From an uncultured Planctomycetaceae bacterium (GTDB taxonomy: Bacteria > Planctomycetota > Planctomycetia > Planctomycetales > Planctomycetaceae), in the NCBI GenBank assembly GCA_963815195.1, contig CAWFGE010000015.1, positions 544,001-608,000 on the forward strand: DNA of 64,000 bases. Direction: 5' to 3'. A model generated the notes under the pieces. That model was not told the DNA's origin and ran no database searches. It saw only the letters and a program-made list of their open reading frames with translations. Positions 1 through 64,000 of the stretch are shown one piece after another. Position 1 is the stretch's first letter, and each line of letters opens with the position of its first letter. The position numbers and the translations under genes are program-made.

Positions 1-32
1 CCTTCAAACCGGCACGCCCTGCGAAGTTCGTG
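1..32. repeat. Repeat downstream of immunity gene (copy cut by window edge)
   Basis: ccttcaaaccggcacgccctgcgaagttcgtg matches 3660-3691 at 27/32 positions. Confidence 0.8.
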
Positions 33-69
33 GGAAATATCGAACATTCCCAATGGCGGTGCTCATTAC

Positions 70-594
70 TCAAGGTATGATTTCGATTTCACCCTTGAGA
101 AGGGCTTCTTTCACTCGACGGGTCACACGATAAGTTTTGAACTGATGCCATTCGGGCGTAGCCTCACGGACCCAGCTGAATACCTTTTCTGCCCATTTTT
201 TGAAAGTTCGATCTTTATTAACAAGCGACTTTCCGTCATCACTCAAACGGGTCCAGTATGCAGCGAGGTTGAACTGTCCGAGCTTGTTGCCGTCTCGGAA
301 ATTGCCACGACGATACCCGACCAAACACGAGTCCATGCTAGTAACACAAAATCTCGGTTGGCCTTCAAATTCGACTTGCTTGACTATTCGCTTCTCCGCA
401 AAGTCTTCGAGACCGAATAATAGCTGGTCTGGGTCGTATCGAGAGATATAGTCATTCAACGGTTGAGGAACCAATTCGGATTCGGTCTCAACCGGACCTG
501 ACGGAAATGCAACAACGCACCCCGTTCCGTTCAGGAACTCAATGAACTGTTGTTCTTCTTCTGGGAATTGCCAAAACGTCACTACAGAAGGCAT
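70..594 (-). CDS. Putative immunity protein for the upstream Rhs toxin
   Basis: 174 aa ORF starting 15 bp after the Rhs stop on the same strand; no family recognised. Confidence 0.7.
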   Translation of the reverse strand: MPSVVTFWQFPEEEQQFIEFLNGTGCVVAFPSGPVETESELVPQPLNDYISRYDPDQLLFGLEDFAEKRIVKQVEFEGQPRFCVTSMDSCLVGYRRGNFRDGNKLGQFNLAAYWTRLSDDGKSLVNKDRTFKKWAEKVFSWVREATPEWHQFKTYRVTRRVKEALLKGEIEIIP

Positions 595-609
595 AGCGTT
601 ATCCGACTT

Positions 610-3366
610 TCATTCAAATGGTACATGAGTTGGAGTGCGTCGTGTTACTGGATGTGCGGGATCGACTGCTGGCGGTTGCTGACCCGGACGGAAAATAACT
701 GGCGGTGCATTCGGATTCGCTGGGTCCGTAACTACAATTGTCGCACTTGGCTCCGCCGCTCGAATGTCACGAATCTGCGTACGGCCCCAAGATTTAATGT
801 GTCCACTTGGGCCAAACCGCTCTGATTCGACGATCACTCGTCCATTTCCGGGATCAATTCGCTCACCTCTAATAGTTACGATCTGGCCGGGTTGACCAAC
901 TCCGTCGGGGACTCTCCCACCAACGGCCACAGGTTGCAGATCATTTACATCATTGTTTCTAGCCACGTCAGCGATGTGCTCTGGGTCACCGGGCCTTCCG
1001 GGGCGACCACCTGCCGCTGCTGGATCGAAGTGCTCCCGTTTCCACCTATCGAACGGCTTCGGATCTTGTCCTGCTTTGCGTTTAGCTTCGACGTACCGCT
1101 CGTATCTCCATTCTGCTGCTCCTGCCTCTCCAAATGCTGGCTTATTGGTTGTTGGGACATCCGGAGATTCAACACCTTGTCTTCCTGTGCCGAAATCTGC
1201 CTCGTGCCCAATAAACTCTCCACCCTCCAAATCCCCTTTTGGATTCGGTTTTCTCGGTGCAGGACCGCCCGGTGGTTCAGACAACCGTTTTATTGCCGCC
1301 CTTTCCGTAGCTGACAGCGTCACGTTGAGCAACCGCAGGAGCACTTCACCGCCAGCCATCGCCGCTCCAATTGTATCGCCTTTCTTATAGCTTCGGTAGC
1401 CTGAAATTGATCGAACAATGGCTGTCGTGCCCTCGACTGCCATGTCCGCGGCGAGAAGAGCTTTCCTTAGACGAGTACCCGCTTTAAAGATTTTGAAGAA
1501 TTTGAGAAAGAACAGAATATCGCTAGCTGTGGATAGGCTTACATTGATTTTCTCTTCCTGAGTCCAAACATCGTCGGATGCTGCCTCTTTGTATTCATGG
1601 TATGTACCAACGCCAGGAAGCATGGCACGGATGAATACGAGTAAATGTTCTAGAGCCTCGGCTTTACCACCCTCAAACTGTAATCGATCATTTTCTACTC
1701 GTTCAACGGCCTCCGATTGGATTAGCTTTTCCAGGTCTCCATTTAATAGTGTTTTGCTGTACACATTAACGACGCGGTATGAATTACCAAGAGTCATTTC
1801 AAAACCGGCTAGCGTCAACTTGCCATGTTGAGATAAATTCCTCTGAAGCAATAGATTCTTGGGTTTACCATCAAGACCGATGATCGGTATCGCTATGAAT
1901 TCGTAGGGTTTAAATACGCAGCCAGAACTGTACTCTCCATAATTAGTAGTTAGTGGAAGTGTTGTCGTGTAGTCTTTTACAGGCAGGCCGTTCTCCTTCG
2001 CGTAGGCTACAGCGTTATCTACACTCCTCTTTGGAATCGCATCAGGTGAGAAGTTTTCGAAGCCCTTCCAAATCTTCTCCAAGGCCTTTTTAGCCAAATC
2101 AATATCTGCGCGACGCTGCTCTTCTAACTCTCTCCGACTTCGAACCCGCTCCAGCCCCTCAGCCCAATTGTTGACGATTTGAACGATCTCACTTTCGGAG
2201 GAGCCTCGTCCGCGAAACCTTTCAATTAAGATGTCGACCTTTGTTGCGGAAAAGCCCGCTTCGATAGCGCGTTGTTTGGCTTCACTAAGTGCGCCTGACC
2301 ATTTTTTTCTTTCCTCTAAACGACGCCTCGCTTCCAACTTCTCCTTCTCTCGAATCTCTCTTCCGCCGACTTCCAATCTATATTCGCGTTCCAGTATTAT
2401 CACTAGTTTTTTCCACATGCTTCGTGCACGAGGGCTGTCCGATACTTCTAATGCAAGTGCCTTCTTGGCCAATCCAGCACCAATTTGGTCTTCGTTCAAA
2501 CCGAGTTCTTTAAGTTTGGTGAAAAGCGATAGCGCTTTCTGATAATCCGGGTTTGATGTCTTCTCGTCTGGGAGCGAGTTTGCCGATTGCTGCAATCCCG
2601 AAGGATCAGCCGCATTGGGCGAGTTATTTTTCACATACCGAAACAGGTTTTCCTCGTCGTCGCGCACAGGATCTTCCGACTTAAACCGCCCATTTGCGCT
2701 GTCGTATTCCCTCTGGCCTAAATTGTGGTTCCCCGTCGTGCCGTCGTATTGATAGCCTTTCTGGCCAACCCAGCGGAAGGGGTTTTCTGTTGTTCCCGTC
2801 GAAGCGAGTTCTTTGCCGAAGGCGCTATAGCTGTACTCATCGGTGACGACTTCGGTCGAATCCGTGAGGGCATCGGTGGAGCCGAGGGCGTCGTAGTGGT
2901 AGTAGGATGTTTCCGTGGCGTCGTGGCGGCTGATGAGGTTGCCGAATTCCTGCTGCTCGTAATGGTAATCCAGTTGCGGGGTGCCGAATTCGTCAGTCTC
3001 GTGCAGCAGGTTCTTTTTGTCCCAGAGATAGCCGACGTTGTCGATGTCCTCTTCACGGCCCACGCGCAGCAGGTCGCTATTGTAGGTGTAGGTCACCACG
3101 GTGCCGGTGGGCAGTTCCACCTGGGTGAGTTCGTTCTCGGCGTTCCAGGTGTTCGTGGTGAGGTCGCCGCTGGGTTCTTCTTTCGAACGCTGATTGCCGG
3201 CGTTATCGTACGTGTAGGTCGTGCGGTCGCCGATGCTGTCCAGCTTGACCAGAAGCTCATTTGCGGCATTATAGGTGGAAGTCGTGACCGCGCCGTCGGC
3301 GTCTTCCGTCAATCGGTTGCCTGTGGCATCGTACGTATAAGTCGTCCGACGGGGTGGCATGCTCAT
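610..3366 (-). CDS. 5'-truncated (orphan) Rhs/YD-repeat protein with long C-terminal toxin region
   Basis: YD repeats (TTYTYDATGNRL, TTYTYDNAGNQ), Rhs core (YHYDALGST, NPFRWVGQKGY, GRFKSEDP), DPSGL cleavage motif at 2593-2607; Rhs-like sequence stops at ~3349 against a repeat. Confidence 0.9.
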   Translation of the reverse strand: MSMPPRRTTYTYDATGNRLTEDADGAVTTSTYNAANELLVKLDSIGDRTTYTYDNAGNQRSKEEPSGDLTTNTWNAENELTQVELPTGTVVTYTYNSDLLRVGREEDIDNVGYLWDKKNLLHETDEFGTPQLDYHYEQQEFGNLISRHDATETSYYHYDALGSTDALTDSTEVVTDEYSYSAFGKELASTGTTENPFRWVGQKGYQYDGTTGNHNLGQREYDSANGRFKSEDPVRDDEENLFRYVKNNSPNAADPSGLQQSANSLPDEKTSNPDYQKALSLFTKLKELGLNEDQIGAGLAKKALALEVSDSPRARSMWKKLVIILEREYRLEVGGREIREKEKLEARRRLEERKKWSGALSEAKQRAIEAGFSATKVDILIERFRGRGSSESEIVQIVNNWAEGLERVRSRRELEEQRRADIDLAKKALEKIWKGFENFSPDAIPKRSVDNAVAYAKENGLPVKDYTTTLPLTTNYGEYSSGCVFKPYEFIAIPIIGLDGKPKNLLLQRNLSQHGKLTLAGFEMTLGNSYRVVNVYSKTLLNGDLEKLIQSEAVERVENDRLQFEGGKAEALEHLLVFIRAMLPGVGTYHEYKEAASDDVWTQEEKINVSLSTASDILFFLKFFKIFKAGTRLRKALLAADMAVEGTTAIVRSISGYRSYKKGDTIGAAMAGGEVLLRLLNVTLSATERAAIKRLSEPPGGPAPRKPNPKGDLEGGEFIGHEADFGTGRQGVESPDVPTTNKPAFGEAGAAEWRYERYVEAKRKAGQDPKPFDRWKREHFDPAAAGGRPGRPGDPEHIADVARNNDVNDLQPVAVGGRVPDGVGQPGQIVTIRGERIDPGNGRVIVESERFGPSGHIKSWGRTQIRDIRAAEPSATIVVTDPANPNAPPVIFRPGQQPPAVDPAHPVTRRTPTHVPFE

Positions 3367-3513
3367 GGCTTTGCATGAGCATGCGATTTGAGGAAACGTG
3401 GATTCTGAAAATCCGACGACATGATTAACGGAACCAGGGCAAAATGCAATGTCTCCAGCTTCATCAAGCGTCCCGAAGACATGCTCATGCAAAGCCATGA
3501 GCATGCCACCCCG
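3350..3513. repeat. REP-like doublet (REPIN-like), GGGTGG head plus hairpin
   Basis: Perfect 34 bp inverted repeat, 3350-3383 and 3480-3513; each arm contains the hairpin CATGCTCATG-N6-CATGAGCATG. Confidence 0.9.
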
Positions 3514-3605
3514 CCGTTTGGTAGTTGAAATGTCGAAGCTGCACCCTTGCCACGGGAATCGGCCCGTGAACAAGAGATTGAGAAAAAAGCCAAAGCCAGC
3601 GCCGT

Positions 3606-3691
3606 CAGGCGTGCCGGTGTTCAAGTCGTGAAAGCCTGCTGAGCTGGCACGCTTGCAGCCCTTCAAACCGGCACAGCCTGCCAAATTTGTG
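3606..3691. repeat. Imperfect inverted-repeat element downstream of SUKH gene
   Basis: caggcgtgccggtgttcaag pairs with cttcaaaccggcacagcctg; right part recurs at 1-32. Confidence 0.7.
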
Positions 3692-3712
3692 AGGCAGAAG
3701 CCGAAAGTGTGA

Positions 3713-4093
3713 TTACTGCCTGTAGCCATTGAGCAAAGACAAGAACTCGGATTCAACGGTGGTGTCAATTTCACCACGAGGACTAACTTCGACGATCCTC
3801 CAATTATCTGTTGGATCGAAGCCAAAGCAGTATCCTTGAAAGTCATCGCCGATCAGCAGGATGTCGGCCAGTCGCCCCGTAGCATTCGAGTAAACCTCAT
3901 GAGCTTCCACCGGCCCACTGTAGAGCGAAATGCCGCCAAGATTGCCATATCCAGCAATCTCAAGGAAACGGAGATAATGCTCCGGAATACCACGATATTT
4001 GCTGCGGAGCGTTTGCAGCTTTTGAACAGATGCCTTCGTCAGTGAACTCTCAGCACTGAAATGGCCAACGAGTTCTTCAAAGTTGCTCATCAT
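3713..4093 (-). CDS. SMI1/KNR4 (SUKH) family immunity protein
   Basis: IPEHYLRFLEIAGYG and LLIGDDFQGYCFGFD motifs; ATG 4 bp after the HNH fragment stop, preceded by GAGG. Confidence 0.8.
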   Translation of the reverse strand: MMSNFEELVGHFSAESSLTKASVQKLQTLRSKYRGIPEHYLRFLEIAGYGNLGGISLYSGPVEAHEVYSNATGRLADILLIGDDFQGYCFGFDPTDNWRIVEVSPRGEIDTTVESEFLSLLNGYRQ

Positions 4094-4097
4094 TGCC

Positions 4098-4313
4098 TCA
4101 CGGGAAAAGTGTTTCCATAATTGCCTCGAGATGAATGCCACTTTGGTGCTGGCTGGGAAATCTTGCTGGAGTCAGGTTCCACCATTCGTGCGGTCCACCG
4201 TATATGTTCTCGATGACGTGGTGCGCATCGTAGGGGTCGCCCACTTTCTTGTACACCTCACCACTCTTAGTATAAACCTCTTCGGTATACCGAGGCCACG
4301 ATTGGCCAGCCGA
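4098..4313 (-). pseudogene. Orphan HNH-type nuclease toxin C-terminal tip
   Basis: WPRY...YDAHHVIENIYGGPHEWWNL...HQSGIH; no delivery domain; 5' end abuts a GTAG REP. Confidence 0.75.
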
Positions 4314-4446
4314 GTAGGGCCGGCTGTGCCGGCCTTTTGTTTTTGACACAACGATTTTTCTCGCACCAAATGGCCGGCATACCCAGCCGCCAATTGGGCA
4401 TAAGTATGATTCCCTTCGTCGAAAAGGCCGGCACAGCCGGCCCTAC
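4314..4446. repeat. GTAG-type REP doublet
   Basis: Perfect 25 bp inverted repeat, 4314-4338 and 4422-4446: GTAG-GGCCGGC-TGT-GCCGGCC-TTTT. Confidence 0.9.
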
Positions 4447-4497
4447 GTCACTGTGTCACCTCTTCCTCGACCATGATAACCTCTTGTCGCTGCGCGA

Positions 4498-4526
4498 CCC
4501 AGGTTGCAAGCAACCTGGGCCACCCC
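4498..4526 (-). repeat. Single REP-like unit, GGGTGG head
   Basis: Minus strand reads GGGTGG-CCCAGGTTGC-TT-GCAACCTGGG. Confidence 0.75.
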
Positions 4527-4627
4527 GTGCGGCCGCGTTACTAACGACAATAAAAGTACCAAACAGCCCAAATCAAGGGGAAATAAGGGGTTCTGGAGTC
4601 TGCGGGAGACCGGTTACACCCATCAAA

Positions 4628-4650
4628 ACCGGCGGCTAGCGCCGTGCCGC
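4628..4650. repeat. Single arm of GCGGCACGGCGCTAGCCGCCGGT repeat family
   Basis: Matches arms at 37928-37992 and 44757-44821. Confidence 0.8.
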
Positions 4651-4654
4651 CCAC

Positions 4655-5525
4655 TCATCCGAGGAACCAGTTGTCGAGAGCGGTGAGGATGCCGCCGAAG
4701 ATGACGTCGACGAAGTCGCGGTCATCGCGGGGATTGAGATAACCCGGCGGGGGAGGGGAGGGTGTTCGGAGCTTGGGGCGGTTTTTCTCGAAGGCTTCGA
4801 TGGGATCGTCGGACTGGCCGCCGTCTGCGATCCAGCGGAGCACCTGATGAAGCTCGGCCGCATCGAACCACAGCCCGTGCTCTTTGCAGAGGTCGATGAT
4901 CACGCCGCTGCCGGTGCGCGTACTGCCGCCGGGACATGAGTTTTCCGCACTGAACGCAGGGGCGGTACAAGGGACCTTTCTGATCCGCTCGCTGGCGGGG
5001 CCGGGCCTGGGCGAACACGGCTTCGTCCAAGTGGGCGGCTCCGCGGGCCGTGCGGTCGCGGAGTTCCCGAAACGTTTCCACGCTCAGCCACAGCCCCGTG
5101 CACGCCTGGCATTCGAGGACGTTCAGCTTCTCGTGGCCCAGCTCCCGGCTCGCGAGATGCTCCGTGTCCGGACATGCCGGGCAGACGGCGTTCGAGTCTT
5201 TCCCGGCGATCGCCTCGGCGGCGAGCCTCTCGCCGCACTGCGAACAATAGCGGGCTTTGTCGCTCACGCGGGCGAGGCAATTCGGGCAGACGGTATTCAG
5301 ATCGCGTTCGTGCAGCGTGAAGTCGGCGCCGCAGAACCCGCAGTTCCGATCGCTCCCTTGGCGAGCGCCGCCGCACGAAGAGCACCGCACGACCGCCGCC
5401 TCGTGCCCCTGGGGCTTTCGAACCTTGAGCACCGCCCCGCAATGGCAGCGGAACTTCGCCCCGATCTTCCGCTCGCTCGTTTCATACCGGCGTAGGCAAT
5501 GCGGACACGCAACCAGCACGCGCAT
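4655..5525 (-). CDS. Multi zinc-ribbon protein (double zinc ribbon / zf-TFIIB-like), frameshift near 4915
   Basis: Many CxxC pairs; C-terminus VIIDLCKEHGLWFDAAEL continues in another frame. Confidence 0.75.
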
Positions 5526-5757
5526 GGCTTAGGTCTCTTCAAGGTGATGGATTTTCCCTTTGCCACTGTACCCCCGCCGAATGCCGGCCGTCAAACACGA
5601 AATCCGCCTCCGGTTTCTGGCTTCTCATCTCAAGACCACATCACAAAGAACCGATGGACAAACAGGAATCTTTAATGTTTGCTTTGGAGTTTTTTTGGCG
5701 TTTTCGATTTTTGCGGCGAATTGACTGAAGTTTTTCCGATTGCCCCGTGAGTCCCGC

Positions 5758-8154
5758 ATGACCGGCCTTCGACTTTGGATTAGGCCCGATTCTTCAGCAT
5801 CCCAACTGAGGAAAACGGCGGCCGCCCTTGTGGTGATCGCCGTGGGGCTGTTTTTTCCGCTGCGGATGGCGTGGCATATGGCCCAGGTCGGGGAAAACTG
5901 TCTGAGCCACGATGCGTGTTGTTATATCTGGAACGTGGAGCAGTTTTACGCGGGGGTTTACGAGGGCGACTGGCAGAGGTTCTTAAAGGATTACACGATC
6001 AGCGAGGGCTCGCATTGCGTGTTGATCCCGGGGCTGATCCAGATCTCGCTGATCCCCCTCACGGATTGGAACGTGCATGCCGAGCTGGGCGTGGGCTTTG
6101 TTTTTGCGTTTTTCAAGGTGCTTCTGCTCGTCTCGCTGTTTGGACGAGGTCGGCCGCTGTGGGCGAAGTCGCTGCTGTTTGCCGTGCTGTCCGGATTGGT
6201 GTTCAGCCTGCGGCATTTTGATTCGTTCCAATTTGGGCCGGCGGGCTTTTTTCAACAGACGGGCGATCTGTTTTTTCTCTTGGGGTGCTGGTTTTTGATT
6301 TGCGGCCCGCGACATACTCGAATCGCGGGCATGGCGGCCTCGGGAATCTGCGCTTCGCTGTCGTTTGGGACAGGCCTCGTCGCCTGGCCCGCGTACGGCA
6401 TGGGCATGTGGCTGTTGGGAGTCCGGCGGTGGTCCGCTTATGCCCTCTGGCTGGCTGCGGGGGCCGTCGCCTCCACGCCTTATTGGATGTTTCGCCCCGA
6501 GCGGCCGATGATTGCGGGCGGCCGCTGGTTTTCGCCCGCACATATCGCCAAGGGGTTGACGCATGCCTTTATCGAGAGCCGATTCTACGAAACTCAGCCG
6601 GCGATCTGGACGATCGTGGGAGGCCTGGGGATCGGCCTGGCGATGTTCCTGGCGGTCGTCCTCTTCCGCAAGTATTGGAAAACCGACCGAGCGAAACTCG
6701 CCCCGGCGATCATGGTGTTCGGTTACGCGGCGGCCACGCTGTGGGCGATCACCTGGAAGCGGGACCATTTTACGACGTGGTACACCGTGCATTTCGCGAT
6801 GGTTTGGGTGGCGATCGCGGGGATGGCGTTCCTCGCGGCGGAGTCTGCTCCACGAACCGCCGAAGATCGTTTTTCGTGGGGAACTCTGAAGGAAGGGCGG
6901 GGGATTTTCGCCGGGGTCAGTCTGTTGATCGGGCTGTTGCTCATTCCCCAAGCCCGGGGTGTGGATAAGCAAAACGTGAGCCAGCTTCGTTCGCGGTCTC
7001 CCGCCGCCGTGACCGCCTTTCGCGAATTTCGCACAGCCCCGACGCACTATGCCACGTTTCCCGTGGCGGTTTGGCGTTGGAACCATTCCCAGACCGTGGG
7101 GTACGCTTCGCTTCTGGAACAGCGAGGCTGGTCGGTGTTCGGCAGGAACCGGACCTATCTGCTTCAGGGAGACTACGGCCTCGCGAGCGTGACTCTCGAT
7201 GAAGCCAAGGGGGTCTGGCCCGTGATGTGGGTGACGGGGCGGAAAACGTCGCCGGCTTCTTTCACGGACTATCATCGCTTGAACTTGTTTCTCTATCCGC
7301 CTAACGCCGTGTCTTGGGAAGTGGACATCCCCCAAGAGACGGCGACCGCCAGGTTTTGCTCCGCGGTGGCCGCGCTCAATCGCCCGCTCACGCCGGGATC
7401 CGACGGGGCGGTTTGTCAATTGAGTCTCTCAGCGAATGCGGGCGAATCGCAAATCGTTTGGACGCATTTTGTCGCGTGCGAAGATTCCGCTTGGGAGGAA
7501 TGCGAGTTGGATCTCAAACCTTACGCGGGAAAGAAGGTCCGGCTGACATTGCGCGCGGCTCCGCCAAAGTCCGGCCGCGGAGACGCCATCGTGTGGAAGT
7601 GCCCGCGGATCGAGATGCAATTGACGAAGACGCCGCCCATTTCCCGCGGGACGATTATCCCATCCAACACCGACCCGAATTGTTTTCCGCCGTTCACGAA
7701 GGATGACGTTCTGCTGGATGTCTCGAGTGACGCCTGGGGAATGCCCGCTGCTTCCGTGGCCCTCGCAAACGGCGAGGGCTGGTCCTGTGTGACCGGGCAA
7801 ACGCAGTGGGACTATCAGCGCGAGTTTCGCGTCTTATGCCACGATTATCCGCATTTGCTCGTGGAATGCTCGCTGTCGAAGCCGGAACTGGCGTGCCATT
7901 ATCTCTATGTCGTTCTCCACTTGGAGAGTAACGGGGCGGTGCATGAGCACGGCATCAGCGTGCCCCTGTTGAACGACGCCGGGATGCACGCGTATTGGCT
8001 CGATCTTCGAAAATGGGACGTCGATCCGCGGGCGGAGATTGTCAAAGTCACGCTGCACCCGGCCCCCGGACCTGCGGAGATGGTCCCGGCCGATTCGCGT
8101 TTCAATCGCGTGTTTCAGCTCGAGCAGGTTCGCTTCATCGAACGCGGGCGGTAA
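5758..8154 (+). CDS. Polytopic membrane protein, possible GT-C-type glycosyltransferase with extracytoplasmic beta domains
   Basis: About 11-12 hydrophobic segments in the N-terminal half; soluble C-terminus with LDLKPYAGKKVRLTL motif. Confidence 0.6.
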   Translation: MTGLRLWIRPDSSASQLRKTAAALVVIAVGLFFPLRMAWHMAQVGENCLSHDACCYIWNVEQFYAGVYEGDWQRFLKDYTISEGSHCVLIPGLIQISLIPLTDWNVHAELGVGFVFAFFKVLLLVSLFGRGRPLWAKSLLFAVLSGLVFSLRHFDSFQFGPAGFFQQTGDLFFLLGCWFLICGPRHTRIAGMAASGICASLSFGTGLVAWPAYGMGMWLLGVRRWSAYALWLAAGAVASTPYWMFRPERPMIAGGRWFSPAHIAKGLTHAFIESRFYETQPAIWTIVGGLGIGLAMFLAVVLFRKYWKTDRAKLAPAIMVFGYAAATLWAITWKRDHFTTWYTVHFAMVWVAIAGMAFLAAESAPRTAEDRFSWGTLKEGRGIFAGVSLLIGLLLIPQARGVDKQNVSQLRSRSPAAVTAFREFRTAPTHYATFPVAVWRWNHSQTVGYASLLEQRGWSVFGRNRTYLLQGDYGLASVTLDEAKGVWPVMWVTGRKTSPASFTDYHRLNLFLYPPNAVSWEVDIPQETATARFCSAVAALNRPLTPGSDGAVCQLSLSANAGESQIVWTHFVACEDSAWEECELDLKPYAGKKVRLTLRAAPPKSGRGDAIVWKCPRIEMQLTKTPPISRGTIIPSNTDPNCFPPFTKDDVLLDVSSDAWGMPAASVALANGEGWSCVTGQTQWDYQREFRVLCHDYPHLLVECSLSKPELACHYLYVVLHLESNGAVHEHGISVPLLNDAGMHAYWLDLRKWDVDPRAEIVKVTLHPAPGPAEMVPADSRFNRVFQLEQVRFIERGR

Positions 8155-8192
8155 TGTCTTGGCTGGTGAAACCGCAGCGGGGCAGGGGAGGT

Positions 8193-9461
8193 TTACAGTT
8201 CCGCCACCGGTTCGCGGTCGTCGAGAACGTGCATGGGGCGATTGTTGTAATCGGGGATCGCGATGCGGGGATCGATGCCCAGGTGATGATACATGCTCGC
8301 GAGCACGTTGCTGGGCGTGTAGGGCCGGCCTTTGTGTCTGGCTCCTTGGGAATCGGTTTCGCCGATGACCTGGCCGGTTCGGAATCCGCCGCCTGCGACG
8401 ACGGCCGCCCCCGCTTCGGGCCAATGATCCCGGCCGTCGATTCGGGTGATCCGCGGTGCCCGGCCGAACTCGCCCCACATCACCACCGCCACATCGTTTT
8501 GGAGGCCTCGCTCGTAAAGATCGGTGACAAGCGCATGAAAGCCGAGGTCCAACTGGGGCAACTGGTCGCGCATGTCGCGGAAGTTCTTCTCGTGCGTGTC
8601 CCAATCGCCGATCTTGAGCGTAACCACATTCACGCCGGCTTCCACGAGCCGGCGGGCCATCAAAAAGCTCTGCCAGAACCGCCCGTAGCGCTCCCGCGTT
8701 TTTGGGGATTCCTGTTTGAGGTTCATCGCCTCGCGGGCTTTGGGATGCGTGATCATCTCGATCGCCTGGGCGGAAAACCGATCGAGGGCCGCGAAGGTGT
8801 TGCTTTGGTCGATGGTCCGCTCAATCGTGTCGAGGCGGTTCAGTAACTCCCGGCGATCTTCGAGGCGGTCGATCGTCAACCCGCGGGCCAATCGCAGGTT
8901 CTCGAGGTCATCCCGATGCGGCACAAAGGGGGCGTGCGCGGGGCCGAGGTACGTCGGTTGTTCGCCGCGTTCCGGATGATAGACGCTGACATAAGGCGGC
9001 AGCCCGTCGGAGCGCGGATGCAGATAACTCACGATCGCCCCCATCGCCGGGCGGATGTCGCGGCTGGGAAAACCGGTGCTGATGTAATGCGGCGTGTGGT
9101 CGCCGAGGTCGTTCGAGCGAATCCCGCGAATGATCGCCAGCTTGTCCATGATCTTTGCGTGCAGCGGCAGGTATTCGCAGACCTCGATGCCGGGGACGTT
9201 CGTCGAAATCGGCTGAAACTCGCCGCGAATTTCCGCGGGAGCGCCCGGCTTCATATCGTAGCTGTCGATATGCGAAGGCCCGCCTCTGAGCCAGATCATA
9301 ATCACGGACTTTTCCCGCGCGGGTTTCTCTTTGGCGCTCGCCCGCAGCCTAAGCACGTCGGCCAACGACAATCCGCCCCAGCCCAAAACGCCGACCCCGA
9401 GCACCTCCCGCCGGGTGAGATTCTTTCGGCACCGCGTGTTTGCTCCATCCATTCGCAACAT
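8193..9461 (-). CDS. DUF1501 domain protein
   Basis: TRREVL, WLRGGPSHIDSYDMKP, WDTH, GEFGRAP, GRDHW motifs. Confidence 0.92.
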   Translation of the reverse strand: MLRMDGANTRCRKNLTRREVLGVGVLGWGGLSLADVLRLRASAKEKPAREKSVIMIWLRGGPSHIDSYDMKPGAPAEIRGEFQPISTNVPGIEVCEYLPLHAKIMDKLAIIRGIRSNDLGDHTPHYISTGFPSRDIRPAMGAIVSYLHPRSDGLPPYVSVYHPERGEQPTYLGPAHAPFVPHRDDLENLRLARGLTIDRLEDRRELLNRLDTIERTIDQSNTFAALDRFSAQAIEMITHPKAREAMNLKQESPKTRERYGRFWQSFLMARRLVEAGVNVVTLKIGDWDTHEKNFRDMRDQLPQLDLGFHALVTDLYERGLQNDVAVVMWGEFGRAPRITRIDGRDHWPEAGAAVVAGGGFRTGQVIGETDSQGARHKGRPYTPSNVLASMYHHLGIDPRIAIPDYNNRPMHVLDDREPVAEL

Positions 9462-9625
9462 AGCCGGGCTCCCTGTCACATGGCAGCAATCAATTCAGCC
9501 CCGGTCCCGCATACCTAAATTGTACCGGGCGACACGGATCGGTCAATGTTGATGCATTGCAGCCGCGCTTGTCGCAGATCGAGGCGACACAGGTGGACTA
9601 TGCGTCCGGGGCATCATCAATTGGC

Positions 9626-9931
9626 TCATCGCGAAAAACTTGCGGAAATATCACGCCGTCCATGCAGGACGCGATAAACGACAATCCCGTCCGACAGGGG
9701 ACGATAGAAGATGACATAGTTTCCCGCGGGGAACTGCCGGAGGTCAGAAGGCAAATCCGGAGCCAAATCGGCACAAAGGCGACCAATCGTCGGATTGGCT
9801 TCCAAACGTAAGAATTTCTCTTCCAACACGTCCAGCAATTCAAAGGCTGCTTGGGAATTGTGGCAGGCGATATACTCGCCAATATCCAGCAAATCCTGTC
9901 TGGCCTGGGGTGTGCGGAGGATGTTGGGTAT
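9626..9931 (-). CDS. parE: RelE/ParE family toxin (expected start codon reads ATA)
   Basis: PQARQDLLDIGEYIA...LRQFPAGNYVIFYRP...RVLHGRRD. Confidence 0.85.
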   Translation of the reverse strand: MPNILRTPQARQDLLDIGEYIACHNSQAAFELLDVLEEKFLRLEANPTIGRLCADLAPDLPSDLRQFPAGNYVIFYRPLSDGIVVYRVLHGRRDISASFSR

Positions 9932-10185
9932 CAGGCATTTTGGGGATCGTGAAGTCGCTTGTGCAACTCATCCCTGATTGCCTGCATATCCAACGGCGCC
10001 GATTGGCCCGCTTCGTGAGCCTGATGCGCTTCGCGCAGCTTCGCATGGAAGCTGTCCCTCGTCGGTTGGCAATCCATAAAGAACTCCAACGCCTGTTCGA
10101 CGGCCTCATCCGCAGATTCAAATCGCCCTTCAGCGAGCAACTGCTCCACAAATTGTCGGGCTTGTTCGGTGAGTTCGACTTGCAT
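9931..10185 (-). CDS. parD: ParD-like antitoxin
   Basis: MQVELT...AEGRFESADEAVEQAL; stop overlaps the parE start position. Confidence 0.8.
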   Translation of the reverse strand: MQVELTEQARQFVEQLLAEGRFESADEAVEQALEFFMDCQPTRDSFHAKLREAHQAHEAGQSAPLDMQAIRDELHKRLHDPQNA

Positions 10186-10340
10186 TCGATCGTTCCCAAT
10201 CAAGGATTCTCTGCGGTCTATGTTAATCTTAACAGGGATGGCGAGAGTTTGTATAGAATGAAAACAGAGGTTTGGATGATTACCGAACCCGAGCGGGGCT
10301 TTGGTCAAGAGCCGTAGGATACGAGAATTCGAAGTCAGTT

Positions 10341-10742
10341 CTACTCGAACAGTTTTTCGTACAATTCCTGCTGTTCCTTTTCGGCTTTCTGCTTGGCTTC
10401 GCTTTCTTTCTGGAGCTTTTCCTCTTTTGCCTTTTGGCGTTCTTCTTGGGCTTTGAGGCATTTCTGAGAATAAGCCTCGCGTTGTTTGAGGATTTCCGTT
10501 GAGGCCTGTTTTGCGGCGGCCCGTCCTTTTCGGTTCCTCTCGCGCATCAAGAACCGCTGATCCTCAATCGAGAGCAGACGCCTGGGAAAAGAAACGCGGC
10601 CATTGTCGTCCGACAACACGACGTTTTCGTCGCCGATGGAGACGATTTGAGCCTCGAATTTGTAGCCCGACCGGGTCGTAAATTCCCGGGCGTGGGCGGT
10701 GGAAACACAAGCGAGCAGAATCAGGGCGGCACATCGAAGCAT
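10341..10742 (-). CDS. Secreted SHD1-like domain protein with coiled-coil tail
   Basis: Signal peptide (AHA), REFTTRSG...FEAQ...LSIEDQRFL. Confidence 0.65.
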   Translation of the reverse strand: MLRCAALILLACVSTAHAREFTTRSGYKFEAQIVSIGDENVVLSDDNGRVSFPRRLLSIEDQRFLMRERNRKGRAAAKQASTEILKQREAYSQKCLKAQEERQKAKEEKLQKESEAKQKAEKEQQELYEKLFE

Positions 10743-10842
10743 TGGCGCTGTCTCCAACAAAAGAAGGTGAGTCCGCAAAGAAAATCTAACCCGTGTAACT
10801 CGAAAGTCAAAAAATCTCCGCCACGACTCGAAGAGAAGCAGG

Positions 10843-13488
10843 CTATACAGACGAGGCTTCCCCGTATTGGGCTTTTAGGGATTCCCATTCTTCGAGGGTG
10901 TAGAGCACCTGGCGGGCTTTGGAGCCGTTGTAGTCCCCGACGATGCCGTCCTCGGCCATGTAGTCGATCAAGCGGGCCGCCCGGCCGTAGCCGATGCCCA
11001 AAAACCGCTGCAATCGCGAGACGCTGCCGAGTTGCTCGCGGATCACAATGTCCACGGCTTCATCGTAGAGTTCATCCCGCTCTTCATCGTCCGCCGAACG
11101 TCCTTCGCCCGGGGCAGGGCGGGGGGCATTGAGCCGGGTGAGTTCCGTGCTGTAGCGGGGCTCGTAAATCGAGTAAAAATCGATCACCGAATTGACTTCC
11201 TCATCGCTCACGAATGCGCCCTGCGCGCGGATGACGTTGCTCGTGCCGGGGGCGAGGTACAGCATGTCCCCGTTGCCCAAGAGCCGCTCGGCGCCCATTT
11301 CATCCAGCACGACCCGGCTGTCGGTGCGGCTCGCGACTTGGAACGACATCCGCGCGGGCAGGTTCGATTTGATGAGGCCCGTGATCACATCCACCGTCGG
11401 CTTTTGCGTGGCGAGGACCAGATGAATCCCGACCGCCCGCGACTTCTGCGCCAGCCGGACGATGTGGCCTTCCACGTCCTTGCCGCAGGTCATCATCATG
11501 TCGGCCATTTCGTCGGCGATGATCACAATGTAAGGCATGCGTTCGGGAATGGCTTCGATCTCCAGCATGTCTTCCGGGTCTTCGGGATCGAGCTCCAGGC
11601 GTTCGAGGATTTGGTCGTAGCTGAGCTTGTTGTAGCTGTCGAGATGCCGAACCCCGCAGCGGGCCAAGAGGTCGTAACGCTCTTCCATCTTATCGACGGC
11701 CCAACTCAGCACGGCCTCGGCTTTTTTCATGTCGGTGATCACGGGGTGCATCAAATGCGGGACCCGTCGATAGGGGCTGAGCTCGACCATCTTGGGATCG
11801 ATCATCAGCATCTTGACTTCGTCGGGGCTGCGGGTCATCAGGATCGAAAGGATCAACGCATTCAAACACACGCTTTTCCCCGTGCCCGTGCGGCCGGCGA
11901 TCAAGAGGTGCGGCATCTTGGCGAGATCGACCGTTAACGGATGCCCGCTCACGTCTTTGCCGACAAAGACGGGAATGCGTTTCCCGGAGCGTTCCTTGGC
12001 GGACGATTCAATCAACTCCCGCAAGCGCACCATCGTGCGTTGTTCGTTGGGGACTTCGATGCCCACGGTGTTTTTGCCAGGAATCGGAGCCACCACGCGA
12101 ACGGAAGGCACGCGGAGGGCAATCGCCAGATCATCCGCGAGCGCGGTGATTTTGTTAAGCCGAAGCCCGGCTTCCAGGCCCAACTCGAACTGCGTGACGA
12201 CCGGGCCGGTGTCCACTTCGACGACCTGCACGTTGAAGCCGAATTCTTTGAACGCTTTTTCGAGCGTCTGGGCGTCGGCCTGGGCTTTCTTCGCGAGCAG
12301 TTCGTACGGAAACTCCTCGGCCGGTTCCAGAATGTCGATCGGCGGCAGCATCACATCCGATTCGCGACGTTCCTCCATGTCGATTTCCTCATCATCGGAG
12401 AATTGATCTTCCGTATCCCGGACCGAGAGTGGCGGATTGACTTTGATCGGCCGTCCGGTTTCCCAAGCCGACGATTTATCGTCGGAAACCGACGGCGGAG
12501 CCGGCGGCTTGGGCTGTTCGCGTTCGGCATCGAGCTTGGCCTGCAAAATCCGCGGCAAAGGGGTGGTCCGTTTTGTATTTGGCGAGCGGGGGGCGTCAGC
12601 CCCCTGGTCACTCACAACGGATAAATCATTTTCATTATCGCGGAATGCTTTCGAAGCAGACCGCCGTTGCGATTTGGACATTTTTTTGCGCTCCCCACGG
12701 GACGAGGAAGAAGACATCCCCAATTCCTCGGAGGCACTCAACCGCGGCGGCGCGTTAATGGGAAAAGAGATGGGAACAATGTTCTCATCTCGGTCGTCAT
12801 CATGTTCTTCCTTCTCCAAGCCAGCGTCTTGATCGTCAACATCGGCAAGTACGTCGGACGGATCGGAGGTTTTATCCGGCGGGGCAGGGGGGTGTTTTCT
12901 CCAGCGCGGGCGGGCGGAAAACACCCGCTTCATAAACCGCCAAGGCGATGTCGCGAAATGCACGATCGCCCCGATCAAGGAACCCAAAACGCCGACATCG
13001 CCGGAGAGCACCATCCCCGCCGCGAACGCGGAGGCCAACAGAATCAAAGTCCCCGCGGCGGCGAACTGGTGCGCCAACAGAATCCGGCCCCACACGCCGA
13101 CGTAGCCGCCGCTGCCCACGACCGGACCGTGGCCGAAATTCGGCAGGAGCACATCGAGGCCCACGCACACGGCCATCAAGGCGACGGCCAAACCGAGCGT
13201 GCGGGTGACGAAACCGTTCACGCCGATCCGCGAAAACAACCGCCCGTCCGAGGAGATCATGCAGACGATGACAAAGTAGGCCCCGTATCCCAAGTTGGCA
13301 AACAGGTGGTGGGCCAGCTTCGCTCCCGCGCTGCCGCAGAGGTTGGCGGTTTCTTTCGCCACGGGGAACACGGCGGTTCCCGGCGGGTCGGCGGGGTTGT
13401 AGCTGAAGAGAGCCAGGCCGACGAATAGGGTCCCGGCAAACAAGGCGAGCGCGAGCAAATCATCGCGGATGCGGCGGAGGTCGATCAT
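10843..13488 (-). CDS. ftsK: DNA translocase FtsK
   Basis: N-terminal TM segments, MPHLLIAGRTGTGKS, IDPKMVEL, LATQKP, gamma domain IGYGRAARLID. Confidence 0.97.
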   Translation of the reverse strand: MIDLRRIRDDLLALALFAGTLFVGLALFSYNPADPPGTAVFPVAKETANLCGSAGAKLAHHLFANLGYGAYFVIVCMISSDGRLFSRIGVNGFVTRTLGLAVALMAVCVGLDVLLPNFGHGPVVGSGGYVGVWGRILLAHQFAAAGTLILLASAFAAGMVLSGDVGVLGSLIGAIVHFATSPWRFMKRVFSARPRWRKHPPAPPDKTSDPSDVLADVDDQDAGLEKEEHDDDRDENIVPISFPINAPPRLSASEELGMSSSSSRGERKKMSKSQRRSASKAFRDNENDLSVVSDQGADAPRSPNTKRTTPLPRILQAKLDAEREQPKPPAPPSVSDDKSSAWETGRPIKVNPPLSVRDTEDQFSDDEEIDMEERRESDVMLPPIDILEPAEEFPYELLAKKAQADAQTLEKAFKEFGFNVQVVEVDTGPVVTQFELGLEAGLRLNKITALADDLAIALRVPSVRVVAPIPGKNTVGIEVPNEQRTMVRLRELIESSAKERSGKRIPVFVGKDVSGHPLTVDLAKMPHLLIAGRTGTGKSVCLNALILSILMTRSPDEVKMLMIDPKMVELSPYRRVPHLMHPVITDMKKAEAVLSWAVDKMEERYDLLARCGVRHLDSYNKLSYDQILERLELDPEDPEDMLEIEAIPERMPYIVIIADEMADMMMTCGKDVEGHIVRLAQKSRAVGIHLVLATQKPTVDVITGLIKSNLPARMSFQVASRTDSRVVLDEMGAERLLGNGDMLYLAPGTSNVIRAQGAFVSDEEVNSVIDFYSIYEPRYSTELTRLNAPRPAPGEGRSADDEERDELYDEAVDIVIREQLGSVSRLQRFLGIGYGRAARLIDYMAEDGIVGDYNGSKARQVLYTLEEWESLKAQYGEASSV

Positions 13489-13874
13489 AACAATTCGGGT
13501 GGGGCTTAAAGGAAAAAGGAAGCCCACGGGCGCGAACCGTCAGCGCGGACAGACCACCGCCAGGTTCTCCGTAAACACGGACCCGATGCGGCCCACTGCC
13601 CCACGCCAGCGCGGCTCCCATGCGCCGGTGGGTTGCCTCGTGCAACAACTCGTTCAAGATTTCTCCGTTCAAAAATCCCTCCGGGGATAAAACAGAAACT
13701 CCGTCACTCCAAGCCTACCACGCCGACGGGGAGGCGCCGGAATTCCGCGTTGCAATTTCGCCTTGAGTCCGCATTCGCGGCACCTGAGTTCCGATCCGCG
13801 AAACTGGGAAAACCCGCCGGGGCCGGGTCGTAGCGAACATAACGATCGAATCGAAGAATTGTTTTTGTCTTCTC

Positions 13875-13946
13875 GAGCCGCGCACGAAGTAAGCGGTTTT
13901 TTGAATATTTCAGAAATTCCCAGACCGCTTACTTCGTGCGCGGCTC
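13875..13946. repeat. Palindromic element, copy 1 (GAGCCGCGCACGAAGTAAGCGGT arms)
   Basis: 23 bp perfect inverted arms; near-identical inverted copy at 53771-53840. Confidence 0.9.
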
Positions 13947-14039
13947 AGTCGTTTTTTGGAACTACTGAAATTTCCAGTTGCCTCGCTTTCGTTTCGGCGA
14001 CATCCCGGATTCTCCCCAGAACTCTCCAGGGCCAAAACC

Positions 14040-14490
14040 ATGTTCGTTCCCCTTTACGATGATGTCGAAAAGCGCCGGCCGCCGATTGTCACCGTGCTGT
14101 TGATCACCGCGAATCTCTTCGTGTTCATTTACCAGTTCCGGCTGAGTCTCGAGGACCCCACCTGGCGGAGCTATTTCAAGTTCACCGAGACGTGGGGCGC
14201 CAAGCGGACGCACCTGGCGGGCGGGAACTATCTCACGCTTTACACGGCCATGTTCCTGCACGGCGATTTCATGCACTTCATTGGGAACATGGTCGTGCTG
14301 TGGGCGTTTTCGTGGACGCTCGAAGAGTTTCTGGGATCCGTGCGGGTCATCGACCCCGAACCCCGCGACATCAGCGTGTGCCGATTCGGACAAGAGCCTC
14401 TACTATTGTCCGGGGACGGCAGCTTAACCGCCGAGGACGTTCTGCCCGGTTTCGCCTGTCCCGTCAAACAGATCTTCGAGATGCCAGGGC
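14040..14490 (+). pseudogene. Chimera: N-terminal half of a rhomboid protease fused to a Uma2 (DUF820) C-terminal tail
   Basis: TAMFLHGDFMHFIGNM...LEEFLGS followed directly by VIDPEPR...EDVLPGFACPVKQIF; catalytic GxSG absent. Confidence 0.75.
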
Positions 14491-14555
14491 AGGGGACGAC
14501 ATCGGCTGCAAGGAACGCTGCAAGGAACCAAAGGGTGCAAGCTGCGAAGAGGCGG

Positions 14556-15143
14556 TTATTCCTCTTCGTCGTCCCAATCCATGTCGTCTTCCCCCCAATC
14601 TTCGTCTTCGTCCATGGGGGCAAGAACATCCTCGACAACGCCTTCCACAATGGCTTCGTGGGTCAGGGCGAGCTTCTCGGGCTCGGCGGAAAAAAAACTC
14701 GCCATCCGGATCGCCCATCCGATCTTGTCGTGGTCGAACGGATCCTCGATATCAAAAGAATCCTCCCAGTCGGCGTAGCGGCCCAGATCCAGTTGGGCTT
14801 CCTCCGCGATCTCTCGGAACAGGGCTTCCACCCAATCGTCGTCCCAATCGGCCGCTTCCGCCGGGAGAAGATACAGTTCGTTGTGGCGAAACATGTCGCG
14901 CGTCAGAAGAAACACCGAATCCTTGACATGGTTGGGATCGAGCCCGGCCAGTTGCTCGTCCGTCATCCGAGCGTCGGCCAATTGGGGCAGCCATTGCATC
15001 GGCATCTTCTCGATGTAGTAATCCACCGCCTCGCGGTTAATCTTGTTCCACGGTTCGCGTTCGAGAACCGAATGAACGGCAGCAATCACCGACAGCGCGG
15101 GGACGCCAAACTTCTCTTCGCCAAGCTCCGATCGATCAGTCAT
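14556..15143 (-). CDS. Hypothetical acidic protein
   Basis: 195 aa ORF, D/E-rich, co-oriented with neighbours. Confidence 0.7.
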   Translation of the reverse strand: MTDRSELGEEKFGVPALSVIAAVHSVLEREPWNKINREAVDYYIEKMPMQWLPQLADARMTDEQLAGLDPNHVKDSVFLLTRDMFRHNELYLLPAEAADWDDDWVEALFREIAEEAQLDLGRYADWEDSFDIEDPFDHDKIGWAIRMASFFSAEPEKLALTHEAIVEGVVEDVLAPMDEDEDWGEDDMDWDDEEE

Positions 15144-15188
15144 CGTGTGACTCCTGCCGTCAAAATGGAGGGAGATTCCCGAACCGCA

Positions 15189-16010
15189 TCATACCAAAGA
15201 TTCCGCCGGACGCATCTCAGGCGACATCCTCGGGAGCCGCAGAGTCTTCCGCAAGATCCAGCGCTGCGCACACACCTTAAACGTCCGGTTTTTGATCCGC
15301 TTCTGCAGAAAGAACAGAAACGGCAACTGCCGGGTCAGTTCCAAAAGCAGCGAGACGCGGGCGATGGCGACGCTCAGCAGAATCTCGTCGCCAACGCGAA
15401 ACGTGATTTCCGCCCCCACGTAATTCATGAATTGAAATCTGCAAAAATCCGTGACATCTTCCGCGCGGATCAGATAGCGGGCGGCGACGCCTTCGATCAA
15501 CAGCCGCCGGTTCTCATAATCCGCGAGAATCAGCACATAGTCGTCGCCGTCGATGGAGATCTTCATCTTCGAGCGGTCCGCGTCGGAAAGCTCCGCGCAC
15601 AACAATTTGCCGGGATAGAGCGCAAGCTCGGCTCCGCGAGAACCGAGCAGACGTTTCATCACGAAGCGGTCCATCGTCACCGGCAGAAAGAAACAGCTCA
15701 GACCGCACAGCGAGAGGCCGGCGCCCAGAACTGTCAGGATCGCCTCGTTGCCGTTGCCGTTGCCGCGCACGTTGGCGTCTTCCGCCATCGACACCACGAC
15801 GGCTCCGCCGAACATGAGGGCAAAGCCCAACACGAGGGCGATGATCATAATTCGACCGGGCGTCCAGCCCACGATCGGTTTGTTCGCCACGGGCACGCAC
15901 AGCGAACTCGGGCAGCAAAAAATGTCGCCGGCTTTCGCGTTCCGGACAACTTTCATCGATTGCCGAATCGCGGCGTAGCGAAAATCGGCGTCCCAACTCT
16001 TCGCGGCCAT
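15189..16010 (-). CDS. Hypothetical membrane protein
   Basis: Two clear TM helices; operon-like spacing. Confidence 0.65.
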   Translation of the reverse strand: MAAKSWDADFRYAAIRQSMKVVRNAKAGDIFCCPSSLCVPVANKPIVGWTPGRIMIIALVLGFALMFGGAVVVSMAEDANVRGNGNGNEAILTVLGAGLSLCGLSCFFLPVTMDRFVMKRLLGSRGAELALYPGKLLCAELSDADRSKMKISIDGDDYVLILADYENRRLLIEGVAARYLIRAEDVTDFCRFQFMNYVGAEITFRVGDEILLSVAIARVSLLLELTRQLPFLFFLQKRIKNRTFKVCAQRWILRKTLRLPRMSPEMRPAESLV

Positions 16011-16023
16011 TTTGAGTTTTCGC

Positions 16024-16656
16024 CTAATCTGCCATAACACGTTGAAGCTTGCCGGGGCCTGTGTAGGCGTCCTTGGTTTTGGTGTGCCGGACGAAGAATT
16101 CCTGCAACTCCGGCGTCGGTGCCGTGAGGATGATGCGGTCATCGACAACTTGATGGGCGATTGCATCGGGGGATTTTTCCAGGTGCTTCTTCAACCAGGC
16201 GGGATCCAGACTCCGCACCCGAATTTGCGGCTCCGTCGACTCGACCCAAAAGAACGCATGCGCCCGGAGGAGAAGTCCCAACTGACGCGCATTTTCCTTT
16301 TTGAGCGCAGGGTCGGCGGGCTGAATATCCAAGAAGAGCGTATCCTGAATTCTCGCAAGGTGGGCACGGAATTCCCCTTGCGCCTCGTCTTTGCTGATCA
16401 CCAGGCGATACGAAAACCTGTCCGCTTTCTCGTCATCGCCGGCAGATTTTCCTTTCGATTTCTCGATGGCCTTGGAGAACCTCCATCTTGTCTTGGACGC
16501 CTTGTTGGAATCGGGTTTGTCTTCCTGCCATTCTCCAAGGAGCTTGTCCTCGAAGATGACGTCGTCCGAGGTATAAATCGGATGCAGACTCGGCACGACG
16601 CATCCCGAACTTAATGCCGTCATTCCAACAGCAAGCAGACTGAATCGCAGGCCCAT
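16024..16656 (-). CDS. Putative lipoprotein
   Basis: Lipobox LSSGC followed by VVPSLHPIYT...LLGEW. Confidence 0.75.
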   Translation of the reverse strand: MGLRFSLLAVGMTALSSGCVVPSLHPIYTSDDVIFEDKLLGEWQEDKPDSNKASKTRWRFSKAIEKSKGKSAGDDEKADRFSYRLVISKDEAQGEFRAHLARIQDTLFLDIQPADPALKKENARQLGLLLRAHAFFWVESTEPQIRVRSLDPAWLKKHLEKSPDAIAHQVVDDRIILTAPTPELQEFFVRHTKTKDAYTGPGKLQRVMAD

Positions 16657-16747
16657 GATACTGCTCCCTTTTGGGTTCGTTCTCAAACGTTTTCCACCTT
16701 CAAATTACAGCGAACCAATAAGCAGGGCAACGAGATTTTTGAGATCT

Positions 16748-17368
16748 CTATGGGATTCGCGATGCCAACCATGCAACCAGCTTCTCCGCCACCGCGGTTT
16801 TGGTGCCGGACCACATTTGGATAACCTCGCCGGAGCCATCGATCAACTCGACGCTGTTGGTTTCCGCACCGATGGCGGCGGGGGCGTTTAAGACGATCCA
16901 ATCGCAGTTTTTGGCCCGCAGTTTTTGGAGGGCGTTTTCTCTGGGATTATGGGCTTCCAAAGCGAAGCCGACGACCCAGTGGCCGTCTTTCATCCGGCCG
17001 AGTTCCGCGAGCACATCGTCGGTTTCGATCATCTCGATCGAGACCGGTTCACCGGTTTTGGCGATCTTCCCGCGGATTCGCTCCTTCGGCTTGTAGTCGC
17101 AGACCGCGGCGGCGGCGATTACGCCGTCGCAATGCGGAAACGCCGCGACGCACGCGTCCCGCATCTGGGCTGTCGTCTCCACCGCGTGCACTTCGCAGCC
17201 CACGGGCGGATGCAAATCCACCGGCCCGGTCACCAGCACGACTTCATGCCCCGCCTTCAATGCCGCCTCCGCGAGGGCATACCCCATCCGCCCGCTGCTG
17301 GCGTTTGAGAGATACCGCACATCGTCCAAGTATTCCCGCGTCGGGCCGGCCGTGATGAGGATTCTCAT
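16748..17368 (-). CDS. coaB: Phosphopantothenate--cysteine ligase (stand-alone CoaB domain)
   Basis: LITAGPTREYLDDVRYLSNASSGRMG, AAAVCDY, VGFALE. Confidence 0.92.
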   Translation of the reverse strand: MRILITAGPTREYLDDVRYLSNASSGRMGYALAEAALKAGHEVVLVTGPVDLHPPVGCEVHAVETTAQMRDACVAAFPHCDGVIAAAAVCDYKPKERIRGKIAKTGEPVSIEMIETDDVLAELGRMKDGHWVVGFALEAHNPRENALQKLRAKNCDWIVLNAPAAIGAETNSVELIDGSGEVIQMWSGTKTAVAEKLVAWLASRIP

Positions 17369-17548
17369 GTTCGCATTTTCTTTATTTACCCAAGCCGACG
17401 CCTTGGCGTCGGAACCGACAACGGAGTTGTCGGCTTGGGAGGCTTCGATAGGAAAACCGGAACTCCGCAATAATAAACCCCGGTCCGCGGGAATGACAGC
17501 ATCCACGCGGCCGGGGTGTTTCTCATCTCAACTCGGAACGATCGCTCA

Positions 17549-19833
17549 TTAGCGCTCGAAGCGATACCACTTGCCTTTGATCTTGACGACCACATTGCCG
17601 AGCGCCAAGTACTTGACGATACGGGTGTCGGATTTGATAAGGCTCAGGTATTCCGGGCTGCCGACTTTGACGGTCTTTTCGGGCTTGTCTTTCTCGGCGT
17701 TGTATTCGCTGTCGTACCACACACCGGCCGATTCGTAGAACGTCCGGCGCCGATGTAGCGGAGGGCGTTCATGGAACTCTTGCGATCGCGTTCGCCCGAC
17801 TTTTTGAGCTCCTCATCGGCGAGTTCATAGAGGGCATCGGCGGCCCCGCTTTCGCGTTTGGCCCGGCGGCCTTCGCTCAGGGATTTGGCGGCCCGCACCT
17901 GGGCTTCCCGCGCAGATTTTTCTGCAACCGGACCGGGCGCGGCCCCGCCCACGCCGAATTTGCCGCCGGGCGCCGAGCCGTCGGCGGCCGGCTTGCCGTT
18001 GGCGAAACCGCCTCCGCCGCCGAAGCCCAGTTGCAGCCCGCGGTTAAAACTCTGGGCGAGTTCGGCTTGATCTTTGCCGGCCACATCGTCGGTCATCAGG
18101 TAAGCGGTGTAGGGCGTGACGATCCCGTAGCGCTTGGCGAGATAGGTGACTTCATCGATAAGTTCCTTGGGCGGTTTTTCCGTCTTGCGGATTTCGCTCA
18201 ACAAATAATCCACCTTCTTCCCGGCCCAAAGTCGGGGCACGAACGAACCCTTGTCGTCTTCGGTCATCTCCGGGAAGTCGAGTTCGTAGGTAAAGGTCTT
18301 CTGCTCGCCGCCGACGTTCCCGGTGACGCTCACCGTCTTGGTGCCGTGCCCGGTGTAGCGGCCGTAAAGAATGACCTGCTCGCCGCGGAAGATGTCGTCG
18401 ATTTGCCGGGGGTAAACGTCCTTGACTTCGAGACCCGCGAACTCCACTTTGACGCCCGTCATAATCGGGGAGCCCACGCGGTCGAAGAACCCGCTGATTT
18501 TTTTGCTGATGTCTTCGTCCGGCAGGATGTAATCCGCTTCGCCGTGATGATTGAGGGCGAGGAAATCGAGCAGCTTGGCGTTCACGTCGAAGCCTTCGCC
18601 GAACACGAACATCCGCACGTTTTCGGTGTTCTTTTTGGCCATATTGCGGAGGATGGCTTCGGGGTCGCGTTCGCCGATGGTGGGAAGGCCGTCGGTGGCG
18701 AAGAGCATCATCTGCAAGCGGTCGCTTTTGCCCAAGAGATCCAGCGAAAGATCGAGGGCTTCTTGAATTGCCGTGCCTCCGCGGGGAGCCAGGCGGTCGG
18801 CATATTTGAGGGCCTTGGCCTTGGTCTGGTCGTTAAACTCCACGAGGCCTTTTTCCTCGAAGCTGCGGGCGGTGGTGCTGAAATCGACGATGTTAAACCG
18901 GTCGCCGGCCCGCAAATGCTCGATGCAATACTTGAGTGATGTTTTGGCCTGCTCGATCTTGTTGCCTTCGAGCATCGAGCCGGACGTGTCCACGCAGAAC
19001 ACCACATCTTTGGGGAGAATGTCGGACTCCTGAATCTGCCCGGCTCCGTTGCCCACCGTGGGGGAGAGCATCAGCATGAAGCTGCCTTCTTCGTCGAACT
19101 CGCGGTAGGTCACCAGGCTCGCCCCGACTTTTTGATTGTCGGTCGCATAGTACAAAACGAACGGATGCCGGGGCAGGTAGTCTTCCTTCGACCACTTGGC
19201 AACGACGTCCCAATCCTTGTCTTCTTCGATTTCGATTTTGTGCGTGGGAGAGTAGATGTTTTTGAGAGGCTCGGTGCTTTTGATTTTGACGGTGACCGAG
19301 GCGCTTTTCAGCGGTTGCATCGAGGCTTTGGGGTTGGTGTTGAGCATTTGCATCCGCACGACGTTGCCCCGCTTCTTGAGGACCGTGGTATAGGTGAGCT
19401 TCACCGTCACGGTTCCATTGGGGGCGATGCGGGGGACTTTGGTCGTGATGAGCTGGTTGCCATAGTATTCCAAAAGGGCGGGGCTGCCGCCGTTTTTGAC
19501 GATGTCGGTAAACACCTCGTTGGCTTTATCGACGTCCAGAATCTCGGCTTTCATTTCCTTGCCATCCACGGTGACGGACATGTCGTCGACCTGGGCGCCG
19601 GGCTCGAGTTCCATGTAGCACTCGCCGCCGACGACCGCCTGCGGGTTCGGGTTTTTGAAGGTGCAGTTGTAGGTTTTGTGGGCCACCTGATCCCGGATCT
19701 CCACGTCGATGTGATCCAGCCAGACCTGCACGGGTTGCGGCGACCGCATGAAACACCCGTATCCCATCGAACTCGCCATCCCCACCGCAATAACTGCCGT
19801 GAAGGCCATCAGACTGACTCGCAATTTGTTCAT
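17549..19833 (-). CDS. Secreted VIT + vWA domain protein, frameshift near 17745
   Basis: VIT-like N-terminus, MIDAS DTSGSM, TDGLPT, YGIVTPYTAYL; tail RTFYESAGVWYD in another frame. Confidence 0.88.
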
Positions 19834-20275
19834 TTGTGCGTTCCTTTTCCTTACCAAAACCCGTGGAAAACTGAGACACCAAAGGATGGAAGGACTCCGG
19901 TGTAGGGATTGGACGAATCCCAGAGCGGGAAGTTCCGCGAATTCCGAAAATCGATCCGCTCTTTCCGTTTTCATGGAAATTTGTTATTCAGAATTGAATA
20001 GGACCCAAGGAAACAGGGATTCGGTGCGACCGCGAAGCGGTGACATACCAATGGGATCAGCGTCACCCAGAGTCGCAAAACGCACTGGGTGACGCTGATC
20101 CCCGAATCTTTGTGTAACGCCTCCGGCGTAAATGCAAACAGGTATATGGCCATTCCCATTCAGAATTTGCTTCGTGTCTCCGCGGTGAATCAAATCCGAG
20201 TCCAAGATTATCGCCCCAGTCGCGAATAGCAAATGAGTGAAGAACTCAGTCTTCGCAAATAAGGCGGCATGTTTT

Positions 20276-21929
20276 ATGGCGACCGCATCCGAGTTTCCAG
20301 CCGGCGCGGATCTTGTTCCCATTCGGCGGTTTTTAAGGCAGTGCAAGCGGAATTGGTCCCGGACGAAAATCTCCGACTCCACGGGCCTCGAACTGACGGG
20401 CCGGCGGTTGCTGATCGCGTCGCTCGCCATGCGGAACGCCTTGGCCCGTGAAGTCGTCGCGGCCGATGAGCCGCATGTGGGGATTCTGCTGCCTCCTTCC
20501 GCGGGCGGGGTGCTGGCCAATACGAGCCTTTCACTTTTGCGACGCGTGGCCGTCAATTTGAATTACACGCTCTCCAATGCCGACTTGAACGCCTGCATTC
20601 GCCAAGCGGGAATCAGGCACGTTTTGACCAGCGGGCGGCTGATGTCCAAGATGGGCTTCACTCTGGAAGCCGAGGCCGTCTATTTGGAAGACTTGAAAAC
20701 CCGCGTCACCCGGCTCGACAAACTCCGGGCCGCGGCCGCGGCGATGTGGCCGGTGGGATGGCTCGAACGCCGCTTGGGGCTGACGAACATCCAGCCGGAC
20801 GATTTGATGACGATCATCTTCACGTCCGGTTCGACGGGCGAACCCAAAGGCGTGATGCTCTCGCACAGAAACATCAGCAGCAACACGCTCGCCGTCGATC
20901 AAACGGTGCACCTGCGGGACGAGGATGTGCTGTTGGGCGTCTTGCCGTTCTTTCATTCCTTCGGCTACACCGCGACGATGTGGCTGCCACTCACCTTATC
21001 GCCCCGGAGCGTCTATCACTATAACCCGTTGGACGGCAGGGCGGTGGGGGACCTGGCGGAGAAGCACGCCGTCACGATTTTAATGGCCGCCCCCACGTTT
21101 TTGCGGACCTACCTCAAACGCTGCACGCCGGCGCAGATGCGGGCGCTGAATCTGGTCATCACCGGAGCCGAGAAACTGCCGCCCGACCTCTGCGAAAAGT
21201 TTCGCGAGAAATTCGGCGTGGAGCCGAGTGAAGGCTACGGCACCACGGAACTTTCGCCGGTCGTTTCGGTCAACGTGCCCTCCGACCGCTTGGGACGGAA
21301 CTCGCCCTTGGGCGCGAAAGTCGGCAGCGTGGGCCGGCCGCTGCCCGGCGTTTCCGCGAAGGTGGTCGATCCCGAAACCGGCGACGACCTCGGCCGGAAC
21401 CGCGAGGGGTTGCTCCTTGTTTCCGGGCCGAACGTCATGTGCGGCTATTACCGGCTGCCCCGGAAAACCGCCAAGGTCCTCAAAGGCGGCTGGTACAACA
21501 CCGGCGATTTCGCGCATCGACGACGAGGGTTTCATCCACATCACCGGCCGGCAAAGCCGATTCTCCAAGCTCGGGGGTGAAATGGTCCCGCACATCAAAA
21601 TCGAAGAAACCCTCGCGGCTCTGTTAGGCGATTCCGAGGAAACCGAAGACGGCCGGCCGGAAATCCGCATCGCCGTCACCGCGGTCGCCGATCCCAAAAA
21701 AGGCGAGCGGATCGTCGTCGTCCACAAAAAGCTCCCGCTGCCCGTGGAGCAACTGCTCCACAAGCTCGCTGAAGCCGGCCTCCCCAACCTGTGGATTCCC
21801 GACGTGAAGAGTTTTCTGGAAGTCGAAGACATCCCGATCCTCGGCACCGGCAAGCTCGACCTCAAAGCCCTCAAACAGCTCGCCGAGTCCCACTTTGCGC
21901 CGAAGAAAAGCATTGCCCGCAGCGCTTGA
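20276..21929 (+). CDS. AMP-binding acyl-ACP synthetase (Aas C-terminal-like), frameshift near 21512
   Basis: FTSGSTGEPKG, EGYGTTE, WYNTGD, ITGRQSRFSKLGGEMVP, GTGKLD. Confidence 0.9.
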
Positions 21930-21946
21930 TGAGCGGTGAGAGGCCC

Positions 21947-22370
21947 CCTCGTTCCCAAGCTCCAGCTTGGGAACGCACTCTCGCGAAGCTCCGCTTCGCA
22001 ACGCGTCGATTGTACAATCAACGTCAGTTCCCTGGGGAGACAAACCAATGGCGCGAACACGATACCGAATCTTCGAAAACGAACAGGAGTATCCCTATTT
22101 CATGACCTGCACGGTCGTGGGCTGGCTGCCGGTGTTCACCCGGCCGGCGACCGTTCAGTTTGTACTTGACTCCTGGAAGCACTTGCAGGAACACCAGCAA
22201 TTTCAGTTGCTGGGTACTGTGATCCTCGAAAACCACCTGCACCTCAAGCGCCCGCAATTACGCCGGACGGCCGGGATTAATCGATGTCATCACTGACTGG
22301 ATGCGACCGGCGCGTTGCCAAGCAGAGCTTGGCGACAAGTGCGTTCCCAAGCTGGAGCTTGGGAACGAGG
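21947..22370 (+). mobile_element. REP-flanked RAYT remnant (REPtron-like)
   Basis: ~59 bp imperfect inverted repeats, 21947-22005 and 22311-22370, each with a CGTTCCCAAGC...GCTTGGGAACG hairpin, enclosing a Y1 transposase fragment. Confidence 0.85.
22048..22296 (+). pseudogene. Truncated REP-associated tyrosine transposase (HUH Y1)
   Basis: YFMTCTVVGWLPVF...VILENHLHL (HUH motif), then homology ends; catalytic Tyr region missing. Confidence 0.85.
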
Positions 22371-22572
22371 TCGAGGGACGCGTATCACCATTGGTAATTG
22401 GTCATTCATTGGGATTTTATCGTCCGACCGTCAGGACCCGCACAATCGCGAACCGCTCCCAGCTTCTCCCAGATTTTCTGCGTTTCGTGAGGCCATGATG
22501 CCTCCCGGCAACGGTTTGTGTTCTAAAACTTCAACAGTTGTTAGAACTCACCATTCCAGGAAGGGAGACTTC

Positions 22573-25358
22573 ATGTTTACGCGCCTGCCCCTCAGATTCG
22601 CGAAGACGACCTGCATATTGGCCGCCCTATTGGCGACCGGGATGTTCTCGGTCCCGGCGATGGCCGGCTGGGGTTGTCTGAAATTGCCTTGCCGTTCGCT
22701 GTGCGGTCCCTGTGAAGAGACGTTCTGCCCCGCGTGCCCGTGGAGTCCCGAATGCGGCTCCGCGATGGCCTGGCAAACGCAAAAGCGGACCGTCACCAAG
22801 TATCGCGAGAAAACCAGCGAACGCACCGTGACCCGGTACTATGTCACGCCCGAAACCAAGGAAGTGCATTATACCTATCAGGTGTCGATCCCCAAGACGG
22901 AGATGAAGACCGAAACCTATCAGGAAACCATCCCCTATATTAAACCCGTCAAACAGGTTTACACCGTGATGGTGCCGGAAGTCCACGAGCGAAAGGTCGC
23001 CCGGTACACCGCGGTGCCCGTGGTGCGTCCCTGCGTTCAAAACTATACCGTGATGGTTCCCGAACAGCATACCCGCACGGTGAACTATAAAGTGGCGATT
23101 CCCGTCGTCCGGCAAGTGCCGCAACAGTACACGGTGCAGATTCCCGAGGGCCGCACCCGCACCGAGACCTATACAGTCCAAGTGCCGGTCCCGCACCAGG
23201 TGGCGCAGCACTATACGGTGCAGATTCCCGAATACCGCACCCGCACGGTGCACTATACAGTGAACCAGCCGGTCGTGCGTCCTGTGACGCAAAAGTACGT
23301 GGCGCAGGTTCCGGAATGCCGCATCCGCACCGAACATTACACGGTGCAGGTTCCGGAAGTCAAAACCCAAACCGTGAACTACACCGAAATGGTGCCTTTT
23401 ATCGAAACGATGCAGGGCAATGCCCGGTGTGCAAGCTGGTGCCGGTGAAGGTCACGCGCGAAGTCATGGAAGACCGGGGCTATTGGAAATTTGTTTCCTG
23501 CGGCGATCAGAAAGAATCCGAAGAAAACAAAGGCGAAGAAGCCGCCGACGATGCAAAAACCGCGTCGAATCAAGATATTCAGCCGATCAACCATGAGGTG
23601 ATGGCGTCGAATGTGGGATATGCCTATGGAGCCGGCTATGGTTCCTATAACGGCGGGTTCGCGGGATATCCTATCAATCCCGGCTACAGTAACGCCTATG
23701 CCGGAGGAACAGGCTATGGTCCGGCTGGCGCCTACTATGTGCCGCCCGGATTGCCTTACGGAGCACCGCTCCCGCCCGGCTTTGAATATCCCACCACCGA
23801 GACATCGCGGCACGTTCTAAAGACCTTGAGGCACATCAAGTCCCATCTGCCCGTGTTGCACTACTTGAGCTACTTGAAGCCGGCGGTTAAAGAATGCGGA
23901 ATCTTCGCGCATGACTCCTGGACAGCCTGCGGCGGCGTGCTGTTCGGTGCCGGCGGCTGTCTGGGGCATCACCCGGATTTCGGTTGTCACGATTGTTACC
24001 ATCGGTTTTATCGCCGGTTCCTCGGTCCGGACTATGAACCCTGGCCCTATTGCTACCCGGCCTGTAATAATGGTTATGGCTATGGTTATGGGTATGGCGC
24101 GGGCTGCTATGACGCATGCGACACCGGTTGCTATACCCCAGGCCATTTCGGTTGCCTGGGCCGCTTGGGATTCGGTTGCCTGAGCCATCTCGGATTTGGT
24201 TGCATCGGCCGTTTCGGAAGCTGTTTGAACTCTTGCGGCCCGGATTGCTATGACTCTTGCGACACCGGGTGCTATGACCAATGCGACACGGGATGTTATA
24301 ACCCATGCGATACCGGCTGCTTCGGCCATCGCGGATTGGGTTGCCTCAGCCGCTTGGGTTTGGGTTGCTTCAATCGCTGCAGTTTGGGTTGCTTTAACCC
24401 ATGCACCAGTTACGGCTCTCCCTGCAACATCGGCTATGCCCCGCAATATGCAACGAGCTATCCCACGGCGGCGGTCAACGACTGCCCGTCCGGTTGCAAC
24501 CGCGTCTGGGTGTCTAACATCGTCAAACGCCAAGTCACCGAGACGATCATGAAGCCGGTGACCAGCGAGGAAAGTTATACTTACGAAGTGGTCCGCTATC
24601 GTCCGGAAGAAAAGACCCGCACGGTCTGTACCATGCACTACCGTCCGGAAGTCCGCACGCGGCAAGTGCCCTATACGGTTATACGGCCGGAAGTCCGCAC
24701 TTGCACGCGGCTGGTGACGCAAAATGTGCCCCGCGTTTGCACTCGGCAGGTGGGCTATACGGTGCCGCGTCCGGAAGTTCGCACCCGGATGGTGACCTGC
24801 GTCAATTTGGTTCCGCAAGTCCGCACTCGCACCGTGCCCTATACGGTCATGCGATCGGAAACTCGGACCCGCATGGTCAACGTGACAAGCTGCACGTATC
24901 AAACTCGGACCTGTCAGGTTCCCTATACAGTCCTGCGGCCGGAAACCCGGCAGCGGACGGCGTATGTCACAGAATATGTCAAGAAGCCGCACATCGTGAC
25001 GGTGCCCTATGTGGTCCAGCGTCCGGAACAGCAGAGCCAAACGGTGTACCAGACGCTGTATCGCTCGGTGGAGCGGACCCGCCAGGTCCCGCACACGAGC
25101 TATGATACGATCACCAAGAAAGGCGTCCGCTGTGAAACGGTTTATAAGAAGGTGCCTTATCAAAGCAAGGAGACCGTCACGGAACTCGTGCCTTACAAAG
25201 TGGAAGAGGAAGTCAAGGTCCCGTCGCTCCCGATGGAATCGTGCGACCTCGGCCTCTCCGAAATCTGCCCGTGTGAACCGTGCATGATGGGGCCGTGCGA
25301 ACCGTGCCCGTGTCCCTGCTTCTTCGCGGAATGCCTTTTGAGAAAGATTTTCCACTAA
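22573..25358 (+). CDS. Secreted Cys/Pro/Tyr-rich YTV-repeat protein, frameshift near 23425
   Basis: Signal peptide, two arms of 14-aa YTVxxP repeats, central Gly/Cys-rich 8-aa repeats. Confidence 0.85.
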
Positions 25359-25381
25359 GCAAGGATGCAAGCACCACCCCG

Positions 25382-25420
25382 ACGCCCGAAAGCCGCGCTC
25401 GCGACTTTTGGGCGTTTTTT
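25382..25420 (+). terminator. Intrinsic terminator
   Basis: acgcccgaaagccgcg/gcgacttttgggcgt stem followed by a T run, 23 bp after the stop. Confidence 0.65.
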
Positions 25421-25427
25421 GTATTCA

Positions 25428-25566
25428 GGCGAGCGGCCGGCGTCAGCCGGCTGGTGGCTCACGAAGATTTGAAGCGGCCCGCTCCCTTTCCGATCCGCAA
25501 ACGTTTGAAGTATCACATCGTTTGGAGCGGTTCACAAAACCAGCCGGCTGCCACCGGCCGCTCGCC
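25428..25566. repeat. REP-like doublet, GGCGAGCG family
   Basis: ggcgagcggccggcgtcagccggctggt ... accagccggctgccaccggccgctcgcc; relatives at 27012-27103, 41753-41779, 44061-44086, ~56625-56648. Confidence 0.8.
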
Positions 25567-25664
25567 AAGTCGCTTGGTCATTGGGATTTTTTCGTTGGAC
25601 GTGTTAGTTTGAGAACAGGGCAGGGGAGCCGATCTTCCCATCACCATTTGAGAGGAACACCATC

Positions 25665-27011
25665 ATGGGCTTGAAAGCGGGCGTGGCTCGTGCGCGGCTC
25701 ACGCCGTTCTGGGGCGTGGAACTGACGGGTTGGGGATATTTTCTCAATCGCACCTGGGAATCGGTGCACGATGATTTGCAGGCGACCGCCTTGGTGTTGG
25801 AACAGCGCGACACAACGCTCGCAGTCGTGTCGCTGGACTTGATGGTGATTAGCGCCGGCTTCACTCGGCAGGTGCGGGAACTGGTTGAAGCCGAGACCGG
25901 CATTCCGCCCGCCGGGGTGATGATCGCCTGCACGCACACCCACAACGCTCCGGCATCGGGCGGACTGCTCGGCGTGGGCGAGGTCGATCCGTTTTATGAA
26001 GCATGGGCGGCCCGGCAGGCGGCGTCGGCGATTGTTCTCGCCTGGCGAAATCGCGAACCCGCCGACCTCGCCGTCGCCAGCGCGAACCTGCCGAAGCTCA
26101 CGTTCAACCGCACCCGCGAGAACGGCCCGGTCGACCCCCGCTTGACGACGCTGCGGGTCAACCGCACCAACGGCTCGCCTTTGGCGATGGCCGTGAATTT
26201 TCAGGCCCATCCCACGGTGCAGACCAAACTCCGCCCGCGAGCCGTCTCCCGCGATGTGCCCGGCGAGGTTTGCGATCTGATCGAACGGGCGATGCCGGGA
26301 GCGATGGCGATATATTTGCAAGGATCTTGCGGGGACGTGAATTTTTTGAGGCGGTTTTCCACGACGCCCGAACTCTCCCGCGAGCCGGCCCGGATGGTGG
26401 CGGGGGCGGCGTTGGCTTCTCAGGCGGATGCGGTGCGGATTGACGATCCCGCACTCTCGGCGGTGAGCGAGCAGGTCACGCTTCCCACCCGGCGGTGGAC
26501 CCGCGACGAGATCGACCACGACCGTGACGAGGCCCAGCGCCGTCTGAAAGAGCAGGACCTTAAAGGCTGGAAGGAAACTATCGGCCGCGTGATGACCAAC
26601 CGGCCCGAGGACATGGTCGCCCGGCACGGCGGCGACGAATGGAAAGCCGTCGAAGCCATGTGCCGGTTCAATCTGGCGTGGACCTACGAGATGCTGAAGG
26701 ACTGGGAGACCCGCCCGGAAACCCTCGGGACCGAGGTGCAGGCCTTTCGCATCGGGGAACTCGGCCTCGTGGCGAACTCGTCGGAGTTCTTCAGCAGCCT
26801 GGCCCTCGACGTCCGCAACCTTTCGGGACTGGACCAGCTGATGATTTCCTGCTACACCAATGGAAGGATCGGTTATCTCCCCGATGCCCACGACATCGCC
26901 CGGCAGACGTATGCCGCGTATCAATCCCCCAAGTATTGCAACCAATTCCCGTTCACCAACGAATCCGGCCCCGCGATGTGCGAGGCGATGCTCCGCCTGC
27001 TTCGCCGCTAA
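25665..27011 (+). CDS. Neutral/alkaline ceramidase-like hydrolase
   Basis: VHDDLQATALVL, CTHTHNAP, NFQAHPT, LQGSCGDVN, GYLP motifs. Confidence 0.85.
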   Translation: MGLKAGVARARLTPFWGVELTGWGYFLNRTWESVHDDLQATALVLEQRDTTLAVVSLDLMVISAGFTRQVRELVEAETGIPPAGVMIACTHTHNAPASGGLLGVGEVDPFYEAWAARQAASAIVLAWRNREPADLAVASANLPKLTFNRTRENGPVDPRLTTLRVNRTNGSPLAMAVNFQAHPTVQTKLRPRAVSRDVPGEVCDLIERAMPGAMAIYLQGSCGDVNFLRRFSTTPELSREPARMVAGAALASQADAVRIDDPALSAVSEQVTLPTRRWTRDEIDHDRDEAQRRLKEQDLKGWKETIGRVMTNRPEDMVARHGGDEWKAVEAMCRFNLAWTYEMLKDWETRPETLGTEVQAFRIGELGLVANSSEFFSSLALDVRNLSGLDQLMISCYTNGRIGYLPDAHDIARQTYAAYQSPKYCNQFPFTNESGPAMCEAMLRLLRR

Positions 27012-27103
27012 GCGAGCGTGGGACGTCAGTCCCATGATCTCTCGGATTCGTGGCGTAACTTTTCATTCGTAGAAAATCATCCAGCTTACGCTGGACGCTC
27101 GCC
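27012..27103. repeat. REP-like doublet, GGCGAGCG family
   Basis: gcgagcgtgggacgtcagtcccatga ... ccagcttacgctggacgctcgcc. Confidence 0.7.
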
Positions 27104-27115
27104 TTGGATCTCCTT

Positions 27116-27694
27116 ATGAATCGAATTTTTTTGTCGCTCGCCGTGGTCAGTTCGCTGTTGTTGATGGCCGCGATGGGTTTTGGATTAGCAATTGAAGATG
27201 CCGCTTCGCGGGATGTCGCGGAGCAAGCCGTCGTGACGCGGCATTTGCTGTTCGCCTTCGGCGGGTTAGTCGTCGCGCTGATGGTGCACGGGTTGGTGCT
27301 GACGTATTTCATGGGCACGGGGCGGTGGATTGAGGAAACCTCCACGACTTATCTTCTCGATGACAAATGGCGGCGGGAGAATCACTCGCTCAAATACCGC
27401 ACGCTGCCTCTGATGGTGGGCAGTGTGTTTTTGCTGATCACGGCTGGGGCGTTCGGAGCCGCGGCGGATCCGGCTTCTCCGGTCGGTTTCCAAGGTTGGC
27501 TGGGACTTTCGCCGGCGACTTGGCATTTCCTGGTCGCCACGTTGGCTTTGAGCGTGCACGTGATCGCGACCTTCATGGAGTATTTCGCCCTCAGCCGAAA
27601 TGGCGAGTTGATCCAGGAAGTCATGCAGGAAGTCCGCCGCATCCGCCAAGAGCACGGTTTGATGAACACCCCCGAACCCACCGCCGTGGGCTGA
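27116..27694 (+). CDS. Hypothetical 4-TM membrane protein
   Basis: Four hydrophobic helices with His residues; TYFMGTGRW motif. Confidence 0.75.
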   Translation: MNRIFLSLAVVSSLLLMAAMGFGLAIEDAASRDVAEQAVVTRHLLFAFGGLVVALMVHGLVLTYFMGTGRWIEETSTTYLLDDKWRRENHSLKYRTLPLMVGSVFLLITAGAFGAAADPASPVGFQGWLGLSPATWHFLVATLALSVHVIATFMEYFALSRNGELIQEVMQEVRRIRQEHGLMNTPEPTAVG

Positions 27695-27745
27695 TCAGCC
27701 GGAATGCGTTGTCGCCATGAACCGGGGCTAGCGCCCGGCGGCTAA

Positions 27746-29008
27746 TTATTCCGGGGCGGCGAACAGGCGGTTTTCGCGGAGACAGTCGCATAGCTCGCGA
27801 TAGACGGCGTGCAGTTTCGCGGGGCTGAAGTCGCCATTCACTGCGTTCAAAATCCGCGCGGCGAGCGTGCCTTTTGAGATGATGAGATTGAGCGCCTCGC
27901 CGAACTCGTCGCGGAAGGCCGATGATTGCTCGCAGGCGGCATGCAGCAGATGCCGCCACAGGTGCCGGAGCGTGCAAGGGCCGGTTTCTTCGAGTCCGAA
28001 TTGGGTCAGGTAATCGGGATCGCTCACCGAGGCCCGCTGCCCGTCGCGGATGGCCGCGAGGAACAGGGATTCCAACGGGTCCACCTCCCAGGCTTGTTGC
28101 GACTCCCGGGACGCCCAGTGTTCTTCGGTCAGCATTTTGAGGACCTCCACCACCAACGCACAAATCGCCACGTCCGCTTTGGGGCATTCCTGCACGTCCA
28201 ACATGCGAATCTCGATCGCGTTTCGCTCGAAGCGGGCGATGGCGCCGCGCGAGTTGAGGAACTCATGCTGCAACAGGCCCTCGGGATCCGTGGGGGCGAT
28301 GTCTTTATACATCGGCTGGAAGATTTTTTCGTCATAGTCGGCGTGCGTGTAAACGGGTTCGGGAATCACGCGGCCGATGATCGAAGGGATCCGCTTGGCA
28401 TTGGTGCGGTAGACTTCGAGCCGGGTGTCGAGCCAATCCGTTTTTTTGCCCTCGACAATCGGAGAACTCGCAGCGAGGGCGGGCAGGATCGGCAAGAGCA
28501 AGCGGATCGCCGCGTGCAATCGGCCGAACTCGGCATCATCCGCGAAGGGCAGGTTCAAATGCACGCTCTGCAAGTTCGCCCAGCCGTGGCCGTGGCAATC
28601 GAAAATCCGGTCGTACGTCGAATAAATCGAACTGTATTCGTGAGGCCAAAGTTGGAACTCTGTGTGCGGATCCATCCAGGGATGCATGCCGGTGGGCATC
28701 AGCCGGGCGCGTTCTGGTTCCAACCGGGCCTCGATTTTTTGGACGTGCTCGTGGAACTCGTCGGCGAGGCCGGAAAAGCCTGGAGCAGGGCCGTTGGTTT
28801 TGAGTTCGATGACATGGAGCGCCAGCTCGTTCGACCAGGCGATGCGGTCGAACTCCACGTCCGACACCACTTCGCCCGCGTCGTCCTGGAGCACGGCATC
28901 CGCGATCGCGCGAATATCCAGCGACTCGCGGTCCACGATCATATATTCGAGTTCGACGCCGAAGCCGTCAAACAGGTGCAGCGGCGACTTGGCATGAGGA
29001 GCGTTCAC
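27746..29008 (-). CDS. Glutamate--cysteine ligase family (GCS2) carboxylate-amine ligase
   Basis: FGVELEYMIVD, ELALHVIELKT, MHPWMDP, QSVHLN, IEIRMLD. Confidence 0.9.
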   Translation of the reverse strand: MNAPHAKSPLHLFDGFGVELEYMIVDRESLDIRAIADAVLQDDAGEVVSDVEFDRIAWSNELALHVIELKTNGPAPGFSGLADEFHEHVQKIEARLEPERARLMPTGMHPWMDPHTEFQLWPHEYSSIYSTYDRIFDCHGHGWANLQSVHLNLPFADDAEFGRLHAAIRLLLPILPALAASSPIVEGKKTDWLDTRLEVYRTNAKRIPSIIGRVIPEPVYTHADYDEKIFQPMYKDIAPTDPEGLLQHEFLNSRGAIARFERNAIEIRMLDVQECPKADVAICALVVEVLKMLTEEHWASRESQQAWEVDPLESLFLAAIRDGQRASVSDPDYLTQFGLEETGPCTLRHLWRHLLHAACEQSSAFRDEFGEALNLIISKGTLAARILNAVNGDFSPAKLHAVYRELCDCLRENRLFAAPE

Positions 29009-30465
29009 AGGCCGGCTTTCTTCCGTTCCACGCGGTCCAAAAACACCCGCATAATGCGGTCGTAAAGGTCTTCGTGGAGGATCGCATCTTCCACGCCCGA
29101 ATCCAGGTTCGGGTTGTCGTTGACTTCGATGATGTAAAAGTCATTCCCGGTCTGCTTCACATCGACCCCATAAAGCCCGTTGCCGATGAGATTGGCGGCT
29201 TTCTTGGCGAGGCTCACGGCTTTTCGCGGGGCGGTCTCGACGGGCATGGTTTCGGACTTGCCATAGTGGTCGTTGCCGGACTCGTCGCGGCGGACGATCT
29301 GCCAGTGCTTGCGGGCCATGTGATACTTGCACGCGTAAAACGGCTTTTGATCCAAAATGCCGATCCGCCAGTCGAAGTTGCTGGAGATGAATTCCTGGGC
29401 CACGACCAGATCGGATTGGCTGAGGAAATGGTCGAGCTGCGTGTCCAGTTCTTCTTCGTTGTCGGCCTTCACCACGCCCAGCGAAAACGCGCTGTCCGGC
29501 TGCTTGAGCACGCAGGGATACCCCAGATGCTCCGCCACCGCCTCGCGGTTCTCGCGGTTGACGACCAGCGTCCTCGGCGTGGGCAGTTTGTGGCGGGTCA
29601 AGAGTTCCGCGAGATAGACCTTGTTGGTGCACCGCACGATCGATTGCGGATCGTCGATCACCACCAGACCTTCCTGGGCGGCCCGGCGGGCGAAGCGGTA
29701 GGTGTGATGGTTGACGTGCGTGGTTTCGCGGATGAAGAGGGCATCGAACTCGGCCAGCCGGGCATAGTCGTCTCGCTCGATGAACTCCACGCTGAAGCCG
29801 GCCCGCTCTCCCGCTTTGGCGAAGCGTTTGAGGGCCACCTCATCGGAGGGCGGATGGGCTTCCTGGGCATCGTGAAGGATCGCGAGGTCGAAGCGGGTCG
29901 TCTTCTTGCGGACCGTCACCCGCCGGCCCGAGAAATGATCGTGGGCCGACTGGAGCAAAAACGGCCGGTGCGATTCGGGGACTTCATCGGTGGCGATCGC
30001 CCGCACGTTCCCCAACTGCCAGCCTTCGCTGTCTTTGAAGAACTGGGCCCGGAGCAGCGGCGCTTGGAACAGGTTGAACAGGTGCATGCTCAGGCGGTCG
30101 TAGCGTTTGGCGGTGTTGCGTCCGAAATAGATGCTGAGCGTAAAGTGGTTGGCGTGAATCGGAGTGAGGCTTTTTTCGATCAGGTCTTCAAGCTCGCCGG
30201 AGAGCAGCCGGACCATCGCGGGGGACTGGATGTCTTGCATCGTCGTCACGCTGGGCAGCGGGCGGTGCGCGCGGGCCTCGGCCAACAGCGACACGTAATA
30301 GCCCGCGGTTTGGTAGCGATAGGACCGGCAGAGATTGAAGATCTTCACGCCCCTGAGCGTGCTGTATTGGCCGCCGGTGAGATACGTCCACGCATCCACC
30401 ACGGTCACGCCGGGCATTTCAAACGGCCATAAGCTCGGCTCGTCTGTCACGATGACAATTTGCAA
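29005..30465 (-). CDS. RimK-family ATP-grasp ligase with RLAN N-terminal domain
   Basis: NLCRSYRYQTAGYYVSLLAEAR, ALFIRETT, CTNKVYL, YGVDVKQ, IEVNDNPN. Confidence 0.92.
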   Translation of the reverse strand: MQIVIVTDEPSLWPFEMPGVTVVDAWTYLTGGQYSTLRGVKIFNLCRSYRYQTAGYYVSLLAEARAHRPLPSVTTMQDIQSPAMVRLLSGELEDLIEKSLTPIHANHFTLSIYFGRNTAKRYDRLSMHLFNLFQAPLLRAQFFKDSEGWQLGNVRAIATDEVPESHRPFLLQSAHDHFSGRRVTVRKKTTRFDLAILHDAQEAHPPSDEVALKRFAKAGERAGFSVEFIERDDYARLAEFDALFIRETTHVNHHTYRFARRAAQEGLVVIDDPQSIVRCTNKVYLAELLTRHKLPTPRTLVVNRENREAVAEHLGYPCVLKQPDSAFSLGVVKADNEEELDTQLDHFLSQSDLVVAQEFISSNFDWRIGILDQKPFYACKYHMARKHWQIVRRDESGNDHYGKSETMPVETAPRKAVSLAKKAANLIGNGLYGVDVKQTGNDFYIIEVNDNPNLDSGVEDAILHEDLYDRIMRVFLDRVERKKAGL

Positions 30466-30474
30466 GAGGAGGCC

Positions 30475-31203
30475 TCAATGGCTCTTGGGCTTTTTGGGTT
30501 CGATGATTAACATGTTCGCATCATAGGTCATCACTCCCAAGAGGATGGCGCATTTGACGCGGTCGATCGAAACGTGGTACCGCTGGCCTTCGGCCATCGG
30601 GTTCGGATGCAGCGGGTCGGCGATGAGCACCTCGCGCTCCTTGCGGTCGTAGCCGCACAGAACCACAAAATGCCCCGTGGGATGGCCGCGAATGTCGTCG
30701 GGGGTATTGTCCGGCAGCTCGCGCGCTTCCTGGTAAAGATAGGTCGCGCTCAATCCGGTGAGAATCGGCACCGAGCGGTTGAGGTATTTGCGGACGAGTT
30801 CGTTCGTGAGATCCTGCATGCGGATCTCGCCGCCGTTGGCGAGGAATTCCAAATAGGACTGGGTGGCGGTTTTGAGCTTGGGCGAATCCTTCACCCGGAT
30901 CTGGTCGCGGAGCTTTTCGCTGAGGCGATTCGCGTCGGGGGCGAACCAGGTCGGATCGAAAACCTGGAGGTCAAAGGTCAACAGCGTCGCCTTGTAGCCC
31001 CGCTTGAGAGCGTGATGCCCGAGCACGACGGCGAGCGTCCCGCCATCGATCAGTTGGGGGATTTCCCCCACCACCTGCGCGAGCGGAAGCACATCGTCGT
31101 AGTAATCATAGACGGCTTGCAAGCAGGTGGGACCGCAGGTTGTCAAATCCGGCTGCGGGAGAATCTGGAGCTTCAGCCGCGGCCCTTCGCGAGTTTCAGA
31201 CAT
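30475..31203 (-). CDS. Papain-like (C39-like) peptidase
   Basis: QPDLTTCGPTCL (Q, C), GHFVVLCGYD (H), IADP (D). Confidence 0.85.
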   Translation of the reverse strand: MSETREGPRLKLQILPQPDLTTCGPTCLQAVYDYYDDVLPLAQVVGEIPQLIDGGTLAVVLGHHALKRGYKATLLTFDLQVFDPTWFAPDANRLSEKLRDQIRVKDSPKLKTATQSYLEFLANGGEIRMQDLTNELVRKYLNRSVPILTGLSATYLYQEARELPDNTPDDIRGHPTGHFVVLCGYDRKEREVLIADPLHPNPMAEGQRYHVSIDRVKCAILLGVMTYDANMLIIEPKKPKSH

Positions 31204-31431
31204 ACCACGTTTTGAGGGAAAAGCACTAACCCATCCTCCGGCAATTATCCAACCGCCAAAAGATGAGCGCGGACAGCGTAGCGCGCTGAATTGTGTCGCC
31301 GTTAAGGCGGACCGTCAATCCCTTAAGGGGAAAGCGGCGGAATTTTGCGCGGGAAATTTCGCCGAAACGCCGGCGAGGGGAACGAAAACGGTTCAGCCCC
31401 CATGCTTTCGCTGCGGGATGATTTTAGAGCT

Positions 31432-32103
31432 TTAGCGGCGGCGGGACGCGCGGTAGCCGTATTCGATCGCGAACCAATCGGCGTAGCGTTCCCGGTCTTG
31501 AAACCGCGTGTTTCGGTCATCGTGGATGTGGCCGATTTCGTGAATCAGCACGCTGTTCAAGTAGAAGTCGCGGATCGTCTCGGGCGTCCACTTGAGAATC
31601 CACCATTTGCCTTCCTTGTGCCATTCGCCGCCGTACATCCGGGCGTCGATTTGCTGCTGAGGCGTAGGCGGGCGGGTGTAAGCTTCCTGATAGCAGGTCT
31701 CGATGGGATAAAGATAAACCGTCGAACCCCACTGCATTCCGTAACAGGGAAACAGCGCGCGTTTTTTGGTCATGCGACTGAATTTGACGGTTTCCAACTG
31801 CCGGGTGAACTTCGCGGGCAATTGGGCGATACGTTCGCGGACTTCATCGATCGTCAGCGGATGCACGTAACCCCGGCCCGGCGGTTCCACGAAGAATTGA
31901 ATCTTGCCCGTGTTCCCGGCCGGTTCGTGCCAGGTTTCCGGGGCGTTAAAGGGCAGCGAAGAACTCAAGTCCTGCCCGCGCTGCCGATGGGCGACGGCGG
32001 GCCGGCGGACGCGCGACTTGGCCTGGGTCCGATTCGCCCGCAGCCGCTGTTTTACGTTGGGAGATTGGGGGGAAGGGTTCCAATCTTTCGTGCCTTTGCT
32101 CAT
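31432..32103 (-). CDS. Hypothetical zincin-like protein
   Basis: LIHEIGHIHD...ERYADWFA (HExxH plus downstream E); start uncertain. Confidence 0.7.
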   Translation of the reverse strand: MSKGTKDWNPSPQSPNVKQRLRANRTQAKSRVRRPAVAHRQRGQDLSSSLPFNAPETWHEPAGNTGKIQFFVEPPGRGYVHPLTIDEVRERIAQLPAKFTRQLETVKFSRMTKKRALFPCYGMQWGSTVYLYPIETCYQEAYTRPPTPQQQIDARMYGGEWHKEGKWWILKWTPETIRDFYLNSVLIHEIGHIHDDRNTRFQDRERYADWFAIEYGYRASRRR

Positions 32104-32502
32104 GGGAGGGTCTCTCTCGTTGGGTTTTCTGTTGATTCCCAACGTCCGTGTCGCGACCCGGCCACTGAACACCTGGATGGCACCCCTCGCCCGGATCGTC
32201 ATAGCATCGTGGTAACAATCCATCCTACGCGGAGCCGCGAAGCACTATCAAGGTGTACATCGCAAGTGCCGATCGCGCGACGGGTTACGACGGGGAATTA
32301 CCCAGACGGAACCTGGGCAAAAACGCCGTCTGCGCATAGTCATACGCACAGTAGTCGAGCTAAGTTCTGAGCAACCCAAGAGTTGCACACAGAAAATCCG
32401 CGAAGCAAAAGCGGAGAGGAGAATTCGCAGGCCCGGCGGCTGTTCAGAGACCGCTGCAACTTCTTGCAAATCAATAACTTACAGAATTTTTCTTCTCTGC
32501 GG

Positions 32503-35492
32503 TTAGGGTTTCACCGCCCCGATGTAGGGTTGGAGATCGACTTCAAACTTGCCGACTTTCTCGGCAGGCGGGCTCGGTTTTGGCAGTTTGCCGGCGTCGG
32601 CGGGGGCGAGGAAGCGGGGGTCGCCCGGTTCCTTCGACGTAAAGGTCAGTTTCAAACCGGCTTGGGCGGTTTTGCCCGTGAAGAGTTTGAGTTCCTGCTT
32701 GTCGCCGGGCTTGGTTTTGTCGCCGGTGGTCCAATTGGCATCGATGGCGTTGCCCTTGAGGTCCTGCTTGGCGAACTTGTCGGCGTCGCCTTTGAGGAGC
32801 GCCGCCTCCTGGTTTTTGATGTCCGCAAACAGGTTGCGCTGCAGGCCGAACTCGTTGACCGAACCGGGCGTCTGGGCAAAGGTCACGCCCTGCGCCAGGT
32901 TGTAGAATGTGTTGTTGCCGACGATCACGCGATCGAGCGCGGTGTTCCCCGTGAACTCGATCCCCGCGCCTTTGCCGTCGCCCGCGAAGATGTTGGAGAG
33001 CACGCGCAGGCTCTTCACCCCGCTTTTGACTTCCAAGCCGGCTTTCATCAGCCCGAGAAACCGGCAGTTTTGGACGAGGATTTCTTGCTGGAGCGCCGAT
33101 CCGCTCACGATGTCGCCGGTGTTTTCCAGCAAAAGCCCGGTCGTGTTCGCCCCCGAACCACGAAAGGTCACGCCGTCGAACACCACCGTTCCCTGCTTGT
33201 TGAACAGGGGAGGGCTGCCGAAGATGGAGTCGGCCGCGATGCCGGTTTTTTGATAGCCTTTGAGCGTCAGCTTCCGCAGTTGGGTTTTGGCGAGATCGCC
33301 TTGAAGTTTGATCGCAGTGCTTTTGCCCGTCGCATCGATCACGAGGTTCTCGATGTGCAAATCCTTGACGCCGTCGGCGAGGCGAATCACGGGACTCGCC
33401 CCGGACGGTTTCAGCGTCGCGGGGTTCTTGGCGTCGGTCGTGATGCGGATTTGCTCCGGGAACGGCTGCTTGGCCATGTACCGGTTCTCGAGGTCGATCC
33501 GTTCCGGGAAGACTTCGCCGGCCGCCAGACGAATCTCCTGCGGACCTTCGGCATCCAGCGGGTCGTAATGTTTTCGCACGTAGCTCAAGGCTTTGTTCAG
33601 CGTGGGAAACTGGCCGCCTTGGCCCACGCGAATGGGTTGGCCGAGCAGGCTGTCGTCCGTGGGGCCGTTGCCGTTGCCGTCTTGAATTTCCGGATCGGCT
33701 TTGCCGGCGTCGTCCCCGCCTCCGATCATCCAAAACGCCCCCATACCCAAGAGCAGCACGGCGAGCACGGCTCCCGCGACTGCCAGCAGGCGCTTATTTT
33801 GCACCAGATTCTTGGCGGTTCCGGACGACTTTTTCCGCGACTGCGTCCGCACGGGCGTCGCACTGACGACCGTCGGCACCGCGGAATCCGGCGATGTGTC
33901 GATGACGAACGGGTTGTCCGAAGCGGGAACGGGAAACACAAGCTCGTCCGCCACGGCGGTTTGCGTGGACGAATTGGGCACCGCCGCCGCGACAGGGACC
34001 GCCGGTTTCGCGGCGGGCGGCTTCGCCGGTGAGGTTTTTGACGAGGCCGGTTTCGCGGAGTGAACGGGCCGGGCGACGGGCGGGGCGTGGCGGGATTTGT
34101 CCCCCGCCGGTTTGCGCGCGGGACCGGATTGGGTTCCGCGGATTCTGGCGGCGGCTCAGTTTTCGGCGACGCGATTTGCGAATCCGCCGCTCCCAGATTG
34201 GCGAGAAAGGCGGACAACTCGCTGCCGGGATCTTCGGCCGGTTCCGGCATCTGGATCTTGGCGGGCTTTGGCGCTTCCGCGGGGGGGGCGGGCGGCGTTT
34301 GCACCTCGACCGCCCGGGCGACCGGAATCACCGGCTTGGCGACGAGCACGTCCTTGGAATGGCCGGCGAGTTTCTGGCTGCTGCCGCTTTGTTTCTTGCC
34401 GCTGCCGCTCAATCCGGGATGGGCCTCTTGCCATTCCTCGTTGCCGTGCTCCCCGAGCCATTGGGTCAGATCCTCCGCGACTTCGTCGGCCGTCTGATAG
34501 CGTTCGTCCCGCTTTTTGGCCATCATCTTTTGGAGGATCGCGACCAGGTCGGCGGGCATGTCGGGACGGTCGTCGGTCACGGCCGGCGGCTCTTTGGTTT
34601 GATGGCTCATCAGCCGCTGGGCGAGCGTTCCCTCGGTAAACGGAGGATGTCCCGTCACCAAAAAGTAAAACGTACAGCCCAAGCTGTAAATATCCGCGCG
34701 GGCGTCCACGCTGTGGCTGTCGAGGGCCTGTTCCGGGGCGAGATAATCCGCGGTCCCCAGCACTTTTTCGTCATGGGCGACCGTGAGCGATTCCTCGTCG
34801 CCGTCGTTGAAAAACCGCGCGAGCCCCATGTCCAGCAGCTTGACGACGCCGTTGCGATCGATCAGCAGGTTCCCGGGCTTGATGTCGCGGTGCACCATCC
34901 CGGCGTGATGGGCATGCGCCAGCCCCGATGCGCTCTGGCGGATGTAGTCGGCCGCCGTTTGATAATCGAGCCGCCCATCCTGATTGATGATTTCCTGCAA
35001 ACTCCGGCCGTCGACAAATTCCATCACCAGGAAATGGATTTCCGTGTCTTTTTCCATTTCCTTGTCGACATCGTAGGCCTTGATGATGTTCGGGTGATCC
35101 AGCGACGCGACCGCCTGGGCTTCGCGGTGAAACCGGCCGAGATAGGAGGTGTCGTTGACGCGCTTCGTCGGCAGGACCTTGATCGCGCACTGCCGGCGCA
35201 TGAGCACATGTTCCGCCAGGTACACGGAACTCATTCCGCCTTTGCCCAGCAGTCTCAGCAAGCGGTATTTGCCGAGAAAAAACCCCTTGTGTTTGCCTTG
35301 CAGGAGTTTATCGGCTTGCCAGCGGGTGAGCAGGCCGCGTTCGACGAGTTGGTCCGCAATCTCCCGCGAGCTGTCGACCGAAACACCTTCCTCGCGCAGC
35401 TCGGCCAGCGTGCGTTTCAGGACATCCGCAGTGACCAGATTGCTTTGCTTGACGACGTTGAGAAACGATTCTGAAGTCAGTTTGATTGACAT
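32503..35492 (-). CDS. Membrane Ser/Thr protein kinase with extracytoplasmic beta-helix-like domain, frameshift near 34120
   Basis: LGKGGMSSVY, HRDIKPGN, DMGLA, GTADYLAPEQ; Pro/Ala linker, TM helix, then NNTFYN-type beta repeats in the second frame. Confidence 0.9.
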
Positions 35493-35846
35493 CGCAATGC
35501 TGCCTGAAAGCCTTGTCGCTTTTGCCGGTCGGTCAAGAGTTTGAAGCTCGCGAGATGGTCACGAGAAAAGAGGGGATGCAAGACGAATGGCCCGATACCT
35601 GATTTATCGGAGAATCCGCGGAAAGTCGCAAGGATAATTCATACGAAGAATTGTGAGGAACGCACGGAGAGACGATTTCCAAAGGGAAGGCCACCCGTAG
35701 AAGTCTTTACCTTACCAACCGCTGTGTGCCGTTTCCAGCCTGAGAATTCCCGCCGCGTCGGATCGGCCTGCCAAAACCGCCCGAATTGCGATAAAACAGA
35801 GGGCAGAGGCCACAGGAATTCCATTGAGAATTGGGAACGAAAATTC

Positions 35847-36389
35847 ATGGGCGAACCATCTCAACAATCCGCCGAACGAAAAACGCCCGACCCGCTGCCG
35901 GGGGAACGCTTTCCGGGGCAGGGCGGTTTGGGATCGGCGCTGTTGCTCGTCGGGGCTGCGATTGCGGTGCTGGCGGTGATCGACCGCACGTCGGGGCTGC
36001 CCTTTTCCATGCCCCGCACCTGGTACAATGACCGGACGCTGTGGTATTTCTTCGCCTTGGCGAGCTTTCTCGCCGGCGTGTTCTTGCAGCGGAGTCCACC
36101 CACCGAATCGCGCGGCTGGCAGCCCGAGGTCCCGGGCCGGCGGTTCGAGCGGGTCGTGATCTACACCCGCGACGATTGCCATCTCTGCGCTCAGGCAAAA
36201 GATGTGCTCTGGGCGCACCGCCATTGTCTGCCGGAGATCGAGGAAGTGGACATCGCCGGCGATCCCGCGCTTCTGGAAAAATTTTCCGAGCAGATTCCGG
36301 TCGTGGAAATCGACGGCCAGATTCGCTTTCGCGGGCAGGTGAACGAAGTCCTCCTCCGCCGGCTGATCGAAGCCCATCCGCCGCATTAA
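35847..36389 (+). CDS. Membrane-anchored glutaredoxin-like protein
   Basis: Two TM helices, then YTRDDCHLC...IPVVEIDG. Confidence 0.85.
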   Translation: MGEPSQQSAERKTPDPLPGERFPGQGGLGSALLLVGAAIAVLAVIDRTSGLPFSMPRTWYNDRTLWYFFALASFLAGVFLQRSPPTESRGWQPEVPGRRFERVVIYTRDDCHLCAQAKDVLWAHRHCLPEIEEVDIAGDPALLEKFSEQIPVVEIDGQIRFRGQVNEVLLRRLIEAHPPH

Positions 36390-36544
36390 GTGAGCGGTCG
36401 GAAGATTAGCCGCCGGCCTTGTAATATCCAAATTTCCGTTGAAAAGGCGGGGGCTACGCCCTTCCGCTCATATTTTGCGGCTTCGCGAACTTCAAAACTT
36501 GCGCTTCGGGATAATGAACAATTCGATTTAGCGGAAACTCCAAC

Positions 36545-37217
36545 ATGCAGCGGGTCTTGGGGATTTATGTCAAACATCCGGCGGCCGGGGCAGGTGAAAA
36601 CTCGCCTGGCCGCCGCGCTGGGCCCCACAGCGGCGGCGGAACTCTATGGGGCATTTCTCGCGGACTTGACGAGCCGCTTTCGCGATGCCGGGGATCGGCG
36701 GTTTTTGTGCTATTCTCCCGACACGCCCGAAGCCGCCGCTTGGTTTAAGGACCTCGCCGGCACCGATTATGAACTCTGGCCGCAACCGCCCGGTTCGCTC
36801 GAACCGCGTTTGCAGAAATTTTTCTCGTTCGCCCAGGAAGAAGACGCAGATCGAACCGTCGTCATCGGCTCCGACAGCCCCACGCTGCCCCGCGAATTTG
36901 TCGAACTGGCCTTTGAGCGATTATCGACGACCGATTGCCTCCTGGGACCGGCGACCGATGGAGGTTACTATCTGCTTGGCCTCAAAAAGCCGCTGCCGAT
37001 TTTCCACGCCATCGATTGGAGCACGCCCAACGTCCTCCCCCAAACCGTCGCGCATCTCCGGGAATGCCGAGCCAGCCTGGAACTCCTGCCGCCCTGGTAC
37101 GATGTGGACACCGCGGAAGACCTGGACTGGCTCCGCGCCCATGTGCAAGCCCTGACCTACGCAAAGGATTCCGTCATCGAAACCCTGGCTCAAACGCGAA
37201 GCCTCCTCGGCCAATAG
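36545..37217 (+). CDS. DUF2064 / TIGR04282-like nucleotide-sugar transferase fold protein, frameshift near 36590
   Basis: MQRVLGIYVKHP then GQVKTRL, IGSDSPTLP, GPATDGGYYLLG, WYDVDT. Confidence 0.88.
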
Positions 37218-37456
37218 TTTTTCGGGCTCTTCCGGCGAATCGGGGGGACGCGGATGATCTTTTCACAAGATATTCTTTCACACCGTCGTTGTTGCCCCTG
37301 ATTATCCGGAAGAACCGTTTTTCCGCACTCCAGACTGGGAGCCTTCGCCGCCGATTCGCTATAATCTCCCTGCGACGGATAACAAATTGACCGCAAAATC
37401 CCATCAATCCTGCTCCAGAATCTCTGCGGAGCCTTATCTTCGGAAATCGATGTCCA

Positions 37457-37915
37457 ATGGCTGACCAACCCCCCTCGAGAATTTTGATCGCCGACGACAA
37501 CCAGCAGAACTGCGAGCTTCTGGACGCATACTTGTCGGACGAGGATTACGAAATCGCGATGGCCTATGATGGGCGGCAAACGTTGGACCGGGCCGCCGAT
37601 TGGGAGCCCGATCTGATTTTGCTGGACATCATGATGCCCAAACTCAGCGGCTACGAAGTCTGCCAAAAGCTCAAGTCGGACGAAGAGACGCGGGCGATCC
37701 CGATTTTGATGGTCACGGCTCTCAACGAAAAAAACGACATCGAGAAAGCCGTGCAGGCGGGCTGCGACGATTTCCTCACCAAGCCCATCAACCAGTTGGA
37801 GCTGAAAACCCGCGTGCGGTCGCTGCTCCGAGTTCGGCATCTCACCAACGAGCGCGACCGCCTCCTTGCGTACCTCGCCGAGGTCGAACGCCACCTCCCC
37901 AACCGCCCGTCTTAG
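37457..37915 (+). CDS. Single-domain response regulator
   Basis: ILIADD, DLILLDIMMP, VTAL, FLTKP. Confidence 0.93.
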   Translation: MADQPPSRILIADDNQQNCELLDAYLSDEDYEIAMAYDGRQTLDRAADWEPDLILLDIMMPKLSGYEVCQKLKSDEETRAIPILMVTALNEKNDIEKAVQAGCDDFLTKPINQLELKTRVRSLLRVRHLTNERDRLLAYLAEVERHLPNRPS

Positions 37916-37927
37916 TTCCTCAGAATA

Positions 37928-37992
37928 TGAGCGGCACGGCGCTAGCCGCCGGTTCCGTCCACCAAACCGGCGGCTACGCGCCGTGCCGCTCA
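37928..37992. repeat. REP-like doublet TGAGCGGCACGGCGCTAGCCGCCGGT
   Basis: Inverted arms; second doublet at 44757-44821. Confidence 0.85.
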
Positions 37993-38007
37993 CAAATACC
38001 AATCAGC

Positions 38008-39210
38008 ATGTCGATAACCAACGGAAAGATTGTTCTCAAGCCCAAACGGGCGCTGCCGTTTTATTCCCGGCATCCGTGGGTGTTTTCGGGGGCGGTCAAA
38101 CGCATCGAAGGCAGCCCCGAGGCCGGGGACGTGGTGGATCTCGTCGCGAGCGACGGCGAGTTCATCGCCCGCGGACTGTATAACCCCCACAGCAACATCA
38201 AAGTCCGTCTGTACGCCTGGGACGAAAAGGCGGAGCTGGACGAGGGCTTCTGGTCCGTGCGTCTCGATTCCGCGCTCGCGCTTTGCGCGCAGCTTTTTCC
38301 CCAGGCCGATGCAGAGACCGCTTACCGCGCGGTGTTCAGCGAATCCGACGGGCTATCGGGTTTGATCGTCGATCGCTACGGCGATTTTCTCTTGGTGCAG
38401 TTTACGAGCCTTGCGCTCTGGAAGCGGCGGGAATCTCTCACGCGGATGCTCCAGGAGAAATGCAACCCCCGCGGGATGTGGATCCGCACGGAGAAGGGCA
38501 TCCGCGAAAGCGAAGGGCTGGAACTCGCCGACGGCCTGTTGAGTGGAAGCGAACCGCCGCGGCCGCTGGTCATCAACGAGCATGGCATTCGCTATGGCGT
38601 GGATGTGGTCACCGGCCAGAAGACGGGCACGTTTTTGGATCAGCGGGACAACCGGGCCGCCGCCGCGCGTTATATGGCCGGGCACCGGGTGCTCGATCTG
38701 TTTTGTTACGCCGGCGGGTTCGGGATCGCGGCTCTCAAACTCGGCGGGGCACACTCCGTGATCGCCGCGGATGTGTCCGAATCCGCTCTCGAAACCGCCC
38801 GGGGCAACGCCGAGCGCAACGGGGTCGCGGACCGTATTGAATTCCAGAAATCCAACGCCTACGACATGCTCGAACAATTGGCCGAGCGGGGCGAGCGGTT
38901 TCAGTCGGTGGTTCTCGATCCGCCCAAGATGACCCGGCACCGCGCGGGGGTGACCAAAGCTCTCCGCGGTTATCACAGCCTGAACCGGCTCGCGGTCGAT
39001 TTATTGGAGCCGGGCGGGATTCTGGTGTCGTGCAGTTGCTCGGGACTTGTCAGCCGGGAGGAGTTCGCCCACATGCTCGCCGAGGTCAGCCTGCGCTCGG
39101 ACCGGGCGATTCAGTTTCTGGAACTCCGCGGGCAGGCTGCGGACCATCCCATCTCCGCCCATTGCCCGGAGACCAGCTACCTCAAATGCTTCATCTGCCG
39201 GGTGGTGTAG
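38008..39210 (+). CDS. rlmI: 23S rRNA m5C1962 methyltransferase (RlmI family)
   Basis: HPWVFSG, SESDGLSGLIVDRY, GQKTGTFLDQRDNR, LDPP, DHP...YLK. Confidence 0.9.
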   Translation: MSITNGKIVLKPKRALPFYSRHPWVFSGAVKRIEGSPEAGDVVDLVASDGEFIARGLYNPHSNIKVRLYAWDEKAELDEGFWSVRLDSALALCAQLFPQADAETAYRAVFSESDGLSGLIVDRYGDFLLVQFTSLALWKRRESLTRMLQEKCNPRGMWIRTEKGIRESEGLELADGLLSGSEPPRPLVINEHGIRYGVDVVTGQKTGTFLDQRDNRAAAARYMAGHRVLDLFCYAGGFGIAALKLGGAHSVIAADVSESALETARGNAERNGVADRIEFQKSNAYDMLEQLAERGERFQSVVLDPPKMTRHRAGVTKALRGYHSLNRLAVDLLEPGGILVSCSCSGLVSREEFAHMLAEVSLRSDRAIQFLELRGQAADHPISAHCPETSYLKCFICRVV

Positions 39211-39211
39211 C

Positions 39212-40322
39212 ATGGCAAAACGCCGGTCCCGCCGCGCCGATTCGCGGAAGGCTTCGCCGGGCTTGTCGCCGCGGTCGGCGGAGCAGCTTCTGATCGATGC
39301 CCTCGCCGAGTTTCCTGCGAGCCGGGTGTTTTGCACCTCCCTGGGGCGGGCCCAATTGGCCCGGCGGTATGCGGAGCAGTTTCCCGATTCGCAGGCGACG
39401 TGTTTGTTCCTGGACATCTATGAAACCCGCCGCGCGGAGACCTTCGAACCCATCCCGGCGAACCTCGAGATCCTCTGTGCGACGGATTCCGCCGGAGGAC
39501 GAGTTCGACCTGGTGCTATTGCCGTTGACCCAAGGCGGGGAAGCGGAACTCGCGCGGGACCTGATGCAGTCCGCCCATCAGCGGCTTTCAGTCGGCGGAC
39601 AAATGGTCGCGGGCGTCGACAATCCCAAAGACACCTGGCTGCACGGAGAGATGCAAGCCCTGTTCACGAAAGTCACCCGCCGGGCGGAAGAGGGCGGCGT
39701 GATCTACGTCGGCACGAAACGCGAGCCTTTGAAGAAGCTGAAGAACTTTCGCAGCGAGTTCAAGTTCCGCGACGGCGACAACTTGATTAGCGTCGTCACT
39801 CGGCCCGGCGTCTTCAGCCACCGCCGACTCGACACCGGAGCCCGCGCGCTGCTGGAAGCCATGGCAATCAACCCCGGCGATCGCGTCCTGGACCTGGGCT
39901 CTGGGGCAGGGGTGTTGTCGCTCGCCGCGGCATTGCGCGCGGCGGATGTCAACGTCCTGGCGATCGATTCCAACGCCCGCGCCCTCGGGTGCACGCACGA
40001 AAGCGCAGCCCTCAACGGCATCGAGACCATCACCACTCGGCTCAACGCCAACGCCAAGGTCGAGGAAGAAGTCCTGGGCACATTCGATGTCGTGCTCGCG
40101 ATCCCGCCTTACTTCTCCAACGACCGCATCGCCGAGGTGTTTTTGAAAGGCGCGTCCCGGGCGCTCAAGCCGGGCGGCGAAGCGCTGTTCGTCGCCAAGA
40201 GTTCCGAGTGGTACGAAGAGAACATGCCCCGCCGATTTCGGGACGTCACGGTGGAAACCGCGCGAGGCTACTCGGTCATCAGAGGCCGGAACCGCGACGC
40301 CAACGACCGCCGGCAGCGATAA
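39212..40322 (+). CDS. RsmC/RlmG-like class I SAM methyltransferase, frameshift near 39488
   Basis: PGVFSHRRLDTGARALL, LDLGSGAG; NPPY motif reads IPPY. Confidence 0.82.
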
Positions 40323-40476
40323 AAAAACGGATTTCCGCGTGATCCGCGCTGCGTTCGTTTGCGTTCTCCCAAAAGGGCCCGGCGGGTTTTGGGGTTGTGT
40401 TCTCGAATTCCGCCTTCGACAATTGAGGTACGAATTTGTAATCCGCATTGATCGATTTTTCAGTAGGGAGTGAAGA

Positions 40477-41154
40477 ATGCACGCGATCCTCCTCGCCTCC
40501 GTGCTGGCGGCCACGCCGGTGGAAACGACCTGCGACTCGGCCCCGGCGGCGGCAGAGGAAATCACGCCCTTCGCCCAGACCGGCACGCTGATCTTCAGCC
40601 AAGGCGATTGCCTCGCCGTCCGCATCTTCACCAAAAGCCCGTACACGCACGTGGCGGCCGTGGTGATGGAAGACGGCAAACCCTACGTTTACGACAGCAT
40701 GAGCGGTGTCGGCGTCCGCCGATTGCCGCTCAAAAGATATTGCCAAAGCGAATGCCCCAACACAATGCACGTCTACAAGCCCGCATCCAAGTTCAACCCC
40801 CGGCGGAAGGAACTTTTCAAAGAGCACCTCAAAAGCGAGCTCGGCCGGGAGTACGGCGTCAAGCACCATCTCACCGGGAACCGTGCCGAGGGCATTCATT
40901 GTGCCGAGTATGTGATCGATGCGCTCTCCGCGTGCCGGCTGATGAAAGCCGAGCATCCCGCGAAAGTCTCCCCCGACAGCCTCCGCCGAGGCATCGAAAA
41001 GTCAAACCTTTACGACAAAGCCCTCGTCCTGGAAGTCAAAAAACCCGTGGACCGTGAGGCCGGCGACAACTGGTGCGATCAACTCTGGATCGACACCAAA
41101 CTCTGCACCCGCCAATGCTTCGGCCAACTGGGGCGGTGGTTTGCTTGTAAGTAG
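40477..41154 (+). CDS. YiiX/YebB-like permuted papain (NlpC/P60) enzyme
   Basis: GTLIFS...YTHVAAV (His) precedes HCAEYV (Cys); VSPDSL. Confidence 0.8.
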   Translation: MHAILLASVLAATPVETTCDSAPAAAEEITPFAQTGTLIFSQGDCLAVRIFTKSPYTHVAAVVMEDGKPYVYDSMSGVGVRRLPLKRYCQSECPNTMHVYKPASKFNPRRKELFKEHLKSELGREYGVKHHLTGNRAEGIHCAEYVIDALSACRLMKAEHPAKVSPDSLRRGIEKSNLYDKALVLEVKKPVDREAGDNWCDQLWIDTKLCTRQCFGQLGRWFACK

Positions 41155-41169
41155 GCGACGTGGATTTCG

Positions 41170-42479
41170 CTACGAACCACCGCTTTCCGCCGATTCCGAG
41201 AGCCGTTGGCGGGCTTCTTCGGCCCAGGGGCCGCGCTGGTCGTATTGCAGATAGGTTTCCCAGTGGAGCCGGGCGTCCGCGTGTTGGCCGAGGCTGTCCA
41301 AGAGCGCGGCTTTGTGGCGGTGGGCGTCGGGGTAGTCGGGATGGAACTCCAAGGCCACGCCAAACGCGGACAGCGCCTCCTCCGAACGCCCGCGCTCTTC
41401 CAAGACGCAGCCCAGCTGGGTCCAGGCTTCGATGTATTGATGATCGCATTCCACGGCGGCGTAGTAGCGTTCGGTCGAGGCGTCCAACTGCCCTTGCCGA
41501 TACAGCGCCTCCGCGAGGTGAAAATGCAATTCCGGATCGTGCGGGCTTTCCAACAGGCACAAGCGAAACGCCTGCACTGCTTGCTCCAGGTCTCCCGCAT
41601 CGGCCGCCTGCTGCCCGGCGGTGAGCCACTCGGCCGTCGTCCACTGCGTTGTGTCGGACTGTTGTGACGACGGATGATCAAAGGCGAGCAGACCAACCTG
41701 CGGTCGGTGCCCGCGTGAGCCCCATGATTGTTCCCCACCAGGTTCGACCAAATCATGGGGCTGACGCCCCACGCTCGCCTCGAAATCGAAATACCGCTGG
41801 CGGCTGACGGGTTCGATCAGCCCGGCATCGTCGCGGTAGAGCACGTGGCCGCCATCGACCAGGACTTCCAGCTGCCCCAGCGGGCGTTTGATGTCCGGCC
41901 AGATGTCCTCCAGGTTTTCCAGGCTCTCCTGCAGCTTTTGGCGGGAGATGCCCGATTCCAGAAGCTCCATCAGCCGGCGGGCTCCCGTGACTTCGCAGAA
42001 ATCGAAGTAGGGCAGCCGATACACTTTGCGGACCGGCCGGATTAGCCCCAGGCGTTCCCAACTGCGGATTTTTCCGACGGGCACGTTCAAGAGCTTGCTG
42101 AGCATCGCCGGCGTGTAGAGCCTTTGAATCTGATTCGTCTCTTCGCTCAATCCCAGGAGCCCCAGCCAATCGGATTCTTTGACGACCTTGATGTCGAAGC
42201 CCTGGGCGCGGAGGTCTTGAACTTGTTGGAGTTTCTGCGAAGGCTCGCCGTCGGGATCGAGCGGCCAGCCTTCCTCGCCGATGACGAGCATGGTCGTTTG
42301 CCGGCTGACGTGCTGCATCGCGCAGCCGCCGTGCTCCTCGGCCAAATCCTGAGCCTGCCGGTGCGTCATCGAAGCCAGCGTCCCGTAAACGCGACGTGCT
42401 CGCCCTGGAGCACCGGCGAACTGGGGAGTTCGGGGCTTTGTGCTTCGTCCGGTTTTTCTGCGGGGGGGTCGTCGTTCAT
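41170..42479 (-). CDS. BRCT + MerR-type HTH + TPR protein, frameshift near 42383
   Basis: LQGEHVAFTG|TLASMTH...VSRQTTMLVIG (BRCT); IRSWERLGLIRP (HTH); C-terminal TPRs. Confidence 0.82.
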
Positions 42480-42620
42480 GGCGGGAATTTCGCATCGGAC
42501 ATCGGTGATTAGTCAATCCCCATTCGGATTGCTAAACTCTAAAACCGAACCGCCCAAGTTACAACAGGCGACAAAGGGCGAGAGCAAATTCAACGGACAA
42601 CTGACAAAGGACCACCCACG

Positions 42621-43875
42621 ATGTCGGCATTGGAACAATTGGACCCGGAAGTTTGGTCGGCTTTAGAGCACGAACGCGAACGCCAGCGGGACGGGCTGGA
42701 GTTGATCGCTTCCGAGAATTATACGAGCGCCGCCGTTTTGGAAGCGGCCGGGACGATCTTCACGAACAAATACGCCGAGGGCTATCCCGGCAAGCGGTAC
42801 TACGGCGGCTGCGAGTTTGCGGATGTGGTCGAAAACCTGGCTCGCGATCGGGTGTGCGAATTGTTCGGAGCCGAGCACGCGAACGTCCAACCCCACGCCG
42901 GCTCCCAGGCGAACATGGCGGTGTATTTGACGGTGCTCAAACCGGGCGACACTTACCTGGCGATGGACCTGGCCCACGGCGGGCACTTGACGCACGGGAT
43001 GCACTTGAACTTCTCCGGGCAGCTTTACAATCCGGTGCATTACGGCGTCAGGCAATCCGATCATCGGATCGATTTCGATCACGTCGCCAAGCTCGCCCGC
43101 GAGCACAAGCCGAAGTTGATCGTCGCCGGGGCAAGTGCGTATCCGCGGGAGATCGACCATCCGAAGTTCCGTGAAATCGCGGATGAGGTCGGGGCGCTGT
43201 TCATGGTGGATATGGCCCATTACGCGGGCCTGGTCGCGGGGAAGGTGCACAACAACCCGGTGGAGGTGGCGGATTATGTGACCTCGACGTCGCACAAGAC
43301 GCTGCGGGGGCCGAGGTCGGGGTTTGTGCTCACGAAAAAAGCCAACGCCCGCGACCTGGACCGCACGGTGTTTCCCGGCATGCAGGGCGGGCCGCTCGTG
43401 CACATCATCGCGGCGAAGGCGGTGTGCTTCGGCGAAGCCTTGCAGCCGGACTTTCAGGATTACGCCCGGCAGATCGTGGCGAATGCGAAATCTCTCGCCG
43501 AGACGCTGCTCTCCGGCGGGATCAAACTCGCCAGCGGCGGGACGGACAATCATCTGATGCTCGCCGACGTGACCGCGATCGGCCTCACCGGCAAAATCGC
43601 GGAAACCGCGCTCGATAAAGCCGGCATCACCGTCAATATGAATATGATCCCCTTCGATACGCGGAAACCGCTCGATCCCAGCGGAATTCGCATCGGGACC
43701 GCGGCCCTCACCACCCGAGGAATGAAAGAAGCCGACATGCAAGAAGTCGGCGAGTGGATCCTGCGCGTGCTCGAAATCCGCCGACGACGCGTCGGCCATC
43801 GCCGCGGTCCAGAGCGAAGTCCGCGAGTTCGCCCGCCGATTCCCGGTCCCGGGCATTGGCGAGCGTGGGACGTAA
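42621..43875 (+). CDS. glyA: Serine hydroxymethyltransferase, frameshift near 43775
   Basis: [37 protein letters not shown]. Confidence 0.97.
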
Positions 43876-43905
43876 GCATCGGCGAAACAATAACTGTCGA
43901 ATGTT

Positions 43906-43940
43906 CCCTCTCTCCTTGGGGGAGAGGGCAGGGTGAGGGG
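43906..43940. repeat. CCCTCTC...GAGAGGGCAGGGTGAGGGG palindromic repeat unit
   Basis: Hairpin ccctctctcc-ttggg-ggagaggg followed by gggtgagggg; single copy in window. Confidence 0.6.
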
Positions 43941-44126
43941 ACGGCAAATAGGGCAGTTATTGTTTCGCCGATCTAAGCTAAGCCCATGACGAGACTCAGC
44001 AACCAGAACACTTGCGACGGAATACTCTTACAAAAGAGTGTTTTGAAGCAGTTGAAGTGATCATGGGGCTAACGCCCCACGCTCGCTCGTGCGAATGGCA
44101 ATTTCTTTCTTACGATCCAGCATTCG

Positions 44127-44759
44127 ATGGCAGCCGATCATCCCGAATTGGATTTCGAGGCCCTCAATGCGGCGACGGAGTCGGCTGCAGAGGCGGGCAC
44201 CGCGGTCAAGGAACCGGGCGGCCCGCTGTCCGGGGAAGTCCTCAAAGCGAAACGCCGGCGTCCGCTGGGGGAAGTGGCCGCGATCTTGGGCGGCGTGTTT
44301 GCGGTAATGGGCCTCTTGGCCTGGGTGTTTTACGCGTTCTTTTTCAATGGGAACGAAGACGACGAGACCTCGATCGAACTGCCGCGGAACCGCATGGAAA
44401 CCGTGATGGTCGAATTGCCGGTGGGCAACGTCCGCTTTCACGGCCCGATCACAAAATCGCCCGGCAAGACGCAGCAGTGGGTGATGATCGTGGAAATCGA
44501 CGCGTCGATCATCGTGCAGGGCACGGCGAGCGAATTGGTCGAAGTCGAGGACCTGCTCAAATCGCACCACCACCGCATCGAGGAAATCCTCGATGAAACC
44601 GTGCGCTCGGCCAAGACCGAAGACTTAAGTGAACCCGACGCCTTGACGATCCGCACCCGGATTCGCGACCGGATCAACACCTTTTTCGGCCGGCCTTTGG
44701 TGAAGGAGTTGATCTTCAGCCACTTCCGCGCCTTCCGCACGCCGGTGAAGACCGGGTGA
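44127..44759 (+). CDS. FliL-like single-pass membrane protein
   Basis: One TM helix; C-terminal IRTRIRDRINTFFGRPLVKELIFSHF. Confidence 0.6.
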   Translation: MAADHPELDFEALNAATESAAEAGTAVKEPGGPLSGEVLKAKRRRPLGEVAAILGGVFAVMGLLAWVFYAFFFNGNEDDETSIELPRNRMETVMVELPVGNVRFHGPITKSPGKTQQWVMIVEIDASIIVQGTASELVEVEDLLKSHHHRIEEILDETVRSAKTEDLSEPDALTIRTRIRDRINTFFGRPLVKELIFSHFRAFRTPVKTG

Positions 44760-44821
44760 GCGGCACGGCGCTAGCCGCCGGTCTTGCCACGACGAACCGG
44801 CGGCTAGCCCCGTGCCGCTCA
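44757..44821. repeat. REP-like doublet between convergent genes
   Basis: Same arms as 37928-37992. Confidence 0.85.
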
Positions 44822-44822
44822 G

Positions 44823-45668
44823 TTAGTCGCGCAGAATCTGTAGCTCTTCCGGAGCGATCACCGCGTTCAGGCTGCCCGACCGGAAACCTTCTAAGTCGAC
44901 GGTGACGAAGCGAAAACCCAAGCCGCGAAAATGGGCGGCGATTTCGCGGCGGAGTTCGGGACCCAAGAGGCGGGGCAAATCGGGGAGCGGGACTTCGATC
45001 CGCGCGAGTTCGCCCGCTTCCAACCGCACCCGCAATTCCCGCAGGTTGAGCCGCTCGCGCAGGAACCGCTCCGCCGCATCCACACGGGCCACGCGCTCCG
45101 GCGTGACTTCCACGCCATAAGCGATCCGGCTGGACAGGCAGGGCATCGCGGGCTTGTCCCACACCGGCAGGTTCCATTCGCGCGCGAGTTCCCGCACCTC
45201 GGCTTTGGTCAGGCCGACTTCCAAGAGCGGACTGCGGACGGCATGTTCTCGGGCCGCCTGCATGCCCGGCCGATGATCGCCCACATCGTCCGCGTTCGCC
45301 CCGTTGACGACCTGGCCCCAACCCAGGCTCGGCAGCCAACTTTCCAGTCGGCTGTAAAGTTCCGACTTGCAAAAGTAGCAGCGATTCGTGGGATTCGCGG
45401 TGTAGTTGGGGTCGGCGAACTCGGAGGTCTCGATGATGTGGTGCCGAATGCCGATCTGCTCGGCGAGCCTTTGGGCTTCTTCTTTTTCACCCGCCGCGAG
45501 GCTGGAACTCACCGCCGTCACCGCGACCGCATCGTCGCCGCAAGCGATTCGAGCCGCCTTGGCGACCACAGTGCTATCCACCCCCGCCGAGAACGCCACC
45601 ACGACCCGCCGCATCTCGGCGAGCGTTTTCAGAAGCTTGTCGCGTTTTTTTTGCAGCAGCGAGTTCAT
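44823..45668 (-). CDS. larE: ATP-dependent sulfur transferase LarE (TIGR00268 family)
   Basis: AFSAGVDS, NRCYFCK, RPGMQA, PCLSSRI, GFRSGSLN. Confidence 0.93.
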   Translation of the reverse strand: MNSLLQKKRDKLLKTLAEMRRVVVAFSAGVDSTVVAKAARIACGDDAVAVTAVSSSLAAGEKEEAQRLAEQIGIRHHIIETSEFADPNYTANPTNRCYFCKSELYSRLESWLPSLGWGQVVNGANADDVGDHRPGMQAAREHAVRSPLLEVGLTKAEVRELAREWNLPVWDKPAMPCLSSRIAYGVEVTPERVARVDAAERFLRERLNLRELRVRLEAGELARIEVPLPDLPRLLGPELRREIAAHFRGLGFRFVTVDLEGFRSGSLNAVIAPEELQILRD

Positions 45669-45975
45669 TATGAGAGGCGAGGCGAAGTCCAGATAAGAAT
45701 TTGTGGCAAAACCTTCTTACTCTTAAATCTTACTCTTAATCTTACCCTTCACCAAATGGCTGAACCGCCTGACCATTCGGAAATGACATTGGAAATCGGA
45801 TTTTCCAACGAACATTTCTCCCAATTCGCGGGTAACCTGCATAGGGAACCGCCCTTGGAGCAGGTGTCCAGAAGAGCGGCTTTCATCGGGGCGAGGGGCT
45901 GTTTTATAATAGGGACGGGATTGGGCCAAACTCATATCGGCAACACGACTTTCTCAAATGCAGGAACACAATTCC

Positions 45976-47855
45976 ATGCGAGCTTCCGTGATTTTCCTGG
46001 CAGGCTTGGCGACACTTGGCGGCTTTTTGGTCGAAACCGCACCCGTTCAGGCGGTGCTTACATTGGGGCAGCGGCGGGAGCTGCGGGAACTGGAAACCGA
46101 AATCCGCCGGGTGAACAACCTGATCGACGACAAGGATTTCGACGCCGCCGAGAAGAAGCTCAAAGAGATCGAAGACAAAGTCGCCAAGATTCAGAAGGAC
46201 GCGATGGTCACGGACAAGGACCGGGCGATCGCGGGGATCAAGCGGGCGATTTTACTCCAGCGAAATCAGTTGGCCAAGGCGAAACCCGCCAAACCCAACG
46301 ATCCCAACGCGAAGCCGACGGTGAGCTTCACCAAGGATGTGCTGCCGATTCTGACGAAGAACTGCGGCGGCTGCCACGGCGACGCCGGCAATCCGAAGGG
46401 GAGCCTGCGGCTGAGTTCGTTCGAGAACATGAAAAAAGGGGGCGGCAGCGGGCCGCTCTTAACCATCGGCAACGCCAATCAGAGCTTGATCGTCCGCCGG
46501 ATCACCGCGCCCGCCAATCAAAAAATGCCGCCGGGGAATAATCCGCGTTTGTCGAACGAGGACATTCAAACCATTACCAAATGGATCAACGAAGGGGCCA
46601 AGGACGACACCGGCGATGCCAAAGTCGCCGACAAGAAGAAGATGGAAAATATCGTGGTCCCCAAAGCGACCGGCAAGGAAACGGTGTCCTTCACCAAAGA
46701 CATCGCCCCCTTCATGGTCAATCTCTGCGTGGGCTGCCATAGCGGAAAGGACCCGCGAGGCGGGCTGTCGCTCACGACGGTCAACAACATGATGATCGGC
46801 GGCAACAGCGGGCGGGTGATTATCCCCGGCGATCTGGATGGCAGCCGGCTGTTCCGGCTTGTCGGCGGCAAGGAAAATCCCCGCATGCCCCAAAACCAGG
46901 CCCGCATCACGAAAAAGAACTTCGACGATCTGCAGAAGTGGTTTCTCGAAGGCAACAAGTTCGACGTGGATGATCCCAATAAACTGCTGCGGGACATCGT
47001 GCCCACCGATGAGGAAATCATCGCCGAGCGGTTGGCGAAGTTTTCGGACGAAGAGTTCGCCCAACACCGCATGCGCCGCAGCCAGGAACTTTGGACGAAC
47101 GCTCTCACCAAGCAGACTTACCGCTGGCTGGAGACCCGCGAGTTTCTGGTGTACGGCAACGTGTCCGACGCCCGCATGAAGGAAATCGCCGAGTGGGCGG
47201 AAGATCACGCCGGCGAACTGCGGAAGACGTTCAGCGAAAAGGGAATCTACCTTTGGAAAGGCAAGCTGGCGATTTATGTGGTCAAGGACCGCTTCGATTT
47301 TGAGGCGTTCAGCAGCGTCAATCTCGGCCAGGAAGCCCCGCCCGAGATGCACGGCTTCGCCCGGGTGAAGAAGACTTCCGAAGATGCTTACATCGCGCTG
47401 GAGGACGTCGGCGACGCCGCGTCCGAAACCGAACCCAGTATGCGGACGAACCTCATCGAGCAAATCACCGCGGCGTTCCTCGAGCGGGACGGCGGCAACC
47501 TGCCCAGTTGGGTCAAGCGCGGCACCGGTTTGTACTTCGCCGCCCAGGTTCAAACCAAGAGCCCCTATTTCCAGGGGCTCAAAGCGTCCGTCCCCGCGAT
47601 GCTGCAAACGGTCACCAAGCCCGCCGACGTGTTTAACGACGGCACGTTTTCGCCGTCGGCCGTCGGGGCCGTGGGTTATACGCTCGTGGATTTCTTGATG
47701 AAGCGCCCGGCGGGGCTGGGACCTTCGGCCAATTCATCCGCGTCCTTAAGAAAGGAACGAAGGTGCAGGACGCCGTCAAATCGGTCTACCAAATCGACCC
47801 CACCGCCTTGGCCCAAGCGTACGGAGCCAGCCTCAAAACCGGCCGGCGGAATTAG
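45976..47855 (+). CDS. Planctomycete cytochrome c domain protein (two CxxCH), frameshift near 47720
   Basis: VSFTKDV...CGGCH...MPP and VSFTKDI...CVGCH...MPQ; signal peptide. Confidence 0.88.
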
Positions 47856-47891
47856 CACTCGGCTTTAATGAGGGGCGCCCATGACGTATGA

Positions 47892-48188
47892 TTGTTAAGG
47901 GGACCGCGTATTTTCTACTCGGAAAGGAAACACGGCCTGGAGAACATCGGTGATCTGTCGGAGGCCCAACGAAAGACACTTCAAGGCATTGGGGCCGGAA
48001 AGCATCCTATCTCAGACTTGCCACAAGATGTGCGGGAGCAGCTTGCGGGTCGGAATCCAGCCGGCTCCGCTCAAGCGGCATTCAACCAGGCTCGCGCTAA
48101 GTATTTGCTGGGTGAAGGACCGAATCCCGGCCGCTCGGTCAACGAATTTGCAAAGCGAACGGGCTTGCCAAAATTCAAGAGAGATTAA
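47892..48188 (+). pseudogene. Possible orphan polymorphic-toxin tip remnant
   Basis: Short ORF without a good start, directly before a small AT-richer gene; weak support. Confidence 0.35.
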
Positions 48189-48202
48189 ATCGGAGCCAAC
48201 AC

Positions 48203-48490
48203 GTGTTTCGCATTGAATTCAGCAACTCGAACGAGGATTCGATCTTCGTGCAAGTCGATCCTTGGGCGTGCTTGTACGAGCTAAGACAGGGAGACCGGAT
48301 CGAAATCGTCGCAGAGAGTGCATCGTCAGAACCTGTGTTTAGCATTGACGAATATGACCGCGAGAATCGCATTCTTACACTTTGGAATTGTGACGAGTTT
48401 TTCATCGTGCTGGATGGGAAACGAGTGCATTGGACAGAATTTCAGAGCAATTATTCAGAACAGCAACGATCCCAAAGTTCGGTTGAATAA
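48203..48490 (+). CDS. Small hypothetical protein, possible immunity protein
   Basis: 95 aa, GGAG upstream of GTG, visibly lower GC than flanks. Confidence 0.6.
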   Translation: MFRIEFSNSNEDSIFVQVDPWACLYELRQGDRIEIVAESASSEPVFSIDEYDRENRILTLWNCDEFFIVLDGKRVHWTEFQSNYSEQQRSQSSVE

Positions 48491-48581
48491 CTCCTATCCG
48501 CCATTTCCTGGTTTATTGGCCATTTGCCATTGAATGTTCTATAGTCGATGTTTTGACGACTAGCGAACCAGGATGCACAGC

Positions 48582-49718
48582 ATGGCGGATGTGATTGTGA
48601 TCGGCGGGGGCGTGATCGGCCTCAGCGCGGCTTACGAGTTGGCGGGGCAGGGGGCTACGGTTCATGTTTTGGATCAGGGACCGATCGGCCGCGAAGCGTC
48701 TTGGGCGGGGGCCGGCATTTTGCCGCCGGGGAACGCCGAGTTTTCTCTCTCTCCCGGACAGCGGTTGCGGTCGCTGAGCCATTCCCGCTGGGCCGATTTG
48801 AGCGAAGAACTGCGGGAGACGACCGGGATCGACAACGGTTACCGCGTCTCCGGAGGGATCGAGCTTCGCCTCAAGGGCCGAGCCGATCAACTCAATGACG
48901 AGATTGCGTCCTGGCGGGCGGAGGGCATTGCCGTTTCGGACGCGAGCATCGAAGACGCCCGCCGGTTGGAGCCTCGCATCCATCCGGAAGCGGCCGCGGG
49001 TTACCGCCTGCCGGAATTGGGCCAGGTGCGAAACCCCCGGCATTTGAAGGCCCTCGCCGCGGGATGTGCCGCGCGGGGTGTGCGGTTTTCGCCCGGCACG
49101 CTGGTGTGGGGCTTCGACCGGTCGGCGGAAAAAATCGTGGGCGTGAAGACTCCCGCCGGCATCGTCCACGCCGGCACGTTTTGCGTGTGTGCCGGGGCAT
49201 GGTCGGCGAGTTTGGCGGAGGCGGTCCATTTGAAGATTCCCGTCAAACCGGTGCGCGGGCAGATCGTGCTATTGAATGCAGAGCCGCTGCCGTTCTCGCA
49301 CGTCTTGCAAACGGGGCCGCGGTATCTGGTGCCCCGTTGCGACGGGCGGATTCTCGTCGGGTCGACGGAAGAAGACGCCGGTTTTGAAAAAAAGAACACC
49401 GCAGGGGGCGTGGCGGGTTTGATCCGCTTCGCCGCCGAGTTGGTGCCTTGTCTCGCGGACGCCGGCGTGGAGCGGTGCTGGTCGGGACTGCGGCCCGGTT
49501 CGCCCGATGGCTTGCCATATCTCGGACGGGTGCCGGGGACCGAAAACCTCTACATCGCCGCGGGGCATTTTCGATCGGGCCTGCAAATGTCCCCGGGCAC
49601 GGCGGTGCTGCTTGGGCAGTTGATCCTCGGCCAGGATCCGGGCATCTCCCTCGAAGGTCTCGCCTGCGATCGCCACCAGAACGAATCGAAGCCCGCGAAA
49701 AATCCCGCCCACGTTTGA
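48582..49718 (+). CDS. thiO: Glycine oxidase ThiO family
   Basis: GGGVIG, ASWAGAGIL, PVRGQI, GLRPGSPDGLP, GHFRSGL. Confidence 0.88.
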   Translation: MADVIVIGGGVIGLSAAYELAGQGATVHVLDQGPIGREASWAGAGILPPGNAEFSLSPGQRLRSLSHSRWADLSEELRETTGIDNGYRVSGGIELRLKGRADQLNDEIASWRAEGIAVSDASIEDARRLEPRIHPEAAAGYRLPELGQVRNPRHLKALAAGCAARGVRFSPGTLVWGFDRSAEKIVGVKTPAGIVHAGTFCVCAGAWSASLAEAVHLKIPVKPVRGQIVLLNAEPLPFSHVLQTGPRYLVPRCDGRILVGSTEEDAGFEKKNTAGGVAGLIRFAAELVPCLADAGVERCWSGLRPGSPDGLPYLGRVPGTENLYIAAGHFRSGLQMSPGTAVLLGQLILGQDPGISLEGLACDRHQNESKPAKNPAHV

Positions 49719-49775
49719 TGGCCCGCGATTCGCCCACTCGAAAAATCTCCAAGTCTGTTTTTCCTTTGGAAAGTG

Positions 49776-50998
49776 ATGGTGATGGTGGAACCCCGGCGGA
49801 TTGCCATTGTGGGGGCGGGGCCCATCGGATTGGAAGCGGCCTTGTTCGCCAAAAATTCGGGCTACGAAGTCGATGTGTTCGAACGCGGCGAGACCTGCCG
49901 GAACGTGCAAAGCTGGGGCCACGTCCGGCTCTTCAGCCCCTTCGGATTAAACGCCTCTGCCTGGGGCCAAGACGCGTTGAATCGCGAAGGCCAGGACGTG
50001 CCCGCCGAGGACGACCTTTTGACCGGGCGGGAGTTTACCGAGCGGTATCTGTTGCCGTTGAGCGGGCTCCCGCAACTGGCCAACTGTATTCATCCGCAAT
50101 CGGAGGTGCAGGCGATCGGCCGCGAAGCGTTGCTCAAGCAGGATTTGATCGGGAACGCCGCCCGGAAGCGGTCGCCGTTCCGTTTGCTCGTGGATGATCC
50201 CTTCGGCGAGCGAATTGTGCGGGCCGATTACGTCTTTGATTGCTCGGGCACTTATGGAAATCCCAATCGGCTGGGAGCCGGCGGCATTCCGTGCCCCGGA
50301 GAATTGGATACGCTCAAGATTCGCCACGACCTCCCGGACATTCTGGGGACCGAGCGGGACCGCTTCGCGAACCGCCGGGTGCTGGTGGCCGGCAGCGGTT
50401 ATTCCGCCGCGACCGCGGTCGCCTCGCTCGCCGAACTCTCCCGGTCCGCTCCGGAGACCCGAGCGGTTTGGGTGACCCGGAAACCTCAAGATGTCCCGAT
50501 CCCGCCCATCGAGGACGATCCGCTCACCGAACGGGTCCGTTTGACGAGGACAGCCAACGAATTGGCCACGTGCGCGGACGGCCCCGTGGAATGGCGGGCC
50601 GGTTGGCAGGTGCAAGCGATTTCCAGCCGCTCCGACGGCCGGTTATGGGCCGCGCTCCAAAATGCCGAGGGCTTTACGGAGCGAATCGCCGCGGATGAAA
50701 TCCTGGCCCTCGTCGGCTATCGGCCGGACCGATCGCTTTATGAGGAACTCCAAGTCCACGAGTGCTACGCCTCCCAGGGCCCGATGAAGCTCGCGGCGGC
50801 GCTCTCGGGCGAAACTTCCGCCGACTGCCTCGCACAAACCAGTCCCGGCGGAGAGACCCTCGAAAACCCGGAGCCGGGGTTTTTCATCCTGGCGCGAAAA
50901 GCTACGGCCGCAATCCGAAGTTCCTCCTGAAGATCGGCCACAATCAAATCCGCGACGTGTTTTCGATCCTGGAACGGGACCACGAAACACACGAATGA
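49776..50998 (+). CDS. FAD/NAD(P)-dependent oxidoreductase (ArsO-like flavoprotein), frameshift near 50890
   Basis: GAGPIGLEAA, WGHVRLFSPF, GSGYSA, QVHECYAS, GAKSYGR. Confidence 0.85.
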
Positions 50999-51034
50999 CA
51001 CGAAAAGGTTTGAGGGGAACTGTCGCTTAACTCT

Positions 51035-51266
51035 TTACGCCGAAGCCGTTATATAACAAATCCCAGGAAGGCTGAACTCATGACGCCGAAGGCGTTTCGG
51101 TCTGGGTGGCACGTCCCTGAGCCTCAGCGAAGGGCGTGGCCATTGCAAAGACCACGCCCTTCGTGCCTCAGGGCGTGCCACCCCGGTCCACTTGAAATGA
51201 GCGAGTCAACATTTTCCACCCCGCCGAAGGCGTTATACAACGTTTTGTTTAGCGCCTTCGGCGTAA
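51035..51266. repeat. Composite REP cluster: GGGTGG doublet inside ACGCCGAAGGCGTT repeats
   Basis: cgccgaag(g/c)cgtt three times plus an inverted copy at ~51252-51266; gggtggcacg...cgtgccaccc at 51104-51183. Confidence 0.8.
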
Positions 51267-51345
51267 GCGTTATTATGATTTGGCATTTGCTTCGGATTTC
51301 GGGATTCGAATTTCATCCTTTGGTGTCCATGCTGACGAGGTCTTG

Positions 51346-52251
51346 ATGAATCTCACAACAAATCTGGAAAACGCGCCTCGCATCACGCTGCGGTCGCTCG
51401 ATGAGTTGTGGTTTCAAGTGGCGGGGACGCTGTGCAATCTGGAATGCACGCATTGCTTCATCAGTTGCAGCCCGCACAACGACAGTTTCGGCTACCTTTC
51501 GTTGGAAGACGTCGCGAAAACGCTCGGAGAGTCCACAGCGTGGGGGGTGAAGGAATTCTATTTCACCGGCGGCGAGCCGTTTTTGAACCGCGACCTCGTG
51601 CCCATGCTCGAGCGCACATTGCAATACGGACCGGCGACGGTGCTGACCAACGGGACCGTGCTCAAACCCGAATGGCTCGAGCGGCTCGGGGACGCGGAGG
51701 CGGCGAGTTTGTATTCGCTCGAGTTTCGCGTGTCGATCGACGGGCCGACGCCTGAGATCAACGATCCCATCCGCGGGCCGGGCACCTTCGCGCGGGCGAT
51801 GCGCGGGGTGGCGGTCTTATCCGAGTTTGGCTTTCTGCCGATCATCACCATGACCCGCACCTGGGAGGAAACCCAGGACTCAGAAATCCTCGGCCGATTC
51901 CGCGAAGTGCTCAAAGAGCACGGCTGCGCGCGGCCGCGACTCAAAATTCTCCCCCGGCTGAAAATCGGCGCGGAAGCCGGGCGGACGGAGGGTTATCATC
52001 CGCTCGAGCGAGTCACGGCCGAGTTGATGGCGGGCTACGATGCAAGCCAACTGATTTGCAGCCACAGCCGGGTCGTGACCGATCGCGGCGTCTATGTCTG
52101 CCCGATTCTGCTCGATGCCCCGGACGCCCGTTTGGGCGAAACCCTCGAAGAAGCCGGCCGCGATTTCCCCTTGGCCCACGGCGCGTGCTTTACGTGCTAT
52201 CTCTATGGAGCGATCTGCACGAATCCCTCGGCGAGAAACCACGAATCATGA
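51346..52251 (+). CDS. Radical SAM protein
   Basis: CNLECTHC, FTGGEPF, LTNGT; C-terminal CFTC...C. Confidence 0.92.
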   Translation: MNLTTNLENAPRITLRSLDELWFQVAGTLCNLECTHCFISCSPHNDSFGYLSLEDVAKTLGESTAWGVKEFYFTGGEPFLNRDLVPMLERTLQYGPATVLTNGTVLKPEWLERLGDAEAASLYSLEFRVSIDGPTPEINDPIRGPGTFARAMRGVAVLSEFGFLPIITMTRTWEETQDSEILGRFREVLKEHGCARPRLKILPRLKIGAEAGRTEGYHPLERVTAELMAGYDASQLICSHSRVVTDRGVYVCPILLDAPDARLGETLEEAGRDFPLAHGACFTCYLYGAICTNPSARNHES

Positions 52252-52252
52252 A

Positions 52253-52375
52253 GAAAGTCGCCCTTCGTTCCGCGAAGGCAGCGGATTGCAAGAGGAAGCA
52301 ACGATCGAAGTCGCTACAGAAACTGTAAGCGAGCTGCTACTTTTCGCGACCATCGCGGAGCGATGGGCGACTTTC
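52253..52375. repeat. REP-like doublet GAAAGTCGCCC(T/A)TCG(T/C)TCCGCGA
   Basis: 23 bp inverted arms at 52253-52275 and 52353-52375, 21/23 match. Confidence 0.8.
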
Positions 52376-52404
52376 ATTCTCCAGACATCAACTCGAAACC
52401 GGCA

Positions 52405-53196
52405 ATGCACATCGCGTTTTTTGGCGGCGTTTACAATAACGACCTGGCGCTCGAAGCGGCGATTCGGGATGCGAAACACGCCGGGGCGGAGGCGATGTTT
52501 TGCCTCGGCGATCTGGGAGCCTTCGGGCCGCACCCGGACCGCGTGTTCCCGCTGCTCGAGGAAGCCGGCGTCATCTGCATCCAGGGGAACTACGATGATA
52601 GCATCGGCCATGAACTCAACGATTGCCAATGCGGTTACACCGACCCCCGCGACAATTATTTCGCCCAGATCAGTTACGATTACACTCTCGCGAACACCAG
52701 CCCGGAAAATCGCGCCCGCATGCGGGAGTTTCCGAAGGAACTTCGCTTGGAGATGGACGGCCTAAAACTTCTGCTCTGCCACGGCAGCCCGCGGAAGACG
52801 AACGAGTTCCTCTGGGAATCCACCACGAGCACGCAGTTTCTCAGCCGGCTCGCGGATGAACACGACGCGGACATCATCCTGGGCACGCACACGGGGATTC
52901 ATTGGGAGCGAAAACTCCCCGGCGGGGGGCGGTTTGTGAACGTGGGCGTCTTGGGCCGGCCGGAAAATGATGGCCATACCAACGTCTGGTACACTCTCGT
53001 GCGAACCGGAAAAGACGCTCGGACCGAACCGCTGGACATCGAATTTCGCCCGGTCAATTACGACCACGAGCGTCTGGCCCGCGAAATGCGGGACGAAAAA
53101 CTCCCGCAGGAATTCATCGAAACGATCCTCACGGGTTGGTGGACGACTTGCCTCGAAGTCCTCCCCGCCAAAGAACGCCGGCGGGGGAAGTTTTAG
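52405..53196 (+). CDS. Metallophosphoesterase family protein
   Basis: CLGDL, QGNYD, CHGSP, THTG; first motif atypical (GGVYNN); CQCGY insert. Confidence 0.9.
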   Translation: MHIAFFGGVYNNDLALEAAIRDAKHAGAEAMFCLGDLGAFGPHPDRVFPLLEEAGVICIQGNYDDSIGHELNDCQCGYTDPRDNYFAQISYDYTLANTSPENRARMREFPKELRLEMDGLKLLLCHGSPRKTNEFLWESTTSTQFLSRLADEHDADIILGTHTGIHWERKLPGGGRFVNVGVLGRPENDGHTNVWYTLVRTGKDARTEPLDIEFRPVNYDHERLAREMRDEKLPQEFIETILTGWWTTCLEVLPAKERRRGKF

Positions 53197-53226
53197 GCAG
53201 AGGAAAGATTGAGGAGGTGTGGAATC

Positions 53227-53676
53227 ATGCGAGCCGTCGTGCAGCGGGTCTCGCGGGCAAAGGTCGCGGTGGCGGAAGAAATCACTGGCGAGATCGGCCG
53301 AGGGTTTCTCGTGCTGCTGGGCGTCGCCGACGGAGACACCGCGGATGATGCCCGCTACCTGGCGCAAAAAATCGCCGGGCTGCGAGTGTTCGAGGACGAT
53401 AAGGGCAAAATGAACCTCGCGCTCGCGGACGTGGGCGGCGAGATGCTGGTGGTCAGCCAGTTCACATTGCTCGGCGACTGCCGCAAAGGCCGGCGGCCAA
53501 GCTTCGTCGCCGCGGCCCGGCCCGAAGTCGCGGACGAACTCTATCAACAATTCGTCGAGGCCGTGAAAGAGCAGGGCCTCCGCGTGGAGACCGGCCGGTT
53601 TCAACAGCACATGGACGTGGAACTCATCAACGACGGACCTGTCACGCTGCTGTTGGATAGCGGCAAAGCGTTTTAG
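53227..53676 (+). CDS. dtd: D-aminoacyl-tRNA deacylase
   Basis: [19 protein letters not shown]. Confidence 0.97.
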
Positions 53677-53770
53677 CTGGATCAGCGTGCGCCATTTTGG
53701 GCGTTTTTTAGTGGAAATCCGAAGCAGGAAATCCGAAACAAATTCAGTCGTTCCAAAAAAGGCGAGAGCG

Positions 53771-53840
53771 AGAGCCGCGCACGAAGTAAGCGGTCTTGCG
53801 ACTCTGAATTCAAAAAACCGCTTACTTCGTGCGCGGCTCT
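53771..53840. repeat. Palindromic element, copy 2, flanked by TCGGATT-type heptamer repeats
   Basis: 24 bp perfect inverted arms; inverted homologue of 13875-13946. Confidence 0.9.
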
Positions 53841-54057
53841 GTCCCAAACAATTCCACTGTGCACAAAGCACACCCGTCGCAGGGTTTGGATATTGGGATT
53901 TCGGTCCTTGCGATTTGTTTCGGATTTCGAGATTCGGATTTCGGATTTCCCGCCGCGGGATTGGGGTTCTCTCGCCCTTCCACTTCGCCTATACTCCGCC
54001 GCTTTGGAAAAGCCATTGGGTGGCCGTTTCTCCAATTCAAGCAGGCAGGATGTGCGG

Positions 54058-55155
54058 ATGTGGTACGACGTGCTGGTTGTGGGCGTGTTATTGTTCGCCG
54101 TGTTTCGCGGAGCCGTGAAGGGATTCGTGTGGCAGTTGGCGACGATCGCCGGGTTGGTGTTGTGCTTTACGTTTTCGGGGACGCTCTCCTCGACGATCGC
54201 GCCCTACATCGCCGTCAGGCCCCCGCTCAACCGCTGGCTGGCGATGTTCGGGCTGTACCTCGTGTTTTCCTTTCTGTCGTTCGGCATCGCGCGGGTGCTC
54301 AGGGGCTGGATCGAGAAAGCCCAATTCGTCGAATACGACCGCCATCTGGGATCCGTGTTCGGACTCATCAAAGGCGGGGTCTTCGTGTTGGTGATGACGT
54401 TTTTCGGCGTCACGCTTTCGCATAACTATCCCGAGATCCGCTCTTCGATCTTCAACTCGCAGACCGGCCGAGTCTCCGCGGTGATTATGGATCGCCTGCA
54501 TCCCGTCATGCCTGAGGAATTTCACGCGGTGCTCGAACCCTACATCCATACGCTGGATCGGCCGGGTTTGAATCTCAAACACGCCCACGACGATCAACTG
54601 GGGCCCGTCGAGTCCGATGCGAATAATCAGGCGGGCCCGATCGCGCCTCCGCCGTTCGTGGCTTCCCCCCGCCGAATCGACGACGAACGGCCGCCATTTG
54701 ACAGCGTGGCCGGCGGCGAAACACAGGGGTCAAGCCGCCTCGGTTTTCCGGACGTGTTCGATCCGTCCTTGCCGATGCCCGCCGCTCCGGAGCGAAGTCC
54801 GGTCAGCCCGGCGGCCAATGGCACCCTGGACGATTCTGCGTCACTCTCGGCAGCGCGGGACAAGATGCTTCGCCAAGTCGCCGGCGTGCTGAAGGACGCG
54901 GCCAGCGAGCGCGAGGCGATCGTGAATCAAATCGAAGGCTCGCTGGCGGGGTTGCCGGACCAGATCAAAAACCGCGTGGTTCAGGATTGGTACACGGACT
55001 TTCTCGTGCTCGACAAATCGGCCGATCCCGATCCCCAAACCGATCTGACGACGCCGTTCGACGCGCGGATCCTCAGGCAACTCCAGTTGAATCAGGTCCC
55101 GCTGTCCTCGTTGAGCACGGCCCTTCAAGACCGGTTGCGAAACGCCCGCCGCTGA
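54058..55155 (+). CDS. CvpA family membrane protein with C-terminal extension
   Basis: RGAVKGFVWQL, DRHLGSVFGLIKG. Confidence 0.85.
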   Translation: MWYDVLVVGVLLFAVFRGAVKGFVWQLATIAGLVLCFTFSGTLSSTIAPYIAVRPPLNRWLAMFGLYLVFSFLSFGIARVLRGWIEKAQFVEYDRHLGSVFGLIKGGVFVLVMTFFGVTLSHNYPEIRSSIFNSQTGRVSAVIMDRLHPVMPEEFHAVLEPYIHTLDRPGLNLKHAHDDQLGPVESDANNQAGPIAPPPFVASPRRIDDERPPFDSVAGGETQGSSRLGFPDVFDPSLPMPAAPERSPVSPAANGTLDDSASLSAARDKMLRQVAGVLKDAASEREAIVNQIEGSLAGLPDQIKNRVVQDWYTDFLVLDKSADPDPQTDLTTPFDARILRQLQLNQVPLSSLSTALQDRLRNARR

Positions 55156-55219
55156 TGGTCGCGTTCCGGCCGGTAGGTTAGCCGCAGGGCGCTCGCCCCG
55201 GGTTCGTTTGCCGCGGAGG

Positions 55220-55684
55220 TTATGGGGTCCGCCGAATCGAGGCGGATTGAGCGGGCAGGGGCGTGCACACTGCCACCGTGCGTTGTTTCGTGATGCGGAC
55301 CTGGTTGCCGCGCGGGTTGTATTCGACTTGGGACATAAACCGCTGGATCAGAAACACGCCGCGTCCGCCGGGGCGTTCCAGGTTTTCGGGGAGGGTCGGG
55401 TCGGGCACGTCTTGGGGGCGGAAACCGTCACCCTGATCTTCGACCTCGACCCACACTTTGTCTTTTGCCACCTCGTATTTGATCCGCACGACTTTGGCGG
55501 GGTCTTTTTTGTTGCCGTGCTTGATGGCGTTCATCAAGACTTCTTCCAACGCCAACCGCACGCCCATCACGTCATGGCTGGGGTAGTCGTGTTCTTCCAG
55601 GAACTCCACAATCCGAAGCTGGATTGCCCGGGCCGCCAGCGTGTTGCTGGGAATCACGACTTCCTGGGAATAGGTGTTTGGCAT
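55220..55684 (-). CDS. RsbW-like anti-sigma factor / Ser kinase
   Basis: EEVLMNAIKHGN, EDQGDGF, GGRGVFLI. Confidence 0.9.
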   Translation of the reverse strand: MPNTYSQEVVIPSNTLAARAIQLRIVEFLEEHDYPSHDVMGVRLALEEVLMNAIKHGNKKDPAKVVRIKYEVAKDKVWVEVEDQGDGFRPQDVPDPTLPENLERPGGRGVFLIQRFMSQVEYNPRGNQVRITKQRTVAVCTPLPAQSASIRRTP

Positions 55685-55989
55685 CAGCAACCAAAATTGG
55701 AGGGAAGGGAAGAAAAGTGAAGTGCTGAAGGGACGTTAGGAAAAGACCTTCCATTCGTCTCCTTCAATATGACGAAAATCGGGCGATCAAACAAGACAAA
55801 GTTTGGAAAATCGGCCAAAAACCGCCGAAGTTGGGAGAATTACGGAAAGGTTCCGATTGTTTGGTTCTGGAATTCCCCAATTCGCTGGACAAATTCCACG
55901 GAGATTTCAAGAGAAACCCCGACAAAGCCGCACGGAGCGAAAATTGAGAACACCGGCCGAAATGAACGGCAGGATCGCACGGATCGTTG

Positions 55990-56538
55990 TCACTTCGGCG
56001 GGAGGATCTCGCGGATTTTTTCCAGAATCTCAACCGGTTCCGCCATGCGGCCCGGTCCGATTTGCCCGCAGCTCAGCCAGCCGCTGCCGGGTTCGACGAT
56101 GTTCACGCCGTCTTCGACGAGTTGGCGGAGGTTCCTCTGCACCGAGGCTTTGTTCCACATTTCCGTGTTCATCGCCGGGGCCACAAGCAGAGGGCAGGTG
56201 ATCGTCAACGCGAGCGTGGAGAGCAGATCGTCGGCAAACCCCAGCGCGATTTTGGCGAGACAGTTCGCCGTCGCCGGGGCGATGACCATCAATTCCGCCC
56301 GCCGTGCCAGGCCGATGTGCTCGCCCTGAAAATGTTCCCTCGGCTCGAACACACGCCGATACACCGGCCGGCCCGTGAGCGCTTCGAACGTGGTGGGGCC
56401 GATGAACCGCTCGGCCGATTCGGTCATCACCACCGTGACCTTCGCCCCGGCTTGCATGACCTTGCTCGCCAAGTCCGCGGCCTTGTAAGCGGCGATGCCC
56501 CCGCTTACCCCGAGCAGAATTTCCCGGTGTTCCAGCAT
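55990..56538 (-). CDS. coaC: Phosphopantothenoylcysteine decarboxylase (stand-alone CoaC domain)
   Basis: [36 protein letters not shown]; stop after 182 aa. Confidence 0.93.
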
Positions 56539-56674
56539 GGCTCATGAAATTCCCAATGGGCCGCGGCAATGACCAATGACCAATCGGCACCGCGATGGAA
56601 ACGTTTTGAACCTACGAGTCATCAGCCAGCTTACGCTGGCCGCTCGCCTTTTTGGTCATTGGGATTTCTGAAGA

Positions 56675-56950
56675 TTAGATGTCGTCCAGGCTGGGACCCG
56701 AATCGTCTGTGATGGCTCCCAATCCGACCGGGGCGCCTTCGTTGACCTGCAGCCGGCCGGAACGGTCCAGGTAGATCTTGTTCTGCATGATTTCCTGGAC
56801 GACGACTTCCATCATGTTTTTGGTGGGCAGTTCCACCAGCGGCCGGGCTCCGCGATTGAGGGCCACGAGCCGTTTTTGAATGAGCGACGACAACTTGAAC
56901 CGCCCGCCCACCTTGTTGACGATTTCCTCTTCCTTAAACTCTTCCAGCAT
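56675..56950 (-). CDS. rpoZ: RNA polymerase omega subunit
   Basis: [15 protein letters not shown]; located between gmk and coaC. Confidence 0.88.
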
Positions 56951-57545
56951 CGGTTTTCGACTCCTGTTGGGATATGAGAATCTGGGAAATTTCCTCGACC
57001 GCCCGTTCCAGGTCGTCATTGACGACTTGGTAATCATAGCGGTCGGCGTATTTCAATTCTTCCGCGGCGGTCTTCAGTCGCCGGCGAATGACCTGTTCCG
57101 ATTCCGTGCCCCGCGCCCGCAATCGACGTTCGTAATCCTCGACCGAAGGTACGACGAGAAACACGCTCACCGCGTCCGGATATTCTTTCATCACGGCGAG
57201 CGCGCCTTCGACGTCGATCTCCAAAAACGACCACGCCCCCGCTTTCCGGGCCCGCTCCAGCTCCGAGCGCAGGGTGCCGTACCAATATCCGGAATGATGC
57301 ACCTCGGCACATTCCAGAAACTCGCCCGCCTCGCGCTTGCGGTCGAATTCCTCTTGTGTCAGGAAATAATACGCTTCCCCGTCCACTTCCCCCGCGCGCG
57401 GCGGCCGGGTCGTGGCGGAGACGGCTTTCATCAAAGGCACCGGCGACCGCTCCAAGAGCCGCCGCACAATCGTCGTCTTCCCGACACCGCTCGGACCGGA
57501 AAGCAAAAACACGCGAAGATGGGAATTGCCAGGGGACAACGGCAT
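56934..57545 (-). CDS. gmk: Guanylate kinase
   Basis: [30 protein letters not shown]. Confidence 0.96.
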
Positions 57546-57599
57546 TTCAGGTTGGTTTCAAGTTCCAAGTTTCACATTTTCGACTGAAAACCGAAAACC

Positions 57600-58484
57600 T
57601 TATTCCACGTTCTGCAGGACTTCGCGGATTTTCTCCACGGCGGATTTCATTTCCACGACGCAGTGGGCGATGGCCACGTTGTTCGCTTTGGCCCCGATGG
57701 TGTTGATCTCGCGGAACATCTCCTGGCTGAGGAATTCCAGCTTGCGCCCCTGCGAATTTTCGCCTTGCAGAAACGTTTCAAACTGCTCCAAATGCGAGCG
57801 GAGGCGGGTGATCTCTTCGTTGATGTCGCAGCGCTCGCTGAAAATGCTGACTTCGCGAATCAGGTCGGAGCTGTCCACTGTGGCATCGGTGGTTTCCAAG
57901 AGTTCGCGAACCCGGTCGAGCAAGCGGTCGCGAAAGCCCGCCACCACCTGCGGGGCCAATTCCGCCACCTGGCCGAGTTGCTCGGTGATGATTCCCGCAT
58001 TCAGCCGGAGGTCGCGAAGCATCGATTCGCCTTCGATGGCCCGGAACTCGGACAGTTTTTCCAGAGCCGCGACCAGCGTCTGTTGGATCAGCGGCCAGTC
58101 ATCGTGCGGGTTGGTGTGCGAGAACGTGTCTTCGCCGACGACGCCCGGCAAGAGCAGCAGATGCTCGAGTTGCGGATGCGAAGTGACGTGCAGAGACTCG
58201 GCGGCCTGATTCAACTGCCGCCAGTAGCTTTGCAGCACATCGCGGTTCAGTTGGTACTGGTTCTCCACACCCACGCGGTCCACGCGCACCGCCGCCGAGA
58301 CCGTGCCGCGGGAAATCACGCCGCGGAGGATTTGCTCGATCTCGCCTTCGAGCGCTGCGTACGCGTCGGGACAGCGGATCATCAATTTGAGGTAACGATT
58401 GTTGACCGTGCGGACTTCGACCGCCACGCTCAAACGTTCGTTTTGGTTTCGAGCATCCCCAAAACCCGTCATGCTCAACAGCAC
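57600..58484 (-). CDS. yicC: YicC/YloC family endoribonuclease
   Basis: SMTGFG, VNNRYL, DINEEITRL, GRKLEFLSQEMFREINTIGAK, QNVE. Confidence 0.95.
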   Translation of the reverse strand: MLLSMTGFGDARNQNERLSVAVEVRTVNNRYLKLMIRCPDAYAALEGEIEQILRGVISRGTVSAAVRVDRVGVENQYQLNRDVLQSYWRQLNQAAESLHVTSHPQLEHLLLLPGVVGEDTFSHTNPHDDWPLIQQTLVAALEKLSEFRAIEGESMLRDLRLNAGIITEQLGQVAELAPQVVAGFRDRLLDRVRELLETTDATVDSSDLIREVSIFSERCDINEEITRLRSHLEQFETFLQGENSQGRKLEFLSQEMFREINTIGAKANNVAIAHCVVEMKSAVEKIREVLQNVE

Positions 58485-58742
58485 AACCGTCTCGCTTTCC
58501 GAAATGTGGTAGCCACCGATCAAAACCCGGCCGACTCGAACCGCGCTGGTCCGTTCCATGTCAAGGTCCGGGCGGGTCAGGGGGTTTGATGTGCGGGGCG
58601 GAATAACAACCGTTCAATTCCTCCAGCATACAATTCGGAAGTTCCCTGACGCAACCGGTCTGAGAATTTGGGCAGGGCAGAGGGTCTTTCGCAGCGGCGG
58701 CTTTTAGCCGCCGAGTCAATCTCTGGAACACCCAAGGGCCCT

Positions 58743-59225
58743 TCACTCGGCCTTCGATTCGGTTTTGGAATCCGTTTTGGATTCCGTGTTCCCGGTGTTC
58801 TCAGGCGGCTTGGGCGTTTCCGTTTTTTTTGCGGGGGGCTTCGTTGCGGGTTCGCTATTAGGACCTTTGGGGGGTTGCGATTCTGGCTCGCCGGCACCGC
58901 GTTTTTCCACGGTCGGAACGTTGTCCTGCTCTTTTTCCTGCTTTTCGAGTTCCGCCTCGGATGTAAAACCCTGGGCGACTTGTGTGGCCGCAGGCTCCAG
59001 GGCGAAGCGGCTCACGCCCGCCAGAAACACCCAAATGATCGCCATGATCGCGGTGATCTTGGTGAAGACATCGCCCGCGCGGGTGCCGAAGGCGCTTTGG
59101 CCGCCCGCTCCGCCGAACGCGCCGGCCAGACCGCCGCCGCGTCCGCGCTGCAGCAGGATAATGATCATCAGCAAGACGCCGACGAGCATGAGCAAAACCA
59201 TCGAGAGAATGGCCAACCACATCAT
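58743..59225 (-). CDS. secG: Preprotein translocase subunit SecG
   Basis: [17 protein letters not shown]...FTKIT; follows tpiA. Confidence 0.93.
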
Positions 59226-59237
59226 AACCTGGGTTCC

Positions 59238-60011
59238 TTATGACTCGGCCAGATTCCAGGCCGCTTGAATTATGGGCAAGAACTCTTGGGCTTTCAAACT
59301 CGCTCCGCCCACCAAGGCACCGTCCACGTTTGTCTGTTCCAGCAATTCCGCCGCGTTATTGGGCTTCACACTGCCACCATAGAGAATTCGCGTCCGCTGT
59401 GCAATTTCGGAATTGTAACGTTCGGAAAGCCAATCGCGAAGATACGCGTGGACTTCCTCGGCCTGCTCGGGCGTGGCCGTCTTCCCGGTGCCGATGGCCC
59501 ACACCGGTTCGTAGGCGATCGTGATCTTGGAGAAGCTCCCGGCGGGAACGTCGGCGAGGCCGTCTTCCATCTGCACGTCGAGCACGGCTTCGGTCTGATT
59601 GGCTTCCCGCTCCGCGAGCAACTCGCCCACGCACAAGATCACGTCCAAGCCGCCCGCGAGCACGGCTTTCACTTTTTGATTGATGAGTTCGTTGCTTTCT
59701 TCCAGGACATGCCGGCGTTCGCTGTGCCCCAAAATCACCTGCTGACAGCCCACGTCCTTGAGCATATCCACGCCGACTTCGCCGGTGTAAGCCCCTGGCG
59801 GCGCGTGCCAGGCATTCTGGGCCCCCAATTGAATCGCGCTGCCCTCCAGGGCCGGCTTCACCGCGGCCAGATAAGGAAACGGCGGAGCGACCAGCACATC
59901 CACATCGGCGCGCTCGGCGGGAACCTGGCTCGCGAGCTCGGCCGCCAGCGCGGTCGCCGACTCGAGCAGGGTGTTCATTTTCCAATTTCCCGCAACGAAC
60001 AACCGCCTCAT
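59238..60011 (-). CDS. tpiA: Triosephosphate isomerase
   Basis: [35 protein letters not shown]. Confidence 0.98.
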
Positions 60012-60231
60012 GATCAATGCCTCAAATCCCAATTCAAAAAAAGAAAGCCCCGCGAAGATGACAGATAGTTCCGAGGCGGCGGAAAATCAAGACCACGGCA
60101 AGATAATGCGGAATCCCGCATTTATTGACGTGAGTGTGCCACGGCCTCCACCACTGCCATTCGCGGGAGAGCCGCCAATCTTGGCCGAAACTCTTCGCTC
60201 CGAATTCAAAATGCTAGGGCAGGGCACCCAA

Positions 60232-61461
60232 TTATTCGCGGGGTTCGCTGCGAGGGTAAGCTCCCAGCACCCGCATCGTGACGGCCATTTTCTCCACTTC
60301 GCTCAAGGCCTTTTTGATCCGGGCCTCGCTCAGGTGGCCTTCAAAGTCCATGAAGAACAAATAGCCGTCCTCCTCGCCCCGCAGCGGGAACGACTCGATC
60401 CAGGTGAGGTTGATTTTCCCTTTTTTGAAGATCGCCAGCGCATCGGTCAGCGAGCCGGGCTTGTGGGGGATTTGCAGGAGGATGGATGTGCGGTCCTCGC
60501 CGCTGGGCTTGCAGATCTCGTCGCCCACGACCGCGAAACGGGTCACGTTCTTGCTGCTGTCCTCGATGTTCTCGGCGATGATGTTCAAATCATACTGCAC
60601 CGCTGCCTGCCGGCTGGCGACGGCGGCGGCTCCGCGGGCCTGCTGAGCCAACTGGGCCGCGGCCGACGTGCTCGTGACTTCGTGCTGCCCCGCCTGCGGC
60701 ATGTTGCGGGCGAGCCAATCCCGGCACTGCGACAAGGCCTGGGGCTTGCTGTAGATGTCCGTGATTTCGCTTCGCTGGCAGCGGGCGAGCAGGTTGTGAT
60801 GCACGCTGATCTGCACCTCGCCACAGATCCGCAAAGGCAGCCGGCGAAACATATCCAAAGTGTCGATGATCCGCCCGTCGGTGCTGTTTTCGATGGGCAC
60901 GAGACCATAGTCGGCATGCCCGCGGTTGACTTCCTCGAACACCGACGCGATCGTGCTCACGGGGACCAAATCCGACTGTTCGCCAAACCGCTCGATCGCC
61001 GCGATGTGGGTGAAACTGAAGGGCGGACCCAGATAGGCCACGCGGGAGGTCTTGACCTTTTGCCGGGCCGCGCTGAGAATCTGACGGAAGACCCCGCGCA
61101 CCGCGCTTTCGGAAAGCGGGCCGGGATTGGCGGCCGCCAGTTCCTGCCACAACCGATCGTCGGATTTGGGGTCGTACAAGACTTTTGTGGGGTGCGGCAC
61201 TGCCTGGATCTGGGCCGTAGTGAGTTGCGCCCGCTCGTTGATGAGTTTGAGGATTTCCTTATCCAGTTTGCGAAGCCGGGCCTCCGAATTCGCCCCAGGC
61301 TTTTTCTTACGGACGGGAGCGGCTTTTTTCGCGGGGGCTTTTTTCGCGGGGGCGGTCTTTTTTTTGACCTGGCGATTGGCCGGCACCTTACGTTTCGTTT
61401 TGGACTTGGCCTTCGCAGACGAAGCAGAGCGGCGTTTGGAGGTTGCGGTTTTTTTTGCCAT
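60232..61461 (-). CDS. pheA: Chorismate mutase/prephenate dehydratase
   Basis: [43 protein letters not shown]. Confidence 0.95.
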
Positions 61462-61854
61462 AGCAGCCCTTTGTGCTGTGTCTCGCGAGGCCAGCCACGG
61501 AATCGGCCCTTACCATAGCACTGCAGAAACTCGTTCGGGGGAAACAGCGTGCGGTCAAGGGCAGGGGAGTGCTGGCAAAGGCAAGGGGTGAGGAAATCGG
61601 AGGTCCAAACGCGGGCAAAGCCCGCCACAAGCAGGTTGTTATAACCTCTTTATTTACAAAAACTTATGATAATCAATTTTCCAGGGCCCCGTCGGATTTC
61701 TTCAGAATTCGGGTTCCTTTTCGGTTGAGCCTTTGGTTGTACAGGGCAGAGCAAACACTGTCAAGCGGCCCAAAGGTGCCAACTGTAAACCTGCGTTCGG
61801 TTTAGTGAAAATAAGCAAAAGTTTCTGCCAAGTTCACCGCAAAACCCGACTGGC

Positions 61855-61912
61855 TGCCAATTTGACATCCTTGAGAAAACTCAGCCAAAGGCCACAGGAT
61901 GTCATTTTGGCA
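61855..61912. promoter_or_regulatory. Putative enhancer (activator-binding) inverted repeat
   Basis: tgccaatttgacatcc / ggatgtcattttggca, 14/16 inverted match, ~100-150 bp upstream of the sigma54 site. Confidence 0.6.
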
Positions 61913-62009
61913 CCCATCAGTGGCCTTCACAAAACTCGCGTTCAGATCATTGATCGTAAGTTATTTCCATTCAAGGAATTAAGAATTGTGGGCCCGCGGC
62001 GTCAACAAT

Positions 62010-62025
62010 TGGCACACGCGTTGCT
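62010..62025 (+). promoter_or_regulatory. Sigma54 (-24/-12) promoter of dnaK
   Basis: TGGCAC-acgcg-TTGCT fits TGGCAC-N5-TTGCW exactly. Confidence 0.8.
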
Positions 62026-62183
62026 CTTAGGTTCAGGGAATCAAAAATCCGCCAAAACGTGTCTGATTTTCCAAAACGGCGGCCATCGGGTTTAATGAAC
62101 ATTTCGTCTTTCGACCAACTTGCGGTATCCGTTCACTTGCCCATGGTCGAAAGCTCTAAACATTGGCGAGAGGAGAAGTTCGA

Positions 62184-64000
<1,817 letters not shown>

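Follow-up and report, generated by a model that had tools for sequence, protein, structure and literature searches.

Published accounts, in their available portions, describe TnpA_REP as cleaving DNA and transferring strands at CT, even far from a REP (PMC3333891, PMC8266576), and for one enzyme a GTGG foot is predicted to correspond to CC or CA (PMC8266576). REP/RAYT strand transfer has been demonstrated in vitro, and the same source raises the idea that such units might sequester genes or gene fragments (PMC3333891). REPINs are reported to be almost exclusively extragenic and RAYTs to be single-copy and immobile, and the role of REP/RAYT systems in the cell is called unclear (bioRxiv 2021.07.10.451892). 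For the association of TnpA_REP with procA in picocyanobacteria, the authors withdrew their causal claim (bioRxiv 2020.03.09.984088). Among insertion sequences (IS), recombination between copies is a frequent reason for missing target duplications (PMC11708052). In the accessible parts of the literature examined, we found no description of CG cleavage by a RAYT and, within a coverage that excludes most subscription papers and supplements, no paper tying REP/RAYT junctions to orphan toxin or immunity modules.

Here we analyze the left end of a 64,000-nt window (the whole stretch of DNA under study, from the genome of an uncultured Planctomycetaceae bacterium, G000), where truncated toxin genes abut REP doublets. 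The explanation that we lean towards is that the joints of the doublets were made by RAYT (HUH) transposases, one end each time, in the course of trimming a toxin-immunity island.

Organization of the locus

Read along the minus strand, the locus follows the order described in an earlier note on this DNA: REP, REP, doublet, toxin tip, SUKH gene, repeat X, doublet, Rhs gene, immunity gene, repeat X. One border of the insertion site is a resident double-zinc-ribbon gene (4655-5525, minus strand; Pfam DZR, frameshifted in this assembly), whose orthologues reach 89% in genome G001 and 66% in G002. Next to it lie a REP of the abundant and resident family R5 (4629-4648; 256 matches), which is also found at the orthologous site of G001, and a second short repeat (4534-4621), which recurs once more in G000 and several times in G001. 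The adjacent GGGTGGCCCAGG-type REP composite (4451-4529) is broken off at CT by the GTAG doublet, doublet A (4308-4452; 145 nt, bounded AG...CT), and CT stands at the break position in uninterrupted copies of the composite.

Doublet A is followed by a toxin tip with an HNH-like motif (4098-4307, minus strand), made up of the final 69 codons of a polymorphic toxin domain, and by a complete SUKH-like immunity gene (3713-4093, minus strand). Repeat X copy 1 (3517-3705, plus strand; repeat match 3544-3705) lacks its 5' part at doublet B, the GGGTGG doublet (3347-3516; 170 nt, bounded CG...CG). Beyond doublet B are a 5'-truncated Rhs gene of 911 codons (610-3346, minus strand) and a 174-aa gene (70-594, minus strand). 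Repeat X copy 2 (plus strand) is 85% identical to copy 1; it occupies positions 1-32 and extends to the left of the window (full copy C15:543886-544032).

The cassette periodicity sought further to the left does not continue. Only a partial Clp-like AAA gene, the leader region of the next resident gene and a broken IS element, which we take to be IS481-like, are present there. The site is empty in G002 and holds other REP/RAYT/IS cargo in G001. The window island is thus a lineage-specific insertion, and a likely acquired one. As to a possible attC-like site, Rfam gave no match in the 7.7-kb locus.

In repeat X we see, in degenerate form, the 3' part of a Pro/Lys-rich frame that is conserved and lies convergently behind planctomycete toxin-immunity pairs; it folds (z=-3.1), yet reads as a conserved frame. 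It occurs in 21/400 other genomes of the class, with scoring limited to two candidates per genome, and in locus L117, which is intact, it also lies behind the SUKH gene. The full X-delimited order, including the Clp-like gene, is present in G568, and the toxin-immunity-X unit, even with a Clp-like gene next to it, is found in other planctomycetes without doublets. A doublet-like GT[AG]G-hairpin pair was absent from the 19 other X loci scanned, four of which had a single match. The toxin-immunity-X period is therefore a native trait of toxin loci in planctomycetes, where doublets are not needed for it. As regards cassette order in relatives, the site proved lineage-specific. Repeat X was also considered as a REP-linked cassette end and rejected, as it has only two copies in G000, is found in other genomes of the class and showed no doublet-like pair in the other loci scanned.

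Toxin fragments and immunity genes

Both toxin fragments had been proposed to begin at the outer heads of the doublets, and they do so with base-exact precision. The tip starts 6 nt outside GTAG, directly after the terminal CT of doublet A. This start lies mid-domain, with the domain extending upstream in 10/10 aligned homologues. The conserved Thr codon before the tip is ACT in 56/154 homologues, and such a codon would fit a shared CT without proving it. In the Rhs fragment, the first bases fall within a YD repeat, directly after the terminal CG of doublet B; the fragment contains YD repeats, an Rhs core and a long variable tail that is possibly REase-like, a weak lead. Toxin homology beyond the doublets, which the earlier note had named as the mark of simple insertion, resumes past neither doublet A nor doublet B, and a tblastn search of the assembly for the upstream half of the HNH-like domain was negative. 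On these grounds, and because the flanks do not rejoin, simple insertion of doublets into the toxin genes was rejected.

The HNH motif of the tip was read by eye and Pfam gave no HNH match. The sole PDB match of the tip is an Rhs-family protein (E=4e-5), and the accessible text of the Tox-REHH preprint offers no basis for a Tox-REHH identity. The SUKH-like gene matches Pfam SUKH_6 below the cut-off (E=0.003) and shares 75% identity with its counterpart behind the intact toxin of locus L117. The 174-aa gene is a candidate immunity gene only by its position behind the Rhs toxin and matches no family. The arrangement, with a C-terminal toxin domain of Rhs/Hint carriers and then an apparent immunity gene, is that of a putative polymorphic toxin-immunity module. 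Among the candidate tips and small genes, only a few received a name from Pfam and NCBIfam, the ESM Atlas gave weak leads only, and an EndoU-like tip had no homologue among 250 genomes of the phylum.

Doublets, RAYT genes and junctions

In the window doublets, a GT[AG]G foot lies 5' of the hairpin in an inverted-doublet arrangement. The 25-nt arms of doublet A (4314-4338 and 4422-4446) are 100% complementary, and the 37-nt arms of doublet B are 97% complementary. The two ends of doublet A match those of the RAYT element C12:908693-909337, and the doublet retains the first codons of that element's RAYT gene. It appears to be a copy, shortened by deletion, of a RAYT element that is intact elsewhere in the genome. 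An identical copy of doublet B (C20:287712-287881) likewise adjoins a truncated toxin and a Clp fragment.

A cognate, intact RAYT flanked by the same REPs is present. RAYT matches number 13 in G000 and 13 in G001, with near-identical pairs in G001. RAYTs over the NF047646 cut-off lie at C12:908.7k, with the same GTAG arms, and at C11:44.4k, adjoining a B doublet. Further candidates for the B-type cognate are marked by the B arms around C13:63.1-63.8k and by a B-flanked gene in G001.

Throughout the genome, the DNA joined to doublet ends is unrelated, and the joint falls at a fixed dinucleotide. At GTAG-type ends, CT is common with the uninterrupted homologue in 14/16 independent testable cases (A 7/8, R3 6/7, R6 1/1), and both exceptions adjoin IS ends. 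At B ends, CG is common with the interrupted sequence in 8/8. The background frequencies of these dinucleotides are 4.6% (CT) and 11.2% (CG). Two A ends, compared with paralogues at 79-87%, have TT and not CT. This joining at a fixed site likely results from RAYT cutting and rejoining DNA there, a process that often spares immunity genes. Flanks rejoined across a doublet at 0/17 ends tested. A cross-rejoin test found no missing gene halves at other doublets; its nine listed matches were own flanks or repeat interiors, and for one junction the wrong strand was used. The doublets also cut IS, IstB, ankyrin, Clp, ABC transporter, sulfatase-type and RAYT genes as well as other REPs, and local duplications of 200-290 nt terminate at doublet junctions.

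Proposed mechanism

We propose that a planctomycete-type tail, ordered toxin-immunity-X-toxin-immunity-X-Clp, entered the genome at a point flanked by the zinc-ribbon gene and the leader of the following gene. A RAYT would bind the REP hairpin on single-stranded DNA, nick at C|T (GTAG type) or CG (GGGTGG type), once where the doublet ends and once far away, and exchange strands, such that neighboring DNA would be deleted, duplicated or inverted. Doublet A would have taken the place of the 5' part of the toxin, and doublet B that of the 5' parts of repeat X and of Rhs, with the trimming sparing the toxin tips and their immunity genes. Such junctions would persist chiefly in dispensable foreign DNA, and events that lost the toxin body and retained the immunity gene were probably favored by selection. 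The RAYT is an enzyme without toxin specificity, and the system is no toxin-specific integron. The observations behind this proposal are the junction dinucleotides, the non-rejoining flanks, the gene halves that were not found, the matching RAYT genes and the vacant site in G002.

Possible gene capture and the distribution of toxin modules

Alternatively, foreign DNA cut at CT or CG could enter a resident doublet, which then duplicates, so that immunity-rich, REP-separated arrays grow. We consider this rather unlikely. The island's intact parent is not at hand, and trimming in place and capture therefore look alike. Same-family doublets form direct repeats in 8/8 local groups, and in 6/7 aligned groups the nearest doublet sequence is the physical neighbor. 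The DNA enclosed by these direct, locally related pairs is novel and unique in the genome, an arrangement that capture with duplication of the doublet explains no less well than trimming. One such pair (C20:37657-39192) surrounds a Hint-like tip and a small gene, and in G001 a 6-kb run of small genes (SUKH, a SUKH fragment, ankyrin and others) stands between doublets, all in one orientation. The sequestration idea raised in PMC3333891 also speaks for capture. In the window, however, the cassettes lie between different doublet families, in an order native to X-delimited loci.

Capture also gains from the predicted enrichment of orphan toxin 5' ends at REP heads, which held for three REP families of this genome and failed in the sampled loci of relatives. 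Tip-plus-small-gene modules start at 14/63 low-GC heads of families A, B and R3, which were picked after the matches were seen, versus 44/1500 random low-GC sites and 4/72 IS ends (heads versus IS ends, p=0.005). Similarly, low-GC small ORFs have RAYT-type REPs on both sides in 15/173 cases, versus 3/1538 high-GC ORFs, and IS ends on both sides in 3/173. Against capture, the tip signature was found at 0/67 heads of four other REP families and, in relatives, at 4/89 low-GC heads, a background level, the REP loci of these relatives having been sampled non-randomly and mostly with 1.5-kb flanks. REP-separated low-GC genes in G000 show no co-orientation excess (5/9 versus 22/30 controls, one of the nine pairs including a mis-called antisense ORF). 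About ten orphan toxins lack REPs, in an inventory that may miss fragments because the wrong frame was used for a 4261-aa query from C10, which hit only itself.

The earlier note had suggested that REP/RAYT activity makes or collects cassettes in an integron-like array. The CT/CG junctions, the cognate RAYTs, the head enrichment and the lineage-specific insertion support part of this idea. The integron-like array itself finds no support, given the presence of two cassettes only, their native X-delimited order, the lack of co-orientation excess, the many non-toxin targets cut and the background-level enrichment in the loci sampled from relatives.

Recombination, assembly and chance as alternatives

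Doublets might instead insert simply at CT or CG, with homologous recombination between near-identical direct copies then deleting the intervening DNA. This would account for the window equally well. The 14 copies of doublet A are 97-100% alike and clustered in direct orientation, and such recombination commonly explains lost IS target duplications in the available part of PMC11708052. Yet simple insertions are absent from the 17 tested ends, the B doublets split into divergent types that would recombine poorly, and no reciprocal half was found, which makes this account distinctly unlikely.

It is very improbable that the assembly mis-joined flanks across collapsed 145-170-nt repeats. One low-depth short-read contig does link the right flank of the window to the left flank of another copy, and no short-read contig from three runs spans either doublet with both flanks. 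However, multi-copy IS of 1-1.8 kb are resolved in long contigs and housekeeping genes are frameshifted, from which we infer a long-read assembly. Mis-joins would also place the missing halves at other doublets, where none was found, and private alleles follow physical neighbors. Chance overlap in a very REP-rich genome (~3200 short repeat segments), with doublet flanks that are low-GC as IS flanks are, is scarcely credible against base-exact junctions with a fixed dinucleotide and a tip signature at 0/3614 ends of nine abundant repeat families.

Implications

Two dozen testable junctions in one genome match the in vitro chemistry of TnpA_REP, and CG suggests a second RAYT target. REP doublets are seen here cutting genes and rearranging islands, a possible origin of orphan toxin-immunity modules without homologous recombination. 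If capture were true, REP/RAYT would gain a host-beneficial job in interbacterial defence. To the broader idea that mobile RAYT elements and collapsed doublets of planctomycetes form an HUH-based gene-capture system, with lineage-specific, immunity-enriched arrays, we give a small chance.

Comparison with known systems

As far as the accessible parts of the sources describe them, polyimmunity loci and rAID-1 arrays share with this locus low-GC orphan immunity genes and intergenic repeats, and some have a recombinase nearby (PMC3482391, bioRxiv 471110). In contrast, no XerD-like recombinase was seen at the window locus, and no tyrosine recombinase was found among the ORFs at or left of it; its repeats are RAYT-type REPs of several families, genes are cut in the middle, and the arrays of G000 are short and not consistently co-oriented. 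In place of the whole-gene, co-oriented cassettes and single site type of integrons and rAID, we find mid-domain cuts and two doublet families.

Classical orphan Rhs/CDI modules, in the available text, likewise consist of a toxin C-terminus and an immunity gene with the delivery part gone (bioRxiv 10.64898/2026.07.13.738213). In contrast to these, the HNH-like and AHH tips here are cut within the toxin domain and have no shared handle for homologous recombination. TnpA_REP-procA in picocyanobacteria also ties RAYT-family genes to a diversified, conflict-type gene set; there, as the accessible text presents it, the evidence is that genes lie together and it concerns another RAYT group, whereas here it consists of base-level junctions (bioRxiv 2020.03.09.984088). 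The joints further resemble IS-mediated adjacent deletion and duplication, in which, according to the part available, an end is joined to a new site and neighboring DNA is lost (PMC11708052). Unlike IS elements, the doublets are a non-autonomous, HUH-dependent unit of 145-170 nt with a dinucleotide target, and not DDE.

Arrays of the IS26 type consist of direct copies, and the doublets resemble them as direct copies around cargo. With REP/REPIN-RAYT systems, the locus shares the GTAG foot, the perfect hairpin, the inverted doublet, the flanking REP-associated tyrosine transposase and junctions at CT, and the GTAG doublet resembles the short perfect REPs of group 3 / subclass 2.5 in the accessible descriptions (PMC8266576, PMC3333891, PMC3116915, PMC6006769). 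Unlike the single-copy, immobile RAYTs of those accounts, RAYT matches here are many. The doublets truncate genes, their flanks never rejoin, doublet A appears to derive from a RAYT element by deletion, and another doublet family has its junctions at CG.

Toxin fragments start at REP heads

The layout that the earlier note described for the window, with REPs, doublets, toxin fragments, immunity genes and repeat X, was borne out on the sequence. The GTAG-type doublet A (4308-4452) is bounded by AG and CT, and the GGGTGG-type doublet B (3347-3516) has CG at both ends. Both toxin 5' breakpoints lie at REP heads, as had been claimed: the first base of the HNH-like tip directly follows the CT of A, and the Rhs fragment directly follows the CG of B, which abuts it within a YD repeat. 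The tip spans 69 codons; in homologues up to 91% identical, the same domain is part of long carrier proteins (Rhs, Hint and others) and reaches at least 60 residues further upstream. Checked for toxin homology, the far sides of the doublets proved to be REP (A) and repeat X (B). The window finding is real.

Elsewhere in the source genome (G000), domain-supported tips at REP heads comprise a PT-HINT tip (C20:287706, inside locus L015), an AHH tip (C20:124242) and an Rhs C-terminus (C15:408306), besides the two in the window. An EndoU tip (C12:180156) fell below the cut-off (E=2e-4), a candidate Hint-like tip (C20:37797) was picked by eye, and six further candidates lie at REP heads. At L277 (G000:C11:81.7-86.2k), a toxin-like fragment of 542 codons begins at a head of family R3; the locus also has a gene for 270 aa and one, Clp-like, that ends at another REP.

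We fixed a tip signature as an open frame without a start running from the head, followed by a small low-GC gene. For families A, B and R3, which were picked after matches had been seen, it occurred at 14/63 low-GC heads, versus 44/1500 random low-GC sites (p=2e-8) and 4/72 IS ends (p=0.005); heads of four other REP families gave 0/67. In a listing of 15 matches, about five look spurious on inspection. RAYT-type REPs flank both sides of 15/173 low-GC small ORFs versus 3/1538 high-GC ORFs. The proposed enrichment at REP heads, as measured by this signature, holds in G000 for these three families but not at sampled loci of relatives (4/89). This last count, the roughly ten orphan toxin fragments in G000 with no REP at the 5' end, and at least three doublets that retain a YD piece but have lost the tip all count against specificity for toxins.

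The relative G001 has REP-separated runs of immunity-like genes. At L359 (G001:C25:154.3-160.5k) and L111 (G001:C30:403-410k), co-oriented small low-GC genes and fragments, including SUKH, cut SUKH, ankyrin and a YD piece, lie between doublets of several families; the L111 run begins behind an intact RAYT.

Junctions and the origin of the doublets

Doublet A has 14 copies in G000, 97-100% alike, spacer included. Both its halves align to the two ends of a RAYT element (C12:908.7-909.3k), and the match takes in the first codons of the gene there, so A resembles a RAYT element that has lost its interior. This gene and one at C11 adjoining a B doublet score above the NCBIfam REP-transposase cut-off; many of the 13 RAYT matches in G000 are fragments. 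Genome-wide, short repeat segments number about 3200 and fall into more than 40 families, including one CRISPR-repeat-like kind (families 11 and 37); most of the abundant families avoid low-GC DNA.

An automated test sought the uninterrupted homologue of each flank elsewhere in G000 (at least 60 nt, at least 88% identity). At the junction position, these homologues show the two bases that end the doublet: CT for 7/8 A heads, 6/7 independent heads of R3, a third GTAG family (two duplicated junctions excluded), and 1/1 R6 head, and CG for 9/9 B heads, eight of them independent. Four R7 rows, being IS ends or duplicates, were excluded. Both CT exceptions (one A, one R3) adjoin IS ends, and two further A ends checked manually have 79-87% paralogues with TT. 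Background frequencies are 4.6% for CT and 11.2% for CG. TnpA_REP cleavage and strand transfer occur at CT, even far from REP, according to PMC3333891 and PMC8266576; the junctions themselves suggest CG as the B-type target.

The most likely explanation, held with moderate confidence, is an acquired toxin tail trimmed by RAYT-catalysed exchanges at doublet ends. An X-delimited tail would enter G000 from outside; RAYT would catalyse single-strand exchanges that link doublet ends to CT or CG sites at a distance, deleting parts of it, and persistence would favour events that drop the toxin body but keep the immunity gene. In G000 doublets cut IS, IstB, ankyrin, Clp, ABC-transporter and RAYT genes and other REPs; those of G001 likewise interrupt an IS and a chaperone-like gene. 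B junctions are the end points of 200-290 nt local duplications. At L015 (G000:C20:286.5-288.1k), a B copy identical to the window's is flanked on one side by a Hint toxin tip and on the other by a 3' fragment of a Clp-like gene; both flanks point away from B, which would fit inversion in a toxin-Clp locus. At L017 (G000:C15:626268-626346), tandem B arms enclose a short YD-repeat piece.

Gene capture with doublet duplication is a doubtful alternative, best supported by direct, locally related doublet pairs around novel DNA. Wherever doublets of one family group within 3.3 kb (8/8 groups), they are direct repeats, and the nearest sequence is the physical neighbour in 6/7 aligned groups.

Simple insertion with later recombination among doublet copies accounts for the window but fails to explain the absence of any simple insertion, and we judge it improbable. 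The other flank continues the interrupted sequence in 0/17 ends tested, no missing gene halves were found at other doublets of G000, and a tblastn search of the assembly, about 95% complete, gave no upstream half for either the HNH-like or the AHH domain. Mis-assembly at the junctions is unlikely, though no read found spans those of the window.

Repeat X and the insertion site

G000 has just two X copies, at window 3517-3705 and C15:543886-544032. X matches 21/400 other genomes of the class and is paired at 1.2-1.8 kb spacing in five. It corresponds to the 3' portion of a Pro/Lys-rich frame, conserved and convergent, that has about 85-90 codons, is variably truncated at its 5' end and matches no Pfam family. 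In planctomycete toxin loci the 3' end of X adjoins the end of immunity-like genes. In 15/18 loci, the end of a co-oriented gene is no more than about 25 nt from X or the gene extends into X; in several, SUKH genes and toxins of the WHH, HHH or EndoU kind lie upstream. Such features appear at L394-L411, L006 and L117, besides the window copies. In L117, the nearest intact homologue of the first window cassette, X lies immediately behind the SUKH gene, and another planctomycete (G568) shares the window's order of toxin, SUKH, small gene, X and Clp-like gene. The stretches scanned around X in other planctomycetes contain no doublets, so the cassette period is older than the doublets. In planctomycete toxin loci, the actual cassette handle may be X.

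The window covers C15:544001-608000 of G000 (8.87 Mb, 25 contigs), which its genes and the nearest homologues of its toxins suggest to be a planctomycete. The toxin island is bordered by a zinc-ribbon gene and by the leader that precedes the next resident gene. The orthologous site is empty in G002 (about 110 nt) and holds 7.4 kb of other cargo in G001, including two RAYT elements, REPs and IS; the roughly 5.7 kb in G000 are therefore a lineage-specific acquisition. The leader (C15:542.7-542.9k; L001:18650-18900), conserved in all three genomes, resembles an attenuator in having a T-run along with a short frame rich in Val, Ile and Gly; an IS lies between it and its gene in G000. Gene order among the genus's four genomes (L385-L392) is broken where G000 has REP arrays (C20:122.8k, C15:626.9k, C23:42.8k), and a DUF389 gene is accompanied by a RAYT fragment in G001 and a B doublet in G000. 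Housekeeping-type genes at window 4655-5525 and, outside it to the left, around valS on C15 are frameshifted, which suggests long-read indel errors of the assembly.

Comparison with known systems

The integron-like array without an integrase that had been proposed was not supported: leftward, in place of more cassettes, come just a leader, an IS and part of a Clp-like gene, and the window locus does not qualify as an integron or rAID array by the recombinase and cassette features tested. IS26-type arrays of direct copies are a further comparison. Supplementary Figure S7 of Ton-Hoang et al. may bear on gene capture.

The literature searched listed no report that ties REP/RAYT to orphan modules, whether toxin or immunity; it included PMC6006769, PMC3733652, PMC3116915, PMC3482391 and PMC11708052 and the preprints bioRxiv 471110, 2021.07.10.451892, 2024.07.17.603846, 2020.03.09.984088, 10.64898/2026.07.13.738213 and 10.64898/2026.09.22.753552. 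The G000 elements share the structure of REP/RAYT systems and have junctions that match their chemistry, but depart from their description as extragenic, single-copy and immobile. Ton-Hoang et al. (PMC3333891) foresaw that units of this kind might sequester genes or gene fragments.
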